From positions 6,686 to 70,685 of IMG/VR virus record IMGVR_UViG_3300021963_000002: DNA of 64,000 bases, one strand, 5' to 3'. Numbering within the stretch: the first letter of the stretch is position 1; every line of letters starts with the position of its first letter. Under the pieces are notes generated by a model. That model ran no database searches. It had not been told where the DNA came from and worked only from the letters and a program-made list of their open reading frames with translations. The stretch is from a virus. The translations under genes were made by a program, and so were the position numbers. Below, one piece after another: positions 1 through 64,000 of the stretch.

Positions 1-1
1 G

Positions 2-2161
2 CACCCGGATACCAAGCAGCCCTACGAATGGATTTCATACAACGACGGGAAGGTGGCACCGGCTCCTGGGTGGCTGGTCAACTTCCTGATGAAGGAGGCC
101 AAGCCCAAGGAGGTTCACAGCTTCCTTCCCGCGTCATACCTGGAGAAGAGTGACGCCTCGACCGAGTTCACCAACCGGCAGATGCGCCGCCACTTCTTTA
201 TGGAAGGCGGTCTGCTGGAGAAGCTGATCGCACATGAGAGCGCCTTCGAAGCTCTCTATTACTCAGAGGTGTGGGAGGAAGGCTTCCAGCCGCTGAAGCC
301 TGAGGGCGGAAATAGCGACGTGCTGGTGGGTGGCTGCCCTTTTCACGACAGCAACAGCGGCACCAGCTTTGCGCTCTGGCCGAACCTCAACTGGTACTGC
401 CATAAGGAAGAGACGGGTGGTGATGCGCTGCAGTTGCTGCACTGCCTGAGGACTCGCGACATTCACGCCGGTGATCCGGCTGGCGCGACCTTGGAGAGCT
501 ATCTGGTCGAGATCGCTGAGGCTGTTGGGGTCAAGTACCCCGAAGACTTCCGGGAGGTGCAGAAGGTCCAGGAGGTCAAGAAGTACGACCCCATCGGTGG
601 ACCGTCGTTCTTGGTGGCGGCGAACAACATCATCGATCTGTTCCGCAACCCGGCGGAGCAGCGGCTGGAGCTGATGCAGCTCGCCCATGACTACGGCGTG
701 CGGATGAGCCCGGACGAGATCCTGCTGGCCCTGCAGGAGGACGTCGACTTCAAGACCAGTGGAACGCCCGTTGGACCTGACGATCGGCGGAAGCTGATCA
801 AAGGGTCGGACTATTTGATCCCTGACCTGCTGAAGCGGCCCAACACGGTGCTGTTCCACGGCGACGGTGGATGCGGCAAGTCGTTGGCCTGCCAGGTGAT
901 CGCCAAACATGTGGGCCGGGGGCTGCCCTTCAAGATCCGGGGCGAGATGGTCCCGGTTTCAGCGGGAACGGTGCTCTGGTGCAACGCCGATCAGAGCCCA
1001 GAGATCCTGGAGGAGCAGTTCGAGGACCAGGGCATCCACAAGGACTCCTGGCTTCGGGTGTGGAACGGATTCCGCCTCAGCTACCGGAAGCGGTTGGTTG
1101 ATGAGCTGAACCGCTACCAACCCTCGCTGGTGGTGATCGACTCCCTCAGTGCGAGTCAGCCGACCATCGATGGCAACAAGCAGATCTCATCGGCAGGGCT
1201 GTACTGGCTGGAGAACAACAACGGGCTGCTCTGGCCGGCGACCTGCTTCCTGATCATTCACCACAACAACAAGCAGGGTGGGTTCCGGGGGCATAGCTCC
1301 ATCCGTGACGCCGTTTCGGAGACGTGGTCGATCCGCAAGCTCGACGACAGCGAGGTCCAGAGCGAGGAGTACGGCTCAGAGTCCTTCCGCAAGCGGGTGA
1401 TCACCATCGGCAAGAGCCGGAACGGGCGCGAGGGGGACAAGCTCGTGACCTCCCTGAACGAGGACTTCACGATGGACCTGGAGGACTACACCCCGGTCCG
1501 CAGGGTCCGCCAGGGCGGCTCTGTGCCGGTGATCGACAAGGTGCTCGATCAGCTCCGGGAAGACACCGCTCAGGGTGTGCTGAGGACCCGCAAGGAGCTG
1601 GAGGCGCTGCTGATGCGGGGAACTGGTGACCGCGCTGTTGCCAAGAGCCTGGAGAGGCTCCGGAAGCGTGGGCTCATCCAGTCCTTTGATGCCGAGCACC
1701 AGCACCGCAGCGATGGGAAGCCTGAGAAGGTCTACGCGGCAATCACAGCGCTGAATACGGGATTAACGGGGGCCTCGCGGGGAGATATCAATGAAAGTGT
1801 GTCGCATTCGACAGATCCCGCTTCAGCACTGGCTTCTGCGAATGCGACAACCAATGCGACAACCTCACCTGTCGCATTCGAAAGTGTTCATCCCGCTACC
1901 GAGTCTCATCTTTCTACGGATGAGGTTGAAGAGGTGCACCCATCACCAATGCGACACCCTGATGCTGTCGCATTCGAAGAACCCAGTCAGGGCAATGCTT
2001 CTGCCGAATGCGACAGTTTGGTGGAGAGAGTAGGGGAGCCCACTTTTGAGGGGCACCTAGACCCCGAATCCGAGGCAGAAGGTGAACCTCCGACCTGGGA
2101 GGAGCTCATGGCCGAGTTCGATCCCACCGAAGAGCCACCGAGCTGGGAGGAGCTGATCTGA
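2..2161 (+). CDS. Primase-helicase (end of Prim-Pol domain, CHC2-like Zn finger, AAA/RecA-like helicase, C-terminal HTH-like region); 5' truncated by window edge
   Basis: Frame open from base 2 (HPDTKQPYEW...APAPGWL, typical Prim-Pol C-terminus); CPFH..WYC Zn motif; Walker A GDGGCGKS; Walker B LVVIDS; IIHH..K..G.RG.S motif. Confidence 0.85.
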   Translation, partial: HPDTKQPYEWISYNDGKVAPAPGWLVNFLMKEAKPKEVHSFLPASYLEKSDASTEFTNRQMRRHFFMEGGLLEKLIAHESAFEALYYSEVWEEGFQPLKPEGGNSDVLVGGCPFHDSNSGTSFALWPNLNWYCHKEETGGDALQLLHCLRTRDIHAGDPAGATLESYLVEIAEAVGVKYPEDFREVQKVQEVKKYDPIGGPSFLVAANNIIDLFRNPAEQRLELMQLAHDYGVRMSPDEILLALQEDVDFKTSGTPVGPDDRRKLIKGSDYLIPDLLKRPNTVLFHGDGGCGKSLACQVIAKHVGRGLPFKIRGEMVPVSAGTVLWCNADQSPEILEEQFEDQGIHKDSWLRVWNGFRLSYRKRLVDELNRYQPSLVVIDSLSASQPTIDGNKQISSAGLYWLENNNGLLWPATCFLIIHHNNKQGGFRGHSSIRDAVSETWSIRKLDDSEVQSEEYGSESFRKRVITIGKSRNGREGDKLVTSLNEDFTMDLEDYTPVRRVRQGGSVPVIDKVLDQLREDTAQGVLRTRKELEALLMRGTGDRAVAKSLERLRKRGLIQSFDAEHQHRSDGKPEKVYAAITALNTGLTGASRGDINESVSHSTDPASALASANATTNATTSPVAFESVHPATESHLSTDEVEEVHPSPMRHPDAVAFEEPSQGNASAECDSLVERVGEPTFEGHLDPESEAEGEPPTWEELMAEFDPTEEPPSWEELI
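1800..2015. repeat. Seven copies of 9-mer AATGCGACA/TGTCGCATT (iteron-like, candidate replication origin)
   Basis: Copies at 1800(-),1841(+),1853(+),1870(-),1948(+),1966(-),2007(+). Confidence 0.8.
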
Positions 2162-2479
2162 CGCTTTATGCAAATAGTGCATGCTCCGGCCAATCCACAG
2201 CAGCGCTAGTACGCTTGTATTCCTTCTGGCGGCGCCCCCTATGGGCCAGTACTGGTTAAGACACGACGGGTTGCCATCCCAGAACGGACCGGATACATTG
2301 CTGTGGCTTGGTTAGTGGGATGCCTATTACTTCAGAACCCGGGAGCTTTTTCGCTGAAACAGGCAGCGAGGGCTTGATCGTTGGCCTTTGGGGTGACGAG
2401 ACCGGTGCAGTCACCTTGGCTCTGCTGGACGAGGCGCGTCCGGCGGGCGCTTTCTTCCTCATCAGCCCCTCCACCCTCC

Positions 2480-4306
2480 ATGAGCTCGCAACCAACTTTC
2501 AAGCTTGTGACCACTGGCTCCGGGGTGAGGGCTGTGTTTCGGGAGCTGGCTGCCGCTCGTCTGTTGGCTGTGGATGTGGAGACAACCGGGCTAAATCCGA
2601 TTGTCGACAAGTTGCTGCTGCTTCAGATCGGGCTGCCTGACATCGTCTATGTCTTTGACTGCCGGACACTGGGTGACGAGATTCGTTATCTAGCACCGGT
2701 TCTCAGCAAGAAGTCCATCTCCAAGCTTGGTCAGAACCTTGCTTTTGACTGGGGTTTCCTAGAAGCCAATGGACTTCCCTTGAGGGGACCCCTGCTCGAC
2801 ACGATGTTGGGCGCAAGGTTGATCAACCTCGGTTTGAGGCACAAAAATGACCTCGGCTCTCTGGTGCAGCGCTACTTGGCCCTTCGTCTGGAGGACAAGA
2901 AAGAGTTGCAAAAGAGCTTTATCGGGCATGAGGGGCCTTTCACTCAGGAACAGCTCGAATACGCAGCCCGCGATGTTGCCCTGCTGTTTCCGTTGTATGA
3001 AAAGCTCCGCTGGAAACTGAAACAGGAGGAGCTGCACCACATCTTCAAGCTGGAGTGCCGGTGCCTTCCCGCTTTTGCGAGCATGACCTACAACGGTTTT
3101 CTGCTTGATGTTGAGCACTATGAGCAACTTTTGGTAGATAGGCGGACTGCGTGCGATGAGGTTGAGAAGGAGGTCGTGGCGCACTTCGAGGAGCTCGGCG
3201 TCCTCGACCAGTACAAAAACCCAGAAACAGGGGAGGTGATGATCCACCCCGCCTCTCACGGCAGGGGGAAGAACAAGATCAAGGGGTTCAACCTCCGATC
3301 CCCTTCCCAGCTCGCCCCAGTCCTGAAAGCGGGAGGGGTCCCAGTAACGGGAAGCCTTGATCAGAACGTCCTGGCATTCCTGGCTCCGGATTACCCGATT
3401 GTTCGCCAGTACCTCCGCTACAAGCACGCGGCGACTGAGTGCTCTCAGATCGAGAAGCTGATCGGGCATGCCATGGACTATCCCGACCACCGTATTCGTG
3501 CTTCCTACCGACAACTGGGTACAGACACCGGGCGCGCATCGTGCTCAGGTCCCAACCTTCAGCAGGTAAACCGCAGCAAGGAGCATCGGCAGGGTTTCCG
3601 CGCCGCGCCTGGTCACAAGCTGGTGATCGCTGACTACTCCCAACTAGAGCTGCGGATTGCTGCAGAGTGCAGCGGTGAGGAGCGCATGGCTCAGGCGTAT
3701 CGCGAGGACGCCGACCTTCACCTCCGCACGGCGTCTCTCATGCTGAACAAGCCTGAGGAAGACATTGACAAGGCTGCCAGAACCTCAGCGAAGATCATTA
3801 ACTTCGGTGCCCTCTATGGCGCGGGTGCCAAAACAATTCAGAAGCAAGCCGTCGCCCAGTACGGCGTTGATATGCCGTTGAGGGAGGCGGAGGAGAAGCT
3901 TTCACAGTGGCGGAAGGCATATCCCCAGCTCATTGGCTGGCAGAAGACTCAGGGCAACCGGGCGGAGTTGAACGTCAAAACGCTGATGGGCCGGCGCCGG
4001 TTGCTCGTTCCTGGTGAGACAGACCGCTTCACCGTCAGGCTCAACACCCAGGTGCAGGGCACCGGTGGTGATTGCATGAAGGCTGCGCTAGCCATGCTCT
4101 GGGAGACCTATTTAGAGCCCAATCCCGAGATCAAACTCGTCGCTTGTGTGCACGACGAGACGGTCCTCGAAGTACCTGATGATCGCGTTGAGGAGGCGAT
4201 GGAAACCCTTAAGCACTGCATGGAGGCAGCGGCTTATGAGGTGTGCATCACCAACGTCCCCATCGTGGCGGAGCCCGGATATGGAGACGATTGGTCGGCT
4301 AAGTAG
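2480..4306 (+). CDS. polA: DNA polymerase, family A, with 3'-5' exonuclease domain
   Basis: ExoI DVETTG, ExoII NLAFD, ExoIII YAARD; motif A DYSQLELR, motif B RTSAKIINFGALYG, motif C VHDE; ATG 2480 preferred to ORF-track start 2381. Confidence 0.95.
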   Translation: MSSQPTFKLVTTGSGVRAVFRELAAARLLAVDVETTGLNPIVDKLLLLQIGLPDIVYVFDCRTLGDEIRYLAPVLSKKSISKLGQNLAFDWGFLEANGLPLRGPLLDTMLGARLINLGLRHKNDLGSLVQRYLALRLEDKKELQKSFIGHEGPFTQEQLEYAARDVALLFPLYEKLRWKLKQEELHHIFKLECRCLPAFASMTYNGFLLDVEHYEQLLVDRRTACDEVEKEVVAHFEELGVLDQYKNPETGEVMIHPASHGRGKNKIKGFNLRSPSQLAPVLKAGGVPVTGSLDQNVLAFLAPDYPIVRQYLRYKHAATECSQIEKLIGHAMDYPDHRIRASYRQLGTDTGRASCSGPNLQQVNRSKEHRQGFRAAPGHKLVIADYSQLELRIAAECSGEERMAQAYREDADLHLRTASLMLNKPEEDIDKAARTSAKIINFGALYGAGAKTIQKQAVAQYGVDMPLREAEEKLSQWRKAYPQLIGWQKTQGNRAELNVKTLMGRRRLLVPGETDRFTVRLNTQVQGTGGDCMKAALAMLWETYLEPNPEIKLVACVHDETVLEVPDDRVEEAMETLKHCMEAAAYEVCITNVPIVAEPGYGDDWSAK

Positions 4307-4336
4307 AGCTATCCTTGTCCCGACAGGGATGTCTCT

Positions 4337-4513
4337 GTGAGTCGTGAGGAGCTCAAGCAAAGGCTGGACGCCGTTGTGGAGCAGCTCCCGCTCGGCTTGC
4401 TGCACCGGCTGATTGAGGACGCGCACTACTTCCTCGATTGGTATCACTCCAAACGACAGCTCCGGAGGCAATACCGGGGCAAGAAAATCCATCGCTACCG
4501 CCGCTTTGATTGA
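4337..4513 (+). CDS. Small hypothetical protein (58 aa, MSREELKQRLDAVVEQLP...)
   Basis: GTG-start ORF filling the polA-dcd gap, overlapping next start; below ORF-track cutoff. Confidence 0.55.
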   Translation: MSREELKQRLDAVVEQLPLGLLHRLIEDAHYFLDWYHSKRQLRRQYRGKKIHRYRRFD

Positions 4514-5012
4514 CCGTCGTATTGCTGAACTTGGGGCTGCTGGCATGGTCCGGCCCTTCATCCAGGAGTGTGTTCAGCCCTGCAGCTATGACGTGCACCT
4601 CGGCACCAATGCTGTGCTCGAAACGGAGGAAGGTTTTCGGCCCGTGTCGCTGGCTGACTACTCACCAGAAAAGCCCTACTTCATTGGGCCAGGTGACTTC
4701 ATGCTGGGAGAGACCGTCGAATACCTGGCGATCCCCCACAACGTGGAGGCTCATCTGCATCTCGTTAGCAGCAGAGCGCGGGAAGGACTGAACCACTCGC
4801 TGGCCGGGTTGATCGACTGCGGGTTTGAGGGGCGGATTACTTTGGAGATTAAGAATATATTGAAATTTGGCTATATCCCTCTCTATCCAGGTCTTCGTAT
4901 CGCTCAGTTGACCTTCTTCGAGTACAAGGACGACGCTAAAAAGCCTTACAAGGGGCGATATTTTGGGGATACAGGCGTATCTCTCGCCAAGGATGGGAAG
5001 GATGTTTTATGA
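4506..5012 (+). CDS. dcd: dCTP deaminase
   Basis: QPCSYDVHL, SSRAREGL, AGLIDCGFEGRITLEI, RIAQL, Y.GRY motifs; start (TTG 4506) uncertain. Confidence 0.9.
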   Translation: MIDRRIAELGAAGMVRPFIQECVQPCSYDVHLGTNAVLETEEGFRPVSLADYSPEKPYFIGPGDFMLGETVEYLAIPHNVEAHLHLVSSRAREGLNHSLAGLIDCGFEGRITLEIKNILKFGYIPLYPGLRIAQLTFFEYKDDAKKPYKGRYFGDTGVSLAKDGKDVL

Positions 5013-5166
5013 CTTCCGTGGTGTAAGGATTTACGAGGTCGGCTTCCCTGTGGGGGACGATGCCGCCTGGTTTTGCGTCATCGATGACAGCCGCCACTAT
5101 TTCAGGACTCTGACTGCTGCGAAGGCGTATTTGGCTCAGCAGTACCCTGAGGACCCTCGTCGCTAG
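5002..5166 (+). CDS. Small hypothetical protein
   Basis: ORF overlapping dcd stop; plausible composition. Confidence 0.5.
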   Translation: MFYDFRGVRIYEVGFPVGDDAAWFCVIDDSRHYFRTLTAAKAYLAQQYPEDPRR

Positions 5167-5311
5167 CAGCGGTGAGGCTGATGCTGCCGTCCTCCCTGAC
5201 ATCCCACTGCAGGACGGTCCCTTCCGACCAGCCCATCTTCTCAATCAAGTCTTCTGGAAAGGTAATGACTCCGTCTTCATCGACGGGTAGTACCCAACTC
5301 TGTTCAGCCAT
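5102..5311 (-). CDS. AbrB/MazE/SpoVT-like swapped-hairpin DNA-binding protein
   Basis: VDEDGVITFPEDLIEKMGWSEGTVLQW..DGSISL pattern. Confidence 0.75.
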   Translation of the reverse strand: MAEQSWVLPVDEDGVITFPEDLIEKMGWSEGTVLQWDVREDGSISLTAASDEGPQGTAEPNTPSQQSES

Positions 5312-5510
5312 CTTGTTCCTGATTGTCTAGGTAGCTTTCTAGCAGTCGTGTGAATAGGCTGTTGTCCTGCTCAATTGCTCGACAGAGATCTGCGTAAGGA
5401 GAGTCTTCATCCCAGTCAAGGGTCACGAGCCCGCTCTCTTCGTCGAAGCTAATGGACAATCCATCTACCTTCTCTTCACCGGATCCGCACGGTGAATTGC
5501 TGTTTCTCAT
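5304..5510 (-). CDS. Hypothetical acidic protein
   Basis: ORF overlapping the AbrB-like gene start. Confidence 0.55.
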   Translation of the reverse strand: MRNSNSPCGSGEEKVDGLSISFDEESGLVTLDWDEDSPYADLCRAIEQDNSLFTRLLESYLDNQEQDG

Positions 5511-5596
5511 CAGACTTTTACAGCGGCCTAATTTAAGCCAAGGGGCTAAATCTTTAATTACGCTTCAGATTATGAAAATCGAAGAGCAGCTTCGGG

Positions 5597-5767
5597 CTAG
5601 TCAGCCTTGAGGTTGGCGCCGCGATAGTTCACGGCGTACTTCTCTTCGTTCCAACGCTGCAAGAACAGGTCGGCCATCCAGCAGGCACCGCAGTAAGCGC
5701 GTTCACCATCGGGGAATGTGACCCGGTAATAGACGGTGCCGAGGTGGTCGAAGAGCTGCTCGATCAC
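5597..5767 (-). CDS. Small hypothetical protein (56 aa, MIEQLFDHLGTVYYRVTFPDG...)
   Basis: GTG-start ORF with GC3-rich codons; -10-like TAGGAT just upstream. Confidence 0.5.
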   Translation of the reverse strand: MIEQLFDHLGTVYYRVTFPDGERAYCGACWMADLFLQRWNEEKYAVNYRGANLKAD

Positions 5768-5855
5768 AGCGCTGAAGCTTGTCTTGTCATCCTAACGGGA
5801 ATGCCTAGCGTCCCCATCCAGATGAGGCTATGCTGCGAAAACCCGGTCTCCGGAC

Positions 5856-6146
5856 ATGGCTCTCATCCAGGATCAAGGCAACGAGACGCTTTGGCATGAC
5901 GCCTTTGCGCGCAATCTGGATCGGTACTCGGACCTGTGGATGTTTGTCGACAGGCACTTCAAGGAAGAGGTCCGCGTCACGCTTCCCCTCGACGTTCTGC
6001 GCCGCGTTGTTGATGACTTGATCTGGGAGACCAACGACGAGATCAGGGAGCTGAGCAAGACCGGAGTCGATGACTCTGGCTCTGATATCGCCAAGGCTCT
6101 GATGGAAGCCGTTGAGCTCTTCGATGGGGTGGGTGTCGGCGAATGA
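5856..6146 (+). CDS. Hypothetical protein
   Basis: Good codon usage; ATGA overlap with next gene. Confidence 0.65.
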   Translation: MALIQDQGNETLWHDAFARNLDRYSDLWMFVDRHFKEEVRVTLPLDVLRRVVDDLIWETNDEIRELSKTGVDDSGSDIAKALMEAVELFDGVGVGE

Positions 6147-6367
6147 CCCAGTCCGTCTTTAGGGACGTGCTCGCCACCAAGCAAGAACTCAAGGACCTGC
6201 ATTCGGTCTGCTGTGTATTTGCAGCGCTTGTCTTTCTTGTCTTCGGTATTCGGGCTGGTCTCGCAGCGCTGTTCGCTTGGGGTATCTGCTCAATCTGGAG
6301 CTCCCTGCCTTTTTGGCCAGTCGCTGGCTTGTTTTTTGTTGTCTCTTTTCTAATTCCGCAACGATGA
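6143..6367 (+). CDS. Small membrane protein
   Basis: Long hydrophobic stretches; ATGA overlaps at both ends. Confidence 0.55.
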   Translation: MTQSVFRDVLATKQELKDLHSVCCVFAALVFLVFGIRAGLAALFAWGICSIWSSLPFWPVAGLFFVVSFLIPQR

Positions 6368-8643
6368 AGTCTGATTTCTCTCCTTTGGCGCCTGCCGCGA
6401 ACCCGGTGTTCTACAGGACCTACAGCCGAAAGACCGCTGATGGTCGGGAGAGCTGGCAGGCCGTTGTGGAGCGGACTGTGCGTGGCATCGCTGAGTTGGG
6501 TCAGCTCACGGAATCTGAGACGGAGCTGATTCGTCGGATGCAACTGGATCAAAAGGTGCTTCCCTCCGGTCGTTGGCTGTGGGTCGGTGGCACCGATTGG
6601 ATCGACGATCCTTCTAACTTCTCCGGCGCCTACAACTGCACCTCGACCAACCTCGTCGACTGGGAGGCGTTCGGGTTGATGATGGATCTGGCGATGATGG
6701 GCTCCGGCACTGGGGCGATCATCGAGGAGCGCTGCATCCGCAAGCTTCCTGAGATCCGCAACTGTTTCCGCATCGTCGAGGTCAAGGAACCTGGCTCTGT
6801 CCCTGAGGGCGAGCGCAAGGAATTCACAAAGGTCACCAGCAAGGGCAATGCCCTGAACATCCAAGTTGGCGATAGCCGCCAGGGTTGGGTGGAGAGCTAC
6901 CAGGCGCTGCTGGAGTGCTCCAGTGATGACAGCTTTGATCCTGCCAAGGCGATTGAGGTCACTGTTGATCTCTCCAATGTCCGGCCGTCTGGCGAGAAGC
7001 TCAAGGGTTTTGGTGGGACCTCCAACCCCATCAAGTTGAAGGATCTGTACGGCCGGATGGTCGCCATCCTGAACAAGGCGCAAGGTCGCAAGTTGACCTC
7101 AGTTGAGTGCTGCCTCCTGATCGACGAGGCTGCCTCGGTCGTGGTGGCCGGCAACATCCGCCGCTCTGCCGGTATGCGCCAGTTCGGCTCCGATGACTTT
7201 TCTGCGGCTGTCGCGAAGGACAATCTTTGGCAGCAGGACAGCGAGGGCAACTGGCGCATCGATCCCGAGCGCGATGCCTTGCGGATGGCGAACCACACCC
7301 GGGTGTTCCACTCCAAGCCCAGTCGCGAGACGGTGCTGGAAGCCGTGACCAAGCAGTTCTATTCCGGTGAGGGCGCGATCCAGTTCGCTCCGGAGGCGAT
7401 TGCTCGCTCGAACGCTGACATCCTTAAGACCAAGGATCAGCGCAAGATGTTCGTCGATCTCTACTGCGACGACGGTATTGATGCGGCTGCTTCGTACCTC
7501 TGGATGCAGCAACCTGACTGCTCTTATGAGGAGATGCAGCACCGGATGGGCCGCTATGGGTTAAATCCTTGTGGGGAGATCCTGGGCTCTGATTTCCACT
7601 GCAATCTGTCGGAAGTCCACCTCAACCGCCTCGATCCGACTGATACCCATGCCCAGAGTGAAGCCTTCCGCGCCGGTGCTCTGGCAGTGGCCGCTCTCCT
7701 CAACCACCGCTTCGTTGTCGAGCGGTACCGGAAGAGTCGTGAGCTGGACCCCATCGTGGGAGTGTCCTTTACCGGACTCTTCGACTTCTTCGTCCACGCT
7801 TTTGGCAGCTCCTGGCTCAAGTGGTGGGAAGCCGGTCGTCCTAATACAGACGAGGGCAAAGCATTCCGCGCAACGGAACAGGCATACCTGATGCGCTGGC
7901 GGAACATCGTGGACAGCACCGTCCGCGAGTACTGCGAAAGACTCGGGCTCCGTGTTCCTAACCGCTGCACCACCGTTCAGCCCGCCGGTACCAAGAGCCT
8001 CTTAACCGGAGCGTCTTCGGGTTGGCATCCGCCCAAGGCAACTCGCTTTATCCGCCGGATCACCTTCCGCAAGGACGATCCTGTGGCTCTGGCTTGCCTG
8101 GACTACGGCTACACCGTTGTTCCCTCCCAATCTGACAAGGATGAAGAGGGTCGGCTGCTGGACGATCCGTTCGATCCGCGCTGCACCGAGTGGCTCGTGG
8201 AAATTCCCACGGCTGTGAGCTGGGCAGGCGTCGAAGGTGCTGACCAGGTCGACATCAGCCAGTTTTCAGCCCTGGCGCAATATGACTTCTACATGCAAGT
8301 GCAGAAGTACTACACCGCGCACAACACTTCGGCGACCATCGAGTACCGCGAGAACGAGATCGAGCCCCTGGCCAATGCCATCTACCAGTCCATGGAGAAC
8401 GGCGACGGCTACATCTCTGCAGCATTGCTGGCTCGTTTCGATGCAAATGAGACGTTCCCTCGTCTGCCCTTTGAGCCGATTACTGAAGAGCGCTTCGATG
8501 AGCTTCAGGCGCAGGTGATCCAACGCCGCAAGACAGAAGACTTCTTCGCTGCCCTTCAGCAATACGACACCGCTGAACTTGTCGAGGCTGGCCCTGCTGG
8601 CTGCGATTCGGACAAGTGTCTCCTGCCGCTCGCTAAAGGCTGA
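6364..8643 (+). CDS. nrdJ: Class II (adenosylcobalamin-dependent) ribonucleotide reductase, monomeric RTPR type
   Basis: RTYSR, PSGRWLW, AYNC, GNIRRSA, NPCGE, CNLSE, TTVQPAGTKS, C-terminal CDSDKC; ATG 6364. Confidence 0.95.
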   Translation: MKSDFSPLAPAANPVFYRTYSRKTADGRESWQAVVERTVRGIAELGQLTESETELIRRMQLDQKVLPSGRWLWVGGTDWIDDPSNFSGAYNCTSTNLVDWEAFGLMMDLAMMGSGTGAIIEERCIRKLPEIRNCFRIVEVKEPGSVPEGERKEFTKVTSKGNALNIQVGDSRQGWVESYQALLECSSDDSFDPAKAIEVTVDLSNVRPSGEKLKGFGGTSNPIKLKDLYGRMVAILNKAQGRKLTSVECCLLIDEAASVVVAGNIRRSAGMRQFGSDDFSAAVAKDNLWQQDSEGNWRIDPERDALRMANHTRVFHSKPSRETVLEAVTKQFYSGEGAIQFAPEAIARSNADILKTKDQRKMFVDLYCDDGIDAAASYLWMQQPDCSYEEMQHRMGRYGLNPCGEILGSDFHCNLSEVHLNRLDPTDTHAQSEAFRAGALAVAALLNHRFVVERYRKSRELDPIVGVSFTGLFDFFVHAFGSSWLKWWEAGRPNTDEGKAFRATEQAYLMRWRNIVDSTVREYCERLGLRVPNRCTTVQPAGTKSLLTGASSGWHPPKATRFIRRITFRKDDPVALACLDYGYTVVPSQSDKDEEGRLLDDPFDPRCTEWLVEIPTAVSWAGVEGADQVDISQFSALAQYDFYMQVQKYYTAHNTSATIEYRENEIEPLANAIYQSMENGDGYISAALLARFDANETFPRLPFEPITEERFDELQAQVIQRRKTEDFFAALQQYDTAELVEAGPAGCDSDKCLLPLAKG

Positions 8644-8969
8644 TGAACGAGTACTACACCCGTCTGAAGGTAGAGATAGAGGAGTCGGGCGGTTACGAGC
8701 TCGACTCCTTGTCTCCTCACACCGTCCGATTTGAATCGGACATGAGCGACTGTAGCGTTCATGCTTGGTTTGCTGCCTTCGAGAAGATTCTGGCTCTACA
8801 GGGTTTCTCGGAGCACAACATTGCCGCCGGTGCGTGTCAGCTCGCCTTCAATGAAATGCGGCCCAAAGAGCTCATGCAGAAAGTGGCCCATGAGTATGAC
8901 ATCAAGCTGCTGGAGGACATCGATGACTATGAGTCTCCTGCCCCAGTCGTCGTCACTGCGGATGTCTGA
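8643..8969 (+). CDS. Hypothetical protein
   Basis: TGATG coupling to nrdJ. Confidence 0.65.
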   Translation: MNEYYTRLKVEIEESGGYELDSLSPHTVRFESDMSDCSVHAWFAAFEKILALQGFSEHNIAAGACQLAFNEMRPKELMQKVAHEYDIKLLEDIDDYESPAPVVVTADV

Positions 8970-9351
8970 GATGGATCAGCAATCTCTGCGAGCTCGTGTT
9001 ATCGCAGCCATGCAGACGGCATCGTTTGCTGATCCGGCTACGGATTGGTGGGATCTGGCGGCTGATGGGGCGATCAGCGAAATTGCCCAGGCATTCCGCG
9101 AGGACGACCTTGGTTTGTCAGCGGATTGGCTAGAGCAGAAGCGGGTGGTTCCACCGCCCCCGCTGTGGCAAGAGATGGAAGCGGCGTTCGACTCGACTGT
9201 CGACGATTGCTTCTACGAATTCAACGAGGCTGCCGGCGCCATGCTGAATGCTGTGGCTGACAGCCTGGAGACCAATGTGTTCCTAGAGGCGGCTAAATAC
9301 ATCCGGCAGCAAGCGGAAATAGCAATCAAGTACGTCAAGCCACCGTTTTAA
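8962..9351 (+). CDS. Hypothetical protein
   Basis: ATG 8962 overlapping previous stop. Confidence 0.6.
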   Translation: MSEMDQQSLRARVIAAMQTASFADPATDWWDLAADGAISEIAQAFREDDLGLSADWLEQKRVVPPPPLWQEMEAAFDSTVDDCFYEFNEAAGAMLNAVADSLETNVFLEAAKYIRQQAEIAIKYVKPPF

Positions 9352-9357
9352 TGAGCC

Positions 9358-9558
9358 ATGTGGCATTTATGGGCCAAGGCGCTCGGCGAGAAGGCGTCGG
9401 ACTGCTCTCGGGAATCGGATCGTGTTGCTTTGATCAGAACGGTGATTTTTGCGTCTTACCTACTGACCAACTGCTTCATCGTCGCTGGTGTCATCCGGCA
9501 CTGGGACAACTCCAAATCAACTTCTAATTTCAGTCAAATTAGGAGTTGCGAGTCCTGA
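9358..9558 (+). CDS. Conserved cyanophage small membrane protein (W..WAKALGEK family)
   Basis: MWHLWAKALGEKA...IRT...LTNCFIVAGVIRHW resembles a protein I recall as common in cyanophages. Confidence 0.7.
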   Translation: MWHLWAKALGEKASDCSRESDRVALIRTVIFASYLLTNCFIVAGVIRHWDNSKSTSNFSQIRSCES

Positions 9559-9749
9559 TGCCCCAGATGGAACTGGAGGAGGCTCTGCAGATCCTGTACC
9601 GGGGGCAGAGCAATGTCGCAGTCATGGCCCCCCGGGTCGGGCTGAGCACGGAGCAGCTCAAGCGCTTGTTCCGCGAATACGTCGGGCGCAACCCCCTGGA
9701 TGACGAGGCGTGGAAGAGCGATGTTGAAATTTCCTGGCCTTACGTCTGA
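9558..9749 (+). CDS. Small HTH-like protein
   Basis: TGATG coupling; NVAVMAPRVGLSTEQLKRLF HTH-like; 3' end overlaps integrase 3' end. Confidence 0.55.
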   Translation: MPQMELEEALQILYRGQSNVAVMAPRVGLSTEQLKRLFREYVGRNPLDDEAWKSDVEISWPYV

Positions 9750-10828
9750 GTAAGGCGGCTTTGGATCGAGCGCTTTAGGTCCTCCTTCTTGCACCATTTC
9801 AGGTAGGTCTTGCGGTGCACGTCCACCCCGTGGCCCATGAGCTGAGCGGCGTCCTCGGTCCGGACATGGCTGTAGCGCTCGTGGGTGTGGAGGCGAGCGG
9901 CGTAAGCGTGGCGGAGGTCGTAGCTCGACGGTTCATGCCAACCCGCCAGATGCTTCCACCGGGTGAAAAAGGTGGAGACCTTGGCCCCCAGCTCTCGGTG
10001 GGTCGATTCCGAAATGAATTCGGGTAAGGGGCCGTTGATCAGGTCCCACCGCTCTACCCATTCCTGGTGAGCCGGCATGACCGGGCGGTAGCCGGTCTTG
10101 GAGTTGGAGGAGATCTCGATCCAGCCCCTGGCGTCGGGTCGGGATTCCAGGCGGAAGACTTCGTGGTTGCGTAGGCCGTAGGTGGCGATCAGGCCCATGG
10201 CGGTTTTCCAGGGACCGTCGCTCAAGCTGTCGACGAACTGAATGACCTGCTCATCTCGGGGGAGGTCCCGGGGGTCGAGGATCTTCTGCGCGCTGAAGGT
10301 GCTCTCAGCTCTGGTGCGGGCTAGCCAGTCACGGTCGATATCGAGCCCGATCTCGAACAGGCGACGGGTGGTGGTGACGCGGCGGAGGCGCTCGCGGCTG
10401 TCATGCGGTGCCGCCAAAACCCACCTCTTAATAGTGAGCACGTTCACCGAACCGGGTAGGGCACGGAGCTCCCTGATGTGCCGGGCGTAATCCGTGTGGA
10501 TCGTCGTGCCTTTACGGGTTAGGTGCTCCTTCAGACGCATGGTCAGGGCCGTCCACCCGGTCAGCTCCTCCGCTACCGGTGGTGTCTTGGCGAGCGCACC
10601 TGGGTCCTCCTGAAGCTGGAGGCAGAGGGTGAAGACCCGGTTCAAGCCGTCAGACTCGCGGGAATCTATACCCGTGGACTTGACCTTCATGCCGTCCTGA
10701 AAAAGTTCCGTGGAGCGGATGTAGAAGATCGGTGATTGAGAGGTCAGTCGTATGCGGTACTTACAGCCCATCTCAGCGAGGACGGCGTTGCGCTCCTGCC
10801 AAGCGGGTTGGCTTTGATATCTACCCAT
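9740..10828 (-). CDS. int: Tyrosine recombinase / phage integrase
   Basis: Catalytic set: TYGLRNHE (R), SKTG (K), DLRHAYAAR (HxxR), LMGH (H), HRKTY (Y). Confidence 0.92.
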   Translation of the reverse strand: MGRYQSQPAWQERNAVLAEMGCKYRIRLTSQSPIFYIRSTELFQDGMKVKSTGIDSRESDGLNRVFTLCLQLQEDPGALAKTPPVAEELTGWTALTMRLKEHLTRKGTTIHTDYARHIRELRALPGSVNVLTIKRWVLAAPHDSRERLRRVTTTRRLFEIGLDIDRDWLARTRAESTFSAQKILDPRDLPRDEQVIQFVDSLSDGPWKTAMGLIATYGLRNHEVFRLESRPDARGWIEISSNSKTGYRPVMPAHQEWVERWDLINGPLPEFISESTHRELGAKVSTFFTRWKHLAGWHEPSSYDLRHAYAARLHTHERYSHVRTEDAAQLMGHGVDVHRKTYLKWCKKEDLKRSIQSRLTQT

Positions 10829-11062
10829 ATCTTTACTCCGGGAGGTCCGTCCAAACTAGGATGAGACTGCCTGCGGTGCAAGGGATCCCAGTCCAGGACT
10901 GGTGTCCTGTTTTGTATTCGTGTCTCAAGTCAGTGCCCAAGCGGCTTTTCTGCGGCTTAGAAGGCAGAATACACTCGTTGCGCGGGAAGGGATCTCATCC
11001 AGTCTCTACTTGCGCTTTACACGGAAACGCAGATCTGGATTGGATGTGCGGGGGTGGTGAAG

Positions 11063-11136
11063 CGGGCCGTGCTGGACTCGAACCAGCGACCGAGTACTTA
11101 GAAGGTACTTGCTCTATCCAACTGAGCTAACGGCCC
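11063..11136 (-). tRNA. tRNA-Arg (anticodon TCT)
   Basis: Cloverleaf: acceptor GGGCCGT/ACGGCCC, D-arm GCTC/GAGC, anticodon arm AGTAC-CTTCTAA-GTACT, T-arm GCTGG-TTCGAGT-CCAGC; no encoded CCA. Confidence 0.95.
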
Positions 11137-11194
11137 AAAACCCTTGCAGTAACAAGGTTGAGGCAATCTAGCTCGGGCGGGGAATTGTTCGCTT

Positions 11195-11223
11195 TGTAAC
11201 AACCGCTACACCGTTTCTAAGAT
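11195..11223 (+). promoter_or_regulatory. NtcA binding site (TGTA-N8-TACA, 11195-11210) overlapping the -35 region of a promoter with -10 TAAGAT (11218-11223)
   Basis: Perfect GTA-ACAACCGC-TAC box; position relative to -10 fits a repressor geometry. Confidence 0.75.
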
Positions 11224-11229
11224 TGGGAC

Positions 11230-11297
11230 ACGTTGGGTGCAGGAGCACCTGCACTGCAGTTGGTGTCTGGCCAGGCAACGGGGGCTGGACCGCTGAC
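11230..11297 (+). ncRNA. Glutamine riboswitch (glutamine-II / Downstream-peptide type)
   Basis: P1 CGTTG(11231-35)/CAACG(11276-80); P2 GTGCAGG-AGCA-CCTGCAC; TGCA junction; pseudoknot TCTGGCC(11266-72)/GGCTGGA(11283-89); directly upstream of a DUF4278-like ORF. Confidence 0.75.
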
Positions 11298-11307
11298 GGA
11301 GCGACCC

Positions 11308-11490
11308 ATGAACGTCCTCAACCACCTGTCCTTGATCAAGGACAACATCGTGCGCGAACAGGCCCTTAACGCCGCCCAGATGGTTTCCCTGAAGGCGTAC
11401 CGAGGAGTGCCCTACACCGAGGCACCGCACCAGGAGCACGTCTCCGCTGACCTCATGTACCGGGGACACGGGTATCACCTCGATAGGTGA
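11308..11490 (+). CDS. DUF4278-like small protein (glutamine synthetase inactivating factor-related family)
   Basis: Two YRGxxY motifs (AYRGVPY, MYRGHGY); GGAG RBS at 11298. Confidence 0.75.
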   Translation: MNVLNHLSLIKDNIVREQALNAAQMVSLKAYRGVPYTEAPHQEHVSADLMYRGHGYHLDR

Positions 11491-11511
11491 CAGGCGCCGA
11501 ATCGACCACTA

Positions 11512-11550
11512 GCTGATCAGCTCTGCTTATAGAGTTGATCAGCCTCCTTT
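11512..11550 (+). terminator. Intrinsic terminator-like hairpin after DUF4278-like gene
   Basis: GCTGATCAGCTCT-GCTTAT-AGAGTTGATCAGC followed by CTCCTTT. Confidence 0.6.
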
Positions 11551-11566
11551 ATGTATTGCCCTGAGA

Positions 11567-11722
11567 ATCTAACGCGACTACCGGCTCGGAATGCCTGGTT
11601 TATCCGCAGTTTTCACAGTCTCACGATTCTCGAAAACCCGCTTCAGGACTGGGTTGACGCATCCGGGATAATTTCCAGCCTTTTAACACCCTGGTTTTTC
11701 CGCAGGATCTAACGCGACTACC
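11567..11722 (+). repeat. Permuted direct repeats A (ATCTAACGCGACTACC) and B (CCTGGTTTWTCCGCAG) arranged A-B...B-A
   Basis: A at 11567-82 and 11707-22; B at 11594-609 and 11690-705. Confidence 0.85.
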
Positions 11723-11905
11723 CGTGTGATCAATCCGCCACCAGTGGTGGTGACAGCTGCTTGCAGGTCGAAAAGGCCCCATACATTGAGGGGGTCAATC
11801 AGTTCGACCGATGCGTCGCTCCGTTTTCGCCCTGTGCTGCTGGCTGTCTCAAGTCGGCCAGACTTTCTCCGAGATAGCTGCTGTGGCTAGCGACCGATTT
11901 GCACC

Positions 11906-12121
11906 TCAGGAGGCAGCGTCGAAGGACTGGAGCGCTAGTGCGTCCCGTAGGCGCTCGGTGTAGGGGACCATCACCACACCGTTGGGAGCTGCGGGGCTCT
12001 TGATCAGAACATCGTCGAACGGCAGCTCAGATTCGATGATGTGCGCGATTAGTTCCCCGGCGCCTTTCTCATCGGTGCGGATTGTCAGCTCCCAATCCAC
12101 GCTTGGTACATTCGGCTGCAT
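11906..12121 (-). CDS. Hypothetical protein
   Basis: 3' part of ORF 11906..12334; start uncertain because upstream part overlaps the DUF3310-like gene. Confidence 0.45.
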   Translation of the reverse strand: MQPNVPSVDWELTIRTDEKGAGELIAHIIESELPFDDVLIKSPAAPNGVVMVPYTERLRDALALQSFDAAS

Positions 12122-12124
12122 CAA

Positions 12125-12427
12125 ATGTATCGGCAAATGTTTACCCCGGTTTCCGAGGCGCTCTCTGAGGCTGCTGTCGCCAATCCAGGGCATTACAACG
12201 CTGGCAAGGTCTCTCCTTATGACGTGGGAGAGACCATGTACGGCAAAGAGGGGCTTTTGACTTACGTCCTGATCAATTCGATAAAGTATATTCAGCGTTA
12301 CCCCCATAAATATCGGGGTCAGGCTGATAAGCAACTGGAAGACTTGATTAAAGCTCGTCAGAGCCTAGATACAGCAATCGAGTTGCACAAAGAATTGAAT
12401 TGCGACGCAGCCCTCCGTCATGGGTGA
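12125..12427 (+). CDS. DUF3310 / T7 gp1.7-like nucleotide kinase family protein
   Basis: VANPGHY...NSIKYIQRY.HK...EDLIKA pattern. Confidence 0.75.
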   Translation: MYRQMFTPVSEALSEAAVANPGHYNAGKVSPYDVGETMYGKEGLLTYVLINSIKYIQRYPHKYRGQADKQLEDLIKARQSLDTAIELHKELNCDAALRHG

Positions 12428-12611
12428 AAAAGTTAGGTACGTGCGGTTTCGCTTCACCGGTACCTTGGAAGATTTGAATGAGATCAAAGACCAAGTCGAA
12501 GAGGTGATGCGCGATCACGGCTGGAAGCGTGGCTTCTCTGAAATGGCGCCTTTGGATGCCAATCCGGAGATCTACGCCTTGGCTACTGGCTGGAAGCGCT
12601 TCCAGGAGTGA
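12420..12611 (+). CDS. Hypothetical protein
   Basis: Overlapping start, plausible small fold. Confidence 0.6.
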   Translation: MGEKVRYVRFRFTGTLEDLNEIKDQVEEVMRDHGWKRGFSEMAPLDANPEIYALATGWKRFQE

Positions 12612-12615
12612 GGAC

Positions 12616-12759
12616 GTGGAGATCACTCGGGAGGAAGTCCAGGAGATGATCGACGCGGCTATCCGCAGGCACAACAGAAACGCCGGCATCATCTCAACCA
12701 TCGTCGGTTGGACGGTGCTGGCGTTCTATGCCGATGGGTTGTTCAGGTTGGTCGGTTAG
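12616..12759 (+). CDS. Small membrane protein (EVQEMIDAAIRRHNRNA family)
   Basis: GTG after GAGG RBS; C-terminal TM segment. Confidence 0.6.
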   Translation: MEITREEVQEMIDAAIRRHNRNAGIISTIVGWTVLAFYADGLFRLVG

Positions 12760-12920
12760 CCCTTGCCTTGACCCCTGTACTTCTTGCGAGCGCTGGAGCG
12801 TTTGGTGCGGCCAGAAAATACGCGGCTGCGGACGCGCCAGCCGTCACCAATGCGAGTGCGCTTGGGTTTACCCGCAATGTGGATGGTTCCACTTAGTCCC
12901 TTGCGTGCCTTAACTGCCAT
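12756..12920 (-). CDS. Small basic protein ending KKYRGQG
   Basis: TAATG coupling to endolysin stop; resembles small basic cyanophage proteins. Confidence 0.6.
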   Translation of the reverse strand: MAVKARKGLSGTIHIAGKPKRTRIGDGWRVRSRVFSGRTKRSSARKKYRGQGKG

Positions 12921-14101
12921 TACTTGTTGAGGAGAATGCCCCACCCAGTCCCAGGACCTTCAACGGTCCAGCGGGGGCGCAGGTTTTTGATCGAGTACTT
13001 GAGGTGATCGCCGTTGGTGTTTTTCAGGTAGCCACCGGCAACCACGTTCATCTCCCCGTACGGATCGTTCACGATGAAGTGGCTGTCCGTGAGACCCACC
13101 ACCAGGAGCCAGTGCCCCGTACCAGTGGGGGCCGAGCTGGGGCCTTTGTGCAGGACGCCAATCGGAACGGGAATTCCCTTTTCCAGCTGGGCCTTCAGGT
13201 CTGAGATGTCCAGGTTTTGGCGGTAGGAGCCATTGACGCCAAAGGATTCCATGGCCTTGAGCTGGGCCTGGTAATCGGTGGTGTCGCCGAACTGCTGAAC
13301 GCGGCGCAGATAGAAGTCGTCTTTCTGGGCGGATTGCAGCTTGCCCGGGCGGAGGAAGTCCACCGCCATCGCGCAGGTGCTCGAGAAACACATCCGCAAG
13401 CCCTGGTCCGTGTTGGAGTCGAGCTGGGAGAAGAAAGGAACCGGAAGGCTCAGGAGCTTCGGCTGAGGAGGCTTGGCGCCAGTCTTTGGCGCGTACTGAT
13501 CCATCAGCCGGATGATTTTCGAGCTGTACTCGGGATCCGTTGCGTACCGCTCTTTGACAAGGAGCTGGGCGGCCTCCTCTCTGGTGGCGGCGCGGTTGAC
13601 CCCTTTGTACTGCTCCCAGTCCTTGTACCAGCGATCAACGATGTAATCGACGCCTTCTTGGATCGAGGCGAAGTTTCGGAAGTTGGCCTCGATGGTGACC
13701 CACTTACCGTCGATGAATTCCTGCGTGGTCTTGATCGTGCCTTTGGCCCGACCAGTTGACTTGACGCCCCAGTAGTTAAACCGACCTGACGGGGCACGGC
13801 CGAACGACGATTCGAGTGCCCACTGCGCCGCCAGCAGCTCAGGGAATTTTGCGCCAGCTTGTGCGGCAGCGGTGCAGATCCCTGACCAGGTGTTTTCTAC
13901 ATCTGGACTGGGAGGCGGATTGATGGGGGCTCGGAAGAGACTAACCCATTCGGCTTGCTCCGTCATCAGAGATGGATCAGCCTTGGTGACGTGCTCTTGG
14001 AGCATGTCCGCTGCTGCCAGATGCTTCGGGTTATCAGGGTTGAAGTACCTGAAAAAATCCCGTAGTTTTCCTGTTTCAAAAGCCAGGTCAGACATCGTCA
14101 T
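12920..14101 (-). CDS. Endolysin: glucosaminidase (GH73-like) + C39-like peptidase
   Basis: AAQWALESSFG, FNYWGVK, YATDPEY; SQLD..MCFSSTCAM, GHWLLVVG, VNDPYG. Confidence 0.88.
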   Translation of the reverse strand: MTMSDLAFETGKLRDFFRYFNPDNPKHLAAADMLQEHVTKADPSLMTEQAEWVSLFRAPINPPPSPDVENTWSGICTAAAQAGAKFPELLAAQWALESSFGRAPSGRFNYWGVKSTGRAKGTIKTTQEFIDGKWVTIEANFRNFASIQEGVDYIVDRWYKDWEQYKGVNRAATREEAAQLLVKERYATDPEYSSKIIRLMDQYAPKTGAKPPQPKLLSLPVPFFSQLDSNTDQGLRMCFSSTCAMAVDFLRPGKLQSAQKDDFYLRRVQQFGDTTDYQAQLKAMESFGVNGSYRQNLDISDLKAQLEKGIPVPIGVLHKGPSSAPTGTGHWLLVVGLTDSHFIVNDPYGEMNVVAGGYLKNTNGDHLKYSIKNLRPRWTVEGPGTGWGILLNK

Positions 14102-14330
14102 CTTTTAACCAAGGTGCTTTGATCTGCATCTCTCCGCCAAGCAAACTCTGTGCTCGGGAGCCATCGGGGGGATGCTCAATGATTTGCGGGGGAGGTGTAG
14201 TCGGCTGGCTACGGTGCCACTCCTCTTCAGCTCGGTCGAGCTTTGCTGGGAGGGTGGCGTAGAACTTCTTAGCCTGAGCCCAGCGCCTGAAATCTTCTTT
14301 CCAGGAGCGGCTAGATAACCGAAGCTCTAC
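14088..14330 (-). CDS. Start-less 80-codon ORF reachable by -1 frameshift from the holin-like gene
   Basis: VELRLSSRSWKEDF...IKAPWLKDDDV; no ATG/GTG/TTG near 5' end; stop overlaps endolysin start. Confidence 0.65.
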   Translation of the reverse strand, partial: VELRLSSRSWKEDFRRWAQAKKFYATLPAKLDRAEEEWHRSQPTTPPPQIIEHPPDGSRAQSLLGGEMQIKAPWLKDDDV

Positions 14331-14485
14331 TTTTTTTTGCCTTTCGAACGCAGCAGCAGTTCGAGAGCCGAGGCTACGAGTTGAAGAATCGAGTTGGAGC
14401 GGACTTTGTCGCTAGGGATCAGAGCCAGAATCTCTGATACGGCGGTAAGTACTACCCAAAAAATGGGAGATTCAATAAGGCCCAT
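14327..14485 (-). CDS. Holin-like small membrane protein
   Basis: 52 aa, hydrophobic helices, basic tail KGKKK, upstream of endolysin; ends in slippery A-AAA-AAG-TAG. Confidence 0.65.
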   Translation of the reverse strand: MGLIESPIFWVVLTAVSEILALIPSDKVRSNSILQLVASALELLLRSKGKKK

Positions 14486-14777
14486 TGGTATGACCTGTCG
14501 GGGCTGACTTATTGTAACCAATTAAAATTTGATCAAGCTTGTAGTCCATTCTGTCGATGCGGCTATCAAGCTTTTCCAGGATATGAGCTAGGTCCTCTTT
14601 ATCCACATATTCTTTGGCAAGGCGGATTTCTATGCCATCGATACGGCGATCTACGGCTTCAATACGGTCGCTGGCAACTTTGTCCAACTGCTCAAACCGC
14701 TTGCCGAGTGTGAGCAGTGCTGATGCGGCGCCTCCGAGGAGACTGAGCACAATGCTCAGTGGTAGCACAGGTTCCAC
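14472..14777 (-). CDS. Membrane-anchored coiled-coil protein of the lysis cassette
   Basis: N-terminal TM segment, coiled-coil, EYVDKED motif. Confidence 0.6.
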   Translation of the reverse strand: MEPVLPLSIVLSLLGGAASALLTLGKRFEQLDKVASDRIEAVDRRIDGIEIRLAKEYVDKEDLAHILEKLDSRIDRMDYKLDQILIGYNKSAPTGHTNGPY

Positions 14778-14849
14778 GAGGTAGGCGCTTTTCTTTCAAT
14801 ATACCGATTCAGGTATTCTAAACTGTATTTATATACTGGCTTTTGAGCT

Positions 14850-15191
14850 GTGATTGAGCCGGGTACGTACGACATCACAATACATCAAGGGGCAACCTTC
14901 TCGCTGGATCTCCAGTACAAAGACTCCACTGGAGCTGGTGTTGATATGACAGGCTATCAAGTCGCGGCAAAGCTGGTTGATAGGCTGAATACCTCTCTTG
15001 TCGCGAACTTTGTGGTGTCCTGGGTGGATCGGTCTAGCGGTAAGTTTAGGCTTAAGATCCCTGCTTCTGTTACTGCAAGCGTAGGCGCTGAGTGTCAGTA
15101 TGACGTGCTGATTACTGAGCCTGGGCTGGACAAGTTTTATATTCTACAGGGAAGGGCGTTTCTTGACCCAGGAATTACTGGTGTGATTTGA
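14850..15191 (+). CDS. Tail-associated adaptor-like protein
   Basis: YDITIHQGATF...YDVLI...LQG pattern; related to N-terminus of 26308..27024. Confidence 0.65.
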   Translation: MIEPGTYDITIHQGATFSLDLQYKDSTGAGVDMTGYQVAAKLVDRLNTSLVANFVVSWVDRSSGKFRLKIPASVTASVGAECQYDVLITEPGLDKFYILQGRAFLDPGITGVI

Positions 15192-15589
15192 TTTCCATGG
15201 CAGATCTACAAGCCTTTCCCACCATATCAAGTCTTATTCGGGTAAAAGAGATAGGTGTGAGTGTCGCAGTGTCACCTGTGCTAGGTGCTGCGATTAGCGT
15301 TGTTCGTGAGCCGAGTCATGTTGAACTAACTAGACCTATTACCGGTTTGGTCGCGCTTGGGGTTTCTGAACCTCAGATTGAGGTATCTAATACCTTGACC
15401 TCTGTAGTTACTTTGACTGCTCCTGGGCCTCAAGGACCTCCTTTTGTGGGTAGTGTATTTTTCAATACCCCGGCAATTGAGGCTCTCACTCCTTTCGATA
15501 TCGGAAAAGTGCTGGAGTGGGATGGGGTTAAGTTTAGTCCTACTAATGAACTTGAAAACAATCTGACTCTTAATGGAGGCTCTTTCTAA
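15188..15589 (+). CDS. Tail-associated protein with short collagen-like motif
   Basis: PGPQGP; ends LNGGSF; coupled to neighbours. Confidence 0.55.
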   Translation: MISMADLQAFPTISSLIRVKEIGVSVAVSPVLGAAISVVREPSHVELTRPITGLVALGVSEPQIEVSNTLTSVVTLTAPGPQGPPFVGSVFFNTPAIEALTPFDIGKVLEWDGVKFSPTNELENNLTLNGGSF

Positions 15590-16503
15590 TGGCTGTAACT
15601 TTCAAGATTAAGCGCCGGGCTAGTTCTGGTAGCGCAGGCGCACCCGCTTCTCTTAAGTCGGGGGAGCTGGCCTACAACGAAGTTGTCTCGGATAACACGT
15701 TGTACTACGGCTACGGCGATGATGGTACTGGTACGGCGACCAGTGTCGTGGCTGTTGCCGGCACTGGCGCCTACGCCACACTCAGTACGGCCCAGACCAT
15801 TTCCGGTAACAAGACGTTTACCGGTACGGTGAACCTTGCCTCGGCCACGGTCAGCGGCCTAAGTAGTTCTTCGGTCACTGAGGGAACGAATCTCTATTAC
15901 ACCGATGCCAGGGCTCGCACAGCACTGAGTGCGACGTCGGCTACGGGTGTTGCTTACAACAACCTCACTGGCGCTATCTCGCTGGCTGGGATTCCCAATA
16001 GCTCGCTGACCAACAGCAGTTTTTCTGTCAACGGATCGCTGGTATCTCTAGGCGGCACCCTGACGATTCAGGGCACCACTAATGAGGTAGAGGTGGGTAC
16101 CAGCGGAACTACCATTATAGTGGGGCTCCCCAACGACGTCACCATTGGCAACAACCTCACCGTTACTGGCGATCTAACCGTCAATGGGGCTCTGACCACT
16201 CTGTCGACCACCGAGGTGGTGGTGGAGGACAAGAATGTCGTTCTGGGTAGCACCGCTACACCAACTGACACCACAGCGAATGGTGGTGGTCTGACGCTCA
16301 AAGGTGCCACCGATAAGACGATCTCCTGGTCGAGCTCCACACTGGCGTGGACCTTTAATCAGGCGATTGATATCGTCAACGGCGGTACGCTCATGGTGGC
16401 AGGCAGACAGGTGCTGAATGCCTCCTGCGTGATGTCTAACGTGGCGATCACAGGCTCTGGCAACACCATTGACAATGTGACACTCGACGGTGGCACGTTC
16501 TGA
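15589..16503 (+). CDS. Tail fibre-related structural protein
   Basis: IKRR..GAP.SL..GELAYN N-terminus; TEGTNLYYTDARA; GDLTVNG; ends LDGGTF. Confidence 0.7.
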   Translation: MAVTFKIKRRASSGSAGAPASLKSGELAYNEVVSDNTLYYGYGDDGTGTATSVVAVAGTGAYATLSTAQTISGNKTFTGTVNLASATVSGLSSSSVTEGTNLYYTDARARTALSATSATGVAYNNLTGAISLAGIPNSSLTNSSFSVNGSLVSLGGTLTIQGTTNEVEVGTSGTTIIVGLPNDVTIGNNLTVTGDLTVNGALTTLSTTEVVVEDKNVVLGSTATPTDTTANGGGLTLKGATDKTISWSSSTLAWTFNQAIDIVNGGTLMVAGRQVLNASCVMSNVAITGSGNTIDNVTLDGGTF

Positions 16504-16511
16504 TCCTGGCT

Positions 16512-16841
16512 ATGGCAAATATCATCCGCCTCAAGAGAACGTCTGTAGGGGGTCGAATACCCACTCTGTCGGACCTCAGCCTGGGTGAACTCGGACTGAA
16601 CACCGCAGACGGGAAGTTGTTCACACGGAAAGAGGTCTCTGGTGTTGCCTCGATTATTGAACTGGGTGGCGACGGGGCAGGAGCTCCCTCGGGGCCTGTG
16701 CTGCAAGCGAAAAAGGTTATAGAGTCGAATTTTGCTTTGAGTGCTGGATACAATGGTTTATCCATTGGGACCGTGGAGATTGCTATGGGATCGGTAGTAG
16801 AGGTGCCATCAAACTCCACTTGGACACTGGCTGAATTCTGA
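16512..16841 (+). CDS. Tail fibre-associated protein
   Basis: IRLKRT..GRIP..L.LGELGLNTADGKLF N-terminus. Confidence 0.65.
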   Translation: MANIIRLKRTSVGGRIPTLSDLSLGELGLNTADGKLFTRKEVSGVASIIELGGDGAGAPSGPVLQAKKVIESNFALSAGYNGLSIGTVEIAMGSVVEVPSNSTWTLAEF

Positions 16842-17194
16842 TGGCGTACGGAACAGTAAAAGTCGATCAGATTACGACCAGCACCCAGACGCTTGCCGTC
16901 GACAGCTTGGTGACGACGTCCGGGCTGTCTCCGTATGCACCGCTGTCCTCACCAGATTTCACAACGGATGTCACCTTGCTGGCACAGGCCCCATTGAGAT
17001 TTGCAGACGCTGACAGCTCCCACTGGGTTGCTGTTCGAGCTCCTAGCTCAGTAAATGCCAATGTGACATGGACCCTGCCGGCAGCAGATGGTACAGACGG
17101 TCAGGTCCTGTCAACTAATGGGGCTGGCACGTTGACCTGGGCTAGTCCTGCCACCGGTGGTGCTTCTATTGGAGTCGCTATTGCACTCGCTTAG
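16841..17194 (+). CDS. Tail fibre-associated protein
   Basis: TWTLPAADGTDGQVLSTNGAGTLTW; C-terminal IGVAIALA. Confidence 0.7.
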   Translation: MAYGTVKVDQITTSTQTLAVDSLVTTSGLSPYAPLSSPDFTTDVTLLAQAPLRFADADSSHWVAVRAPSSVNANVTWTLPAADGTDGQVLSTNGAGTLTWASPATGGASIGVAIALA

Positions 17195-17425
17195 CAAGCA
17201 AGTAAGCATGTATTCAGCGCTGTTCCTTTCTAGAGTGTACTGTTAGACGGAAACCCAAGCGCTAATAATGCGCTTGAACTTTTGCGTAGAGAGGGCGTGG
17301 ATACGTTGCCTGCCGGTGTTTACAGCATATTGCGACTGTTTCACGCCATGTCAATGATGGTGTGTCATTTGCTTGGAAGCTCACTGAACCTTTCGGCTCC
17401 TGGACTTCGCGTGCTCAAGCCAGAA

Positions 17426-17794
17426 TTACTCTCTTGGTACCCACGCCAGCTGCTCCTCGTCCCACTGATTTGACTTTCCGTCATTGGGATAGGGGCTAGG
17501 CGGATCCCATTCGCAGGTTTCCTCGTTCAAAGTCCAACTAGTAAAGGGCTGGGGAGGAATAAAGGCGTCACGCACTTGGTCGTATGTAAAACCGATGCCT
17601 GCGTAGTTTTTGCGAAAAGGTGCCTCCCCGTTTAGGTGCACACCGCACCTAGTGTTGTAGCTAGTGCGCTTGCAGACCTGGCCACGAAAATTGCCATAGT
17701 GCTGCTCCCAGTTGACACCTTCATCGTCCTCGTCCTTGCCTACAATGACTTCAGTGACGACGTTGCTGGTGTCTAGAAAAGCGTAATGAGCCAT
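17426..17794 (-). CDS. Conserved tail-fibre-associated protein (MAHYA..VIV family)
   Basis: KRTSYN..FRKNYAGIG..YD..RDAFIPPQP..SW.L pattern. Confidence 0.75.
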   Translation of the reverse strand: MAHYAFLDTSNVVTEVIVGKDEDDEGVNWEQHYGNFRGQVCKRTSYNTRCGVHLNGEAPFRKNYAGIGFTYDQVRDAFIPPQPFTSWTLNEETCEWDPPSPYPNDGKSNQWDEEQLAWVPRE

Positions 17795-17796
17795 AA

Positions 17797-18696
17797 TCAG
17801 TTCAGTTGAATGTTGCCGGTTCCTGCGGTAAACGTAGTTACTTTGTAGTCTCCGACCGTTGCCGTTGTAAACGTAAGACCGCCGCCGGGGTTTGAAACAG
17901 AAAGGCTAGTTGAATATCGGAGGATAACGACTCCAGATCCACCTGCTGCTGAACTTTGTGTCGGCGAGTAGTTTGCACCACCCCCACCACCTCCGGTGTT
18001 GGCAGTCCCAGGTTCGGCGGGTACTGTTCCCGATGCAGCCTTCCCGCCCCCTCCTAAGCCGCCTGCATAACCGCCTGCTTGGAGATAACTGCCTCCTCCA
18101 CCGCCACCGGCTCGGTAAGTAGCTGTCCCTGTAATTGAAGAGGAGACACCATTGCCTCCTCGCCCTTGACCATTTGTATTTCCTGGCTGACCTGCACCGC
18201 CACCTCCGCCTGAATACGTGGTGGAGCTGCTAGCGCCACCGTCGTAACCCTGGTTCGCAGTGCCAGCACCACCAGAAGAGGTTGAACCACCAGATCCAGA
18301 GCCCCCCGATACACCAGCTCCACTAGAAACACCTCCTGCTCCGCCTACTGAATTGACAGTACCGAATATGGAATTGCTGCCGTTACCACCAGATGCTGTA
18401 CCGCCAGCGCCCACCGTGACGATGTAGTTGGTCCCTGGCGCAATGTTAAGCAAAGCTTCTGCTGTAGCTCCGGCGCCAGAGCTTTCTCCCACTACGGACG
18501 CCCTGTACCCACCAGCACCTCCGCCGCTACCTCCGTAGTAGGCACCACCACCACCACCACCGCCAGCAATGACAAGGTATTCAATAAATGCCGGAGGCAG
18601 TGGCCATTCGCCAGTCTGTCTGCGCCTCCGCTGTGATTCAATATTCCACACGCCAGTGGTGTAGCTACTGTCTGGAGATTTCCCGATGTAAGTCAT
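17797..18696 (-). CDS. Glycine-rich tail fibre / receptor-binding protein
   Basis: EYLVIAGGGGG...GGSGVVILRY glycine-rich domain. Confidence 0.8.
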   Translation of the reverse strand: MTYIGKSPDSSYTTGVWNIESQRRRRQTGEWPLPPAFIEYLVIAGGGGGGGAYYGGSGGGAGGYRASVVGESSGAGATAEALLNIAPGTNYIVTVGAGGTASGGNGSNSIFGTVNSVGGAGGVSSGAGVSGGSGSGGSTSSGGAGTANQGYDGGASSSTTYSGGGGGAGQPGNTNGQGRGGNGVSSSITGTATYRAGGGGGGSYLQAGGYAGGLGGGGKAASGTVPAEPGTANTGGGGGGANYSPTQSSAAGGSGVVILRYSTSLSVSNPGGGLTFTTATVGDYKVTTFTAGTGNIQLN

Positions 18697-19352
18697 TGCA
18701 CGCCAAGAATAGGGTTTCCATTTATATCAAGACCCGCAAAGAATGACCACGGACAATAAATATATGTAGATGCGTTCTTAATGCGGATTCCACGAGCAAC
18801 AACAGCTGAGTTGAAATTAACTGTAAGGCCAGGAGAGCTGTCGGTTGCTCCCGAGCCACTGTTGACATAAACACTTCGTGCAGTCCAGACCACTCCGTCC
18901 CATGTTTCTACGGTTAGGTTGCCCTGCTGCGAAAGTGGGGCACTTGCATATGTCCCATAGCACCGATATCCGTTGATTGCGACAGGTAAATCAAACTTGT
19001 AGCCGACATAACTGCCTGAGTAGCTTGTAAGGCAGGTGTTGCTCCCGTCACCGCTGCCGTCATTGTTAGCGATATGACGCACATCGGTGTAGCTTGCAGA
19101 GCCGCTGCCAAGTGAAATATGTGAGGTGTTGCTATACATCTCGTCATAGAACAGAGTCATCCTCCGCGACACGAAGTAATACTCACGGTCGCCTTGCGAT
19201 GTAGGTGCGGGGAACCCTAGCGCCGTTGTGATCGGCGTTGCTACTTGCGCTAAGACCAGCCCGCGCGGGCCAATTTTCCAAACTCCACTGGTATCAGTCG
19301 CCGCTCGGGTTGGCCCTATCACTCCGCCATTGTCGAAGTGCAGAAACTTCAT
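18693..19352 (-). CDS. Tail fibre-associated protein with possible carbohydrate-binding beta-sandwich
   Basis: GGVIGP..SGVW N-terminus; DG..WT..ARGIRI discoidin-like pattern. Confidence 0.55.
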   Translation of the reverse strand: MKFLHFDNGGVIGPTRAATDTSGVWKIGPRGLVLAQVATPITTALGFPAPTSQGDREYYFVSRRMTLFYDEMYSNTSHISLGSGSASYTDVRHIANNDGSGDGSNTCLTSYSGSYVGYKFDLPVAINGYRCYGTYASAPLSQQGNLTVETWDGVVWTARSVYVNSGSGATDSSPGLTVNFNSAVVARGIRIKNASTYIYCPWSFFAGLDINGNPILGVQ

Positions 19353-19690
19353 CAGGTGATCTCCAGTGCGCTGACAGTCGCTTCTAGAGCGTTTGCAGTA
19401 CCGGATGTTACCCGGAGTTTCTCGCCACGCTTAAGGATGACCTTGTTAGCGACAAGCTCGATGCTTGCGTTGGATGGCACGCTAATCGTAGAGCAAATCT
19501 TTGCAAGTTCAGTGTTCGATGAGTCAGTAATCGCAACAGTCACGTTTGCTGAAGATGAGCCACTGACGTTCGCCACAAGGCAGCTCAGAATGACTGCCCG
19601 GTCAGTGTTGGCGACATTTGGTGCCTGATAAAGGTCGGTCACCGATGTGGAGCTGAGCTTTACGCTCGTTCTATTAAATGTTTCAGCCAT
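19352..19690 (-). CDS. Tail fibre-associated protein (MAETFN family)
   Basis: DLYQAP..AVILS..VAN..KVIL..GEKLRV..SALEIT pattern. Confidence 0.7.
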   Translation of the reverse strand: MAETFNRTSVKLSSTSVTDLYQAPNVANTDRAVILSCLVANVSGSSSANVTVAITDSSNTELAKICSTISVPSNASIELVANKVILKRGEKLRVTSGTANALEATVSALEIT

Positions 19691-19702
19691 TAGTCAGGAG
19701 CC

Positions 19703-19798
19703 TCATGCAAGGGCGATCCGCTCCTGGCTGGCTTGGTAGACGTCTTGGATGGCCGCTTCTGGGATAACAACCTGGGCGTTGTTAAATAATTCAGCCAT
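19703..19798 (-). pseudogene. 31-aa truncated paralogue of 19352..19690
   Basis: MAELFNNAQVVIPEAAIQDVYQA aligns with MAETFNRTSVKLSSTSVTDLYQA, then diverges and stops. Confidence 0.6.
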
Positions 19799-19848
19799 GG
19801 TCTAAAACCTAAGCTTTGAGGAGCGTTTCTGGGTTAATTCTACCGATT

Positions 19849-21717
19849 TCAGCCCAGCGCTAATGCCAGGCCGAGGCTTATGCCACTATTGCTAGCTGTT
19901 GATGTAATCGTCACTTCTACCTCTTCGTTGACAAAATCGTCATTCACGGTGAGGGTGATGTTGCTGCCTTCGATGAAGCGAACACTGCGGCGGGTGCCAG
20001 TCGCACTTGTGTCAGTGTTCTTGTAGATGGCTACCCGGGCATTGGTTTCTGCCGTGACTGGCTGTGCAACCCGAACTGCATTGATCGTGCTACTAGTTGC
20101 TGCATTTATCACACCGATCAGCTGATCCGCACTCAGGTCGGAGATGTTGCCTGCACCAGCTCCGGCTGCTCGACCTTTGACGGTCGCCTGACTTACTTGC
20201 TGGAGCTTGTCATTAGCCAGTGAGTTAACGCCGATGGCCGTTTCACCAAAAACGCTGAAGACCAGGCTGCTGGAGTCCAGTGTGACGTTGCGACTGGTTT
20301 GAACGAACGATTTGCCTTGGTTTGCGGTACCTGCTTCGACGTAAGTGAACGCACCGGCACCAGCTTCGGCTGAAGTGTTGAAGTCATCCGAGCGGGTCAG
20401 CACATAGGGCGTGCTCCCGGTGCCGATGGCCGAAACGCGGTAGATGCCGTTTTCGGTCTGCACCGTTTGGTCCTTCACCAGGACCCGATCGTTCAGCGCG
20501 AGGTTCTCACCATCGATGGTGACCCCCCCGTTGGAGTTGGCGGTCAGTGTTTGCCCGATGCTGGAGTAGCTGGCTGCCAGGTTTGCAGTGGTTGCAGCCC
20601 GCACCGATGCTTTGACGTCCAGACCAGTTGTTTGGGCGTCGACGTACGACTTGGTCGCAAGGTCGTTTGAGTTGACTGGCGATGCGGCATTGGTGATCCG
20701 AGCGCCGTTAGCGTTTCTTGTACCGCTGATGCCGTCAAAGATGTTGTTGGGGTTGGCACCCAGTGCAATATCAGAACCGTCGCTGGCGACGGTAATGTAG
20801 TTCGTACTGGTAGGTTTGATGCCCTTGAACTCGGCGCGATAGGAGCCGGAAACCAGGACAGAGCTTTGGTACACAAGTTGCTCACCGATGGCACCGACGC
20901 CCACGGCGGAGTTGATGCCTTGTAGGTTCCGAAGCGCGCCGTCAGCAGTATTAGCGCCTGAACCACCTTGTGAAATCGACAGCGGGGTGGTCAGACCCGA
21001 GAGGCTGCTTATATCGGAGTTGGAGCCGGACTTGGCAGCGCCAAGATTGTTGCGCGCTGTAGCTGCGTTGTTAGCCCCCGTACCTCCCACAGACACCGCT
21101 AAAGGTGTCGAGGTGTTCAAGGTGTTGATGTCAATATTCCCCGGTACCAAATCCAGGGTTAGCGCCTGATTGGAGTCGCTGTAGGCCGCGCTCAGCCGGT
21201 TAGAGCCCAGCTTCAGCGGGCGCAGCTCCAGGGTTTTCGACCCGTCCGCTTCGACTGTGACGCTGGACAGGAATTCGTAGACGGTGCCATTAACGACGTT
21301 GTTTTCCGCGTTGACGACACCAGTGTTTTTAACTGTGACGTCAGCTCTGTTGCTCCCAGAGTTGTCGGCTATGTCGACATTGATACCGACGCCATTGACG
21401 AAGTTGGCTTCCTGGCGGACCGACTTCAGGGCACCAGCTTCTGAGTAGCGGGAGCGCTGGGTGGATGTGTCATTGACAACGTGTGCCGTCAGGGCGCCAT
21501 TGGCGTCGTCGTAGGTGATGGCGACTGTGCTGGGACTTGCTGGGTCGTTTTGAATCAGGCTGCCAACAATGTCCTGAATTGCTTCTTGGACATTGGCCCA
21601 GGTAATCTTTTTAGCCTCGGTGCTGGTCGCACTCAGACGTTCAACGATCAACAGCAGGTCGTCCGCCTGAGGCGTGACTAATGCGTTCAGATCGGTAATG
21701 TTTTTAGTCGCGACCAT
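19849..21717 (-). CDS. Tail fibre protein
   Basis: GGTGA...ARNNLGAA..G.NSDI.SL; ATKSYVD..GLDVK.SVRAATT; RVLVKDQ..ENGIY; ends LGLALALG. Confidence 0.8.
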   Translation of the reverse strand: MVATKNITDLNALVTPQADDLLLIVERLSATSTEAKKITWANVQEAIQDIVGSLIQNDPASPSTVAITYDDANGALTAHVVNDTSTQRSRYSEAGALKSVRQEANFVNGVGINVDIADNSGSNRADVTVKNTGVVNAENNVVNGTVYEFLSSVTVEADGSKTLELRPLKLGSNRLSAAYSDSNQALTLDLVPGNIDINTLNTSTPLAVSVGGTGANNAATARNNLGAAKSGSNSDISSLSGLTTPLSISQGGSGANTADGALRNLQGINSAVGVGAIGEQLVYQSSVLVSGSYRAEFKGIKPTSTNYITVASDGSDIALGANPNNIFDGISGTRNANGARITNAASPVNSNDLATKSYVDAQTTGLDVKASVRAATTANLAASYSSIGQTLTANSNGGVTIDGENLALNDRVLVKDQTVQTENGIYRVSAIGTGSTPYVLTRSDDFNTSAEAGAGAFTYVEAGTANQGKSFVQTSRNVTLDSSSLVFSVFGETAIGVNSLANDKLQQVSQATVKGRAAGAGAGNISDLSADQLIGVINAATSSTINAVRVAQPVTAETNARVAIYKNTDTSATGTRRSVRFIEGSNITLTVNDDFVNEEVEVTITSTASNSGISLGLALALG

Positions 21718-22529
21718 TAGATGGCACCTCGCACCTTGATTTCCTTCAGTACTGGGAGCGTGCTAGACGCTGATTGTTCGCGGTTCCAGTAGAACAGCCT
21801 GAGCGGACTAGCACCGTTGGTTTGGGTGAAAGTTGCTACCGTGACGTCCCCTCTCTTCAGGGTTACGCTGCCAGTACTACCGGCACGGGTGAGAGTAAAG
21901 ATCTCATCCGAAGCTACAGTAATTGTACCCGAGCCTGCAGTTTGAATATCGATTTCGCTGCCGGCAACTGCACCTGCTCGACTTGTCGAAAGCTTGATTG
22001 AGTTGGTGGAGGTGTTGATTACGAAGTAGCTCACCGCCGAGCTCAATCCGCCCGGGACAGTTCCAGTGGAGGTCACAAGTACACGATCCCCCGTGTTGAA
22101 CGGGTGGGCATTGATCGTCAGGGTGTTGCTGGCATCACTTACGCCGCTCACGGCTTGGGGGCGGGCGATGGTCAGCACGGATGTTCCCTGCACGTTCACG
22201 CTGACTTTGTTGGGTGCAGTGGTTAGCCTCCCAAAGCCGACAGCAAAGCGGTTGGCGCTGACAGTCGAGATCTGGCTTTCATCCCAGTTGGAGAGGGTGT
22301 TGAGCTCTGCGTCAATCGCAAAGCCAATAGCCAGGTTGGACGTCCCGCTGGTGAGCGTGCCGTTGATCAGCGAGGCGTCTGGTTTGAAGCTGACGACGGC
22401 GTCGGTCGGATCATCAGAGGGATTGATGAAGACCTGCGTCCCAATGGCGAAACTAAACGGCCTGTTCTCCAGATCCGTTGGCTGTCCATTGGTTGATGTG
22501 TTGATTAGCGAGGATCCGAGAACAGGCAT
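21717..22529 (-). CDS. Virion structural protein
   Basis: HPFNTGDRV...PGGL...YFV...IKLS repeat common in tail proteins. Confidence 0.65.
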   Translation of the reverse strand: MPVLGSSLINTSTNGQPTDLENRPFSFAIGTQVFINPSDDPTDAVVSFKPDASLINGTLTSGTSNLAIGFAIDAELNTLSNWDESQISTVSANRFAVGFGRLTTAPNKVSVNVQGTSVLTIARPQAVSGVSDASNTLTINAHPFNTGDRVLVTSTGTVPGGLSSAVSYFVINTSTNSIKLSTSRAGAVAGSEIDIQTAGSGTITVASDEIFTLTRAGSTGSVTLKRGDVTVATFTQTNGASPLRLFYWNREQSASSTLPVLKEIKVRGAI

Positions 22530-24676
22530 TAGCTCACCCCGTTCGTGAGGTACATGTTTACGGTCGGGGCGGTCTGCACGCTGTAGGCATCAGAGCTGGT
22601 GGTGTTAACCAAGTTCATCCACTCTGCGTTGTATTCCACCGCCTTATCTAGTTTCGTGTAGCTGGCACCGAATGGGCGGGCGACAAACACAATCTCTGTG
22701 TTGTAAACAGGCTTCAGTCGGCTGGCTACGTTCCGCTCTAGATCAAGTTCGTAGTGTGCAACAAGCGTGTCGCCTGCTGCAATACCTGTTGTGACAGGCG
22801 TTGTATTTACTTTAGCTGCTTTGATTGTGAAAGATCTAGAGCTATTCAGCGTGTGCACGTAATAGTTCGTGTTCCCCTTGCTGATCCGTTGCCCCAGGGT
22901 GAGGCGTAGCGGGAAGGCTGATGCCACGATGATCAATCCGGTGCTGGGGTTGAACGACTGGACCGTAATTGAGTCCGACTTGACCGGGAACTCGGGCGGG
23001 CTGTCGAACTCAGAGCTGATCTGCTCCCGCTGGCCACCAAAGATGGGCCGCAGGTCGATGGTGGAGCCTTCAGGACCAACAATAAAGCTGCCGATCCGTT
23101 TGCCGCTTTGAACCACGCGGTAATCGTTGAAGCTGACGTCGAGGGTCAGGAGATCGCCGCTTTCGTACTGGGTGTCGACTGTCAGAAACTCGCCAGTGGG
23201 GTCCTCTTGGGTGACGGCGAATTCCGCGCCTGTGTCGTCGAAGCTGGTGATCAGCTGCGGGACCAGGTTGAACGGAGAGACGTAGTCACCATTTCGGTAG
23301 GGGATCCGGCCGTTGACGTGCCCTGCCTCCGTGGGCGGCACCATCACTGGATCCTTCCATATCTCCAGCTCAACCATGTCGGACGCGCCGACGTTCAGCA
23401 TCAATGGGTTCGTGACCAGGAGGTTCTCAACCGTTTCGCCCGCGTTGTTGGGGAAGCGCGCCTTGCTGCGGATCGTCATCACAGACTGACCTGCACCGCT
23501 GTATAGGCCGCCTACGACGGGTTCGACCGCCTTGCCGAAGGAGCCATCGACAGTCGTGATTTTGGCCTTGTCCTCACCCCCGCCATCAACCAGAACGGAG
23601 GCGCCGTAACGCTCGATGTACTCCGAGCGAGCCAGGTTTCCGCTATTGGTGATCTCCACCCAGATCGGGAGGCTCGGGCTACTCAGCGACGGGATGTCGT
23701 ACGAGCGCAAGGCACCTGAGCCGTCCTCCTCTTGCAGATCGTTCCGCTTCTGGGTGTCGGCGAGGATGAGCTCGTGCGCCAGGATCCAGCGGGCTCGGGG
23801 GATCTGGGTGATGGAGGTTGGTAGTTCCTCGTCCTTGTCGACCAGGAAGAAATAGAAACGGACATCGCTGGCCCCGTACCACCCCCACTCGATGAGGGTC
23901 ATAAAGGTCTTGCTCAGATCCAGCGATTGCTTGGATTTGCCAGAACCGTCGACGTGATCGCCGTTCCACTGGGAGCGGGGGATCCGGGTTTCGTAGCGCA
24001 GCCCGTTACCGCCACTGGTCCGGTAGACGATCTGAAGGCGGTCGCCCACACCGTCGCCACTGCACTCCACGAAGAAACCGTCATTTGGGTCGCCAACACC
24101 CCACATCCGCCGCACGCTGACGGGTGTGGAGTCCACGGACATGCGGACAGCGAGGCTGGCCCGGACAATGCGCCCGGGCTGATAGCGGTAGCGCTGCTTG
24201 GTGGCAATTCGAGCGCGTTGGAAGCCCCCCTCATTGCTATTGAGGATGAGCTGGGCGGAGCTGGCAGCCTGGTTGTATTTGATCTCCCCGTTGGGAATGG
24301 CGGGGTAGAAGGCGCTGGTTTCGGAAAGCTGGGTCCACCGTGCCGACTCGGTACCGTCGATCTCCGGACGCTCGTTCAGGCCGGTGACGTCGAAGATCCA
24401 GTCTTCTTCCGTCAGCTCGTAGGCGTCGTTGCGAGTGAGGAAGTTGTAGGGCCGGGTTGCCCGGGGGAAGCCGAGCATGTCCCGGTTCACCTCGCTCGCG
24501 AACCGGTAGTTATCGATGATGGGGAGGACGTAATCCTCCCGGGGCATCACGACGGGAAGGCTGTTGTCCCCTGAGGTTTGGCCGGCAGGGAATTCTGAGG
24601 CGGCCTGAACCTCAACCCCATTGCGTACAACACGTTTACGCCCGATGTCATCGGGGAGTTGGTAGGCCGTCGTCAT
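22529..24676 (-). CDS. Virion structural protein, paralogue of 24676..26295
   Basis: NSLPVV, YQPGRI, DGFF, WNGD, IEWGWYG, RWILAH motifs. Confidence 0.7.
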   Translation of the reverse strand: MTTAYQLPDDIGRKRVVRNGVEVQAASEFPAGQTSGDNSLPVVMPREDYVLPIIDNYRFASEVNRDMLGFPRATRPYNFLTRNDAYELTEEDWIFDVTGLNERPEIDGTESARWTQLSETSAFYPAIPNGEIKYNQAASSAQLILNSNEGGFQRARIATKQRYRYQPGRIVRASLAVRMSVDSTPVSVRRMWGVGDPNDGFFVECSGDGVGDRLQIVYRTSGGNGLRYETRIPRSQWNGDHVDGSGKSKQSLDLSKTFMTLIEWGWYGASDVRFYFFLVDKDEELPTSITQIPRARWILAHELILADTQKRNDLQEEDGSGALRSYDIPSLSSPSLPIWVEITNSGNLARSEYIERYGASVLVDGGGEDKAKITTVDGSFGKAVEPVVGGLYSGAGQSVMTIRSKARFPNNAGETVENLLVTNPLMLNVGASDMVELEIWKDPVMVPPTEAGHVNGRIPYRNGDYVSPFNLVPQLITSFDDTGAEFAVTQEDPTGEFLTVDTQYESGDLLTLDVSFNDYRVVQSGKRIGSFIVGPEGSTIDLRPIFGGQREQISSEFDSPPEFPVKSDSITVQSFNPSTGLIIVASAFPLRLTLGQRISKGNTNYYVHTLNSSRSFTIKAAKVNTTPVTTGIAAGDTLVAHYELDLERNVASRLKPVYNTEIVFVARPFGASYTKLDKAVEYNAEWMNLVNTTSSDAYSVQTAPTVNMYLTNGVS

Positions 24677-26295
24677 CAGCGCTGACCCCAGGTGAGGCTG
24701 GCTTTACAGGTGTTGGATCCGTTGTCGATGGAGCGTGCGGCGATCACCAGCACGTCACCGGCGGTACCGGAGGCTGCGGTGGCCTCGCGGGTCAGGTACT
24801 GACGGGCAAAAGCAAAGATCTGGGTCAGATCCACGTTTGCCGAGTCGGCATCACCAGTGAAGAAAGAGGCGATTTGCTCCCCACCGGTGTATGCAGAAAT
24901 CGCATTAGAGGGGCTTTCAGGAGAGTTGTACTCAATGGCGGAGAGCGTTCCAGTGCTTGTGTACGCCGTCACCGGGTTTGTGGCCGCGTCAGTCACCGTC
25001 GCGGGGTTCTTCACGAGGATGAACTGGGCGCGGTGCGAGCTCACCATCGAGAGGAGCAGGGGGAAGACGCGCATCAGGTTGCGCTTGGTCTCGCCCTGGT
25101 TGTTGGTGATGTTCTCCTTGATCCGCAGTGCCAGCAGGGGCTTAAAGGCGGAGGTGCCGACGCCAGTGACCTTGGCGCCGTCCTGGCTGTAGATCGCGAG
25201 CTTGCTGTAATCGCCACCGTCGATGGAGATCTGCGCGCCGAACTTGCGGAGATAGGCGTTGGCAGAGAGGGTGCCGGTCTTCTCCACCCGGAACTGCATT
25301 GGCAGCGTCGGGTTACCCAGCGAGGGGTAGGGGATGCGATCCGAGCAGTTGAGGTTGTGGGCGATAACCCAGCGGGCCGTTTTGGCGGTCTCTCCGCTGG
25401 GGAGGTTCGCGTCTACAGGGACGTAGAACAGCAGGCGAGAGCCGGTGCCGCCGTACCAGCCGTACTCAATGCGGCACATCACCAGATTGGTGAGGCTGAG
25501 CTGGTGGACGGAGGAGGTGTCGGCAGAGCCGAGGATTGAGGCGCCTGCCGCGCCCACCATGGTGTCCCCGTTCCAGTAGCGGCGGGGGACGATTTCCTCC
25601 ATCACGGTGGGAGAGGAGGAGACCAGCTTGTAAATGGTGCCGAGGTCGGTGCGGCCGGGTTGGGCGGCGAGGACAGCAGCGTCCACCGTGAAGGTGACAG
25701 GGTCCGTGCCCTGAGCGGTGTAGCCCTTCAGGTGATCTTGAGGGCGCTCACCCGAGCTGGTGCGGCGGACGTAGTAGAGCTCGTTGCCGACGACACGCAG
25801 GAAGTAGCCGTCGGTGCCATCGAACATGCCGAATTCGATGGTGGCGTTGGTGTCCCGGCTCATCGCCACACCAAAGGACGCCGAAGTGATGCGACCGGTT
25901 TGGTATGGGAACGCCTGCTTGGTGATCAGGCTGGCGATGTTGCCGTTGGCGGCGGCAGGGGTGATCAGGATTTCTGCTGCAGACTGCTGCAACAGGTGGT
26001 TGACCTGGGTGACGCGAGTGCCGCCGGTGACCTGCTGGTTCTTGGCCCAGATGTTCTGGTCGATATCGATGAGGTTCGTGTCATCGAAAATTGCCAGCGG
26101 GGTTTGGACCCGGGGGATGCCCAGCAAGTCGTCCCGCACTTGGGACGGTGCTGAGAGGTTGTCGAGGATCGGGATCGGGCTTTGATCCGATGCAACAACA
26201 ACGGGGAGCGAGTTTGCGCTGGAGGCTTGCCCTGCCGGAATTGGCGTAGTGCGGCCTACTGTAATTACGCTTACGCCTTCTTCAACAGTTGCCAT
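24676..26295 (-). CDS. Virion structural protein, paralogue of 22529..24676
   Basis: NSLPVV, YQTGRI, DGYF, WNGD, IEYGWYG, RWVIAH motifs. Confidence 0.7.
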   Translation of the reverse strand: MATVEEGVSVITVGRTTPIPAGQASSANSLPVVVASDQSPIPILDNLSAPSQVRDDLLGIPRVQTPLAIFDDTNLIDIDQNIWAKNQQVTGGTRVTQVNHLLQQSAAEILITPAAANGNIASLITKQAFPYQTGRITSASFGVAMSRDTNATIEFGMFDGTDGYFLRVVGNELYYVRRTSSGERPQDHLKGYTAQGTDPVTFTVDAAVLAAQPGRTDLGTIYKLVSSSPTVMEEIVPRRYWNGDTMVGAAGASILGSADTSSVHQLSLTNLVMCRIEYGWYGGTGSRLLFYVPVDANLPSGETAKTARWVIAHNLNCSDRIPYPSLGNPTLPMQFRVEKTGTLSANAYLRKFGAQISIDGGDYSKLAIYSQDGAKVTGVGTSAFKPLLALRIKENITNNQGETKRNLMRVFPLLLSMVSSHRAQFILVKNPATVTDAATNPVTAYTSTGTLSAIEYNSPESPSNAISAYTGGEQIASFFTGDADSANVDLTQIFAFARQYLTREATAASGTAGDVLVIAARSIDNGSNTCKASLTWGQR

Positions 26296-26307
26296 TAGGG
26301 CTTAACC

Positions 26308-27024
26308 TCAGCTAACAGAATCTCTAGAGATACGAGGAATCACTTCAAGTGTTCCGATGGCCAGCGTATCTTCCTTATACACCGATATTGTACCTGAGCT
26401 CGCACCCACAGAAAATACAGGAGAGCCCGCACTTGTTGGCACCAGTTCGAACACCGTGCTGCTGATAATTGCAAGGTTGTTTGAGTAGAAGTTGACGCCG
26501 TCGTAAACGGTTTGCCCTGTTCCTGTGATCAAGATTTGATCCCGCTCCGTCAGTTTGTGAGGAGTGGTGGTGGTGATACGGACTCGGTTGCTGACAACAC
26601 CAGACGAGCTGGTGAAACTGCTGCCTGCCGTGATGCCACTGATGGTGGCTTGCGGGACAGTGAAGTACTCGCGGAGATCCCAGAGGAACTTGCCCTGGGG
26701 CTCGTCGGTGGGGTCGGTGCCGAACGCGAGGCCGGACTGGGAGATCCCCCGCTCTTCGTAGCCCAGAGGCACGTTTCGACCGAGAGCTTCGGTTTGGCGG
26801 CTGGTTAGGCGGAGTTGAATAACGCCTCCAGTCGGGTCGATCTCTACAACACCGAACGAGTCGACGGAGGCGTCTGTGGTGTTGTTGAAGTACCGGCGGA
26901 TGTCAGCAACGAGGACTGAATTGCTGTAGTCGTGGGGTGTTCCCCACGGCTTTTCAATGTTTAGGTACAGCTCGTCGAAGCTATCCCCCTCGCGCACCGT
27001 AATCGCAATAGGGTCCAGTGCCAT
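26308..27024 (-). CDS. Tail-associated adaptor-like structural protein
   Basis: ITVREGDSF...IQLRLT..QT..WDL; operon position. Confidence 0.6.
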   Translation of the reverse strand: MALDPIAITVREGDSFDELYLNIEKPWGTPHDYSNSVLVADIRRYFNNTTDASVDSFGVVEIDPTGGVIQLRLTSRQTEALGRNVPLGYEERGISQSGLAFGTDPTDEPQGKFLWDLREYFTVPQATISGITAGSSFTSSSGVVSNRVRITTTTPHKLTERDQILITGTGQTVYDGVNFYSNNLAIISSTVFELVPTSAGSPVFSVGASSGTISVYKEDTLAIGTLEVIPRISRDSVS

Positions 27025-27026
27025 TG

Positions 27027-27770
27027 CTACTTAGCCTTTAACTTCTGGATCAGGCGCTGCCGGGGGTTGTCCGGAATATCTTCAACAGTTTGCGGAAGAT
27101 GCACTGTTTGCGCTCTATCCAACTTTAACTGATTCAGCTCTAGTACAGCCTTGTAGTAGGTATCATTCAGGTCGGCTAATCTCTGGTTTTCAACTTCTAG
27201 AAAGCTGATCCGCTCTTTCAGGGGCTCCGGAGGGACCGGCACCCGCTGGTAGACCGTCTTCACAACGGGGGCGTTGGCTGTCCGAAGTTCAGCTAGCTCC
27301 TTGTCGCGGACACCCAAGGCGAATTCGGTGGCGCGCTCCAGTTCGTTGACCTTGTCCTTGAGCTCTTGATTGGTGAGCTGGAGTTCTTCGACTTGGAATT
27401 CCAACTCTGTCTTGGCGGCCAGGGCTTCAGCCAGTTCTGTCGCCAGCCGACGGTTACTGACCTCCGCCAGAGCGTTGCTCGGGTTGGTGACTTCCTCAGG
27501 CTTGTCCTGACCGGGGGTGACGTCGACCTCTCCGGTGGTTGGGACCTTCCACTTCAAGGTGAAGGCCGTATCCCTGATATCGCCTTCTTCCTTAAATCCG
27601 ACGTTGTAGTAGTAGCCCCGTGGAGTGGGCTGCAGCTCGATGTCGATCTCCCCGGCGATAACGGGGTAGTGCCGCTCATACTTGTCGACACCGAAGAACG
27701 GTTGGGAGGGTTTGATGACCAGGACACCATCGCGCTGGTCGGCAAAAATCCTGCCGTAGAGGCGGGTCAT
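27027..27770 (-). CDS. Hypothetical protein with C-terminal coiled coil
   Basis: Coupled ORF in late operon. Confidence 0.65.
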   Translation of the reverse strand: MTRLYGRIFADQRDGVLVIKPSQPFFGVDKYERHYPVIAGEIDIELQPTPRGYYYNVGFKEEGDIRDTAFTLKWKVPTTGEVDVTPGQDKPEEVTNPSNALAEVSNRRLATELAEALAAKTELEFQVEELQLTNQELKDKVNELERATEFALGVRDKELAELRTANAPVVKTVYQRVPVPPEPLKERISFLEVENQRLADLNDTYYKAVLELNQLKLDRAQTVHLPQTVEDIPDNPRQRLIQKLKAK

Positions 27771-28174
27771 CAGATCACCTCGCGATAACCGATAGTGATC
27801 CCTACGTTCGCTGTGCCAGTCAGTACGGCGTTCAGCTTGTCTGAGGAGTCAGCTTCGAACAGGCCGAGCGGGTTGCTGATCGAAACGGTGCCATTGGCAG
27901 GGATGTAGAGCGTGCCGCTGACGTCCTGGGTGGCGTCTGTCTGGAATTTCAGGCTGCAGGCTGCGCTGGCACTGATCAATAGGCTCATCACCCGGAGTTT
28001 TGCACCTGCCACAGCGGGGATCACGTCGCCACTTGCTGTCAGGTTGACGGCTTTGAACTTCAGGTCCCGGGTGAAGGCGTCGTGATAGGTGACGAACCCG
28101 CTAGTAGTTGTGCCATTACCAGAGGCTTCGATGTAGGCATCGTTGCCATTGGCATCTCTTCCGAATAGCGCCAT
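27770..28174 (-). CDS. Virion structural protein (beta-rich)
   Basis: Coupled ORF in tail operon. Confidence 0.6.
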   Translation of the reverse strand: MALFGRDANGNDAYIEASGNGTTTSGFVTYHDAFTRDLKFKAVNLTASGDVIPAVAGAKLRVMSLLISASAACSLKFQTDATQDVSGTLYIPANGTVSISNPLGLFEADSSDKLNAVLTGTANVGITIGYREVI

Positions 28175-28542
28175 TAGACGAAACCGAGGAACAGGGCGTT
28201 ACTAAAGTCTGAAAATTCTGCTGTCATACCGAACAGGCTGAACCACGAGGAGTAGGCCCACTCTGTTCTGGTACCGTCACGCAAAACAGCTCGTATCCTT
28301 ACTTTAACGGCTCTCTCAAACTGAGTTTGGATGCTGCAAAGCGGAGCCATGAAACTTCCGACGGCCTGCCACTCATCCTCGTCTTCGTCATCTGTATACT
28401 GCCGCTCGACTTCAAAGTAATCAAGTCGGTTGTCTGGCTGTTCCTGCCCGAACTGTGTTCCTGGTAACAGGCTGTCGGTAATAGTGTACGGACGGTAAGT
28501 CAGACTTTTCCAGCGGATCTCTATTGTGTTGTTGAAGGCCAT
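28174..28542 (-). CDS. Fibronectin-III-like tail protein
   Basis: IRW..YFEVE..W..VRIRAV..G..EW pattern; directly after TipJ-like gene. Confidence 0.5.
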   Translation of the reverse strand: MAFNNTIEIRWKSLTYRPYTITDSLLPGTQFGQEQPDNRLDYFEVERQYTDDEDEDEWQAVGSFMAPLCSIQTQFERAVKVRIRAVLRDGTRTEWAYSSWFSLFGMTAEFSDFSNALFLGFV

Positions 28543-31079
28543 CAGGGATTCACCTTTACTCCGAAGCTAATACCGCTAGGTTGCAGGGTTGGAGTGCCAG
28601 CTGGCGAGAAAAGGTTTGTGCCTCGGCTGGAAATACTGCCTGCAGATGAATTGACGAAGTCAAACTTTCGTTGGTCATATTTAATTGCAATCACCTCAAA
28701 AGTTCCTGAGGATTGCTCAGCGACTTTCTGAACACGGTATCGTCTGAACCCGTTGCCGCTGCTTTCGTCCACCAAGATCCAAAGATGAAGGCTGGATGGG
28801 GTGGAAGAGAAGCCTGAACTCAGAGTGATCGTGCGCCCAGAGACATTGCTCACTGTGGCGCTCTGAACAACACCGGAAGCGCCGTACACATACAGCTTTC
28901 TTCCGCTGTAACTGCCGCTTGGTAGCTCGCGGTCGATGGTCACGCTGGTTGTTGAAGCGGAACTGATCCTTCCCCCGTGAGTGCCGGGGGTTTTATTCCC
29001 GTCGGCAATGATGATTACGTCACCAGGAAGCAGCAGAGCCCCCTCAGTGCCTACCTTAAATGTGACTGTTTCGCTGTTATAGATATCGCTTCCGATGATG
29101 TATCGTCCGAGGCGAGCAGCTTGTTCTTGATTGGTGCATCCAAGAGCACGAACGTCAACGGGGCGGTAACCGTAGCGCTCAATTGCCTCGGGGTGATGAA
29201 CTGAGACCTTCTTCTCTTTGTAGTAATCATTGGGGTCGATATAGCTCACATTGGCAATGGTGCGCCTGGCTGCCTTTGCTACGCCCTCGTACATAAAGCA
29301 CGGGCCGGTGACCTCACCATTGTCATCTGTCTCCTGGATTACGTTGGCTTCGGAGAACAGTCTGTACTCTGTCTCATTTACGACTGGTCTGTCGATGCTC
29401 AGAGAGATCTTCCCTCCGGCGTAATAGATCTGAGCCTGGAATGTGGAGGCTACAGACTTCAGCAGGTCGTAAGCATCAGACACGCCGTCTATGTAGGCGT
29501 TGAAGGTGATGTTGTTGTCAGCGCAGTATTGTGCAGCATTCCTGAACGCGGCAAGATCAATATCTTGCATACGGATGCCAGGTTGAACCACAGTCCCCCC
29601 ACCGGCGGCCGACTTCGTGTAAGTCCGTCCTCCTACTCCGTAGCGTGCGTTGGTAATTAGGTCTAGTAATACATAAGCGGGGTTGTCGCTGTAGGCGTAA
29701 CTGACCTTTAATCCGCTGGAGATAGTGGGCACTTTAATCCCCCGCACCTTTGCGTGAATTGTGGGCATCTGTGTAAATTCAGATACATTGAATTTCATGC
29801 CCAGTAGTGCTGTCTTGGGGTACCTAAGGCGTTCCGCCCAGGTCACATCAGCGGATACGAAGCTTACTTCCCCCTTTACCCATTGGTAATTGTCTACAGT
29901 TGTCTTCCCGTCTCTGTCTGTCTCGGGGTCAGGAATATCGCCCCGGTCAAGACGAGTAACAATAATGGTGATCGGGATTGGCTGATCGGTGATATTGACA
30001 TCAATTGTTTGTATTTTCAGTGCTTTAACCAGTGTTCTAGTAAAGGTCTCGTCGTATATGACAGTGTTGGCCCCATTAACGACCCGTACGTTGTATTGAA
30101 GCGGGTTGTCTTTTCCTTTGTTGGTGTACGACTTGTAGCGTGTCCACGCGGATGTTTCCCCGCTGTGGCTCTGGATCATGTAACAGGGGCCGTAGGTCAA
30201 TCTGATCTGGAGGTTGTCCGCGTAGCTCTGTGCAAACGAGCGAATAACCTGCTGGTTGGGATCGTTGCCTTCGGTGATCGCTTGGAGTGTTGCTCCGGCG
30301 GAGAGGTGGAATCCCCCTGATTTCACGAACGTGATTGGATTCCCCGTCTGTTCCCCATCGGTAAGTTCTATGTTGTCTACTGTGATATTCCCTAGTTTTG
30401 TCCCGTTCAGGAACAAATTGTCTGAGGCTGGACCGGCGAGTCCTTCAATCTGTCCCTCGGAAATAATGCCAAGGTAGTAGCCCTTATTCTCTTCGATATA
30501 AGAGCTGATGATCGGCATTGACTGCGCGAGGAACGTGCCATACAGCAGCGGGATTGGTGTTCCTTGACTGGCCGTAGTGGATGCGCCATCGAAAACTGCA
30601 GCATCAGACTCTGCTCCTTCGCTTTTCCCTCGTTGAGGAGTCCCTGGGCTGAGGAGTCCTGCTACACCGGTAAAGATCAAGCCAAATCCCAACGCAGCGA
30701 TAGCGCTCTGGATACCTGCGGAGATTGTGCCCGCAGCACCGAATGTCACCAGACCGAAACCGGTAAATGCGAACGCGACTAGCGCGATGCCAATCAGGAT
30801 GTTGAGAATGCTGCTCCAAAATCCTTTCGAACCTGTGATTACAGGTACCAGCACCATCTCACGGCACCCAAGACCTAAGTCCTCGTAACTGATCCCTTCG
30901 TCAGTGTTGTTGGTCAGAATCTGCCAGTAGATACCGTGCTCATGCGAGCCTTCAAGGAAGGCCCGGAATCCTGGAAGCCGGTGGCACAGCGCTCTGATCG
31001 CATCCTGCGGGCTGTGCACATGCAGATTGTGAATTCGGCCGAACCGCTTACCAGCGACGCCTTCCAGGACAATCTTCAT
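28542..31079 (-). CDS. Central tail tip protein (lambda J-like) with N-terminal lambda I-like region
   Basis: G..FG..H.L.V..P.DAIRAL, PVITGS, GTPIPLLYG, ISEGQIEG, SDNPA..LDL....YG, GCT..QA.R.G, PGDVI. Confidence 0.85.
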   Translation of the reverse strand: MKIVLEGVAGKRFGRIHNLHVHSPQDAIRALCHRLPGFRAFLEGSHEHGIYWQILTNNTDEGISYEDLGLGCREMVLVPVITGSKGFWSSILNILIGIALVAFAFTGFGLVTFGAAGTISAGIQSAIAALGFGLIFTGVAGLLSPGTPQRGKSEGAESDAAVFDGASTTASQGTPIPLLYGTFLAQSMPIISSYIEENKGYYLGIISEGQIEGLAGPASDNLFLNGTKLGNITVDNIELTDGEQTGNPITFVKSGGFHLSAGATLQAITEGNDPNQQVIRSFAQSYADNLQIRLTYGPCYMIQSHSGETSAWTRYKSYTNKGKDNPLQYNVRVVNGANTVIYDETFTRTLVKALKIQTIDVNITDQPIPITIIVTRLDRGDIPDPETDRDGKTTVDNYQWVKGEVSFVSADVTWAERLRYPKTALLGMKFNVSEFTQMPTIHAKVRGIKVPTISSGLKVSYAYSDNPAYVLLDLITNARYGVGGRTYTKSAAGGGTVVQPGIRMQDIDLAAFRNAAQYCADNNITFNAYIDGVSDAYDLLKSVASTFQAQIYYAGGKISLSIDRPVVNETEYRLFSEANVIQETDDNGEVTGPCFMYEGVAKAARRTIANVSYIDPNDYYKEKKVSVHHPEAIERYGYRPVDVRALGCTNQEQAARLGRYIIGSDIYNSETVTFKVGTEGALLLPGDVIIIADGNKTPGTHGGRISSASTTSVTIDRELPSGSYSGRKLYVYGASGVVQSATVSNVSGRTITLSSGFSSTPSSLHLWILVDESSGNGFRRYRVQKVAEQSSGTFEVIAIKYDQRKFDFVNSSAGSISSRGTNLFSPAGTPTLQPSGISFGVKVNP

Positions 31080-31411
31080 TTCTTGAGTACGTCTTCAAAC
31101 ACGGTGAGACCTTCTTCCACGCTCCATTTCTCAAGCCGGTCGGCCTCGACGACATAGACGTAGGAGGTCAACTCCATGTTCGCAGCTACAGCTAGGTCGT
31201 GATCGCTAAAACCCTCTGTTCCGGTTGGATGTGAGTGAAATATCGTGGATGGTCTGTATATCAGATATTCCTCTGCGGGGAGCACGAACGAGGTTTCAGG
31301 CTTATCTGATGTGTTGCTGCACAGAATTGCTTTGCCATCGACGACGACCCCACAGGCTTCAAGGGGTAAAGCGGTCAGGCACAGCTTTGCGATTGCACTA
31401 TGTAAGGTCAT
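31076..31411 (-). CDS. JAB/MPN domain tail assembly protein (lambda K-like)
   Basis: PLEACG, FHSHP, S.HD motif. Confidence 0.85.
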   Translation of the reverse strand: MTLHSAIAKLCLTALPLEACGVVVDGKAILCSNTSDKPETSFVLPAEEYLIYRPSTIFHSHPTGTEGFSDHDLAVAANMELTSYVYVVEADRLEKWSVEEGLTVFEDVLKK

Positions 31412-32040
31412 ACTGTTGCGGCCGGGAAGCCACCAAAGGGGTAAGGTTCAGCGTTTCTGTTTTTACAAGCTTCAAGGGTCTTGTTACAGGTAACGGCGCC
31501 GGAGGTGGAGCCGCACTCAGGACTTCCGTAGGCAAAGGGGCAGTAGTTGGGGTAGATGCGCCTTTGAGGAACGGATAGTCCTTCTAGATCCATAGCGGAA
31601 GCCAACTCGTAAATGACCCCGAGCTTTGATTCCTCTGTTTTTCTATTGAAGTACCAGAGATCTGGGGTGAAGTGAGCGTTGGCGTCATATGTTGACTGCG
31701 ATGTGCCCCCGACGCTGTGCAGGTATTTCCCGTATGTGCGGATGCGCCACAGCCGAAATCCGATCAGATCTTCGAAGTCGTAGGAAAGGTTGGTGAACTG
31801 CCCATCGACATTCGCGACAGCAAGCTTCGGTGTTGGCAATCTGTTGCTACCAGTTATCTCAAAATCTGATGCCTGTATTGGTACGGGCTGGTAGTTGACC
31901 AGGGTGCCTCCCTCGTCGATGTACCGCACGACTTTTCCGCCGGTTTGCTCAGGCGAAACGAGAAATATCTTTCCGCCCCAGCTCGTGCTGAGGTGGCTTC
32001 CATCGATGATGAATAAATGGATAAGCGCGTCTTCTTTCAC
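31408..32040 (-). CDS. Minor tail protein (lambda L-like)
   Basis: PTPKLAVAN, RIRT..KYL, ELAS..D, C..Y...EC...C.K....C, PFGGFP; GTG 32040 with AGAGGA RBS. Confidence 0.85.
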   Translation of the reverse strand: MKEDALIHLFIIDGSHLSTSWGGKIFLVSPEQTGGKVVRYIDEGGTLVNYQPVPIQASDFEITGSNRLPTPKLAVANVDGQFTNLSYDFEDLIGFRLWRIRTYGKYLHSVGGTSQSTYDANAHFTPDLWYFNRKTEESKLGVIYELASAMDLEGLSVPQRRIYPNYCPFAYGSPECGSTSGAVTCNKTLEACKNRNAEPYPFGGFPAATV

Positions 32041-32837
32041 TATGCAGTTCCTCTTGTTTCTCTTACGAGACCTGCGGATAGCTCGTTCGGCCTGTTGTAA
32101 CCTCTGGATGAGCCGGTATAGCCCTCCCATGCATTGGTCGCTGAATTGCCACTAAAGGTGGCTTGTGTAGGCGTGCCGTTCCCGTTGCGGTAAGTATTCA
32201 GCCTATTGTTGTAGGTGTTTAGTGTGGGACGTACTGTATCTTCGTAATCGTCTCCCACTAGCTTCAGCATGTGAGCTTCGAATCCTGATAGTCCACCCCG
32301 GCCGTTGTAGGCAATCGGCTCTACCCCAAATCCTTCGTTAATTGTGTAGTAAGTGGTGCTGGCTCCATCTCCTGCGCCGGATGTGACGCTTCCGCTACTT
32401 GTGCTTCCTCTCCGGTTAAAGCCGTTGTTGTAGCCAAACTTGCCTATCAGATCAACCCAGGATGCGCCCCTTTCAGGGTCGAACAGGAAGGCGCTGTATC
32501 TGGTTACCGGGTATGTCCCTCCTGTGGGTGGGTCTCCCCAGTTTTCAACCCAGTATGCAGTTTCTGCATCGGTTCCTGTCTTTAATGTGCTGCCCGAAGC
32601 GTCAAACCGCGCTCGATAACGCCAGGGCTCGCTCCCGAGGTATTGGTCGTATAGCGCCTCGATCTGACTTGTCGTTATATCACTGGTTTTCATGGGGTAG
32701 GAATTGACCAAATTCCTCCGCCCGTTGTAAAAGTTGTTTTCGGCTTGTTGCAACTCCTGAATTGCAGTCAACAGCGGTCCAGTTCCTGGGTTAGTCAGGA
32801 TTAGTGTTGCTGGCGATACCACTGGATACCTAGCCAT
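32040..32837 (-). CDS. Hypothetical protein between M-like and L-like tail genes
   Basis: 265-aa ORF coupled to L-like gene by TAGTG overlap. Confidence 0.6.
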   Translation of the reverse strand: MARYPVVSPATLILTNPGTGPLLTAIQELQQAENNFYNGRRNLVNSYPMKTSDITTSQIEALYDQYLGSEPWRYRARFDASGSTLKTGTDAETAYWVENWGDPPTGGTYPVTRYSAFLFDPERGASWVDLIGKFGYNNGFNRRGSTSSGSVTSGAGDGASTTYYTINEGFGVEPIAYNGRGGLSGFEAHMLKLVGDDYEDTVRPTLNTYNNRLNTYRNGNGTPTQATFSGNSATNAWEGYTGSSRGYNRPNELSAGLVRETRGTA

Positions 32838-32841
32838 ACCC

Positions 32842-33198
32842 TTAAGGCGCGTAAGCCAAGCTCAGTGTGAATGTGAAGATCCGCCTGTTTGTTGATGGCA
32901 GAATCTGCTCGTTGTAGGTGCCGTTCTTCAGGCGGTACCGCTGTTGAGTGCTTGAAAAAGGTGCCAATGTGGCGAGGAAGTAGTCTCCGCTGGCCACAAG
33001 GTCAAGGTTGGTTTTTAGCGTGTTGGCGTCAGCGGACGTCAGAGGCTTAGTCGTTACGTCGTACTCTGTCCGCTTGGTGTTTATGCCGTCCTTCTGTATC
33101 TGCTCGTAACCCTCACCGAATCCGTATTTTCTGACGCGGTGGGTTACCTTCTCGACGACGGAAATCGTCAGGTCAAGGGATAGCGTTCTATCGGCCAC
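32842..33198 (-). CDS. Minor tail protein (lambda M-like distal tail)
   Basis: FGEGYEQ..DGIN motif; follows tape measure. Confidence 0.8.
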   Translation of the reverse strand: MADRTLSLDLTISVVEKVTHRVRKYGFGEGYEQIQKDGINTKRTEYDVTTKPLTSADANTLKTNLDLVASGDYFLATLAPFSSTQQRYRLKNGTYNEQILPSTNRRIFTFTLSLAYAP

Positions 33199-36100
33199 TC
33201 AACATACCTCCAGGACGCCGCTCTTCAAGGATGACGCGCTTAACCGCGTTATCAATTGCTTTTCCGAGTTTACCGGCCTGATCACCAGTCATCTCAGTCT
33301 GAGTTCCTCCCTGACTGTCGACATTGACTGTGATGTTGGTGTTGACTGTGTTGCCTGCCTGCTGCTTCATGTCAACAGGAATCGCTTTGCCGTTTGGCAA
33401 GGGAACGACGGCTTCGTTGTAGGCGCCTTCTCCTACCAGGCCGAGTGTTGGACGATTAACAACGCCCCCTTTGGCAAAGGCTTGGAAACCACCGACCAGG
33501 ATGTTGCCGTTCTTGCTGAAGACAGCACCCGAGCCCATGAACATGTTCGCTCCAGTTGAGCCTGTTCCTGAGGTCAGCAGGCTGTCCATCCCGAAGCCTG
33601 CCAAGGGGCTGCCACTGGTTGCACCTGCGCCGCCGCCACCGAACAATCCGCCCAGGAAGCCTCCAGGGCCGCCATCGGCGTTGTTCATCCCGAAGATCCC
33701 CAGCAGCGATTTGAGGACCAGCATCTTGATCATGTCCGCGATGATCTTTTGCGCCATGCCGAAGAACGAGTCGGCAATGCTGCTGAACGTGTCGGCAAGC
33801 ACTTCCTGCACTGACCTCGCACCGGTCAGAACGTCCTTAACCCCAGTCGTCATGGCCGTGCCAATGGCCTGACCCACTCCAGAGGCCACGTCGCTCAGCA
33901 GCTGGAATTGGTTACGCATGGCCTCGAATTCGCCCATGCGCTCAGCGTCAAAAAGCTTCTGCTGCCTGAGTTCCTCGAATTTGGTTCGTAGTTCTTCTGC
34001 GGCGTCGCTGGTATCAGTCCGCCAGTTGGGCATTTGCTGGTCGTACTGCGCGCCGATCTGAGCCATCTCGGTCTCAGCCATGACCCGCTGCTGTTGTCGG
34101 GGGTCATAAAACAGCTGCGACTGGAGCTGCCCTGCCCCTCCGAGGATGGATTGTGTTGTACCCAGCGCGCTCTGCCGCTTCTGGCTCATCAGGTCACTGA
34201 TCGCCGCTTTCTGACGCTCAGCTTCCAGCGCGGCCAGACGGAGCCTCACCTCTTCATCCAGCTGCTCTTTAGTGCCGCCCTTCCCGTAGAAGCGTTTGCG
34301 TGCTTCTTCTTCCAGGGTCTTCAGCTTCTCGGCGGTCATGCCGCGTAGTTCGCCGGCCTTCTTGATCGTCTCGGCCAGCTCTGCCTCGAACTTGTTGATG
34401 TCCGCGATCCGCTTGGCGTAGATGGCGGCCTGCTCGGGGTCGAGGCTCATCTTTGAAGCTTGGGCGAATGCCTTGACCTCAATGACGGCGTCGCGGAATT
34501 GCTCGACGGGGATGTTGGGCGCCAGGGCCTTGAAGAAGTTGTCGAGGTTTTCCTTGTTGGTGATGTCCTGGTTCAGGCGCTCGAACTGCTGCAGCTCCTT
34601 GTTCAGCCCGATTAAGCCGCGCTTGGCACCTTCGAAACCGGCGGTTGACGGGGCCGCCACACCGCCTGCGTTGAGATTGGGGCGTGCAGGCGAGCCAGTA
34701 CCGGCTGTACTGGTTGCTTTGCTCCCCTGTTGCAGGTGAAGGAAGCGATTGCCCAGACCAAACAGTGATGGGGCGGTGTAGCCCCCGCCGCTTGGGTCGA
34801 AGCCCACACCACCCACCGGTACAGGGATCGGCGTGCCCATCGGTACGGCCAGATCAATCGCACCACTGCTCGCTCCTGGTCGGCGCCCTCTCGTCGAGTC
34901 GTGGGCCTGCTGCTCCAGCTTGAGCAAGCGCTGCAGTTCACCTGAATCTGTGACCCGGGTGATGTCCTTGTTGATGTTGGACAGCACGATGTACTTCACG
35001 CCCATCTGCTGCCAGGCTTTGATGATCGCCTCGGCTTCCTGGATCACGCCTGCGGCGTTAGGGCCTCGGATGTCGAGGTGAGGTCCAGAGCTACGGCCTG
35101 TGCTGCCCACACGAGCCGTTGCTCCAGCAGCCCCTGGGAGCATCACGCCACCACCTGGAGCTGCACCGCCGTTGAGCTTGGCTGCTTCCTGCTGCTTTCT
35201 GACGTAGTCAGCAGTATCCATTTCGAGCTTGGCGCCCTGTTTCTTGAGCTCCAAGATCTTTTGTGCAATGTCGAACTTGTAGTTCTCGATCTCCTTCTCG
35301 ATTTCAGCGGCTTGGAGCTGGAACTCCCGTCGCTTGGCTTCGATGTTGACTTCGCCCTTTTCTTTCTCAACCAGGTAGGTGTTCAGTGCATCCAGCGCTG
35401 TTGCGGAGGCACCCTCTTGACCGTCGATGAGCTTACGGTTGTAGATGTCAACCTGGCGGATGCGGAGTTCTTCTCCTGCTTGGAAGACCTCGATCTGCTT
35501 GCGAGCCAGCTCCATGCGAGCGCCGAACTCGGCATTGGCCACGTCCCGGGCCAGCTGCATTTGCTGCTGGGCGAGCTTTTCGTTCTGATCACCTAATGCC
35601 TTGGCTCGGGTGGTGACCTCCTCGTTCAGGGCTTCTTTCTTCCTGCCTTTCTCGTAGTTCGTCAGAGTGTCTACATATTGTTTTTCTGCGGCAAAACGCC
35701 TGCCAACTGCTTTTTGAAGCTCGCCTTCAAGACCTTGTAGTTGGGTCTTCATGGCATTGATGCCCTGGATATCCAGGCCAAAGGCAAACGCCTGACGTTC
35801 TCCGAGTTCTTTCTTCAGCTGCTGTATCTTTTCTGTCAGCTCAGAAACCTGTTTATCTGCGTCAGCAAATTCTTCTTTTTGTTGCGAGAGTGTGCTCTGA
35901 GCCTGTGATTCCCTCAGGTCTTTTAGCGCTCTCTCGGCGGCTGATGAATTCTCATCTACATCTTTCAGTTCATTATTGAGCGCTCTAATTGCCTCTTTGC
36001 CTCTCTTGTCGCTTGCGACCTTCTCCTGGGCGCGCTGCCACCTTCCGAACGCATCGACGATGGCAGTGATGCTGAGCTGGATGATAAGCAGAACCGCGTT

Positions 36101-38008
36101 GAACTTAATCATGTTCAGCGCCAGCATCTTCATGCCGTTGCCCAGTGCGTTGGCAGCTCCGTTGGCCGCTGCCATTGATGCTCCGGCCCCTTTCGCGGCG
36201 GCTCCTGTAGAGGTCAGAGCCGCTGCCAGTTGATTCACAGCGGGGATTGCCACGCCCAAGCGGGCCACCAGCGCAGCAATCGATTGACCTAGCGCTGTCA
36301 GCAGAGTGCCCAGTGCGGCCAGGGCCTGCCCCAGGGTTGTGGTGATCGCAGTTGCGGCAGTTCTGACGGCAGCGACCACGCCACCCCACATCTGGGAGAA
36401 GGCGATACCACCGGCAATGAGCTTCACAAAGCCCATCACGCCGACTGCTTCCAACAGCTTGAACTGAGCCGTCAGGGAGCTGATGTACTCAACGACAGGG
36501 AGCTGCAGGAATTGGCCGTAGAGCTGCAGCAGCGAGGAGGTCGCCGAGATCAGCGGCTGAGCTACGGCGAGGAGGTTTTGGAATGCCTGCAGCAGCTGCT
36601 GGAAGACCTCGACCTTGAGGCTGACGAAGCCGGAGGCCAGGGCACCCAGACCCTGCAGCAGTTTCGCGAGGCTCGCGTTGATCAGGTCGAAGACGTTGCG
36701 GAGCGGTGCGGCGAGCTCCCCAGCCAACGCCGCGATCTTGGTGCTGAGTCGGTCAATCGTCTGGGCAGCAGCGTCGGCCATCTGCTGGGCCTGAGCGTTC
36801 CCACCACTGACTGAGCGGGAATTGCCGATGGACTGAGTACCGATGATGGAGGCAGCATTGGCGAGCCCACCACCCAACGCCTTGGCAGCAGCGAAGGCTT
36901 GCTCCTTGACTCCGCTGAGGATGCTGTAAACCCGGTTCAGGCCGGCGACCAGGGGATCCACAAGGGGACCGCCGAACGCTTGGCCCAGCAGTTCGACCAG
37001 ATCTCTCAGGTTGGAGGTGACACCGCTGAACGACTTGGCAGCCAGCGCTTGTCCCGCAACAGCTGTTGCCAGCTTCTTGTTCAGGAACGCGACCAGTCCC
37101 TCAGTGGAGTTTTTGGCTTTCTGGACGTCCTCGTTCGTGATGCCCAGCGCTTTTGCCAGGTAGGAGTCAGTGGTGATGTCTCCCCGGAGAATTGAGCCGA
37201 TCTCCTGGCGTGCCTGGTACAGGGGGATCCCGAAGGTCCCCAACGCCCCGGAGAAGGCGATGGCCAGATCTTCCGCATCCTTCAGGCTTCCACCGATGGA
37301 GCCGATCTGGGAGGAGACCATCGAGAAGACCTCGACAACCTCCGTGCTGGTGACGCCGGCCAGATCCAGCGACCGCTTCCTGATGCTGTCGATTCGTTTC
37401 TCAATCGACCCCGTCAGCGCGTTGATGGCTTTGAACGGGTCCTCGATCTTCCTGCCGCCGGCAAAGACATCGTTGGTCGATGCCAGCGCCGTCTGAGTCT
37501 TCAGGATCTGCTCACGGAGAGCGATCTCCTGACCGATGGTGGCCTTGAAGAACCCACCGAAGGCCCCCTGGAGTGCGCCGGTGATCTGCTGCAGGCCGTA
37601 AAGAGCGAATCCAATCTTGGCGAGGTTGTTGGTGAGCTTGGCTACGGCACCAACAGAGCCTTCAAAGCTGTTTTTGAGGATATTCCCCGCTTTAGCCCCC
37701 TCCTTAAGATCTCTTGAGATCTGCGGCAGTTGCTTGGTAGTACGAATCAGCTTTTCGGCTGACTCGATCTTGTCCTCAAATAGGGGAGTTCTCTTGGCTA
37801 CTTCGTATGTGGTTTTGAGCGCGGACCCAATGGTCTCGATATCGCGCTTAAGTGCACGGATATTGTTCCGTGCTTTGTCGATTGAAAAATCAAACTCGCG
37901 CTTCTTGTTGACGACTTGATCGGCACTGCGCCCCAAGTCGTTAATATCTTGCTTCGCCCGGCCAGTCTCGGCGGAGATAAATAGCGTAAGGTCTCCGAGA
38001 GATGCCAC
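33188..38008 (-). CDS. Tape measure protein with internal M23-like motifs
   Basis: 1606 aa, helical/TM-rich, C-terminal FAKGGVVNRPT..GE...EAVVPL and RPGGML. Confidence 0.92.
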   Translation of the reverse strand: MASLGDLTLFISAETGRAKQDINDLGRSADQVVNKKREFDFSIDKARNNIRALKRDIETIGSALKTTYEVAKRTPLFEDKIESAEKLIRTTKQLPQISRDLKEGAKAGNILKNSFEGSVGAVAKLTNNLAKIGFALYGLQQITGALQGAFGGFFKATIGQEIALREQILKTQTALASTNDVFAGGRKIEDPFKAINALTGSIEKRIDSIRKRSLDLAGVTSTEVVEVFSMVSSQIGSIGGSLKDAEDLAIAFSGALGTFGIPLYQARQEIGSILRGDITTDSYLAKALGITNEDVQKAKNSTEGLVAFLNKKLATAVAGQALAAKSFSGVTSNLRDLVELLGQAFGGPLVDPLVAGLNRVYSILSGVKEQAFAAAKALGGGLANAASIIGTQSIGNSRSVSGGNAQAQQMADAAAQTIDRLSTKIAALAGELAAPLRNVFDLINASLAKLLQGLGALASGFVSLKVEVFQQLLQAFQNLLAVAQPLISATSSLLQLYGQFLQLPVVEYISSLTAQFKLLEAVGVMGFVKLIAGGIAFSQMWGGVVAAVRTAATAITTTLGQALAALGTLLTALGQSIAALVARLGVAIPAVNQLAAALTSTGAAAKGAGASMAAANGAANALGNGMKMLALNMIKFNAVLLIIQLSITAIVDAFGRWQRAQEKVASDKRGKEAIRALNNELKDVDENSSAAERALKDLRESQAQSTLSQQKEEFADADKQVSELTEKIQQLKKELGERQAFAFGLDIQGINAMKTQLQGLEGELQKAVGRRFAAEKQYVDTLTNYEKGRKKEALNEEVTTRAKALGDQNEKLAQQQMQLARDVANAEFGARMELARKQIEVFQAGEELRIRQVDIYNRKLIDGQEGASATALDALNTYLVEKEKGEVNIEAKRREFQLQAAEIEKEIENYKFDIAQKILELKKQGAKLEMDTADYVRKQQEAAKLNGGAAPGGGVMLPGAAGATARVGSTGRSSGPHLDIRGPNAAGVIQEAEAIIKAWQQMGVKYIVLSNINKDITRVTDSGELQRLLKLEQQAHDSTRGRRPGASSGAIDLAVPMGTPIPVPVGGVGFDPSGGGYTAPSLFGLGNRFLHLQQGSKATSTAGTGSPARPNLNAGGVAAPSTAGFEGAKRGLIGLNKELQQFERLNQDITNKENLDNFFKALAPNIPVEQFRDAVIEVKAFAQASKMSLDPEQAAIYAKRIADINKFEAELAETIKKAGELRGMTAEKLKTLEEEARKRFYGKGGTKEQLDEEVRLRLAALEAERQKAAISDLMSQKRQSALGTTQSILGGAGQLQSQLFYDPRQQQRVMAETEMAQIGAQYDQQMPNWRTDTSDAAEELRTKFEELRQQKLFDAERMGEFEAMRNQFQLLSDVASGVGQAIGTAMTTGVKDVLTGARSVQEVLADTFSSIADSFFGMAQKIIADMIKMLVLKSLLGIFGMNNADGGPGGFLGGLFGGGGAGATSGSPLAGFGMDSLLTSGTGSTGANMFMGSGAVFSKNGNILVGGFQAFAKGGVVNRPTLGLVGEGAYNEAVVPLPNGKAIPVDMKQQAGNTVNTNITVNVDSQGGTQTEMTGDQAGKLGKAIDNAVKRVILEERRPGGMLSGR

Positions 38009-38041
38009 GGCACTCCTATCCGTTTTCTTATTTTAACTGGG

Positions 38042-38491
38042 CTATTTCAGGGATACGACCTTGCTCAGTGCCGCAATAACGTGTACTGGCAGTCTTCCTG
38101 AGCGGACTAACTTATTGATTATCTCTGATGTCTCTGTCTGCTGCTGCGATGCTGACGCATTGAGGGCAAACGGCAGGATGTCGTCGATACTTAGTTTGTT
38201 GGGAGCCTTGTTGCCCGCCATCCCTTGGGCAACCTGAACGACGATTAAGGCCAGCTTGGCGGTCGAGATGGACTCGATATTGGCCCTCCGCTTCTCCTCC
38301 TCAAACGCAAATTCCAGGACTGTGTAGATCTCCTTCAGCGGGGTGCGAAGGAAGGTCGTCCGGTCGTACTCGGCGGCTAAGACGCCGCTGCGAACCTGGA
38401 GGTAGAGCTTCGTGACGTCAAGAGGTTTTTGAGCGAGGTATTCCCTGTGCTTCTCGATCAGCTTCTCGGGATCTACCTCGCTCTCTTTCAG
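38042..38491 (-). CDS. Tail assembly chaperone C-terminal extension (gpT-like, -1 frame)
   Basis: 149-codon open frame beginning at slippery G-GGA-AAC (38497-38491), ending just before tape measure. Confidence 0.8.
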   Translation of the reverse strand: MKESEVDPEKLIEKHREYLAQKPLDVTKLYLQVRSGVLAAEYDRTTFLRTPLKEIYTVLEFAFEEEKRRANIESISTAKLALIVVQVAQGMAGNKAPNKLSIDDILPFALNASASQQQTETSEIINKLVRSGRLPVHVIAALSKVVSLK

Positions 38492-38982
38492 TTTCCCTCG
38501 TCGCCTTCAGACGGCCAGCCGTTGCGTTCCCAATTGATGAACTCGAAGATCTCGTTCAGGAGCTTGCTGGGTACTAGCAGGGTGTCTTCCCGGGTCCAGT
38601 CTCTGGTCTCGACCCACTGATCACCTTCTTGAGCCTCGCCTCGGTAGCGGAGGAAGAGGGTCACCATTTCGATCTGCTGCTCTGCAACGGTGGCTGAGTC
38701 CTTCTGGACTTCCGCCAGCTCCTCTGCATGCTCGTACAGGACCTCGTTGTCGCTGTCGGTATTGCTCAGGAGCTCCAGAGCATCCTTGACGCTGATCTTG
38801 CGCTTCTTGGAGACGGCTTTCGCGATCTTCAGCAGGGAGTACGTGTTCTGCGCCTGCTTGCGAGCGATCTCCTCGACACCTTCGGCCTCTCCAGCTACGA
38901 GATCTTTGTAGATCGGGAAACGGAAGGGGAGAATCTCGTGGTATTCCTTTTCCTTGAAGAAGAGCTTTGAATAACGGCTCAT
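38488..38982 (-). CDS. Tail assembly chaperone (gpG-like)
   Basis: Between tail tube and tape measure; ends GGGAAAC-TGA. Confidence 0.8.
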   Translation of the reverse strand: MSRYSKLFFKEKEYHEILPFRFPIYKDLVAGEAEGVEEIARKQAQNTYSLLKIAKAVSKKRKISVKDALELLSNTDSDNEVLYEHAEELAEVQKDSATVAEQQIEMVTLFLRYRGEAQEGDQWVETRDWTREDTLLVPSKLLNEIFEFINWERNGWPSEGDEGN

Positions 38983-39209
38983 CAGTCTATGTAAAACGAT
39001 GTGTCTGAAGCCACCAGTTCGGTGTCACTGTTTTCCGCATCAGGTGGAATAACCACGGTCAATTTACCACCATCTTCTGTAAGAAGAGTGGCCGGTGTAC
39101 GCGAAAAGGGGGCGATGTAAACCGCCCCCACTTCGAGTAGATCTCCACTCACTGTGCAGTTGATGAAGTATGACCGCTTGTCCTCAGAGACGAGCAGGTC
39201 AAATTTCAT
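38982..39209 (-). CDS. Hypothetical protein
   Basis: TGATG-coupled both sides. Confidence 0.6.
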   Translation of the reverse strand: MKFDLLVSEDKRSYFINCTVSGDLLEVGAVYIAPFSRTPATLLTEDGGKLTVVIPPDAENSDTELVASDTSFYID

Positions 39210-39778
39210 CAGTACACCGACAGTGCTGCAGTTGCGTTGTCGAAGATGCCCGACCAGATGCGGCCACGGGACTGGAAGGTCCAGGAGTACTCGATCAGGC
39301 CGTCGGAGGGGGCAGCCTCAGACACGCCGGTCACGCAAGCCTGGAACATACGAGCGTGATACTTGTAGTTACCGGTGCTATCGGTGCCGAGATAGGTGAA
39401 CATCTCAACCCAGAGTTCCACGTCGGGGTCGGATTCAGCCTCGATGACGAGCCTCAGAGCGTCGTCAATGTCAGCGTTAGGGGTGTTGCTTGCGCCCAGG
39501 CTGTTGATGAAGTAGGCGGAGCAAGCCAGCTCACCGGCTTGGGTCACACCCACAGAGTCACGCCAGCCGCTGTCACCCAGCAGGTAGAACTCCTGAGAGT
39601 TCGGGGCGGGGGTGAATTCAGCGCGGGTTGCGCCCTTCAGCCACTTGTAGGTCAGCGACGCAGGGGCGGTGATAGCGCCTGCAGTCACAGTTGCTGCTTT
39701 ACGGGTGCTGCCGGGGTCGGCGACGCGCACGATACGGTCCCGCCCCTTGGCAAATGCACCACCAGGAAGATTAGCCAT
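39209..39778 (-). CDS. Major tail (tube) protein
   Basis: Size, position, C-terminal V..SE.AP.DGLIEYSWTFQSRG. Confidence 0.8.
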   Translation of the reverse strand: MANLPGGAFAKGRDRIVRVADPGSTRKAATVTAGAITAPASLTYKWLKGATRAEFTPAPNSQEFYLLGDSGWRDSVGVTQAGELACSAYFINSLGASNTPNADIDDALRLVIEAESDPDVELWVEMFTYLGTDSTGNYKYHARMFQACVTGVSEAAPSDGLIEYSWTFQSRGRIWSGIFDNATAALSVY

Positions 39779-40179
39779 TAGCCTCTCTCAGGTTGAATCG
39801 AGTAATCGGGGATAAATACTTTCAGGGTTTCGAACGAGATGTCCGTTTGGGGGACATGCACGGGATCCTGAATATCAGGAAACCACTGAAAGAGAAGCTC
39901 GCGCACCTCGGCTAGTGTTTGAGCCGTGTCGTAGCTTGTGAGATAGATCGGCCAACGGACGTCTAGTACAACCTGCTGCGACAAGGTGGGCTTGTTCACC
40001 ATCTCGGGGACTTCGTCGATGACACACTCGATGCCAGTGACAGTCCAGTCCTTGGGAACTTGCTGCTGACCCCGTACCCATAGGGCGGGGGACGTAGATC
40101 CATCCGGAAGGTTATAGTTTCCTAATTTGGACCCGATAGCCGAGTTAATTAGGCTGCGTATTTGATTTACACTAGCCAT
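39778..40179 (-). CDS. Tail terminator-like protein
   Basis: Position before tail tube, 133 aa. Confidence 0.6.
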   Translation of the reverse strand: MASVNQIRSLINSAIGSKLGNYNLPDGSTSPALWVRGQQQVPKDWTVTGIECVIDEVPEMVNKPTLSQQVVLDVRWPIYLTSYDTAQTLAEVRELLFQWFPDIQDPVHVPQTDISFETLKVFIPDYSIQPERG

Positions 40180-40543
40180 TTAACTCTCTCCTAAGTATAG
40201 TCTCAAAGTACTTTTTAGGGTCCACGTTCTCAAGTGCCGTGCGCGTCCAGGGGCGGGCTGGCCATTCGCCGCCACCCTTGAGCTTGGTGCCCTCGTGCAC
40301 TTGAGTTGCGTACTCAACAGGCCAGCTGAACTGGTATCTGTTCTGTCCCGCTTGCCTTACTGTCTGGCTTGCGCGCAGCCGTCCTGTGTCGACGATGTCC
40401 CGCAGGCTACCGTCGTTCCACTTCCACTTATCAGAAGAGATCTCACTGGTGTATTCCGCTGACAGGCGGTTGACAAGTTGCTGGGTAGCTGCGGCAATCG
40501 CCCTGTCTAAAGCTGTCGTATCAAGCTTTTTGGGCTGCGCCAT
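40172..40543 (-). CDS. HK97 gp10-like tail completion protein
   Basis: VDTGRLRAS, YA..VHEGT, ARPW. Confidence 0.8.
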   Translation of the reverse strand: MAQPKKLDTTALDRAIAAATQQLVNRLSAEYTSEISSDKWKWNDGSLRDIVDTGRLRASQTVRQAGQNRYQFSWPVEYATQVHEGTKLKGGGEWPARPWTRTALENVDPKKYFETILRRELNG

Positions 40544-40545
40544 GG

Positions 40546-40923
40546 TTAACCACCCTTGCCTGTCTGTTCGAATTCACCAATGAAGCCCTGATGCAGCGTG
40601 CTCCGCGCAAACAACAGCTCTTGAGAGCCAATGTTCGTGACGCGCAGAGTGCCGGTGATGCCGTTTACCGTGCAGTTCGCCACCATGCCCACCTTGACCT
40701 TGGAACTAAAGGTCGAGGGCACTAGCAGCCTGCCCTTGCACGGGACCTTGTTCTCGTCGATACCGGGCTTGTAGTCCTGTCTGCTGGCGTCCAGCTGGAT
40801 ATTGGCGACGTAGGTCTCCGTCGTGTTGACAGGGACCCGATTACCGGTCTGAGGGTCTGTAGCGAAGGAGCTGTAGACCTCGAAGACCAGTGTTGCGTTG
40901 TCAAAGGGCGCGTAGGCTCCCAT
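40546..40923 (-). CDS. Head-closure protein
   Basis: Position and beta-rich 125 aa. Confidence 0.6.
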   Translation of the reverse strand: MGAYAPFDNATLVFEVYSSFATDPQTGNRVPVNTTETYVANIQLDASRQDYKPGIDENKVPCKGRLLVPSTFSSKVKVGMVANCTVNGITGTLRVTNIGSQELLFARSTLHQGFIGEFEQTGKGG

Positions 40924-41228
40924 CAGAACGCAAAGCCGATATTGACGAGAGAGCGTTGAAGAGCATTAAAGGTCGCGCCATAGGCAGTACCGGCGAAGCC
41001 CATGTCGGTCTGACCGCCAGGAACTGCACCGATCTGTTGCCCAATGGCTTGAGTGCGAGAGGCAAGTAGGTGAGCGGACAGGTAGTTCACCCCGTCGTCA
41101 TGCTGCGTGCCCCACACTTCGCTGTCGCAGAAGCGCTTCGCCTCGGCGATGGCCCCCTCCACCACGGCGGATTCCAGGTTCGAAAACTCAGGGAAACGGC
41201 TCAAAAATGTGGTGGAGGTGACGGCCAT
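40923..41228 (-). CDS. Head-tail adaptor (DUF4054-like)
   Basis: F..RFPEF, YL.AHLL, T.YG..F. Confidence 0.8.
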   Translation of the reverse strand: MAVTSTTFLSRFPEFSNLESAVVEGAIAEAKRFCDSEVWGTQHDDGVNYLSAHLLASRTQAIGQQIGAVPGGQTDMGFAGTAYGATFNALQRSLVNIGFAF

Positions 41229-41638
41229 CAGCCTTCTCCTTCAGTAATTGCCTTCACTCGCTTGGCAATGGCGTTCTTGATGCGGATGCGGTTTTCGGCG
41301 AAGTCCCACTCCTTGAGCAGGTCCAGGTCGAAGGTCGCATCGATGGCATCAAGTGCCTCTTTCACAGGCATCGTGGCCAGACCCCCGGTCGGTTTGACCG
41401 AGGAGTCCACCACTTCCACGTCTTCCTGCACTGCCAGCGCACCGATGCTGAGCAGATCCTTGACGACGGGCATTTCCTTGATCTTGTCCCACTGAGAGGG
41501 ATCAAAATCGCGGTTAACACCCGATTTCAGTTGGATGTGCTCAGTACCACCGGCTTTCGCACCGATTAGAGAGAAGCCAAGAGTGACTTCCTTATCCCGG
41601 GGCGGATTTTCCAGCTGGGGCTTGTAAGTGATGATCAT
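41228..41638 (-). CDS. Head-associated hypothetical protein
   Basis: Follows major capsid gene. Confidence 0.65.
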   Translation of the reverse strand: MIITYKPQLENPPRDKEVTLGFSLIGAKAGGTEHIQLKSGVNRDFDPSQWDKIKEMPVVKDLLSIGALAVQEDVEVVDSSVKPTGGLATMPVKEALDAIDATFDLDLLKEWDFAENRIRIKNAIAKRVKAITEGEG

Positions 41639-41659
41639 GTTCTGAGAAGAGAGGTGTTA

Positions 41660-42574
41660 TCAGGCTTTCTCGACGTACAGAGCGCTCTTGGGGTAGTACA
41701 GAGCGACACCGCCGATACGGGCGTGGGCGGCCACGGTGAACTCCAGGTTCTGCCGGATCGGGGGCAGGAACTCCAGGGTGCGGGGCACATGCAGCTGCAG
41801 CTTCTCGGGGCTGCGGTCGTAGCAGATGATGCGGTCCTTGGACAGCTTGCTACCGGACTTGCTGGCTTCCAGCTCGTTGATCGGCTCGATAGAGCGAATC
41901 ATCGGGTTGGTGCGGAGGTAGAACTCCATCACCGTGGTGTCAGAGGTAGCGCTACGCGGGGTGGTGCTGATGATGCGGTACACGTCGTAGGGCACCAGCA
42001 TCGTGTTGGGAGCCTCCTTCATGTTGGAGTTCTGCACGATGCGGGTGGGAGCCTCGTTGAGGATCTCCAGCATCTCGTCAGTGGTGATGTTGGCGTCATC
42101 GAACCACTTGGAGGGCACCAGCTTGTCGACGTTGGCGTTGTTGAAGAAGCCATCCATCGACACAGCGCCATCGCCGAAGTAGGCGATTTCCTGCACTTTC
42201 TCCTCATAGGCGCGGCGCACAGCGTTTGCACGGCGCTGCTCCAGGTTCATGCCGGGCACCATGGCGGCGGCACGGGTTTCCTGGATGGTGTAGGAGAAGG
42301 AGGCGCCCAGGCTGCGGACAGCGTGGGTCACTTCCTTACGCAGGACATCAGCACGGGGCAGATCGCCTGCTTTGTCCTGGATCAGCTTCATCTTGCCCTG
42401 AGCATCAAAGATGCGGTAGGTGAAGCTGTCAGCACCAGGACCCACCTCGGTGGAGATGGGGAGGATCTGGGAATACTTGATGTCGGCGTACTGGACCTCG
42501 AAGGTCCGGGCCAGGATCTGCTCTAGTTCTCTTGCGAGAAACAGACCGGCGTCGTCGTTACGAATATCAGACAT
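41660..42574 (-). CDS. Major capsid protein (DUF2184 family)
   Basis: GLFLARELEQI, DLPRAD, IAYFGD..GFFN, GGV..YYP; ATG 42574 after AGGAGG. Confidence 0.9.
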   Translation of the reverse strand: MSDIRNDDAGLFLARELEQILARTFEVQYADIKYSQILPISTEVGPGADSFTYRIFDAQGKMKLIQDKAGDLPRADVLRKEVTHAVRSLGASFSYTIQETRAAAMVPGMNLEQRRANAVRRAYEEKVQEIAYFGDGAVSMDGFFNNANVDKLVPSKWFDDANITTDEMLEILNEAPTRIVQNSNMKEAPNTMLVPYDVYRIISTTPRSATSDTTVMEFYLRTNPMIRSIEPINELEASKSGSKLSKDRIICYDRSPEKLQLHVPRTLEFLPPIRQNLEFTVAAHARIGGVALYYPKSALYVEKA

Positions 42575-42591
42575 TAGTTGGGTGCCTCCTA

Positions 42592-43218
42592 TCAAGCGTC
42601 TGCGGAAACGGTGAAGGTGGGGATGTCGATCTCCAGGAGAGCCAGACCGCCAGCGGCGGCAGCACCCACCCAGCGAGCACCGGCAGTCACGTTGAAGGTC
42701 TTACCAGCCACGGCAGATTTGCCGAAGCGGCCCTTGTAGCCACCGTTGGTGGCAGCGCTGGCGTGATCGGTGTGATACAGGCGCACGGCATCGCCGAGTG
42801 CCACAGCATCCACGGTGTAGACGTAGACAACGCCCTTGCTCAGGACGTTGACGATCTGCTTGTCGGGATAGCCAATACGGCCATCAGCAGTCTTAGAAGT
42901 GCCGGGGATAACGCCGGTGCCCTGGTAGGAGCTGTTGGCGTTGGCTTCGAAGGTGTTGCTGTCAACAGCAAGACCCAGTACGCCAGTAGCGGAAGCACCA
43001 GCGGGAAGCTTGGCGCCCAGGCCGGAAGTGGCGGCACTGTCGATAATCACGGCGTGGCCAAAAGGCAGCACGGCGCCGGATTCATTGGTGTAGGACCGGG
43101 AGACAAAAGCCTGCAGGTCCGCAATCATGCCCTCGTGGCCAGCCACAAGACGCTGAGGGTAAGAACCCTGAGCACCTGCGGGATTGGCGACGGTGGTGGT
43201 GGTGTAGGTGATAGCCAT
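42592..43218 (-). CDS. Capsid decoration/cement protein
   Basis: GMIAD, LPFG.AV, VNVLSKG.VYV; position before MCP. Confidence 0.75.
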   Translation of the reverse strand: MAITYTTTTVANPAGAQGSYPQRLVAGHEGMIADLQAFVSRSYTNESGAVLPFGHAVIIDSAATSGLGAKLPAGASATGVLGLAVDSNTFEANANSSYQGTGVIPGTSKTADGRIGYPDKQIVNVLSKGVVYVYTVDAVALGDAVRLYHTDHASAATNGGYKGRFGKSAVAGKTFNVTAGARWVGAAAAGGLALLEIDIPTFTVSADA

Positions 43219-43233
43219 TACTTAGCGCTCCTA

Positions 43234-44475
43234 TCAAACGTGAGCAGTGAGGTCTGACTTCCAACCGTTCAGCAGACGCTCACGGTAGGAGGATTGGCTG
43301 TCCATCTTTTCTGCTGCCTTTACTTGCGCCAGGGCAGCACGGACTTCGGCCACGTTGGAGCCGTCTTCCTCAGGCTGGAAGTCGGCGTCCTCTTTGATCT
43401 CCTCCTCTTCACCTTCCATGTCTTCCATGGCGGCGAGAACACCGTCAAGGACGCCGAGGAGGTAATCGTTGGAAGCGTCTTCGCGGGGAGCTTTTTCGAA
43501 GACGTTCTCGTAAGCGAGCGCCATGATCTGGTGCTCGTCCTCACCGTCAAACTTGTAGTCCTCGGGGAGGAGGGGGGAGAACTTATCGAGGCAGGCCAGA
43601 CGGGTGTTCACAGCCTGGTTGATCTGTTCAGCGTCGCTGCGCTCTGCGGCGGCAGCTTCTGCGTCAGCGATCTGCTTTTCGAGTTCTTCAATACGCTCAA
43701 GAGCCGCGTCGAGGCGGCCGAGAGCTTCTTCGTTCTCGGAGACAACAGCTTGGATCTGCTCTTCCTGAGAATCGAGCTTTTTCATCAGCTCGGCCTTGGC
43801 ACGATCACTCTCCTTCACGAAGGATTGGACCACACCGGCAGTTTCTGCTGGAAGTTCAAGATCCAGGCCGTCGAGGGTGATTCGTGCCATGGAAGATACG
43901 GGCGAATTCGACGGGTTTTCGTCCCATGCCACCGCATCGTTGCGGTCACATGAGTCGAGGATCAGACGGACGTCACGACCGGCACGACCACGGGGGACAA
44001 TCGCGATGTGATTAACGCGAATGTTCCTCTGGATGCCGTCATAACTCTCGCCTGCGGGTGTGACGCCAGGGGTGGGGTCATAGTCGACGCGATAGCCGGC
44101 GCTGACCTCTTGGGCATCACCCCGCTGGATACGTTCAATCGCCGATTTGTCAGTTACGACAAGAGCGACCTCAACGAAGCCATCGGAGAATCGAACTTGC
44201 GAGCCTGCATGTCCGATCTGATGAACCTTTGTATTTTCGGCGTCAAGCAGAACCGGGGGATGACCCATGGTTACTGCCTTCATGCCGAAGGAAGCAAGAG
44301 ACTCTGGCTTCGCTACTTCTGCTTCAGGGCGATATTCACGCACTTGCGTGCCATCACCCCTGGTATAAAGCTGAGTCCCTACTCGGGCCGCTTTACACCA
44401 CACTTTCAGGTAGCCCTCGTCCGTGATTTCGGACTTCGTTACCTGACCGTAATCGTAGCGACTTACAGTCTCCAT
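43234..44475 (-). CDS. DUF2213 prohead protease/scaffold
   Basis: EGYL, ARVG.Q.Y, EYRP, T.GHP, EVSAGY, QRNIR.NHIAIV..GRAG; acidic coiled-coil C-half. Confidence 0.9.
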   Translation of the reverse strand: METVSRYDYGQVTKSEITDEGYLKVWCKAARVGTQLYTRGDGTQVREYRPEAEVAKPESLASFGMKAVTMGHPPVLLDAENTKVHQIGHAGSQVRFSDGFVEVALVVTDKSAIERIQRGDAQEVSAGYRVDYDPTPGVTPAGESYDGIQRNIRVNHIAIVPRGRAGRDVRLILDSCDRNDAVAWDENPSNSPVSSMARITLDGLDLELPAETAGVVQSFVKESDRAKAELMKKLDSQEEQIQAVVSENEEALGRLDAALERIEELEKQIADAEAAAAERSDAEQINQAVNTRLACLDKFSPLLPEDYKFDGEDEHQIMALAYENVFEKAPREDASNDYLLGVLDGVLAAMEDMEGEEEEIKEDADFQPEEDGSNVAEVRAALAQVKAAEKMDSQSSYRERLLNGWKSDLTAHV

Positions 44476-44484
44476 ATCCTGATA

Positions 44485-44949
44485 CTAACTAAATTTTGCG
44501 GTATAAGTATCAGAACCGCTGGTGCACCCTTGTTTTATGAGGTAAGGGGACCAGTCGAAGCTGTCGAATCGTTTCCTGTGATGTTTTTCAGGCGGGTGCC
44601 ATCGGAGGCATGTCAGCCCTTTGGTTGAGGCTAACGGAAGCATCCAGATGTTCCCGTACTCCAGGCTGACGACGCCGAGATAGTCGATTTCGTCTGCGGA
44701 GTATGCCCTGTGGCCTTTGGACCCGGCGCTTGTCTTCGTGTCCGCCTGGTAATAGTTCCCAGTTGGCACCCAGTGAAGGGTTTTGACGTTGACGCGCTGC
44801 AGGCCACCGTTGTATTCGACCACGTAGTCGACACGGTGGAGGTCGTGCTTCGGGGAGGCGATAAAGATGCCACGCTCAAGGAAGTGGCCCTCGAACATGT
44901 GCTCTCCTTTCGCGCCCCGGTGAGCTGAGGGTGCGCTGATACAGGTCAC
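44485..44949 (-). CDS. Free-standing PD-(D/E)XK endonuclease (homing-endonuclease type)
   Basis: GA.GE..F, VDYVVE...RVNVKT, Y..DEID. Confidence 0.75.
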   Translation of the reverse strand: MTCISAPSAHRGAKGEHMFEGHFLERGIFIASPKHDLHRVDYVVEYNGGLQRVNVKTLHWVPTGNYYQADTKTSAGSKGHRAYSADEIDYLGVVSLEYGNIWMLPLASTKGLTCLRWHPPEKHHRKRFDSFDWSPYLIKQGCTSGSDTYTAKFS

Positions 44950-44985
44950 ATACTGTGATCAGTTACGCCTATTTAGCAGACGTTC

Positions 44986-45078
44986 TCAGTGGCTGAACTG
45001 TGTCAGCCATACGGTTACTACGAGCATCCCGGATAGCCAGGTCAGGCCAAATACGACGACCGGTGGTATCCGGAGCAT
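44986..45078 (-). CDS. 30-aa hydrophobic peptide MLRIPPVVVFGLTWLSGMLVVTVWLTQFSH
   Basis: TGATG-coupled to 45078..46151; single TM helix. Confidence 0.5.
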   Translation of the reverse strand: MLRIPPVVVFGLTWLSGMLVVTVWLTQFSH

Positions 45079-46151
45079 CAATACTTCCGTTTCTTGTAGG
45101 AATCCATGATCTTGCTGAGTCGATCACGGACGTATGTCGTGTTCTGTGTGATGTCCTTCTTGTAGAACGAGCCGAGGTCTCTGCGGCGGCGGTATCCAGG
45201 CTCGTACTTGCGGCGAAGGCGCTCCACACTCAGGTTGTGGGTTCGCATCCCGCTGTTGAGGGAGGCACGGGTTGCCTTGCCCGCTTTGAACATCGCCTCA
45301 CCAACTGCCATGGCGCGGTTGACCTCGGCGTTGGCAGCTTTCTTGATTGCCTGCTCAGCGGAGACGTTGGCGCGGCGAGCTGTTTCCGCCAACCGCTGTG
45401 TCTTGGAGGGTGGGCGCATGTTGCTCAGCGCCTCCCCCGAGAAGTTCATCTTCTTTTTGTTGGTGGCAATGGCTTCAGCCACGCTCACCAGCGCCTTGTT
45501 CCCTGCGCGCCGAGCAGCACCCGGGGAGGACAGGATCGCTCTGCGGGATCCCTTGTTCAGAAGTGCTCCGCCGAGGGCTACCCCGCCTGCCACCGCAGCC
45601 GCTTTGGCCACGGTGCTACCTAGAGAGCCCTTGGTGCAACGCCGGTTGTCGGGAATGCCGGATGCGCCGCACTTTTTGTCTGTACGGTCCTCGGCGTCGT
45701 AATTCAGGCCGGGGACCCGTCCGCCCTTGGCCTGCTTGTGATGCCGCATCTTGAAGTAGCGGTTTTTCCCCAGCTCCAGGGCGAACTGGAGATCCCTGCC
45801 ATAACCCTTGGCTACGTACTGGAGATTTTTGCCAGCTCCCTTACTCGTGGCGATCACGTTTGCCACGTTGTTCATGGCCCCGGCTTTGTTACCCCGAGCC
45901 AGGTTTCCTGCTGCAAAGCCTGCCTGTGCGACTGGCTCAATGACACTGCGAGCAGCACTCCTCATACCCTCTCGCTTGTGCAGGAACGCTGTACCGACCA
46001 GACCCAGGCCAGCTGCTCCGGCCACAGCGGCGGCAGCTTTCACTGGCTTGTTCCAGGAAGCACGGCACTTATGGGATTTCGGGATGCAGGCGTTACCGCA
46101 CTGCTTCGAGCCTGGGCCGCAGTTCAGTTTTTTGTCTTCGCGGATGCTCAC
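45078..46151 (-). CDS. Basic Cys-motif repeat protein (putative internal head polyprotein)
   Basis: CGNACIPKSHKC and DKKCGASGIPDNRRCTKG each followed by an Ala/Gly hydrophobic segment and basic tail. Confidence 0.7.
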   Translation of the reverse strand: MSIREDKKLNCGPGSKQCGNACIPKSHKCRASWNKPVKAAAAVAGAAGLGLVGTAFLHKREGMRSAARSVIEPVAQAGFAAGNLARGNKAGAMNNVANVIATSKGAGKNLQYVAKGYGRDLQFALELGKNRYFKMRHHKQAKGGRVPGLNYDAEDRTDKKCGASGIPDNRRCTKGSLGSTVAKAAAVAGGVALGGALLNKGSRRAILSSPGAARRAGNKALVSVAEAIATNKKKMNFSGEALSNMRPPSKTQRLAETARRANVSAEQAIKKAANAEVNRAMAVGEAMFKAGKATRASLNSGMRTHNLSVERLRRKYEPGYRRRRDLGSFYKKDITQNTTYVRDRLSKIMDSYKKRKY

Positions 46152-47089
46152 TTGCGGGGCATGCGGCGGACACCCGAGGCACGCTCGCGAGCTTGCCAGT
46201 ACAGATCTTTCAGCGGGGGAACACCGTTGCTTCCAGCACGCTTGTATCCCTTCGCAGCTTCACCTCCGAGATAGGAGGCAAGACCTGCGGCATTGCCGAG
46301 CGCTTGACGCTTGAAGCCCCGACCGATGTTGCCAGAGGCAAAAGCGTTCGCTCCGCTCAGGTTGCCTGCAGCTTGAGCTGCTGACCCGAGAGCTTTGCCG
46401 TACTGGCCTTTGGCGAGGGCTTCGCCGGCTTGCACAGCGTTACCTACGCCGGAAACAGCAGCCATCGTGCCCAAGTAGGTGCCGAGCATGCGCCGGCCCG
46501 TACCCATCTTTTTCTGCTTCGCGGTCTGCTTCTTGGCGGCGGCGAGGGCTTGCGACTTCACATCACCGCCTTTGCTCTTCCCTGCACCAGCAGTGCCTTT
46601 GGTGCACTTCTTGTTGTCTGCGATGCCAGAGGCGCCGCACTTCTTGTCATCACGCTCCTCCTCTCCCTCTTCGTCAGGACCAGGGGAGGAGATCTTCTCG
46701 ACTTCCATCGAGTCGGCTTTCATGCCGGTCAGGACAGCATCCAGCTCGCGGGCGAAGGCGTCTTCCTTGTAGCCGCAGCCATCGGCATACGGGGACTTCT
46801 TCATCCCCATGTCTTTTTTGCTGCACTTGCAGGAACCTTTGTTGCCGTCCTGGCAATCGCAGCCCTTTTTCATCTTGTCGTATTTGGCGCGCATGCCCAT
46901 GTCCTTTTTCTCTTCTGGTTTTGCAGTTTTAGCTGCGGCTTTGAAGTCAGCTGCGCTAGGGGCGCCTTTCTGACCGGGTTTACGCATCTTTTCACCCGAC
47001 CCAGCCTTGATTCGCTCGCGCTTCGCCCGAATGTTCTCATAGAGACCAGGCTTATCCTTGTCGGCACGGCCGAGGCGAGTGTCCTTCAT
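46148..47089 (-). CDS. Basic Cys-motif repeat protein (putative internal head polyprotein)
   Basis: GLYENIRAKRERIKAGSGEKMRKPG module; DKKCGASGIADNKKCTKG. Confidence 0.7.
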   Translation of the reverse strand: MKDTRLGRADKDKPGLYENIRAKRERIKAGSGEKMRKPGQKGAPSAADFKAAAKTAKPEEKKDMGMRAKYDKMKKGCDCQDGNKGSCKCSKKDMGMKKSPYADGCGYKEDAFARELDAVLTGMKADSMEVEKISSPGPDEEGEEERDDKKCGASGIADNKKCTKGTAGAGKSKGGDVKSQALAAAKKQTAKQKKMGTGRRMLGTYLGTMAAVSGVGNAVQAGEALAKGQYGKALGSAAQAAGNLSGANAFASGNIGRGFKRQALGNAAGLASYLGGEAAKGYKRAGSNGVPPLKDLYWQARERASGVRRMPRK

Positions 47090-47946
47090 GTTTCCCGCGT
47101 TGGGAGTGGGGCTAAGTCTTCAAATGTGGAGGGACCGTAGCTCAAGTCCACACCCTTTCCTCTAGCGTAACGCAGCACTTCTTCCCTGTGTTTACGCCGC
47201 ATCTTGTCGTATGCAGGGTCGATATCTGTGGTGTTCTCGCTATACGGAGCCAGGTAGCACCTGCACCTCGGATGTCGAGGTACTCGGATGGCGTTGCGCT
47301 TGAAAACATTCCCTGCATGGGCTGTGCAGTAAGGGCAGGAGCGGTCGTCGCTTGTGGCGTAGTACATCACAAGGTCAATGCCGTTTTGCGTGTAATACGC
47401 ATTGGCCGCGTCGTTGTGAGCTCTTAGGGATTCGGTTCTTACAATGACCTCAGCCCGGGACTTGGTGACTTTTAGTCTCCTCTGCAGATCTTTGGTCATC
47501 TCTTCTGTCGGCCTTCCCTCTGCAATGCCCTGCGCTAAAACTTCAGCGGCTGCGGTTGAAAATGTTGTTCCATGTCTTTCTAGGTACCCTCGCGCTGTCC
47601 TCGCTGCTGCTATCACTGCTTCTGCTGGGACGGTTACACCAACTTGAGAACTTGTTACAGACTTCGATAGCTGTGCAGCTAAATCTAGGCCAAACCCTGT
47701 TGACCGAGATAACAGGCGTTGAAACGCAGATAAGTATTCGTCAGCCTGGTCAGGAACAAGAGGAGGAATTAGCTCCAAAACGCGAGCGTTTCTCTCTGCT
47801 GTCTGAAATTGACCGCTTCGTAACTGACCGTAGGTACGGCGAAGAAGACGATTGAATGCTCGGTCAAGCGAGCGGTTTACGATTTCAATCACCTGCTGCT
47901 CCTCTTTTTTGAGGGCAGTGTTGAAGGACTCAATCAGATCGTCCAC
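47086..47946 (-). CDS. Mu gpF / SPP1 gp7-like minor head protein
   Basis: RAEVIVRTE, D.RSC..C, P.HPRCRC. Confidence 0.9.
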   Translation of the reverse strand: MDDLIESFNTALKKEEQQVIEIVNRSLDRAFNRLLRRTYGQLRSGQFQTAERNARVLELIPPLVPDQADEYLSAFQRLLSRSTGFGLDLAAQLSKSVTSSQVGVTVPAEAVIAAARTARGYLERHGTTFSTAAAEVLAQGIAEGRPTEEMTKDLQRRLKVTKSRAEVIVRTESLRAHNDAANAYYTQNGIDLVMYYATSDDRSCPYCTAHAGNVFKRNAIRVPRHPRCRCYLAPYSENTTDIDPAYDKMRRKHREEVLRYARGKGVDLSYGPSTFEDLAPLPTRET

Positions 47947-47947
47947 T

Positions 47948-50215
47948 TCAGAAGTCTGCTGCGTTCATAGTTAGGCCGCCGTCCCCGTCGTCCTGAAAGC
48001 CCCACCGCTTGTAGATCCTGTTTCGGGCTTTCTCGGAACCGTCACCCACCGCTCCCTCAGCGAACAGTGTTGAGCCTTTTGGCATGTGGGATGCCTGATC
48101 CTTGATCATGGCTCGCGCTGTGTTGAAGATTCGGCGAGCTTCGGTGGCGGATCTTGGGGTTTCTCTTGTCAGGCTGCTGTTGACCGTGAAGGTAACGGTC
48201 CACTCGTTGGCGCGGCCTTGGCTCTTTTCGGATCGGGCTTCGATCACGTCCCTTCCAACGCTGCCGATGCTGATGAATTCCTCGCCTTTCTTGAAGCGGC
48301 CTGTCACGAAGCCCTGTCTGGCGTTAATGCCCAAGACCTCAATCGGTGATGAGGCGTGATTGGCCATGACACCTAGAACGGTCTTTGTGGTGCCTACTGC
48401 TTTGTCCGCTTGAGCCCTGAGGGATTCGGGGACTTTCATGCGGGCTTCTTCGTACGCCTGTCGGCCCGTCTTCCCGGCCAGAGCTCTCTCAGCGGACAAA
48501 ACAGCTTTTGTCAGCGCGGATTGGGCTTCTTTTCGTTTGACGAACAGGGCAACCGCAGCAGCTCCGGTGGCAGCCAGGGCGGCTTTGCCTGCAACACCTG
48601 ATCCCTTCGAGCACTTCTTGGCCCTGGGGATGTGGCTCTCACCGCAGGGCTTTCCCAGGCGCTGCTCTCCTGCGGCGTCCCACTTGGCCCGGTTGGCCCA
48701 GTAGGCGGCGCTCATCTTGCCCTTGGCGATGTTCTTCGCGTGACGTTCCTTCCACGCCAAACGACGGGCGCGATATGCCTCGGATTCCCCTTCCTTCGGC
48801 GGGCTGCCCTGAACGCCCTGTTGACCGAAGCGGATCAGCTTGACCGTCTCCCCTTCCTTTGCGAGTACCGCGTGGGACTTGGTCGGGTGGTTGGGTGTGC
48901 GCTTTGGCTGGTTGTAGTCGGAGAAGGTTTCGCCGTGATGCTCCACCTCATCACCTGTGCGGCGGCGGGGCTGGGCTCCCAACTTGCCCTGACCTTTTTC
49001 CCGCATCCGGCGGAGTGACTCGACTTCGGTTGCTGTCATGCGGCGGCCTTTGGATGCCACCCAAGGACCCTTAGCTCCCTGAGTGGCTTGCGTCTTTCCC
49101 AGGCCGGTCTTGCTCGCTTGCCGTAGGGCAACAGCACCACCTGCGAGCAGGGCAGCCGTTGCCGCTGCCTTGGCTACCTGGCGACCTCGTCCAGTGCCCT
49201 TGGTGCATTTTTTGTTGGCGGCGATGCCGGACTGGCCGCACTTCTTGTCGGTGCGTTCGTCAGCAGAGTCCAGGCCGAACCGCTCTTGCCAACTACGGCG
49301 GTCTGGTTTCGGACCTCTTTTCCCCTGGGGCTTGAGGTTGCTTGTCTGGCGGCGACCGCGACGGAATTCAGCGTTCCGCTCCTCCACCGTCTTCATCACC
49401 TTCGCGGCGGTGTTGTAGTTGCCGGTGAGAAGGCCCTCCATCTTCTGGGTGGCTTTTGTCAGGCTGGCAATCCTGCGAGTCGTCACCGACCTCTCGGCTT
49501 CCCGACGTTGGATGTCTCCGTTGATGCGGCGGATGGTTGTGTCGAGGGACCGGAGGCTGCGGCGCTGGGCTGTCGTACCTCCGTTGCTCATCCTGGTCAT
49601 CAAGCTGGAGCGCTCTCGCTCGTAGGTCCCGAGCTTGTCGCGCAGTCCACTGATCCGGCTCTGCATGCGCTGGCTGCGGATCTGCGTTTGGACCATGACG
49701 CCCCGCAGTTCTCTTAGTCGCTGAACACCTTTTCGGTTCTGGGCGAAGCTGGCGCCCATGTTGGCTCCGGCCTGAAACGCGCCCACGCCCAGATTCACGA
49801 CAGCAGCGGCACGTCCCGCACCGCCTGGCAGGTTGGAGAGTGCACCAGCCATTGGCGAGACAGTGCCAGCCCGGTTCGCCATCCTTCGAGTGGCCTGCGG
49901 ATTCCGGGATGCCAGATAGGCGGCACCGGCTGCTGCACCTCCTACACCTACTGCTCCAGCGATGGTTCTTAGGGCTGTATTCCGGCGTCGGCGGGCTCGT
50001 ACCCCTCTGAGCTTTGTCTTCTGCTCTTCTGTCAGCTGAACTGCATTGCCTCGGGTGGGAGGTGTCTCACCCTCCCCCTTGATCCGGCAGTTCCAGTTTT
50101 TAGGGATGCAGCGACCGCCGCAGGGCTTCCCCATGGCAGTGCATTTCCGCTGTGCTGCCACGTCACCACGGAGTGCGGCCAGGTACAGATCTTTCGCTTC
50201 GGCTCTCTTCGTCAC
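47948..50215 (-). CDS. Large basic multi-module protein (putative internal head polyprotein)
   Basis: Three Cys motifs; embedded KRTPNHPTKSH...SAAYWAN module; GNAT-like C-terminus (RNRIYKRWGF). Confidence 0.7.
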   Translation of the reverse strand: MTKRAEAKDLYLAALRGDVAAQRKCTAMGKPCGGRCIPKNWNCRIKGEGETPPTRGNAVQLTEEQKTKLRGVRARRRRNTALRTIAGAVGVGGAAAGAAYLASRNPQATRRMANRAGTVSPMAGALSNLPGGAGRAAAVVNLGVGAFQAGANMGASFAQNRKGVQRLRELRGVMVQTQIRSQRMQSRISGLRDKLGTYERERSSLMTRMSNGGTTAQRRSLRSLDTTIRRINGDIQRREAERSVTTRRIASLTKATQKMEGLLTGNYNTAAKVMKTVEERNAEFRRGRRQTSNLKPQGKRGPKPDRRSWQERFGLDSADERTDKKCGQSGIAANKKCTKGTGRGRQVAKAAATAALLAGGAVALRQASKTGLGKTQATQGAKGPWVASKGRRMTATEVESLRRMREKGQGKLGAQPRRRTGDEVEHHGETFSDYNQPKRTPNHPTKSHAVLAKEGETVKLIRFGQQGVQGSPPKEGESEAYRARRLAWKERHAKNIAKGKMSAAYWANRAKWDAAGEQRLGKPCGESHIPRAKKCSKGSGVAGKAALAATGAAAVALFVKRKEAQSALTKAVLSAERALAGKTGRQAYEEARMKVPESLRAQADKAVGTTKTVLGVMANHASSPIEVLGINARQGFVTGRFKKGEEFISIGSVGRDVIEARSEKSQGRANEWTVTFTVNSSLTRETPRSATEARRIFNTARAMIKDQASHMPKGSTLFAEGAVGDGSEKARNRIYKRWGFQDDGDGGLTMNAADF

Positions 50216-52020
50216 GGGTAGTCAAACATCGATGTTTTCAGGTGCTCGATATCGCTTTCTTCAATTTGAGTTAGACCCGTCTCCGTGCCAGGTGCGTAGG
50301 TTTGGAGCGCCTTATTCGCAGAGCGCGACGAGTAGAAGCCCAGCAGCAGGGGTCCTGCTTCCATTGTGCCGTCTTCCCGCACAAAGTGACCGCGATAAAT
50401 CTTCCTGTCGTTGAAGCGATTGCCCACCAGTACTACGTTTTCAGCATCTGAACGGTGACCCAGCTCATCCGCTAAAACACACATCCGATAGACCCCATTT
50501 GACGCATTGGCCAGCAGTGTTAGGCCGTGCATGTGGATCAGATCAGCAGAGTCAGTGTTGACTTGCTCCGGGGGCTGCTGCTCTTGAGGCGGGGGCTCAG
50601 GACTGAGCTGCTGCTCCAGAGCGGCTTGCTGACCGATATACCCCTGCACCATGGACTCCTGTTCCAGCTCCCGCTTGAGCTGCAGGGCCTGCTCCTCTTC
50701 TTCCAGGAGCACGACGTCCATGCTGTACTCGGTGCCGGAGAAGCGTGAACGGCGCACCTCATACGGCGTCAGCACACCCATGTCGACATAGATCTTGTCC
50801 GTGTCGGCGACCTGCTTTCTGAGCTCTGCCTTGTCCTTGTCGGACTCAGAGAAGTAGGGAGGGAAGTAGACGCTCCACTCCTCAGGCACCCGGCCCCGGG
50901 TGGGGCCTTGGGGCATCGAGAGGATGAGCTGGAAGAACTGGTTGAGCGGTTTGCGGAGGCTGTGCGTCTGGTAACGCTCGACTGACTGCGCCCAGCTCTT
51001 GTCTTCGTACTTCCCAGACTCGGAAAGACCGCCTGCAGGTGAAGTGCCGAACAGCAGAGTTTTAGGCATGTCGGCGGCTGCGACAAGGTCGTCGAGAAGC
51101 CGGTCGAACAGGTCCTGGGCACCAGACAAGCTGCGGGAGGCAAAGCTCACTTCTTCCTCCGTGTCCAGCGCCATCCCGCCGTAGAGAGATCTGGCCAGCG
51201 CGTTGGCTTCCAGGCGGGCACGGAGTGCGGACTCCTTACCGGAGGTCACCTTGCTCGCCAGACCAGGGATCTTGTGGACGAATAGGTCCATCTCATTGAG
51301 CATGGTCGCCATGCCGTCGGTGGCGCCTCGGTAGCGCTTCCACACCTCGTAGAAGGGTTGGAGGTACGACATCCCCCAGCCTTCATTGATTAGCCGTTGC
51401 CGCCAGGGAAGGAAGAGTCCGTCGAAGCGCAGGACCCTGGAGCTGTGGACGAGCAGGTATTGGAGGTCGTTCTCCTGGTAGACCGACTTGCTGGTCGAGA
51501 TTCGGTAGAACTCTGGGTTGCGGTAGTTGAGGTAGTTGTAGTCGTTGGGCGTAATTTCACGTCTTGAGAGGGGGACGAGATCTGCAATGCCCCGTACAAG
51601 CTCAGGCCGAACAGGCTGATTAGGCTCCAGCCCATCATCGAGCACCATAAAGAGTGCAGAGCCTCCATAGAGTCGCTGCAGCTTGAGGGCTTCTTCGACG
51701 TAGTCAAAAAAGTCGAGGTCTTCTAGATAGTTCTCAAACGACTTTAGGGTTCCTTCGTAGTCGTCTGTCTCTTCGCTGACCTTGATGGTCGGCTGCTCAG
51801 TGACAGCAGCTTCGGCGTAAATATCAATGACGCGGCGGCACAGCGGGTCGTAGTACAGCGCCTCTAGCTCCTGCTCAGCCAGCAGTTTCGGGGTGCGGAT
51901 GGCGTAGTACTCGCTCTTATCCTTCGCTGTACCCAGTCCGGTGATGGCGTTGATGAGCACGCCGTCATTCCGGATCTCGGAATCCAGTCTGATTTCAGGA
52001 GTTTCAGAAGTTTCCGACAA
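50212..52020 (-). CDS. Portal protein (DUF1073 family) with C-terminal extension
   Basis: N.ITGLGT.KDK, RLYGGS, VH.SRVLRF, WG.S.L, P.T.LFG.SP.G; TTG start uncertain. Confidence 0.88.
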   Translation of the reverse strand: MSETSETPEIRLDSEIRNDGVLINAITGLGTAKDKSEYYAIRTPKLLAEQELEALYYDPLCRRVIDIYAEAAVTEQPTIKVSEETDDYEGTLKSFENYLEDLDFFDYVEEALKLQRLYGGSALFMVLDDGLEPNQPVRPELVRGIADLVPLSRREITPNDYNYLNYRNPEFYRISTSKSVYQENDLQYLLVHSSRVLRFDGLFLPWRQRLINEGWGMSYLQPFYEVWKRYRGATDGMATMLNEMDLFVHKIPGLASKVTSGKESALRARLEANALARSLYGGMALDTEEEVSFASRSLSGAQDLFDRLLDDLVAAADMPKTLLFGTSPAGGLSESGKYEDKSWAQSVERYQTHSLRKPLNQFFQLILSMPQGPTRGRVPEEWSVYFPPYFSESDKDKAELRKQVADTDKIYVDMGVLTPYEVRRSRFSGTEYSMDVVLLEEEEQALQLKRELEQESMVQGYIGQQAALEQQLSPEPPPQEQQPPEQVNTDSADLIHMHGLTLLANASNGVYRMCVLADELGHRSDAENVVLVGNRFNDRKIYRGHFVREDGTMEAGPLLLGFYSSRSANKALQTYAPGTETGLTQIEESDIEHLKTSMFDYP

Positions 52021-52059
52021 AGTTTCGGCGCAAACTCTTTAACTCCAGACTAACTAACC

Positions 52060-52419
52060 TCAAACTTTCTCGTCGGGCGGCATTCCGTAGCTGACGCCGG
52101 TCTTGAACGCGGTTTTCAGCCACTCGTGCATCAGTCTTTCCCTTGTTTTGAGGTCAGGTTCCTGCACATCGCCGTAGAAGTACTCGCATAGGAACGTCCA
52201 GGGTCCTGAGTTTGAGGTGAACCAATCCTGAAAGAGTTCTTCTGCCCAGATCTCGTCAAGAAGCTTTGCTGCTCGCTCTTCCTCGGCGGCGCACTGTTGG
52301 TATCCCCATGCAGCTGCCAGAGCTGCGAGCTTATTGGGATCTGGTGGCCGGTTTGGAAGAGGCTTGGCGAGTTCTATCCAGTCCTCTATCAGTTCGGCTG
52401 GTGGTTCTGGGTAGTTCAT
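52060..52419 (-). CDS. Hypothetical protein (PP.EL..W...AA.WG family)
   Basis: ORF in terL-portal insert. Confidence 0.6.
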   Translation of the reverse strand: MNYPEPPAELIEDWIELAKPLPNRPPDPNKLAALAAAWGYQQCAAEEERAAKLLDEIWAEELFQDWFTSNSGPWTFLCEYFYGDVQEPDLKTRERLMHEWLKTAFKTGVSYGMPPDEKV

Positions 52420-52431
52420 AAGTGGATCCGG

Positions 52432-52773
52432 CTACAGGGCTTCAAGCTCGTCAGCGATCAGCATCAGCTGGCATAAGACGAAGACAGCCCCATCGCTGTC
52501 GTCAATAACAAGATCAGCGCAATACAGGTCTTCTATCTGCTCTGCAGCAGCGCGCAGGCCGGCGGCAAGGTTGTTGATACTCAGATGCGTGGACCGGTAC
52601 GCCCTCAAGACAGCCTCAGTTGCCGGTGACAACGGTGGTCCAACGGCGTGCTCGCTCATCAGGATCAGCTGTTCGTGCTCCTCTTCGGTGAGATCGCTCT
52701 CGTAAGAGTCGTCAAGGATGTCAGGCATTTGAGATGTAGAGGAACTGTCTGGAAATTCCGGAATGTTTGACAC
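52432..52773 (-). CDS. Hypothetical protein (LSPA.EAVL...LRAAA...ADELE family)
   Basis: Paralogous with 52814..53059; start uncertain. Confidence 0.6.
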   Translation of the reverse strand: MSNIPEFPDSSSTSQMPDILDDSYESDLTEEEHEQLILMSEHAVGPPLSPATEAVLRAYRSTHLSINNLAAGLRAAAEQIEDLYCADLVIDDSDGAVFVLCQLMLIADELEAL

Positions 52774-52813
52774 GTCTGGTTAATGTGTAAGCCCGCCTTG
52801 CAAGCTGATCGGC

Positions 52814-53059
52814 CTAAAGAGCTTCGATTTCATCCGCCAAGGCGATCAAATCTTCTACTTCAATCATCAAGGCGTAGGAGTGCCCACCACAGGTTTCAAA
52901 CTCGTCATTTCTGAGATGGGTGGCAGCCGCACGGAGCGCAGCAGCAACGTCCTCTTGGATCTGCTCAAGTGATTGACCGCAGGCTTGATAAGGAACGTCC
53001 CAGCGCTTGAGCGTGACTGCGTTGAGCACGGCTTCTGCAGCGGATACTTGGTTAGTCAC
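52814..53059 (-). CDS. Hypothetical protein, paralogue of 52432..52773
   Basis: AAEAVL...AAALRAAA...ADEIEAL; GTGA overlap. Confidence 0.6.
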   Translation of the reverse strand: MTNQVSAAEAVLNAVTLKRWDVPYQACGQSLEQIQEDVAAALRAAATHLRNDEFETCGGHSYALMIEVEDLIALADEIEAL

Positions 53060-53331
53060 GAGCCCTGGCCGGCAGCACCCCGCAGGTATCCGGCTTGGAA
53101 AGCGAAGTCTGCCCACTCGATCATGGCGGACACTCTCGCGGATTCGTCTTCTAGGCAGGCGTCGTTATTCAAGGATTCAGATAGATCCTCAACTCCCTTG
53201 TAGAACCACTGCACGAACTCCTTGGCGACTTTGCGGTCGAGTTCTTGGCTGATGTCGATGGGGAGATCGCCGTTCGCTGCTGCCTTAAGGATCCGGGCTT
53301 GCAGGGCTGTGGTCGATTTGCTTCTGGTCAT
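53056..53331 (-). CDS. Hypothetical protein
   Basis: Coupled ORF. Confidence 0.6.
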   Translation of the reverse strand: MTRSKSTTALQARILKAAANGDLPIDISQELDRKVAKEFVQWFYKGVEDLSESLNNDACLEDESARVSAMIEWADFAFQAGYLRGAAGQGS

Positions 53332-53579
53332 TTCTTTTGGAGTTCTTGAACGAGGTATTCCCTCAGAGCCTTGTCCGAGGGCGTTGGGTTGGGCTTGAGA
53401 TCAATTTCCAGGATGCGAAGCTTGATCTGTCTGGTGTAGTAGTCCTCAAGCTGAGCCTTGACCTCCTGGGCCTTGGCGTAGCGGTTTTCGATTACTACCG
53501 TCCCACCTACTACAGCGGTGACGATGGTGATAGCGGCAGTGACGCCGGTCATCCAGTGCTCCCAGGAGAACGGCTTCAT
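53328..53579 (-). CDS. Small membrane-anchored protein
   Basis: N-terminal TM; ATGA overlaps. Confidence 0.6.
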   Translation of the reverse strand: MKPFSWEHWMTGVTAAITIVTAVVGGTVVIENRYAKAQEVKAQLEDYYTRQIKLRILEIDLKPNPTPSDKALREYLVQELQKK

Positions 53580-53791
53580 TTGTTTCTTCGGCAGTCGAGG
53601 AAGTAGTTCGACTCATTGCTGGCATCCATATACCGGACGACATCACAGTCCTGGTACTGGTCTACGACTTGGAACTTGGTTTCCGGGGTTGCGGCAGGAG
53701 GAAACACCGACAGCAGCAAAAGTGCCGCTGATCCAACGCCTGCAGCCGCGAGGACAAAGCTCCGATACTTTTCAAGCTCTTCTTCTGTCAT
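53576..53791 (-). CDS. Small membrane protein (FQVVDQY..CDVVRY..YFL.C family)
   Basis: TM segment plus Cys-containing domain resembling cyanophage proteins. Confidence 0.65.
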   Translation of the reverse strand: MTEEELEKYRSFVLAAAGVGSAALLLLSVFPPAATPETKFQVVDQYQDCDVVRYMDASNESNYFLDCRRNK

Positions 53792-53823
53792 GGGAAGATT
53801 TGCTGCGTGTTTTTCATACCCCT

Positions 53824-54051
53824 TTATGGGGTGTCGTCACTCACGACGGGGGTGGAACCGAAGAGCTTGTCGTGGGCCGTGCGGAACCAGATGGACTGCT
53901 GCAGGAAGCGGTCTTCCTCCTCCACTAAGACTTCCTTGAGGTCCTTGAGGAAGGTCACAATCTCACCCTCATCGAGGTACTCGGTAACGGCACCGCGGAG
54001 GAGACGTTTGTGGTGGGTGTCGTTGTCTGTGCTGAATGCTGGGATGGCCAT
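53824..54051 (-). CDS. Hypothetical protein
   Basis: TGATG-coupled to terL. Confidence 0.6.
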   Translation of the reverse strand: MAIPAFSTDNDTHHKRLLRGAVTEYLDEGEIVTFLKDLKEVLVEEEDRFLQQSIWFRTAHDKLFGSTPVVSDDTP

Positions 54052-55466
54052 CAGATCAGATCGAGCCAGTCGGTTGTGGGCGTTGTAGCAACCGCTGAGA
54101 GCGCAAGAGCGAGTGCCATCACTGAGTCGTCGTGGGCACCATCACCAGCACAGCGATCTCCCGTTTCCAACTGCCGGAACATCAGCATCTCGTGATAAAA
54201 GGGCTCTCTGGGAACGACGAGCTCTTCGCGCTCTAGGAAGTAGGTGATGCGGTCGGTGTTGGAGATCTTGTTGGGCCGGTTGGTGTTGTAGGGCTCGACC
54301 ATGTACTTGGCCAGGGCCTTGGAGAGCACCTCAGAGACCACGGCACCCACCCCGTTCTTCTCACAAATCACCTTGTTGGGCGCGAAGTTCTCCGCCTGCT
54401 CAATGATCTGCTGGATGCAGTAGTCGCTGGACTTGTAGCGGGTGCGGAAGATGTTGACGACTTGGTACGGGGGCCTGGTGATGTCGAGGACGACGGAGCA
54501 CCAGTAGTCGTCTCCTCCTGCTGCAGGGTCGACGGCCATGATGTAGTCGCGGTTCATAAGACCGCACTCGATCAGCTCCCCGTGGCACGCCTTCTCCACC
54601 AGGGGCGGAGGGAAGATCTGGGCGTCGGAGGCGACGAAGTCCATCTCATACTCCTGCCGCCAGGAGCGGTCAGTGAGTTTGGCCTTCGCCTTGGTCTTGG
54701 TTGCCCAGTTGGGGTCGGCTGCGTAGATGGGGATGTCGGAGTAGTGGATGCGGAAACGGTTCCACCCGTCCTCGTCCTCCCCGTGCCAGAGGTTGGCGAA
54801 CATGTTGCCCATGCCGTTGGGCGTGGACAGCAGGATCAGCTTGCCCCGGTCGCCCAGGGTGGCCATCGTCGGCTGCGCTGCTGTGTAGATCTCTTCAGCA
54901 CCGTCAAGGAAGGCGGCCTCATCGAGCACCACCACAGAGACTGACGGGATGCCTCGGGCGGCCCGGGGTGTTGCGGGTAGGAAGTAGATGGTGCCCAGCC
55001 CCTTGAAGGAGAGCTCACTGTTGGATTCAGTGGTGAACTCAATTCCTGAGTCCGCGATGCTGGCGGCCTGAGCTCGGATCCGTTTCCCCAGGGCGCCAGA
55101 GTCAGCAGCGGTCTTGGAGAAGACCACAGCAGCAAAACCCGGTTCCGTTAGGGCTCGACACAACAGGTAGGAGCAGACCGTCTCGGAGGCGCCGACCTGA
55201 CGGCTCTTCAGCACAATCGTGTACTGGCTCTTGCAGATCGAGTCGATGAGCCGCTTCTGAACGTCGAAGGGCACAAACGGCTTGACGCTGCCGGAGGTAC
55301 GGATCCAGGTCAGCGGGGCGAATTGGTCCCAGCGGTCAGCGGTAGGGAAGCGAGGTTTGAAGCCGACGGCGGTGGAAGTGAGGCGTTTCTGCTCCTCTTC
55401 CTTGTCACGCTGCGCTTGTAATTTCTCTAACCTCTCCAACCGGGTTAAGAGCTTGGCGCTGGGCAT
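54051..55466 (-). CDS. terL: Terminase large subunit
   Basis: LKSRQVG (Walker A variant), VVLDEAAF (Walker B), LSTPNG, RQEY, AVDPA, EKNGVG, HDDSVMALALA. Confidence 0.93.
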   Translation of the reverse strand: MPSAKLLTRLERLEKLQAQRDKEEEQKRLTSTAVGFKPRFPTADRWDQFAPLTWIRTSGSVKPFVPFDVQKRLIDSICKSQYTIVLKSRQVGASETVCSYLLCRALTEPGFAAVVFSKTAADSGALGKRIRAQAASIADSGIEFTTESNSELSFKGLGTIYFLPATPRAARGIPSVSVVVLDEAAFLDGAEEIYTAAQPTMATLGDRGKLILLSTPNGMGNMFANLWHGEDEDGWNRFRIHYSDIPIYAADPNWATKTKAKAKLTDRSWRQEYEMDFVASDAQIFPPPLVEKACHGELIECGLMNRDYIMAVDPAAGGDDYWCSVVLDITRPPYQVVNIFRTRYKSSDYCIQQIIEQAENFAPNKVICEKNGVGAVVSEVLSKALAKYMVEPYNTNRPNKISNTDRITYFLEREELVVPREPFYHEMLMFRQLETGDRCAGDGAHDDSVMALALALSAVATTPTTDWLDLI

Positions 55467-55833
55467 TGGCTTCTAGCTGTTCCAGGCGACGCTCAATCGT
55501 CCGCGCTTCGTACTGCTTATGAGCGGAGTCGATGAGGATCTTGATTGCCTGAACTTTAACGCTCACACTAATCTCCGGGTTCTCGTCATCAATGATCTCC
55601 CGGAGCTTCTGAATTGCTTCGGGTAGAGCTTCAGACGTGACGCCGAAGGTGCGATGGAAGATCTCCTGCTGGTATTGCCAGATGGCATCGTTGAATTCTT
55701 CCAGCTGCTTCCAGGCGCGGATGCCTTCTGTGGAACACTTGGCGCGCTTTGCTGCTTCGCGCCAGGTCAAGCCAGCGGCTAGTCCTTGAGCTGCCAGAAC
55801 CTGGCGCTCATTCAATTCCTTGGGTCTTTCCAT
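55405..55833 (-). CDS. terS: Terminase small subunit (HTH)
   Basis: N-terminal HTH (LNERQ..AA..LAAG...EAAK..C...IRAW); immediately upstream of terL. Confidence 0.8.
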   Translation of the reverse strand: MERPKELNERQVLAAQGLAAGLTWREAAKRAKCSTEGIRAWKQLEEFNDAIWQYQQEIFHRTFGVTSEALPEAIQKLREIIDDENPEISVSVKVQAIKILIDSAHKQYEARTIERRLEQLEANAQRQALNPVGEVREITSAA

Positions 55834-56015
55834 TGGTTTGAAAGATTTTGTGCTGCTTCCATGGCCGCCCAGCGCATGCCAGCGGGTTGAACAACGAAGG
55901 CGAGTCGGGCCAGATCCGTGGCGATGGCAAGGAGTTGGTCTCGGTCCATTTTTTCCATGCCCTTCACCAAATTGGCGAAGCGGAGCTGGTCATTGACACT
56001 CGCTTCAATCGTCAT
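55812..56015 (-). CDS. Hypothetical protein
   Basis: Coupled ORF. Confidence 0.55.
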   Translation of the reverse strand: MTIEASVNDQLRFANLVKGMEKMDRDQLLAIATDLARLAFVVQPAGMRWAAMEAAQNLSNQWKDPRN

Positions 56016-56433
56016 CGATAAAGTCCTCAGGACTCATTCCCTCATGCTGTTCAGCAAGGGCAGTACCGAGGCGTGAGATCAGGGTGCGGGTGTAGGGAAA
56101 GGCGGCTGCCTCGTTACCTGCTTTGATGCTCCGCTTGATCATGCGGAACAGTTCTTTGTTCTCGGAGCGGCTGTGTCGGGATTCCTCCAGGCAGGCTCCC
56201 ATGATCTCCTCCATCGTGCTGTAGTCAGCGCGGGCCGCCACCTTGCGGGTGTAGGCGTAGGTGAGAACAGAGGCGAGGCCCCACTCGTCATAACTTCGAA
56301 CTAGATCACCGTCCTCGTCAATCTCCTCAAACTGTCGAGCTAGAGGGTGGACATACGCTGAAGGGATCAGCGCGAGCGGTACAGCGCAATCTGTGGTGTA
56401 TTCCACGAGGGTAGGAGTACCTGCCCTATTCAA
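56005..56433 (-). CDS. Hypothetical protein
   Basis: ORF with good codon usage; start uncertain. Confidence 0.6.
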   Translation of the reverse strand: MNRAGTPTLVEYTTDCAVPLALIPSAYVHPLARQFEEIDEDGDLVRSYDEWGLASVLTYAYTRKVAARADYSTMEEIMGACLEESRHSRSENKELFRMIKRSIKAGNEAAAFPYTRTLISRLGTALAEQHEGMSPEDFIDDD

Positions 56434-56439
56434 GCGTGG

Positions 56440-56604
56440 TTATAGCGTGCACGAATCGTCGGTGATACGGCGAATACGGTAGGGGAGGTCTTTGCTGATG
56501 AAGTTGTTGTTCGCGTGCTGCACTTCTGCATCTGTGATGGCCAGGATCTTGTAGAGGCTCCCGGCGGGCTCGGTGAGCTTGATCATCACGGCTGGTGCAG
56601 TCAT
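56440..56604 (-). CDS. Small hypothetical protein (54 aa)
   Basis: ATG ORF filling gap, GC3-rich. Confidence 0.5.
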   Translation of the reverse strand: MTAPAVMIKLTEPAGSLYKILAITDAEVQHANNNFISKDLPYRIRRITDDSCTL

Positions 56605-56865
56605 TTTGCGATCTTCGGCGATCCCAAAATTAGCTGCTTTCAGCTCAGAAAGTCTTAAGGGAAAACCTAGTCCTCCCAGTCGTTGTCGTACACCGCGACG
56701 TGCTTGTACTGGCTTGTTTTAGGTGGCTGCTTGGGCGGCTTCGGGATCCGGACTACGCGGAATCCGAATAAACGGCAGATATTAGAAAGGCGAGTAAAAA
56801 GCGCTTCCACGTCACCTCCGGTTTTATCTAGTTTCACACAGTCGGTGGACCTGCTGCAGAAACGC

Positions 56866-56903
56866 AAAAGCCGGGGTAGGGGGACCTACACCCGGCCTAT
56901 TTT
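56866..56903 (-). terminator. Intrinsic terminator ending the early-gene operon (possibly bidirectional)
   Basis: GCCGGGTGTAG-loop-CTACCCCGGC-TTTT on minus strand; T-run also on plus side. Confidence 0.65.
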
Positions 56904-56917
56904 ACGTGGAACCTTCA

Positions 56918-57175
56918 CTATCTCTTTCGGTTTCGGTACATTGTGAGCGCACCGAAGAAGAAGCTCGCCAGGTGCTTCATACCCGAGGGGGATTGGCGTT
57001 CGAGCTTGGCCAGTCCTTGAACGAGGCGGATCCTCTGATCAAGGTGAAGCCTCACCCTCAAGCTTGTATCCCCACTCCTTGGCAACAGCCTCGGCGTCAT
57101 CCATGCGGGCCTCATCGAGGAGCTGAATGACGCGCTCGCTGCACCACATTGTGTTGAGATCTTCGAGAGATACAA
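56918..57175 (-). CDS. Hypothetical protein
   Basis: ORF in early operon; start uncertain. Confidence 0.45.
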   Translation of the reverse strand: MYLSKISTQCGAASASFSSSMRPAWMTPRLLPRSGDTSLRVRLHLDQRIRLVQGLAKLERQSPSGMKHLASFFFGALTMYRNRKR

Positions 57176-57191
57176 CCCTGTACATCTAGCG

Positions 57192-57392
57192 CTATTTCGC
57201 TAGCTCCACTGTAGAGGTTGTGCTGCTGACTTCTTCTTCCTCTTGCGGTTCGGTGCTCTGGACATCCATGCGGGTGGATGCCGAAACAAGGCTGTCTGCG
57301 ATTGCACAACCAGCGTCGAGAATGTCAACAGCCTTGGGTTTGAGGGCTTCTAGGAAGAAGCTCACAAACATTGCGCGGTTTCGAAGTGTCAT
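57192..57392 (-). CDS. Hypothetical protein
   Basis: ATGA-coupled. Confidence 0.55.
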   Translation of the reverse strand: MTLRNRAMFVSFFLEALKPKAVDILDAGCAIADSLVSASTRMDVQSTEPQEEEEVSSTTSTVELAK

Positions 57393-57562
57393 TCGTCCTC
57401 CATGTCCAGGACGGTTTCTAGAGCGCGGATGTATCCGTCCCAGTAGGTCCGGGTGTAGTGCTCGCGCTCTGTCGTCTGGCTGCTGATGCTGTGGGCGTAT
57501 TCGAGGAGGCGGATGAGAGCGGGGCGGGAGACGTCGATGGGGAGTTCTTGGGTGATGGCCAT
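57389..57562 (-). CDS. Small hypothetical protein (YWDGYIRAL family)
   Basis: 57-aa ATG ORF below ORF-track cutoff, ATGA overlap with next gene. Confidence 0.6.
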   Translation of the reverse strand: MAITQELPIDVSRPALIRLLEYAHSISSQTTEREHYTRTYWDGYIRALETVLDMEDE

Positions 57563-57670
57563 TGGTTCAGTACAGGTGTGCCGTCGGAATAGATCTGGTG
57601 CGCCCAGAAGCGGGTCATGGCGCCAGGAAGCATGCGGAATACTTTCTTGCGCTGAGCTCGGGAGGGCATA

Positions 57671-58021
57671 TCAGGCGTGCGCCTTCACAAAGGCGTCGAT
57701 GAATCGCTGCACGTCGAAGGTTTCTTCGTGGTGCTCGCTGTACAGCGCGATGGCGTTGTCGAGTGCAGCTTTGGATTGTTTGATCCGGGCGGCCTGCTCC
57801 GGGAACTCCTGATCGAGCTCCAAGAGGCAAGCGCTCAGGTCTTGCATCATCCACTTCGCTTGATCTGGGGTGTCTGCGTTCATGGGAACAAGCAGGCTCA
57901 CCTTGATCGAGCGGCAACCCTCAGGGTCCAGGCCGAAGCGGACCATGAACTGGGCCAGAGGGTCGTTGCTCAGATCCTCGTCAGCAATCGTGACGAGGCA
58001 GTCGTGCATCATCTTGGTCAT
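57671..58021 (-). CDS. Hypothetical early protein
   Basis: CTCTCTCACC leader directly before ATG. Confidence 0.7.
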   Translation of the reverse strand: MTKMMHDCLVTIADEDLSNDPLAQFMVRFGLDPEGCRSIKVSLLVPMNADTPDQAKWMMQDLSACLLELDQEFPEQAARIKQSKAALDNAIALYSEHHEETFDVQRFIDAFVKAHA

Positions 58022-58243
58022 GGTGAGAGAGGAAAGAGGAAAAGGGGCTGGTCTTACGGTTGAGCTCTTGCATCCGGCCGGAGTCCACTAACAGAGGCTG
58101 GAATCACCGGATGTCCTCGACGGGACCCGTTGGCTTCAGGGAGAGGCTTGTCGTACCCACCGCCTAACCCGGGCAGTGGCAAGCATCACCAGGGAGAGCT
58201 AGGGGGCCATGCAGTGAGCCCCCATCCACCCGCCAGCTAGAGA

Positions 58244-59383
58244 TCAGACCAGGGAGAGACAGGCTTCCCGGGCCTTGGCGATGCGCTCGGCACCTTGGCC
58301 GCCCCACAGACTTTCAAGGCGGGTGCGGGCACGCTCGACTTCGTCCTTGGTGCGGCCGGCGTCATGGGTTTCGTACTGGCTGATGGCCTGGAACATGCCC
58401 CAGACAGTGCCGCGCTCGACGCCGAAACCGGTCTCGCCGCTGTAGTGGGAGCGGATGGTTGCGATCTGCGGGAGATCCGAGAGTTTTCGCTCCCGCTTTG
58501 TCTTCGTGTCCTTGTCCGTAATAGGACGGGCGAGGACGTCGGAATAGGTGGTTTCGAGGATGTACCGAGCAGCGTCAGGGCTGAGGGTCAGGGTGGTCAG
58601 AGGCTTGAGGGCCTCTAGATCGCGGCTGAACTTCTGCTGCTCCAGGTTGATCAGGGCAGGAAGGGAGGCGGCGAACTGCTCCACGCTCTTGGTGTGGCGC
58701 ATCACCAGACCAGCACCGGCGTCCTGAGCCTTGCGCGCTCCCCGGCTGCAGAGGTAACGGAGTTGATTGGCGCAGACCAGGCGGACGTCAGAGAAGAAGA
58801 CACCGAAGGCGCTGGAGCCGTCGAAGCTGTTGAAGGCGTGGATGTAGCGGCGGATCTTGTCGCCCTCCGTGACCTCACCTTCGATGTCGCAGGAGGCGGT
58901 GATGAAGACCTTGCGGCCGTCGCGGATGCTGACGATGTTGTCGATCTCCACGTCCTCGCGGAGGTACTCGAACAACTGGATCAGGCTGTCGTTCTGGACT
59001 GGGGTGTAGCCCTTGCCCATGATCCCCAGCAGGGCGCCGGTGTCGCAGCGGGTGATGGCGCAGTGGTCAGGCGACTCATCCATGGTGCGGTCCTGGATGG
59101 TGTCGGGGGTGCCGAAGAAGACGGGGGTCTGCGCGACTCGGAAGTCAGCTCCGGCCATGGCGAATGCCTGGCGGGGAGTGGCGGTCTTGGGCACCACAGT
59201 GCCGCCGGCCTGGGCTGCGATGGGGTTCACTTGATAGCCACGGTCTTGGAAGCGCCCGGGCTTGAGGATCTGCTTCTCCCGGGCAAACTCCTGAGAGACG
59301 GCGTTGTTGATCTGGGTGCGGAACTGCATGTCCGACATGGCCAGAGCTTGAGCGGTGTCGGTGTGGACGGGGGTGGCGGTCAT
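58244..59383 (-). CDS. DUF932/DUF945-family phage/plasmid protein
   Basis: AG.DF.V, R.DT...LG..G..Y.PVQN, GRKVF, NSFDGS, RLVC.NQ, RHT, T.WG.FQA...Y.TH. Confidence 0.88.
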   Translation of the reverse strand: MTATPVHTDTAQALAMSDMQFRTQINNAVSQEFAREKQILKPGRFQDRGYQVNPIAAQAGGTVVPKTATPRQAFAMAGADFRVAQTPVFFGTPDTIQDRTMDESPDHCAITRCDTGALLGIMGKGYTPVQNDSLIQLFEYLREDVEIDNIVSIRDGRKVFITASCDIEGEVTEGDKIRRYIHAFNSFDGSSAFGVFFSDVRLVCANQLRYLCSRGARKAQDAGAGLVMRHTKSVEQFAASLPALINLEQQKFSRDLEALKPLTTLTLSPDAARYILETTYSDVLARPITDKDTKTKRERKLSDLPQIATIRSHYSGETGFGVERGTVWGMFQAISQYETHDAGRTKDEVERARTRLESLWGGQGAERIAKAREACLSLV

Positions 59384-59553
59384 GGTGACGGGGTGGTTGG
59401 TGAGAGAGGAAGGAAGCGGTTGAGCCGCTGTACAAAACAGGATACGTCGGCTGTCCAGATAAAACAGGACAGATAAGCGATCCTGATGCGGTCGTGGTAG
59501 TTTGTGTCTGCACCACCCGTCCGCTTCGACGCGGGTGGATGGTGAGAGAGACC

Positions 59554-59581
59554 GCCCCGGGGTGAGAGCCGGGGCTTTTTT
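59554..59581 (+). terminator. GC hairpin plus T-run
   Basis: GCCCCGG-GGTGAGAG-CCGGGGC-TTTTTT. Confidence 0.55.
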
Positions 59582-59584
59582 GTG

Positions 59585-59740
59585 TCAGGCCGCCGCCGGG
59601 AGGCGAACCTCCAGCGGGTGGCCGTCATCTGTCGGGATGGTCAGATCGGTCTGACCGTTGGGCTTGGTCGTGACGATTAGGTATCGGCCACCAGGCAGCT
59701 CAATGCGAGCCACCTGCCCAGCCGGGATGTCCAGCCACAT
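59585..59740 (-). CDS. Small hypothetical protein (51 aa)
   Basis: ATG ORF following 59744..59941. Confidence 0.5.
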   Translation of the reverse strand: MWLDIPAGQVARIELPGGRYLIVTTKPNGQTDLTIPTDDGHPLEVRLPAAA

Positions 59741-59743
59741 GGC

Positions 59744-59941
59744 TCAGAACTCGTAGTAGAAGGCGGCCTCCCAGGAGTCGAAGGGAGGGCTGGTTTCAAG
59801 CCGGCGCATCTTCAGTGCCTCCCAGTAGGGGAAGCAGCGGCTGATCTCGCCGACGGTCTTGGTGGCCAGGGTTGCGGAGTCGAACACCAGGCCGGGAGTC
59901 GCGATGGCTCCGTTGGTGAAGCGGACTTTGCGGAAGGTCAT
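59744..59941 (-). CDS. Hypothetical protein
   Basis: Closely spaced ORF. Confidence 0.55.
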   Translation of the reverse strand: MTFRKVRFTNGAIATPGLVFDSATLATKTVGEISRCFPYWEALKMRRLETSPPFDSWEAAFYYEF

Positions 59942-59944
59942 CGC

Positions 59945-60175
59945 TCAGCGCACGGAGAAGTAGAGGCGGTTCTCCTTGCGGACCTTGCCGCGTTGGATCA
60001 GTCGCTCCAGGAGGCCGTAGCTGAACCACTGGCGGCTGTCGTTGTACCCGATGGCTTTGCCGACATCAGCGTTCCGGACACCGGAGGGGTTGCAATCCAG
60101 GAAGTCGATGATGTGGCGCTCCAGCGTGTAGGCGTCCAGGAGCGGCTTAGTGGGGAAGGTGACGGGCTTGGTCAT
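59945..60175 (-). CDS. Winged-helix DNA-binding protein
   Basis: IIDFL...GVRNADVGKAIG...LLERLIQRGKVRK...Y. Confidence 0.65.
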   Translation of the reverse strand: MTKPVTFPTKPLLDAYTLERHIIDFLDCNPSGVRNADVGKAIGYNDSRQWFSYGLLERLIQRGKVRKENRLYFSVR

Positions 60176-60253
60176 GGTGAGAGTTTTGGTGAGAGAGGGG
60201 GAGGTGAGTCCCCAAGAGAGCCCCGTAGGGCTCCGTTGGAGATTCAGTTGTGG

Positions 60254-60418
60254 TTACTTGGGTGCTAGGCCGGTTTCGATCAGGTAGGCAGCGAGGTTCG
60301 AAACACTGCGGCCTTCATCGTCGGAGCGGACGACAAGTTGGGAATAAACACCCCCGGGGAGAGTGATCGTGAGCCGGGTGGAGGTTTTGCGGTTGGGAAC
60401 GTCTTTGATGGAGTACAT
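60254..60418 (-). CDS. Ribbon-helix-helix (Arc/CopG-like) regulator
   Basis: RLTITLP..VY..L..RS..EGRSVSNLAAYLIE. Confidence 0.8.
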   Translation of the reverse strand: MYSIKDVPNRKTSTRLTITLPGGVYSQLVVRSDDEGRSVSNLAAYLIETGLAPK

Positions 60419-60423
60419 ATCAG

Positions 60424-60777
60424 TTAGAGCTTTTGAAGAGTGACTCGGCCGATCCCATCGGTTGGGACGCCAAGGGCTTTGGCAGCGGCGTAGGAAAGGT
60501 CGATGCCACAAGCGCACCTGTCGTTCACACGCACCGGCACTTCTCTGCCTCTGTGGCGGATCAGGAGCTTTGTGCCGCAGGGGTAATGCGGATGAGCTGC
60601 TGAGATCACGGAGTCCTTGTACACATCGCCGCAGGCGGTTCTGCGGCCGATGTACCAGGGGTGGTAAACAGTTGCCGTGGTTGTGGTTGTGTGCCCACCG
60701 GTGTGGTGAGCCATGGACGGCGACGCTGTTGCCACGGTGAGAAGTGACAGAACGCAGTTACGAAGAAAAGTCATCAA
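60424..60777 (-). CDS. Secreted RlpA-like (DPBB) lytic transglycosylase
   Basis: Signal peptide; AT.Y...Y.GRRTACG, SAAH...PCGT, VRVNDR, IDLSYAAAKALG. Confidence 0.85.
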   Translation of the reverse strand: MMTFLRNCVLSLLTVATASPSMAHHTGGHTTTTTATVYHPWYIGRRTACGDVYKDSVISAAHPHYPCGTKLLIRHRGREVPVRVNDRCACGIDLSYAAAKALGVPTDGIGRVTLQKL

Positions 60778-60790
60778 TCAGTTGCAGGGA

Positions 60791-61126
60791 TCAGGCAACA
60801 GGACTCGCAGGTACACCAAGGAGAGAGTCAGAATCGCGAGGCTGTTGATTGGGCGATGGCCGGTTGATGCGGTCGTAGGAGCGGATAGGTGAACGCCGGT
60901 TGGAGTACCGGTCTTCGATCTCCACTTCAATGCCCTGGGCAGCACACATTTCCAGAAAGAATGGGGCGTCGCAGTCTTCTTCGAGGTAGAGAGACTTGCC
61001 CTGTTCGTAGGAGTACTCGGAGATGCAAGTAAGCGTTCCGACTACTTCTTCCACTATTGCGCGTTTGACTACGAGCCAGGCGTGACCCGGGTCGTGGCGC
61101 ATGATCAGCTTGAGAGGTTTGTTCAT
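60791..61126 (-). CDS. Conserved phage protein (DPGHAWL...YLEEDCD family)
   Basis: Motifs HDPGHAWL, IS.YSY, YLEEDCDA. Confidence 0.7.
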   Translation of the reverse strand: MNKPLKLIMRHDPGHAWLVVKRAIVEEVVGTLTCISEYSYEQGKSLYLEEDCDAPFFLEMCAAQGIEVEIEDRYSNRRSPIRSYDRINRPSPNQQPRDSDSLLGVPASPVA

Positions 61127-61371
61127 TCGGTGGGGTCGAAGTTGACGATCTTGTCGAGGGCGTCGATGGCTTCTTCGAGGTATTCATCGAAGGGGTGGCC
61201 CATCGCATCCATCTGGTGGAGCTCTTTGTCGTGGTACTGAAGCTCTAGGAGCTCGCGGTAGATCCGCTCGATCTGGGCAAAAGGCCCCAGTCCGTAGCGG
61301 TTCTCGCGATCCTTCATCCGGTTGAGGATCTCGATGTTGCGATCCCTGGGTTTCATGTCGAGGAGGTTCAT
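61123..61371 (-). CDS. Hypothetical protein
   Basis: ATGA-coupled. Confidence 0.6.
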   Translation of the reverse strand: MNLLDMKPRDRNIEILNRMKDRENRYGLGPFAQIERIYRELLELQYHDKELHQMDAMGHPFDEYLEEAIDALDKIVNFDPTE

Positions 61372-61530
61372 GGTGTTATTGGCCAGAGGGCTTTTGGTTG
61401 AGCGACTCGGAGGATGTTGGTCTTCGTTGTCGGAGAATCAGTGACGAATAGGTGACCAGTACAGGAATCGGCCACAACAAAGAAACAGCGGTTCGTAACA
61501 GTCGCGCATGTACGAGCGCGGTACTCAAGA

Positions 61531-61671
61531 TCATCGAGAGACATAAGTCGGAGAGTGAGGGTTGAACAGTTGGTGAGTGCTCGGCCAAGGTGTTGCGGCC
61601 ATCACGGACGTGCAAAACATGATCACCGAAACCGTGAGAAGCCGCTCCAGGAAAGAGATCTGGGAGTTCAT
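61531..61671 (-). CDS. Small hydrophobic protein (46 aa)
   Basis: ATG two bases after previous stop; TM/signal-like segment. Confidence 0.45.
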   Translation of the reverse strand: MNSQISFLERLLTVSVIMFCTSVMAATPWPSTHQLFNPHSPTYVSR

Positions 61672-61673
61672 GC

Positions 61674-62081
61674 TCAGTCCTCCTCAGCGGCGAGGCCGGT
61701 CGCTTTGACCGTCAGGTAGACAGACTCACTGGCTGTAGCGATGCCGTCTTCCTGTTCTTTGCGTTGGGCGTGCTTGATGCGCTCGGCTTCGCGGCGGAGT
61801 TCGTCGCTGTAGCGCCAGACCTTGCGGCGGCAGACAACAACCTGCTTGTCGTCGAGCTGGGCAGCCTGAATGTCGCGGCTGTCCATGTAGGTGAGCAGTT
61901 GAGCCTGGAGCGCTTTGATGTCGCTCTCCATCTGGCCGTACTGCTCTTTGAGGTTCAGATAGATCTGGAGCTGGCGCTCATAGATCTCTTCATTCCAGGT
62001 TTCGGCGGTCATCTGACGCGAAGCAGTGGTGGAGAACTTGATGCGTTGCTTGGGGCGATTGCGTGTGGTGGTGAGAGTCAT
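61674..62081 (-). CDS. Coiled-coil hypothetical protein
   Basis: CTCTCTCACC leader before ATG 62081; W.YS....EQEDGIA pattern. Confidence 0.7.
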   Translation of the reverse strand: MTLTTTRNRPKQRIKFSTTASRQMTAETWNEEIYERQLQIYLNLKEQYGQMESDIKALQAQLLTYMDSRDIQAAQLDDKQVVVCRRKVWRYSDELRREAERIKHAQRKEQEDGIATASESVYLTVKATGLAAEED

Positions 62082-62140
62082 GGTGAGAGAGTTGATGTGT
62101 TGTTTCCGCGTGTGGGATGCGCGGCCCCCATAGATAGAAA

Positions 62141-62536
62141 TCAGCTGAGGTAGATGTAACTCCACCCTTTGCGTAAGTCGTAGATGTAGAGGACTTCGCA
62201 GCCCCACTCCCGCCATTCTTTGCAGGCTGTCTGAATGTTTTCTGACTGCACTGGTCTGTTGTCTTCTTGCTCATATCCAGGTCTGTCTCTGTAGTAGAGG
62301 GGTTTGTACTCAGAAAGTGGCTCATCAACTACTTCTCTTCCCTCTGAGTCCCACTTCGTGGTTGTTCTCAGGCTTGACATGTGCCCTCCTGCGATTAACC
62401 TGCGTGCCCTATGGGCGTTGCCGTAGAACTCTTTAAGGTTTGGCAGCTGGTGTCCCGGGTAGCCATCCCAGTGGCAGTAGACACCAGTCAGAGAGCGGTC
62501 TTTGTTTGCGATGCAGATAGCGGAGCGGGTTGCCAT
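62141..62536 (-). CDS. Conserved phage protein (MATRS.I...YCHWDGYP family)
   Basis: Signature YCHWDGYP, G.MSSL; CTCTCTCACC leader. Confidence 0.75.
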   Translation of the reverse strand: MATRSAICIANKDRSLTGVYCHWDGYPGHQLPNLKEFYGNAHRARRLIAGGHMSSLRTTTKWDSEGREVVDEPLSEYKPLYYRDRPGYEQEDNRPVQSENIQTACKEWREWGCEVLYIYDLRKGWSYIYLS

Positions 62537-62553
62537 GGTGAGAGAGGTAAGGG

Positions 62554-62907
62554 TTAGCGAAGAGCCCAGGCGCGGCGCTCAGTGAGTACTACTTGCCGGG
62601 ACTGAGTGAACTCGGTGTAGTCATCACGCCAAACAAAGGTGTCGTGAATCATTGGCGCGTAGGACAGCTGTTTGTGATGAGGTGTTAGATCAAACAAGCC
62701 GGTCTCTACTTCGCCTTCTAGGTAGGCGTGCACATACTTCTTGCCTTCGCGGCGGGTGCGTTCTTGCCCGTGTTTGTGAATTACAGGGCGGACGTTGTTG
62801 AGGGCTAAGCAGTTGGTGTGAGTGCAGAGCCTCCAACCTTTGCCAGGCTCACGCTTGAGAACACTCCAGCACTTCTTGTGCAGGTTGAAGTACACGCGGA
62901 TAGTCAT
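62554..62907 (-). CDS. Conserved phage protein (VYFNLHKKCWS...K.VHAY family)
   Basis: Signature motifs. Confidence 0.7.
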   Translation of the reverse strand: MTIRVYFNLHKKCWSVLKREPGKGWRLCTHTNCLALNNVRPVIHKHGQERTRREGKKYVHAYLEGEVETGLFDLTPHHKQLSYAPMIHDTFVWRDDYTEFTQSRQVVLTERRAWALR

Positions 62908-63140
62908 GGTTGAGTGATGGTGATGTTTGTGGTTTCGCAGATACGCAATCCAGCCCAGTCAGGGTCGCTATGTTTCTTGACCCAACGACACCAGCGGCGG
63001 TTATTGGATACAACAAACCAGTCCGTGTCTGTCTCTTGCTCGATGGTTACAACGGGTTCGTTGTCCATCACATTGGCAAGACGGTTCCTTGCTTTCTTGC
63101 TTTGAGGAATCAGCCAGAGTTGATTGGTCATTGCCCACAT
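62904..63140 (-). CDS. Hypothetical protein
   Basis: P.SKKARNR.AN.M...WV....DPDW pattern. Confidence 0.6.
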   Translation of the reverse strand: MWAMTNQLWLIPQSKKARNRLANVMDNEPVVTIEQETDTDWFVVSNNRRWCRWVKKHSDPDWAGLRICETTNITITQP

Positions 63141-63355
63141 CCATAGAGTTCACGTCGACGATCACGAATTGAATCGCAGCACCCGTCGTCTTCTATGAAG
63201 TAGGAATAGACAGGTGACTGCTTGCGCTTTTTGAATGTCACATCGCGCCAGTTGGTGATGAAGTATTTGCGGCGGTAGATGCTTGCTTCTGTCTTGGCAC
63301 GGGCAAAGGTGTCAGCAGTCGCTACAACTTGCCCCTTGTAGTAGATGTCGAACAT
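63128..63355 (-). CDS. Hypothetical protein
   Basis: Coupled ORF. Confidence 0.55.
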   Translation of the reverse strand: MFDIYYKGQVVATADTFARAKTEASIYRRKYFITNWRDVTFKKRKQSPVYSYFIEDDGCCDSIRDRRRELYGCGQ

Positions 63356-63356
63356 G

Positions 63357-63548
63357 TCAAGACTCCAGGAGAGATGAGAGTTTGCGGCCGCGTTCTTTGC
63401 CTATGTCACAGATCTGAGAGTCAGAGAACGACTGCAGTTCTTCCCACTCAGAGGAAGAGAGATCGTGATCAGCCACTAGGACGCAAGTAGCAGCAGTCAG
63501 AACGGTTCCGGTGCTGACATCGATCAGCATGTAGCGAGAGAGATCCAT
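63357..63548 (-). CDS. Hypothetical protein
   Basis: ATG 63548 preceded by CTCTCTCACC motif. Confidence 0.55.
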   Translation of the reverse strand: MDLSRYMLIDVSTGTVLTAATCVLVADHDLSSSEWEELQSFSDSQICDIGKERGRKLSSLLES

Positions 63549-63589
63549 TGGGGATGCGGTGAGAGAGTGAACTAGTCCAGATGAGAACA

Positions 63590-64000
63590 TCAGACGCCGA
63601 CGAAATGCTTCGCACCGGTGCCGTGAGCCTCTACGAAGATGTCAGTCTTGGCACCATCGCAGAGAGCACATGTGCGGCATTGTGCAGCTGAATTGTCGAC
63701 AGTGGCGGGGCACTGTTTGCCGCTGAATGCGTCAGAACCTTGGGGCACAACTGCAAAGGTCTTCCAGCCATGTGCAGACGCATCGAGATAGTCTGCGAAA
63801 CCGTCACAGCTAGCCTGGAAAACGCCTTTGCACCATTGGGCAAACTCTTCGCGCCACTGGTGGGTGTAGCCAGTGTGACCTGCAGCGAACTTGTTAAAGC
63901 CACGCACAACTTGCTCGTCAAGAATGCTGGGGTCGCCATACGCACCCCAGCGAATCTTGCGACCATTGAGCAGCATGCCGTAGTTAATATCTGCGGCAAC
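63590..64000 (-). CDS. Cys-rich conserved phage protein (R.GAYGDP, TGYTHQW, CP...C..C.LC...AHG); probably 5' truncated
   Basis: Motifs visible in translation; frame appears open to window edge. Confidence 0.7.
   Translation of the reverse strand, partial: VAADINYGMLLNGRKIRWGAYGDPSILDEQVVRGFNKFAAGHTGYTHQWREEFAQWCKGVFQASCDGFADYLDASAHGWKTFAVVPQGSDAFSGKQCPATVDNSAAQCRTCALCDGAKTDIFVEAHGTGAKHFVGV

Follow-up and report, generated by a model that had tools for sequence, protein, structure and literature searches.

Does a short stretch of DNA beside the integrase gene of a cyanophage form a complete sensor of nitrogen status, and what might its small product do? A preliminary description, made from the nucleotide sequence, had proposed a two-layer sensor composed of an NtcA box, a glutamine riboswitch and a gene for an inactivating factor-like protein that may tune host glutamine synthetase. 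We analyzed the window of 64,000 nucleotides in which this locus lies (positions 6,686 to 70,685 of the IMG/VR record IMGVR_UViG_3300021963_000002), and all coordinates below refer to it. Our data point to a self-contained, nitrogen-status-gated cassette of host type in a probably temperate cyanosiphovirus, with predicted control by NtcA and glutamine, and we regard this reading as likely. The aptamer and a conserved unit of box, -10 hexamer, aptamer and ORF support the sensor half of the proposal, whereas its glutamine synthetase half found no support. The features of the locus are as follows.

9740..10828, minus strand: probable tyrosine recombinase (integrase), XisA/XisC-like, 362 aa (tblastn and Atlas neighbours)
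11062..11136, minus strand: tRNA-Arg, anticodon TCT, full length (ARAGORN; Rfam tRNA, 67.7 bits)
11195..11210, no strand: NtcA-type palindrome TGTA-N8-TACA, TGTAACAACCGCTACA, with the GTA-N8-TAC core at 11196-11209
11218..11223, plus strand: predicted -10 hexamer TAAGAT; the palindrome ends 8 nt upstream
11228..11290, plus strand: Glutamine-II (type 2, Downstream-peptide) riboswitch aptamer, RF01704 (Rfam match)
11231-35 with 11276-80, plus strand: aptamer pseudoknot helix (Rfam class structure)
11237-41 with 11250-54, plus strand: aptamer P1
11265-72 with 11282-83 and 11285-90, plus strand: aptamer P2
11298..11301, plus strand: Shine-Dalgarno sequence GGAG, 6 nt before the ATG and 8 nt past the aptamer
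11308..11490, plus strand: 60-aa ORF, short DUF4278-like, PHROG 545, with YRGVPY and YRGHGY; ATG at 11308
11512..11553, plus strand: intrinsic-terminator-like hairpin (14 pairs, 11512-11543) with a U-rich tail

Viral setting of the cassette

The virus record that is the source of the window is complete (70.7 kb; 70,685 bp), has terminal repeats and contains structural genes of siphovirus type, in agreement with the earlier view that this DNA is phage-borne. Picocyanobacteria of the Cyanobium/Synechococcus type would be the hosts of this cyanosiphovirus, which is probably temperate. A search of 185,579 species genomes revealed no prophage copy, and no copy of the ORF in them was closer than 60%.

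The cassette adjoins the probable integrase gene, is encoded on the other strand from the genes to its left and has a predicted promoter and terminator of its own. In a tblastn search, 95% of the integrase query aligned at 25% identity (E 3e-17) with a protein of cyanophage P-SS2 that is annotated as an integrase, and its Atlas neighbours are clusters labeled XisAC-type or 'site-specific integrase', in one of which 65% of the members carry PF00589. The 362-aa protein itself gave no Pfam match up to E 10, either to PF00589 or to its relatives, and searches of PHROG, NCBIfam and PDB also returned none. Homologues with 76-93% identity are located upstream in L007/L009, L011, L012 and L013. The tRNA-Arg between integrase and cassette is retained in all seven close IMG/VR relatives; its best cellular match is 96% across the entire tRNA, while a 35-nt piece of it has zero exact matches in species genomes. 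Its 3' half possibly holds the attP core. Among 20 listed runs, a single RNA run contains any of the stretch, in the form of one 239-nt contig of a relative that corresponds to 10988-11226 at a depth of 2.2; this contig is uninformative on transcription of the cassette, and the runs consist of contigs, from which start sites are unreadable.

The aptamer and the gene behind it

The preliminary description noted a riboswitch-like fold upstream of the ORF, and a run against RF01704 bore this out with a match of 38.7 bits (gathering score 33; E 6.4e-06) that spans the full model, positions 1-60 of 60. No second Glutamine-II match occurs anywhere in the 70,685 bp of the genome. The assignment of the helices, however, had to be revised. 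The pairing of CGUUG (11231-35) with CAACG (11276-80), previously taken as P1, is the pseudoknot helix of the Glutamine-II class, and what was described as a pseudoknot between 11259-72 and 11283-97 consists of an extension and the nested hairpin P2, in which 11265-72 pairs with 11282-90. Across eight phage aptamers there are no non-standard cells in the pseudoknot or in P1 and two of 64 in P2, and all three helices covary with changes on both sides; the fifth pair of the pseudoknot, for example, is G-C in six and C-G in two.

The extension of P2 appears in the RNAfold centroid and is not conserved in relatives when the alignment is read by eye. As a conserved helix that hides the Shine-Dalgarno sequence, the extended stem (11259-64 with 11292-97) was rejected on the same kind of reading, being broken in L008 and L010. 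A second candidate, UGGGU at 11234-38 with ACCCA at 11304-08, was also rejected: it shows covariation in L013 and L014, but in L008, L009 and L010 an A-C mismatch interrupts it. Neither the alignments, read by eye, nor the leader fold revealed a conserved alternative helix that hides the Shine-Dalgarno sequence or the start codon, and shuffled sequences reach minimum-energy folds as good as that of the leader (z 0.09). Glutamine-II is described as an ON switch, probably translational, in which glutamine stabilizes the pseudoknot (PMC6698751). By analogy, glutamine would stabilize the pseudoknot of the phage RNA and the ribosome site would open, such that translation would proceed only with plentiful glutamine.

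The GGAG sequence, the 60-aa ORF with its two YRGxxY motifs and the terminator hairpin all lie where they had been placed originally. GGAG is equally placed in host loci, and some phage relatives have weaker versions (GGGT, GGAA). The terminator hairpin is more stable than expected (z = -3.09), with one of 200 shuffles folding equally well. The product of the ORF would be a 60-aa protein of a short YRG-repeat, DUF4278-like family that is common to picocyanobacteria and their phages. It matches phrog_545 over its full length (E 3.8e-13; residues 4-57 on profile positions 1-54 of 55). Its assignment as a DUF4278 gene holds in one respect and fails in another: the YRG repeats are there, with Y31 R32 G33 and Y51 R52 G53 invariant in alignments of 13, 18 and 25 sequences, but the match to PF14105, confined to residues 29-56, falls below the Pfam cut-off (19.1 versus 25.3 bits, E 0.0017). 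Of 18 family members, 17 match DUF4278 at E <= 0.01 (best 3.1e-05). The cut-off is passed by 9 of 16 scanned profile matches, the short proteins among them being P0024 (28.0 bits), P0090 (26.5 bits) and P0128 (27.3 bits). The subfamily to which the window ORF belongs also has a conserved N-terminal motif, MNxLxLIK, in a helix-like segment. A genome search with this motif as the sole pattern recovered no cellular relative, and the family profile gave zero matches to PDB sequences up to E 1.

The original proposal that the protein is inactivating factor-like can be weighed against gifB of Synechocystis sp. PCC 6803, which encodes IF17, is repressed by NtcA and is activated by a type-1 glutamine riboswitch. 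The two systems are alike in that 2-oxoglutarate, through NtcA, and glutamine, through RNA, converge on one small gene, and in that the DUF4278 region is shared; they differ in aptamer class (RF01739 in gifB, RF01704 in the phage cassette) and in that IF17 has a C-terminal IF7-type domain, which acts on glutamine synthetase and which the phage ORF lacks. If the 60-aa protein were an IF17-like inactivating factor, the phage would shut off host glutamine synthetase when nitrogen is plentiful. The common regulatory layers (PMC6212724) are in keeping with this, as are the YRG-repeat region that the family profile finds in the true IF17-type proteins P0099, P0132 and P0146, and the basic character of most family members, which resemble inactivating factors in this respect (median pI 9.99, 25 sequences). 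A review also leaves room for short DUF4278 proteins of picocyanobacteria that inhibit a co-evolved glutamine synthetase (PMC6316151). However, matches of the family profile are confined to the repeat parts of the long proteins. Against a cut-off of 70 bits, the IF7-type domain NF052599 (GS_inact_IF7A) scores 81 bits with P0099 and 90.9 bits with P0146, whereas neither the window ORF nor the short cellular homologues L127 and L105 match it at E <= 0.01. The window ORF is moreover neutral (pI 6.96, net charge 0). According to the same review, IF17 can function without its N-terminal part, the one to which the ORF corresponds and which contributes to stability, and regulation through inactivating factors had already been excluded for streamlined picocyanobacteria (PMC6316151). 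We therefore consider an inactivating factor improbable. The ORF corresponds to the DUF4278 repeat part alone, and because it has no IF7-type domain the claim that it tunes glutamine synthetase is unsupported.

The palindrome, the promoter and the predicted control

Both the TGTA-N8-TACA palindrome and the -10 hexamer TAAGAT were found at the positions first reported. TGTAN8TACA occurs twice in the window against an expectation of 0.16, a count that one of 100 shuffles reached. In the phage clade, GTAACA..G.TACA is invariant in all eight rows (six distinct), in contrast to variable N8 and flanking positions; TAA-AT of the -10 hexamer is likewise invariant, with a column identity of 0.92 compared to 0.69-0.79 in its flanks. 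Host loci have a -10-like hexamer at the equivalent position. In a simple consensus scan no sigma-70 -35/-10 pair passed at the cassette and no -35 match was found. The predicted transcript start is at about 11229-11231, which puts the center of the box at about -27.5 relative to 11230.

At classic NtcA-activated promoters about 22 nt separate the box from the -10 hexamer. A site centered near -41.5 is associated with activation and one over the promoter core with repression. The 8-nt gap of the phage promoter is unlike the activator spacing and also unlike the placement in Prochlorococcus MED4 over the -10 or start site. In MED4, where the type-2 switch precedes IF17-like DUF4278 genes, the NtcA site overlaps the start site, whereas the phage box ends 8 nt before the -10 hexamer; sites at or near the -10 repress (PMC6212724). 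The box thus fits neither described position, and repression is a prediction from its geometry.

We propose that the cassette would operate as follows. The promoter, which has a -10 and lacks a -35 element, would initiate transcription at about 11230. During nitrogen shortage host NtcA, active at high 2-oxoglutarate, would bind the palindrome, centered some 27-28 nt upstream of the start, and block RNA polymerase, such that the gene would be off; when glutamine is plentiful, the predicted opening of the ribosome site would then permit translation. A Downstream-peptide gene has been found to be down-regulated upon nitrogen starvation (PMC2864571).

The palindrome might instead not be a working NtcA repressor site, being unbound, recognized by another factor or activating, with the riboswitch alone controlling the cassette. 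Its 8-nt distance from the -10, which matches neither textbook position, would suit this reading. So would two phages in which aptamer and ORF are present without the box: no NtcA box was seen in the region upstream of the S-CBS2 copy, and L015 likewise has none, so the cassette does not require the box in every phage. A GTA-N8-TAC in L015 was rejected as a box since it falls within the P1 hairpin and arises from the pairing of that stem. In T4-like cyanophage contigs, moreover, GTA-N8-TAC is found 52-61 nt upstream of the aptamer, before a TTGACA-like -35, in 16 loci and 20-22 nt upstream in 5 loci, where it could alternatively be an RNA hairpin, and several of these contigs have a degenerate box. 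Against this stand the invariance of the half-sites amid variable flanks and the identity of GTA-N8-TAC with the NtcA consensus (PMC6212724, PMC3037559). In addition, the same geometry recurs in distant picocyanobacteria: in 34 of 37 cellular loci GTA-N8-TAC begins 33-37 nt before the CGTT of the aptamer, compared to 35 nt in the phage, at a position where the background of 0.5 per kb predicts 0.0025 per locus. This shared geometry points to a host factor, and we judge this alternative unlikely. Identical GTAACAACCGCTAC is found in three cellular loci.

Distribution, origin and possible role

All seven close IMG/VR relatives retain the tRNA-Arg, box, -10 hexamer, aptamer and ORF. Glutamine-II scored above gathering in these seven and in L015, that is, in all eight siphovirus-type loci tested, the viral Rfam scan covering 20 of 80 viral loci. 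Homologues of the ORF were found in 92 isolate phage records, from siphoviruses and myoviruses, in 173 IMG/VR stretches and in 38+19 cellular loci. Of 38 loci found in cellular picocyanobacteria, 20 were tested, and each of these has a Glutamine-II aptamer above gathering just before the homologous ORF. At 60% amino acid identity, L127 is the nearest cellular homologue, and its order from box to terminator is identical. Since cellular picocyanobacteria share both the aptamer-ORF unit and the spacing of the box, this is a host-type regulatory unit that the phage carries whole.

As the architecture is the host's own and directly adjoins a tRNA and an integrase, a setting for such pick-ups, the cassette could be passenger host DNA acquired by imprecise excision at the attachment site, with no selected role in the phage. 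Yet it is kept in the seven close relatives despite ORFs that are only 73-83% identical to that of the window, and integrase, tRNA and cassette remain together wherever upstream DNA is available. None of 38 cellular loci has a tRNA-Arg beside the cassette, and the homologues in isolate records come from sipho- and myoviruses alike. No cellular copy found exceeds 60% identity, so the cassette is not a recent pick-up, and the passenger explanation appears very unlikely. The retention by the phage of operator, promoter, aptamer, gene and terminator, together with a family spread over 92 isolate records, argues that the small protein is useful to the virus.

Published work already covers the host module as well as cyanophage glutamine riboswitches and cyanophage NtcA sites, and the phage copy is a further example. 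In marine picocyanobacteria, such as at PMM1846 of Prochlorococcus MED4, the same aptamer class precedes a short YRG-repeat ORF and the promoters of the type-2 units likewise contain an NtcA consensus (PMC6212724, PMC6316151); here, by contrast, the unit is in a virus genome beside an integrase gene and a tRNA, and its ORF belongs to the subfamily with the N-terminal MNxLxLIK. Riboswitches are considered rare in phages, and those for glutamine were described in two cyanophage genomes (PMC5473149), in T4-like cyanophages (PMC9964418, PMC9602691) and in the OM43 phage Melnitz and pelagiphages (PMC9004378). In the published passages on these riboswitches an NtcA operator is not mentioned and the family of the gene downstream is not named; the aptamer of Melnitz is linked to a tmRNA gene (PMC9004378). 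Cyanomyovirus genomes likewise use the host GTA-N8-TAC regulator site, which has been read there as a promoter element driving phage genes under nitrogen stress (PMC3037559), whereas the geometry in the window suggests repression under nitrogen stress, combined with a riboswitch.

For the window alone, the outcome is an annotation rather than a new principle. A broader and quite tentative idea, which we would put as unlikely, is that short DUF4278-like proteins (PHROG 545, 'gp198') are a widespread, unrecognized cyanophage auxiliary gene that reads 2-oxoglutarate and glutamine and acts on a target in nitrogen metabolism. Siphoviruses and T4-like myoviruses would then both have such genes, nearly always preceded by a glutamine aptamer and in many cases by an NtcA-type box, and the target would be a co-evolved glutamine synthetase or else one that has yet to be recognized. 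In the present siphovirus the cassette could in that case serve in lysogenic conversion, or it could link the choice of life cycle to nitrogen status. The role of the many short picocyanobacterial DUF4278 proteins under glutamine riboswitch control is described as an open question (PMC6316151).

Two kinds of phage copy can be compared with that of the window. The T4-like cyanophage aptamers are mostly below Rfam thresholds, are more type-1-like and precede a two-gene unit. Isolate S-CBS2, which with its cultured host, Synechococcus sp. CB0204, is one of the tractable systems for target finding, contains the same aptamer-ORF pair as the window phage, with a Glutamine-II match of 66 bits directly before the ORF homologue gp099.

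A regulatory cassette on a siphovirus genome

The virus record is 70,685 bp long, has direct terminal repeats and is rated 100% complete in IMG/VR, and the window spans its bases 6686–70685. To the left of the cassette, Pfam matches identify a primase/helicase-like gene together with genes for family A DNA polymerase and class II ribonucleotide reductase. Rightward from ~12.9 kb, and mostly on the minus strand, lies a lambda-like morphogenesis block that includes the central tail fibre J, a 1606-aa tape measure, the head protease, portal and large terminase. These structural and replication genes show that the DNA is a siphovirus genome and not a bacterial chromosome. Near-identical DNA occurs in contigs from two other studies, whose labels are marine and riverine metagenome, and a freshwater metagenome contains a relative with 61 differences in 1401 bases.

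Features of the cassette and its surroundings
9740–10828, minus strand: 362-aa ORF, probable integrase (similarity to the P-SS2 integrase, Atlas neighbours)
11062–11136, minus strand: tRNA-Arg(TCT), whole tRNA gene
11195–11210, upstream of the aptamer: NtcA-type box TGTAACAACCGCTACA
11218–11223, plus strand: −10 element TAAGAT
11228–11290, plus strand: Glutamine-II aptamer (Rfam, 38.7 bits, gathering score 33, full model)
11298–11301, plus strand: Shine-Dalgarno sequence GGAG
11308, plus strand: ATG of the 60-aa ORF, which ends at 11490
11512–11543, plus strand: hairpin of 14 pairs with U-rich tail (z −3.09)
12920–14101, minus strand: endolysin with glucosaminidase and peptidase C39-like domains (Pfam; phrog_10051, E 2.6e-130)

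The succession of box, −10 element, aptamer, Shine-Dalgarno sequence, ORF and terminator in the preliminary description is thus real, with the aptamer scoring above its Rfam gathering threshold. The ORF has seven close relatives in IMG/VR (73–83% amino acid identity), and in all seven loci a tRNA on the minus strand accompanies a Glutamine-II aptamer that exceeds the gathering score (40.3–47.7 bits). The same holds for the S-CBS2-like locus L015 (43.3 bits); the Rfam scan covered 20 of 80 viral loci. Across eight phage aptamers there are no non-standard pairs in the pseudoknot and P1 and two non-standard cells of 64 in P2. Both sides of each of the three helices vary, the last pseudoknot pair being G-C in six aptamers and C-G in two.

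The extended NtcA pattern TGTA-N8-TACA occurs twice in the 64 kb against 0.16 expected, and the core GTA-N8-TAC nine times against 3.5, a count reached by 3 of 100 shuffles. The second perfect TGTA-N8-TACA, at 29772–29787, falls within a tail fibre J-like ORF (28542–31079). In an alignment of the phage clade that runs from the tRNA up to the start of the ORF (eight rows, six distinct), GTAACA..G.TACA and TAA-AT are invariant; the N8 of the box occurs in four versions and the flanks are variable. The half-sites have a column identity of 0.94 and the −10 element one of 0.92, compared to 0.69–0.72 for the neighbouring spacers.

The same unit in picocyanobacteria, and related units in T4-like cyanophages

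A search with a subset alignment of the protein family returned 38 homologous loci in cellular picocyanobacteria, among them Synechococcus sp. RCC307, MIT S9451, MIT S9452, UW140, several Cyanobium strains and many MAGs. The aptamer signature was detected in 37 of these and was lacking in one, and Glutamine-II scored above the gathering threshold in all 20 cellular loci scanned (42.8–58.1 bits), ending 17–19 nt before the ORF. In 34 of the 37, GTA-N8-TAC starts 33–37 nt ahead of the CGTT of the aptamer (35 nt in the window); the background in these loci is 0.5 per kb, or 0.0025 expected per locus at that place. Three cellular loci contain GTAACAACCGCTAC, identical to the window box. The closest cellular homologue, on a Cyanobium MAG contig (L127, 60% amino acid identity), matches the window in the order of box, −10 element, aptamer, GGAG, ORF and terminator-like hairpin. 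No tRNA-Arg adjoins the unit in any of the 38 cellular loci. The layout of box, aptamer and ORF common to the cellular loci thus indicates that the phage carries a complete, host-type regulatory unit. Since no homologue above 60% was found among the species genomes, the cassette is not a recent pick-up from a host. Together, the phage clade and the host loci argue that the box and the cassette arrangement are more than chance, and they lend support, comparative rather than experimental, to the earlier proposal of a phage-borne two-layer nitrogen sensor.

In T4-like cyanophages (L003 1201–1671, L004, L005 and IMG/VR loci L016–L087) the ORF of the corresponding family, PHROG 545, occupies the second position in a small gene unit that is often close to nrdB and talC. 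About 250 nt upstream of that ORF, ahead of another small ORF, lies an element resembling a glutamine aptamer; these elements are mostly under the Rfam thresholds and closer to type 1. Overall, 50 of 80 viral loci have an aptamer signature within 450 nt upstream of the ORF. Among the T4-like loci, GTA-N8-TAC directly precedes a TTGACA-like −35 in 16 and lies within the leader in five, with a hairpin as an alternative reading. In hosts, type-2 glutamine riboswitches have been described ahead of genes for IF17-like DUF4278 proteins, in MED4 together with an NtcA site (PMC6212724, PMC6316151); the word 'phage' is absent from the main text of PMC6212724. In phages, two glutamine aptamers have been described across two cyanophage genomes (PMC5473149), the non-coding RNAs of T4-like cyanophages include glutamine riboswitches (PMC9964418, PMC9602691), phage Melnitz has one at its tmRNA gene (PMC9004378), and cyanomyovirus genomes contain 1–16 NtcA sites each (PMC3037559). 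Among the openly readable papers searched, we found no account of box, Glutamine-II aptamer and DUF4278-like gene combined in a phage. The broader association of PHROG 545 with glutamine aptamers and NtcA-type boxes in different cyanophage families most deserves further attention.

Encoded protein and predicted nitrogen control

The 60-aa ORF is a full-length match to PHROG 545 (E 3.8e-13). Its homologues occur in 92 phage records, every one from a Synechococcus phage or a cyanophage, including the siphovirus S-CBS2 (gp099, 43%) and the T4-like S-RIM8 ('gp198'), S-RIM2 and S-H38. The DUF4278 assignment was reached, but at 19.1 bits, under the Pfam threshold of 25.3; 17 of 18 family members reach DUF4278 at E ≤0.01. 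A profile built from 18 phage members retrieved 199 proteins (E ≤0.001) from 1.84 billion representatives, and 9 of 16 scanned matches passed the DUF4278 cut-off, including the long multi-repeat proteins P0099, P0132 and P0146. The C-termini of these long proteins match GS_inact_IF7A (NCBIfam, cut-off 70) at 81 bits in P0099 and 90.9 bits in P0146, and below the cut-off in P0132 (27.5 bits). The profile matches to the long proteins are confined to their repeat parts, and GS_inact_IF7A has no match in the window ORF or in the short cellular homologues L127 and L105. By these matches, the counterpart of the phage protein in IF17 is the N-terminal moiety with the YRG repeats, and the suggestion that the protein might tune host glutamine synthetase is left unsupported. 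That moiety is described as disposable for IF17 function and stabilising, and the same review calls the role of the short picocyanobacterial proteins unclear (PMC6316151). No relative of the family was found in the PDB. Basic proteins predominate in the family (median pI 9.99, 25 sequences); the window member is neutral (pI 6.96). The public gene calls for three relatives of the ORF, P0001 (81 aa), P0008 (85 aa) and L014 481–735, begin upstream and run through the aptamer, and these starts are probably over-extended. A further representative protein, P0015 (127 aa), has two tandem copies of the entire short module (MNxLxLIR ... YRG ... YRG). In Synechococcus WH7803, the 'DUF4278 domain-containing protein' SYNWH7803_RS10040 was raised (2.63*) at the first time point of cyanopodovirus infection and later fell (PMC7885011).

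Transcription would start at about 11229–11231, 6–8 nt past the −10 element and at aptamer model position 1–4, which would centre the box at about −27.5, with its edge 8 nt from the −10 element. NtcA activator sites have a spacing of ~22 nt and are centred at −41.5; the predicted position is not of this geometry. NtcA sites lie over the −35 in activated promoters, and near or over the −10 in repression (PMC6212724). Given this rule and the box position, NtcA would probably act here as a repressor, expected to occlude RNA polymerase when bound at high 2-oxoglutarate. By analogy with studied members (PMC6698751, PMC6212724), glutamine would stabilise the pseudoknot and turn translation on; a search of the leader for a conserved helix masking the ribosome site without ligand identified none. 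The two layers would form an AND-type gate, with product made only at low 2-oxoglutarate and high glutamine, which agrees with the decrease of Downstream-peptide genes on nitrogen starvation (PMC2864571).

Integrase, tRNA-Arg and flanking repeats

Searches of Pfam, PHROG, NCBIfam and PDB returned nothing for the 362-aa ORF, even with permissive cut-offs. It aligns with the annotated integrase of cyanophage P-SS2 (25% identity over 95% of its length, E 3e-17), and its Atlas neighbours are XisA/XisC-type site-specific integrases from cyanobacteria and viruses; we read it as a divergent tyrosine recombinase. An integrase homologue (76–93% identity) lies upstream in every relative with sufficient flank (L007/L009, L011, L012 and L013). 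The probable integrase adjoining a whole tRNA gene suggests phage integration at tRNA-Arg. Among 201 genomes from the family of one host-like genome, the top tRNA match was 96% over the full length. Two picocyanobacterial contigs carry a full tRNA-Arg match and a 3′-half-only match on the same strand: C23 of G057 (83508–83586 and 121290–121336, 37.7 kb apart) and C9 of G059 (71533–71611 and 80593–80639, 9 kb apart). Such pairs are typical of elements that have inserted at a tRNA, and G057 has a distant integrase-like ORF ~1.1 kb from the tRNA. This fits tRNA-Arg as an attachment site in such hosts; lysogeny by the window phage is not thereby established.

The stretch separating the tRNA from the box contains an inverted repeat, CCTTG ... 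CAAGG (11141–11160), seen by eye only and absent from the terminator-scan output; on the minus strand a short T run follows the repeat, immediately before the tRNA. Clade column identity over 11137–11161 is 0.87. In the ORF-poor stretch past the cassette terminator, a 19-nt unit is present in two direct copies 140 nt apart (11564–11582 and 11704–11722), one of which is kept at the equivalent place in the relative L006/L008; the unit may serve as an arm site for the integrase or as the site of a regulator.

Follow-up and report, generated by a model that had tools for sequence, protein, structure and literature searches.

The heptamer A AAA AAG that closes a small membrane-protein gene in the window, the whole 64 kb stretch of cyanophage DNA analysed here, is very probably a true site of programmed -1 ribosomal frameshifting, conserved in evolution. 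The layout that would permit this shift seems to be kept in more than 100 related phage sequences and to have gone undescribed so far. According to the proposed mechanism, ribosomes on the 52-codon gene would reach A AAA AAG immediately ahead of a TAG stop codon; the majority would terminate there and yield a 52-aa protein, and a minority would slip by -1 as the two Lys-tRNAs pair anew with AAA AAA, and would continue for 80 codons. The slipped product of about 132 aa would then consist of the membrane segment of the short protein followed by a hydrophilic domain, and the efficiency of frameshifting would presumably set how much bare membrane protein is made per anchored domain. A shift yielding 52-aa and approximately 132-aa products had been suggested in the initial annotation of this DNA, and comparison with related loci now supports it, three canonical heptamers being used across more than 100 of them.

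Layout of the locus

All of the features concerned lie on the minus strand. The zero-frame ORF (P0001, 14330..14485) has 52 sense codons and encodes the small membrane protein, which matches PHROG 22542 (E 1e-9), a family of unknown function. Its 3' end reads GGC AAA AAA AAG followed by TAG, with the slippery heptamer A AAA AAG (14330..14336) in X XXY YYZ phase with the zero frame and the zero-frame stop (TAG, 14327..14329) directly 3' of it. The extension in the -1 frame (P0004, 14091..14330) comprises 80 codons and lacks a start codon of its own: ATG, GTG and TTG are absent until codon 64 past the slip site, leaving 63 codons start-free, and upstream of the site the -1 frame is open for another 27 codons that are equally start-free. 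The extension terminates at a TGA (14088..14090) just inside the 5' end of the endolysin gene, whose ATG is at 14101-14099, and the overlap between the two, counted through the TGA, is 14 nt. This agrees in every point with the layout first described for the locus, namely a 52-aa ORF, a heptamer at 14336-14330, an 80-codon start-less -1 frame and a stop codon overlapping the endolysin start.

Upstream of the small ORF, and overlapping its start with its own 3' end, lies a gene of 101 aa (P0003, 14472..14777, minus strand) encoding an N-terminal transmembrane segment (Kyte-Doolittle 19-residue mean 2.11 at residues 4-22) and then a coiled coil. The endolysin on the other side (P0002, 12920..14101, minus strand, 393 aa, PHROG 10051, endolysin) begins with a conserved but unnamed N-terminal domain of about 55 aa, followed by Glucosaminidase and Peptidase_C39-like domains. 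This order of genes, from the transmembrane/coiled-coil gene through the small ORF with its extension to the endolysin, is identical in the isolated phages S-CBS3 and KBS-S-2A, and an upstream gene resembling P0003, of 80-131 aa, was recognised by a crude rule at 29 of 49 representative loci.

By itself the heptamer is nothing out of the ordinary in this DNA, as AAAAAAG occurs five times in the window against 5.8 expected. What exceeds chance is the phase of the heptamer, its location at the stop codon and its conservation.

Conservation of the proposed slip site

Alignment of homologous loci, the check put forward with the initial annotation, showed the heptamer and the start-less -1 frame to be kept in nine close and more than 100 distant loci. 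All nine close loci (78-93% protein identity) keep A AAA AAG and the stop codon with no indel, and in all nine the -1 frame is again without ATG, GTG or TTG before extension codon 62-66. In these loci the codon preceding the heptamer varies between AAA, GCA, GGA and ACA, its final A being invariable, and in two (L005 and L006) the -1 frame opens just two codons upstream of the heptamer.

The wider comparison used related loci gathered by searches with sub-alignments, which gave 120 distinct loci where the extension domain follows a small ORF (L001-L121, L124 and the window, minus L004, L105 and L106, the last two duplicating the L001 and L002 contigs). At 117 of the 120, an ORF of 46-55 aa carries a canonical X XXY YYZ heptamer in phase with it, 0-9 nt ahead of its stop codon. 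Among these 117 the heptamer is A AAA AAG in 90, G GGA AAG in 25 and C CCA AAG in two; C CCA AAG occurs in L068, L074 and L079, and at L079 the heptamer is present although the contig ends within the locus. At this position L102 and L103 carry A UCA AAG and no canonical heptamer. The stop codon is always adjacent, at a distance of 0 nt in 30 loci, 3 nt in 86 and 9 nt in one. Counted by phase over 151 related loci, heptamers number 157 in phase with the small ORF and 15 and 34 in the other two phases (6152 positions per phase). Among the A AAA AAG loci, ten different amino acids are specified by the codon contributing the first A, and selection therefore acts on the nucleotide. On a tree of the 49 representatives the states of heptamer and stop spacing require eight changes, the three heptamer types having replaced one another at least several times, and the sister loci L024 and L089 differ in their heptamers.

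Two isolated phages carry the arrangement as well, the 3' end of S-CBS3 gp21 reading GGA AAA AAG CTC TAG and that of KBS-S-2A CPKG_00007 reading GCA AAA AAG AGC TGA. In their GenBank records the extension appears only as the truncated gp22 or is unannotated and, together with the lack of any Pfam family for it (P0004 and 49 extensions searched), this constitutes a large annotation gap.

Integrity of the reading frames

The run of eight A's at 14331-14338 is the sole homopolymer of eight or more in the window, which is what might be expected if an error in this homopolymer had broken an intact 132-codon gene, or if the -1 frame were the dead remnant of one. The run is kept, however, without variation in length in three independent assemblies from three other studies: two contigs (from runs X2 and X3) show no differences from the window, and a third (from run X4) has 30 substitutions and no indel over 901 nt, with the site kept in each. 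As independent assemblies agree and relatives carry just A6 or A3, a homopolymer sequencing error is excluded. The same arrangement of frames with shorter runs is found at 117 of the 120 loci, and decay is contradicted by purifying values of dN/dS in the extension (0.04-0.13, at dS of about 1 or more), the medians for the wrong frames being 1.9 and 2.7. Variable sites in the extension fall at the first, second and third codon positions in the proportion 19/16/62. Artefact or decay, already contradicted by these observations, thus has a negligible chance of being correct. Homologues with their own start codon or with a single in-frame ORF do exist in distant phages, and had been named in the initial annotation as a possible sign of sequencing error; these are other architectures in other phage groups and not corrected versions of the gene.

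Long A runs are known sites of RNA polymerase slippage, and eight consecutive A's are present both in the window and in L006. The polymerase might therefore add or drop an A here and produce an altered mRNA that is then read normally. Against this, the run is just A6 in most relatives, and it is A3 in the 27 of the 117 loci that use G GGA AAG or C CCA AAG. A look-up of RNA runs containing this DNA listed none. The conserved feature is a phase-specific heptamer rather than the length of a run, and the DNA assemblies are without length variation, all of which makes slippage by the polymerase a highly improbable account of the locus.

The 80-codon frame could also be a separate gene, started at a non-canonical codon or by re-initiation after the TAG, which would give a free 80-aa protein. 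ORFs of this sort have been called by gene callers, and S-CBS2-like loci do have two separate genes with overlapping stop and start (3 of 29 loci with another N-terminal domain). Near the site, the -1 frame contains an ATG in 14 of the 117 loci and some ATG, GTG or TTG in 41. However, no ATG, GTG or TTG precedes extension codon 62-66 in the window and its nine close relatives, and 76 of the 117 loci contain none of the three between the upstream -1 stop and 12 codons past the site; counting ATG only, 103 of the 117 are free of it over the same interval. Where an ATG does occur within 12 codons past the site (14 of 117), independent initiation may supplement or replace shifting, yet even there the residues between heptamer and ATG (V.[WLR]PPDG) are conserved. 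Re-initiation would also leave unexplained why an in-phase heptamer is kept across ten preceding amino acids and exchanged for other canonical heptamers. A separate gene is thus quite improbable, and a programmed -1 shift at the heptamer is the preferred reading.

Sequence context of the proposed shift

The tendency of A AAA AAG to slip depends on which Lys-tRNAs the host possesses. In the window a stem of 10 bp (z -2.07), with little covariation, has the final base of the heptamer as its first position, and within the close clade the stem adjoining the slip site is almost without covariation. For the 49 representatives, the RNA 3' of the site folds only marginally more stably than a control stretch (mean z -0.95 versus -0.43), and no downstream structure common to the 49 was found. 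A search for a Shine-Dalgarno (SD)-like motif upstream of the slip site found none.

The short protein and its extension

The short protein has a hydrophobic segment at residues 6-25 (Kyte-Doolittle 19-residue mean 1.79), an amphipathic helix at residues 33-46 and a Lys-rich C-terminus, with charges of -1 at the N-terminal and +5 at the C-terminal end, and its dN/dS is 0.05-0.15. It had been called holin-like, and several traits agree with that description: it is a small protein that ends in a charged hydrophilic stretch, has one or more transmembrane segments and adjoins an endolysin gene. However, it gave no significant match to Pfam and only the match to PHROG 22542 among the PHROGs, and thus belongs to no holin family described in these two collections. 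'Holin' and 'holin/antiholin' are accordingly labels by position and shape only.

In the extension a long helix and a Pro-rich linker are combined with PDGS..LLGG..APW, a conserved motif at the C-terminal end. Its AlphaFold2 model (pLDDT 71.6) has a helix at residues 10-41 plus a hairpin, and a Foldseek comparison of this model with the PDB gave no match at E <= 0.001. Of 49 extensions compared with the PHROGs, two matched phrog_3316, weakly. For the 80-aa extension of the window, a word-index homologue search returned nothing and the ESM Atlas gave no usable match; a DNA search of the phage collection returned a single weak lysozyme match.

In other cyanophages the same domain occurs in other contexts. 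Single ORFs of 127-158 aa have it behind an N-terminal hydrophobic segment, with a Kyte-Doolittle 19-residue mean of at least 1.69 in seven of the nine examined, and in S-CBS2 the separate genes gp049 and gp048, with overlapping stop and start, place it beside a homologue of the small membrane protein. Because other cyanophages anchor this domain by other means, the shifted 132-aa product is most likely its membrane-anchored form, and the single-ORF and own-start architectures support the view that the domain works as a membrane-anchored fusion. In myovirus-like contigs, by contrast, relatives of the domain sit among replication and nucleotide-metabolism genes, which counts against a role in lysis.

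Predictions disagree on the side of the membrane where the domain would lie. From the Lys-rich end of the short protein the extension would be expected in the cytoplasm, whereas the single-ORF relatives look N-in/C-out, which would bring the same domain outside the cytoplasm. This bears on a comparison with i-spanins (Rz-like proteins), in which an N-terminal anchor and a helical periplasmic domain are paired with a lipoprotein of the outer membrane: the predicted fusion would have an anchor and a long helix, and charge rules would put its extension in the cytoplasm.

A possible role in host lysis

On balance, a role of the short/long pair in host lysis seems somewhat favoured. This role is suggested by gene order only, the pair being located between a membrane/coiled-coil protein and the endolysin. 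The N-terminal domain of the endolysin is common to downstream enzymes with different catalytic parts, and a search of 37 such N-domains against Pfam gave no match. An internal match of the S-CBS2 endolysin to the N-domain profile was weak (E 6e-4) and was judged unreliable.

The end of the extension overlaps the endolysin start by 8-41 nt at the 36 loci where the start could be located. Coupling of the shift to endolysin translation is a possibility, and shifted ribosomes might gate that translation, as they would terminate inside the endolysin start. SD-like cores were present upstream of four of the 36 endolysin starts and are uninformative on translational coupling, because the control starts, those of the small ORFs, had them in two of 49.

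A more far-reaching and rather doubtful proposal is that this constitutes a second widely conserved -1 frameshift of cyanobacterial siphoviruses, in addition to that of the tail chaperones, serving the control of lysis. A holin-like anchor would be joined to a domain that docks the conserved N-domain of endolysins that are diverse in their other parts, slip efficiency would set both the amount of enzyme held at the membrane and the time of burst, and the shift might in addition gate endolysin translation.

Relation to known systems

In E. coli, dnaX makes two products (tau and gamma) in a set ratio from one gene, using A AAA AAG; its shifted product is the shorter one, and the site has an SD-like element on its 5' side and a stem-loop on its 3' side. 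The heptamer in the window is identical to that of dnaX, but the shifted product here would be longer and no conserved stimulator was found.

Holin and antiholin are made from one gene by dual starts in lambda (S105/S107) and phage 21 (S68/S71). The system proposed here would likewise provide two isoforms of a small membrane protein from one gene beside an endolysin. Unlike in dual-start pairs, which differ by 2-3 N-terminal residues, the difference would be C-terminal, amount to 80 residues and arise by frameshifting.

To our knowledge, tailed phages have few recoding sites that are conserved, the classic example being the shift in the tail-chaperone genes. Our impression is also that cyanophage lysis proteins besides endolysins are poorly defined. 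The site described here would be a canonical -1 site in a non-tail module, present with three types of heptamer at no fewer than 117 loci and deciding whether a domain is tied to a membrane segment. It would thereby offer an entry point into cyanophage lysis, and it is present in two cultured phage-host pairs, S-CBS3 with Synechococcus CB0202 and KBS-S-2A with Synechococcus WH7803.

In MS2, expression of the lysis gene relies on ribosomes that change frame within the overlapping coat gene (Kastelein et al. 1982, via PMC10885494). The two cases are alike in that frameshifted ribosomes end near the start of a lysis gene, here within the first endolysin codons. They differ in that the MS2 shift is reportedly rare and unprogrammed and serves only to deliver ribosomes, whereas the shifted frame here encodes a conserved protein domain. 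No report of the frameshift proposed here was found in the literature searched, which included passages of PMC3483164, PMC13704836, PMC9671017, PMC10885494, PMC3751600 and PMC6157547.

The tail assembly chaperones G and GT of tailed phages are made by -1 frameshifting, in lambda at G GGA AAG (Xu, Hendrix & Duda 2004, via PMC3483164). There, too, a short ORF has a canonical X XXY YYZ heptamer at its end or close to it, and the heptamer is conserved in position and varies in sequence. The long product likewise combines a shared N-terminus with an added C-terminal domain, at a ratio fixed by slip efficiency, which is also what is proposed here. Unlike the G/GT site, which lies directly upstream of the tape measure gene, the present one is in the lysis cassette by the endolysin, approximately 19 kb from the tape measure gene of this phage (33188..38008). 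Furthermore, the shared part is a membrane segment, unlike that of G/GT, and the shift would therefore decide whether a soluble domain is anchored in the membrane. The phage in the window also carries a separate tail-chaperone site of the classical kind, G GGA AAC at 38497-38491, where the heptamer is likewise directly before the stop codon.

The slip site and its gene context

The phage genome is a single contig of 70,685 bp, most of it covered by the window, and four consecutive elements lie on its minus strand. A gene whose 101-aa product combines a transmembrane segment at its N-terminus with a coiled coil (14777..14472, -) is followed by a small open reading frame (ORF) of 52 codons (14485..14330, -), by an extension of 80 codons open in the -1 frame (14330..14091, -; stop TGA at 14090-14088), and by the gene for a 393-aa endolysin (start 14101, -) with Glucosaminidase and Peptidase_C39-like domains and a PHROG 10051 match, whose start and the TGA of the extension overlap by 14 nt. 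The small ORF ends in GGC AAA AAA AAG TAG, with the slip site A AAA AAG (14336-14330, -) directly before the stop. ATG, GTG and TTG are absent from the -1 frame between 27 codons upstream of the slip site and codon 64 downstream. The heptamer by itself is uninformative, because the window contains AAAAAAG 5 times where 5.8 are expected. The initial annotation had read this arrangement as a probable programmed -1 frameshift in a lysis cassette, giving products of 52 and about 132 aa. That proposal is supported by the phase of the heptamer, its position at the stop and the start-less coding extension, all conserved among the loci listed. The canonical -1 frameshift signal is real and conserved, and recoding at the junction of small ORF and extension is very probable. 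The sole tRNA gene found in the window is a tRNA-Arg (anticodon TCT; 11062-11136, -).

No homopolymer elsewhere in the 64-kb window reaches the length of the eight A's at the site, and a sequencing error in this run would give the appearance of two frames. This explanation is ruled out by independent assemblies without an indel: two contigs from independent public runs show zero differences across the site, and a third (X4) differs by 30 substitutions and 0 indels over 901 nt. Seven of these substitutions fall within the extension, 5 of them at the third position of -1-frame codons (counted by hand from the difference table). A further contig, X1, was left out of the count as it may be the source sample.

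Close relatives point the same way. The endolysin retrieved four viral contigs that include the upstream region, and the extension retrieved four metagenome contigs; in all of them A AAA AAG and the TAG behind it are retained, the codon holding the first A is AAA, GCA, GGA or ACA, and both the heptamer and the start-less downstream frame are conserved with no indel. In two loci (L005 and L006) the -1 frame opens just two codons 5' of the heptamer, and there is therefore no space for initiation upstream. For the extension, dN/dS across six distinct sequences is 0.04-0.13, with dS mostly above 1; reading that DNA in either wrong frame raises the medians to 1.9 and 2.7. Counted over the three codon positions, 19/16/62 sites vary.

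Conservation across the wider family

Among 1.84 billion representative proteins, 75 matched an extension profile at E <= 1e-3, in four groups: 'stand-alone' proteins of about 80 aa; proteins of 100-128 aa with a low-complexity N-terminus resembling out-of-frame read-through of an overlapping gene; proteins of about 100-136 aa with a different, non-hydrophobic N-terminal domain; and proteins of 127-158 aa with a hydrophobic segment at the N-terminus. Two scans of viral contigs added 142 loci, the first taking the best 80 of 349 relatives and the second 63 relatives in 62 loci. The domain frame was placed by the profile, which matched 151 of 152 sources (L004 lacked the region), and each locus was checked for an in-phase heptamer at the end of an ORF lying upstream, one base ahead in frame. 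At least 120 distinct loci carry the extension domain behind a small ORF (L001-L121, L124 and the window, less L004 and less L105 and L106, duplicates of the L001 and L002 contigs).

The pairing of heptamer and start-less frame extends to this wider family, with a canonical in-phase heptamer 0-9 nt 5' of the stop of a 46-55-aa ORF in 117 of the 120 loci listed. These 117 comprise 90 with A AAA AAG, 25 with G GGA AAG and 2 with C CCA AAG; their zero-frame stops are TGA (48), TAG (41) and TAA (28), spaced from the heptamer by 0 nt in 30, 3 nt in 86 and 9 nt in 1. The codon preceding A AAA AAG is always NNA, encoding A, G, K, T, P, E, V, R, Q or S. No ATG, GTG or TTG occurs from the upstream -1 stop to 12 codons past the site in 76 of the 117, and 18 of the loci listed have a -1 frame that opens no more than 3 codons from the heptamer. 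As a control, the heptamers in these stretches were counted by phase: 157 are in phase, and the two remaining phases have 15 and 34. The 29 loci that carry the other N-terminal domain use a start of their own and lack a site of this kind; four heptamers occur in them by chance, and none of these fits. The loci collapse to 49 clusters at about 85% similarity, and a tree of the 49 representatives requires 8 changes of heptamer and stop spacing (minimum 5), with sister pairs differing in heptamer.

At L079, C CCA AAG is present and the locus is cut by the contig end. The identical L102 and L103 (about 1470-1495) read AAA UCA AAG TAG, with A UCA AAG at the slip position, and are the family's only loci without a canonical heptamer among the matches listed. 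Their -1 frame opens one codon 5' of AAA UCA AAG, which could be a weak slip site acting in the A-site only, or one that has been lost.

Mechanism of the probable shift

No SD-like element was found upstream of the slip site. In the window, a 10-bp stem (z -2.07) starts at the heptamer's last base and hardly covaries; across the 49 representatives, folding 3' of the site is just slightly stronger than that of a control stretch. The invariant element near the site is the stop codon 0-3 nt 3' of the heptamer. Transcriptional slippage on the A8 run could add to the effect in the window phage, but it is not the mechanism of the family, because 27 of the 117 heptamers listed hold just three A's. 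The layout at the slip site recurs in the same phage at the classical tail-assembly-chaperone -1 frameshift, where G GGA AAC (38491-38497, -) likewise immediately precedes the stop codon that ends a 164-aa ORF (38488..38982, -), and the -1 frame is open for 151 codons toward the downstream tape measure gene (1606 aa; 33188..38008, -).

Nature of the predicted long product

A single clear hydrophobic segment spans residues 6-25 of the short protein, followed by an amphipathic helix at 33-46; the protein is acidic at the N-terminus and carries a charge of +5 at the C-terminus. The extension has no hydrophobic segment. In its AlphaFold2 model from 49 sequences (pLDDT 71.6, pTM 0.35), a 32-residue helix leads through a Pro-rich linker to a small hairpin, and Foldseek found no match for the model in the PDB at E <= 0.001. 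The best-conserved part of the extension, a C-terminal PDGS..LLGG..APW motif, is also C-terminal in the 127-158-aa proteins, which begin with a positively charged stretch and then a hydrophobic segment (19-residue Kyte-Doolittle mean of at least 1.69 in 7 of 9). This single-ORF type, a membrane anchor with the same motif, has 287 relatives in viral contigs. In phage S-CBS2 (L154, NC_015463, 2669-3159), gp048 ends in the motif behind a different N-terminal domain, and gp049, of 59 aa, is homologous to the small membrane protein. The two are separate genes, the stop of gp049 overlapping the GTG start of gp048 as GTGA; L125 and L131 share this arrangement. The domain is thus repeatedly coupled with a membrane segment, covalently as one ORF or a probable frameshift fusion, or as a neighbouring gene, and this is the main reason for regarding the shifted 132-aa protein as the working form and not a by-product. 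Charge rules would place the extension in the cytoplasm; the single-ORF relatives look N-in/C-out, which would leave the domain on the other side.

Annotation and earlier reports

Truncated gene calls account for many of the 'stand-alone' proteins in databases. The first ATG in L092-L099 sits 15 codons within the domain, and at loci with an ATG close to the start of the domain, the residues from heptamer to ATG are conserved as protein. The predicted frameshift product was missed in the GenBank annotation of two cyanophages. Synechococcus phage S-CBS3 gp21 (46 aa) ends in GGA AAA AAG CTC TAG, and the -1 frame reaches into the endolysin gp23 (L152, NC_015465, 1361-1713), with the annotated gp22 a short, truncated internal call. 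CPKG_00007 of KBS-S-2A (49 aa) ends in GCA AAA AAG AGC TGA, and the 204 nt between it and the endolysin are unannotated (L153, NC_020854, 1328-1710).

The canonical signal stands in a new gene context. Literature on frameshifts in holin, endolysin or lysis contexts, in cyanophages, S-CBS3 and KBS-S-2A yielded, in the portions available, tail-chaperone and capsid frameshifts and general tools only, the original S-CBS3 paper being outside this scope. The available portions of PMC3483164, PMC13704836, PMC9671017 and PMC10885494 hold no report of the cyanophage small-ORF/extension frameshift, and the word frameshift is absent from the KBS2A announcement (PMC3751600) and the S-LBS1 paper (PMC6157547). 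For Streptomyces phages, the part of an announcement available mentions predicted, unverified frameshifts 'near holins' (PMC9671017).

Neighbouring genes and a possible role in lysis

A gene like the upstream one (80-131 aa, N-terminal membrane segment, coiled coil) was found by a crude rule in 29 of 49 representatives, the rest being missed or cut. A motif search of the downstream gene covered 37 of the 48 non-window representatives, leaving out L010, L013, L028, L030, L052, L076, L115, L120, L121 and L124, where the ORF picked was short or unrelated. In 36 of the 37 this gene opens with a conserved N-terminal domain of about 55 aa (13916-14101, -, in the window; alignment A8) and shares 8-41 nt with the 3' end of the extension; in L075 and L090 the domain was seen by eye. 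Pfam holds no family for it. In related phages it heads varied catalytic modules (glucosaminidase with C39-like, lysozyme-like, a type of about 245 aa) and always comes after the frameshift extension. Their co-occurrence suggests that this domain and the extension might interact, or that shifted ribosomes might feed endolysin translation. SD-like cores precede the endolysin start in 4 of 36 loci and, as a control, the small-ORF start in 2 of 49, a count that does not bear on such coupling.

A lysis role of the pair is slightly favoured, and holin/antiholin, endolysin tether and spanin-like functions are candidates. In S-CBS2 the gp049/gp048 pair lies about 6 kb from the endolysin. The neighbours of a single-ORF relative in a myovirus-like contig look like exonuclease, ThyX and PhoH (named by reading the ORFs), which counts against a strict lysis role for the domain. 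Such relatives are common in large myovirus-like cyanophage contigs, amid genes of replication and nucleotide metabolism (for example L159, 2504-2905), and the next ORF there encodes 103 aa with hydrophobic C-terminal helices.
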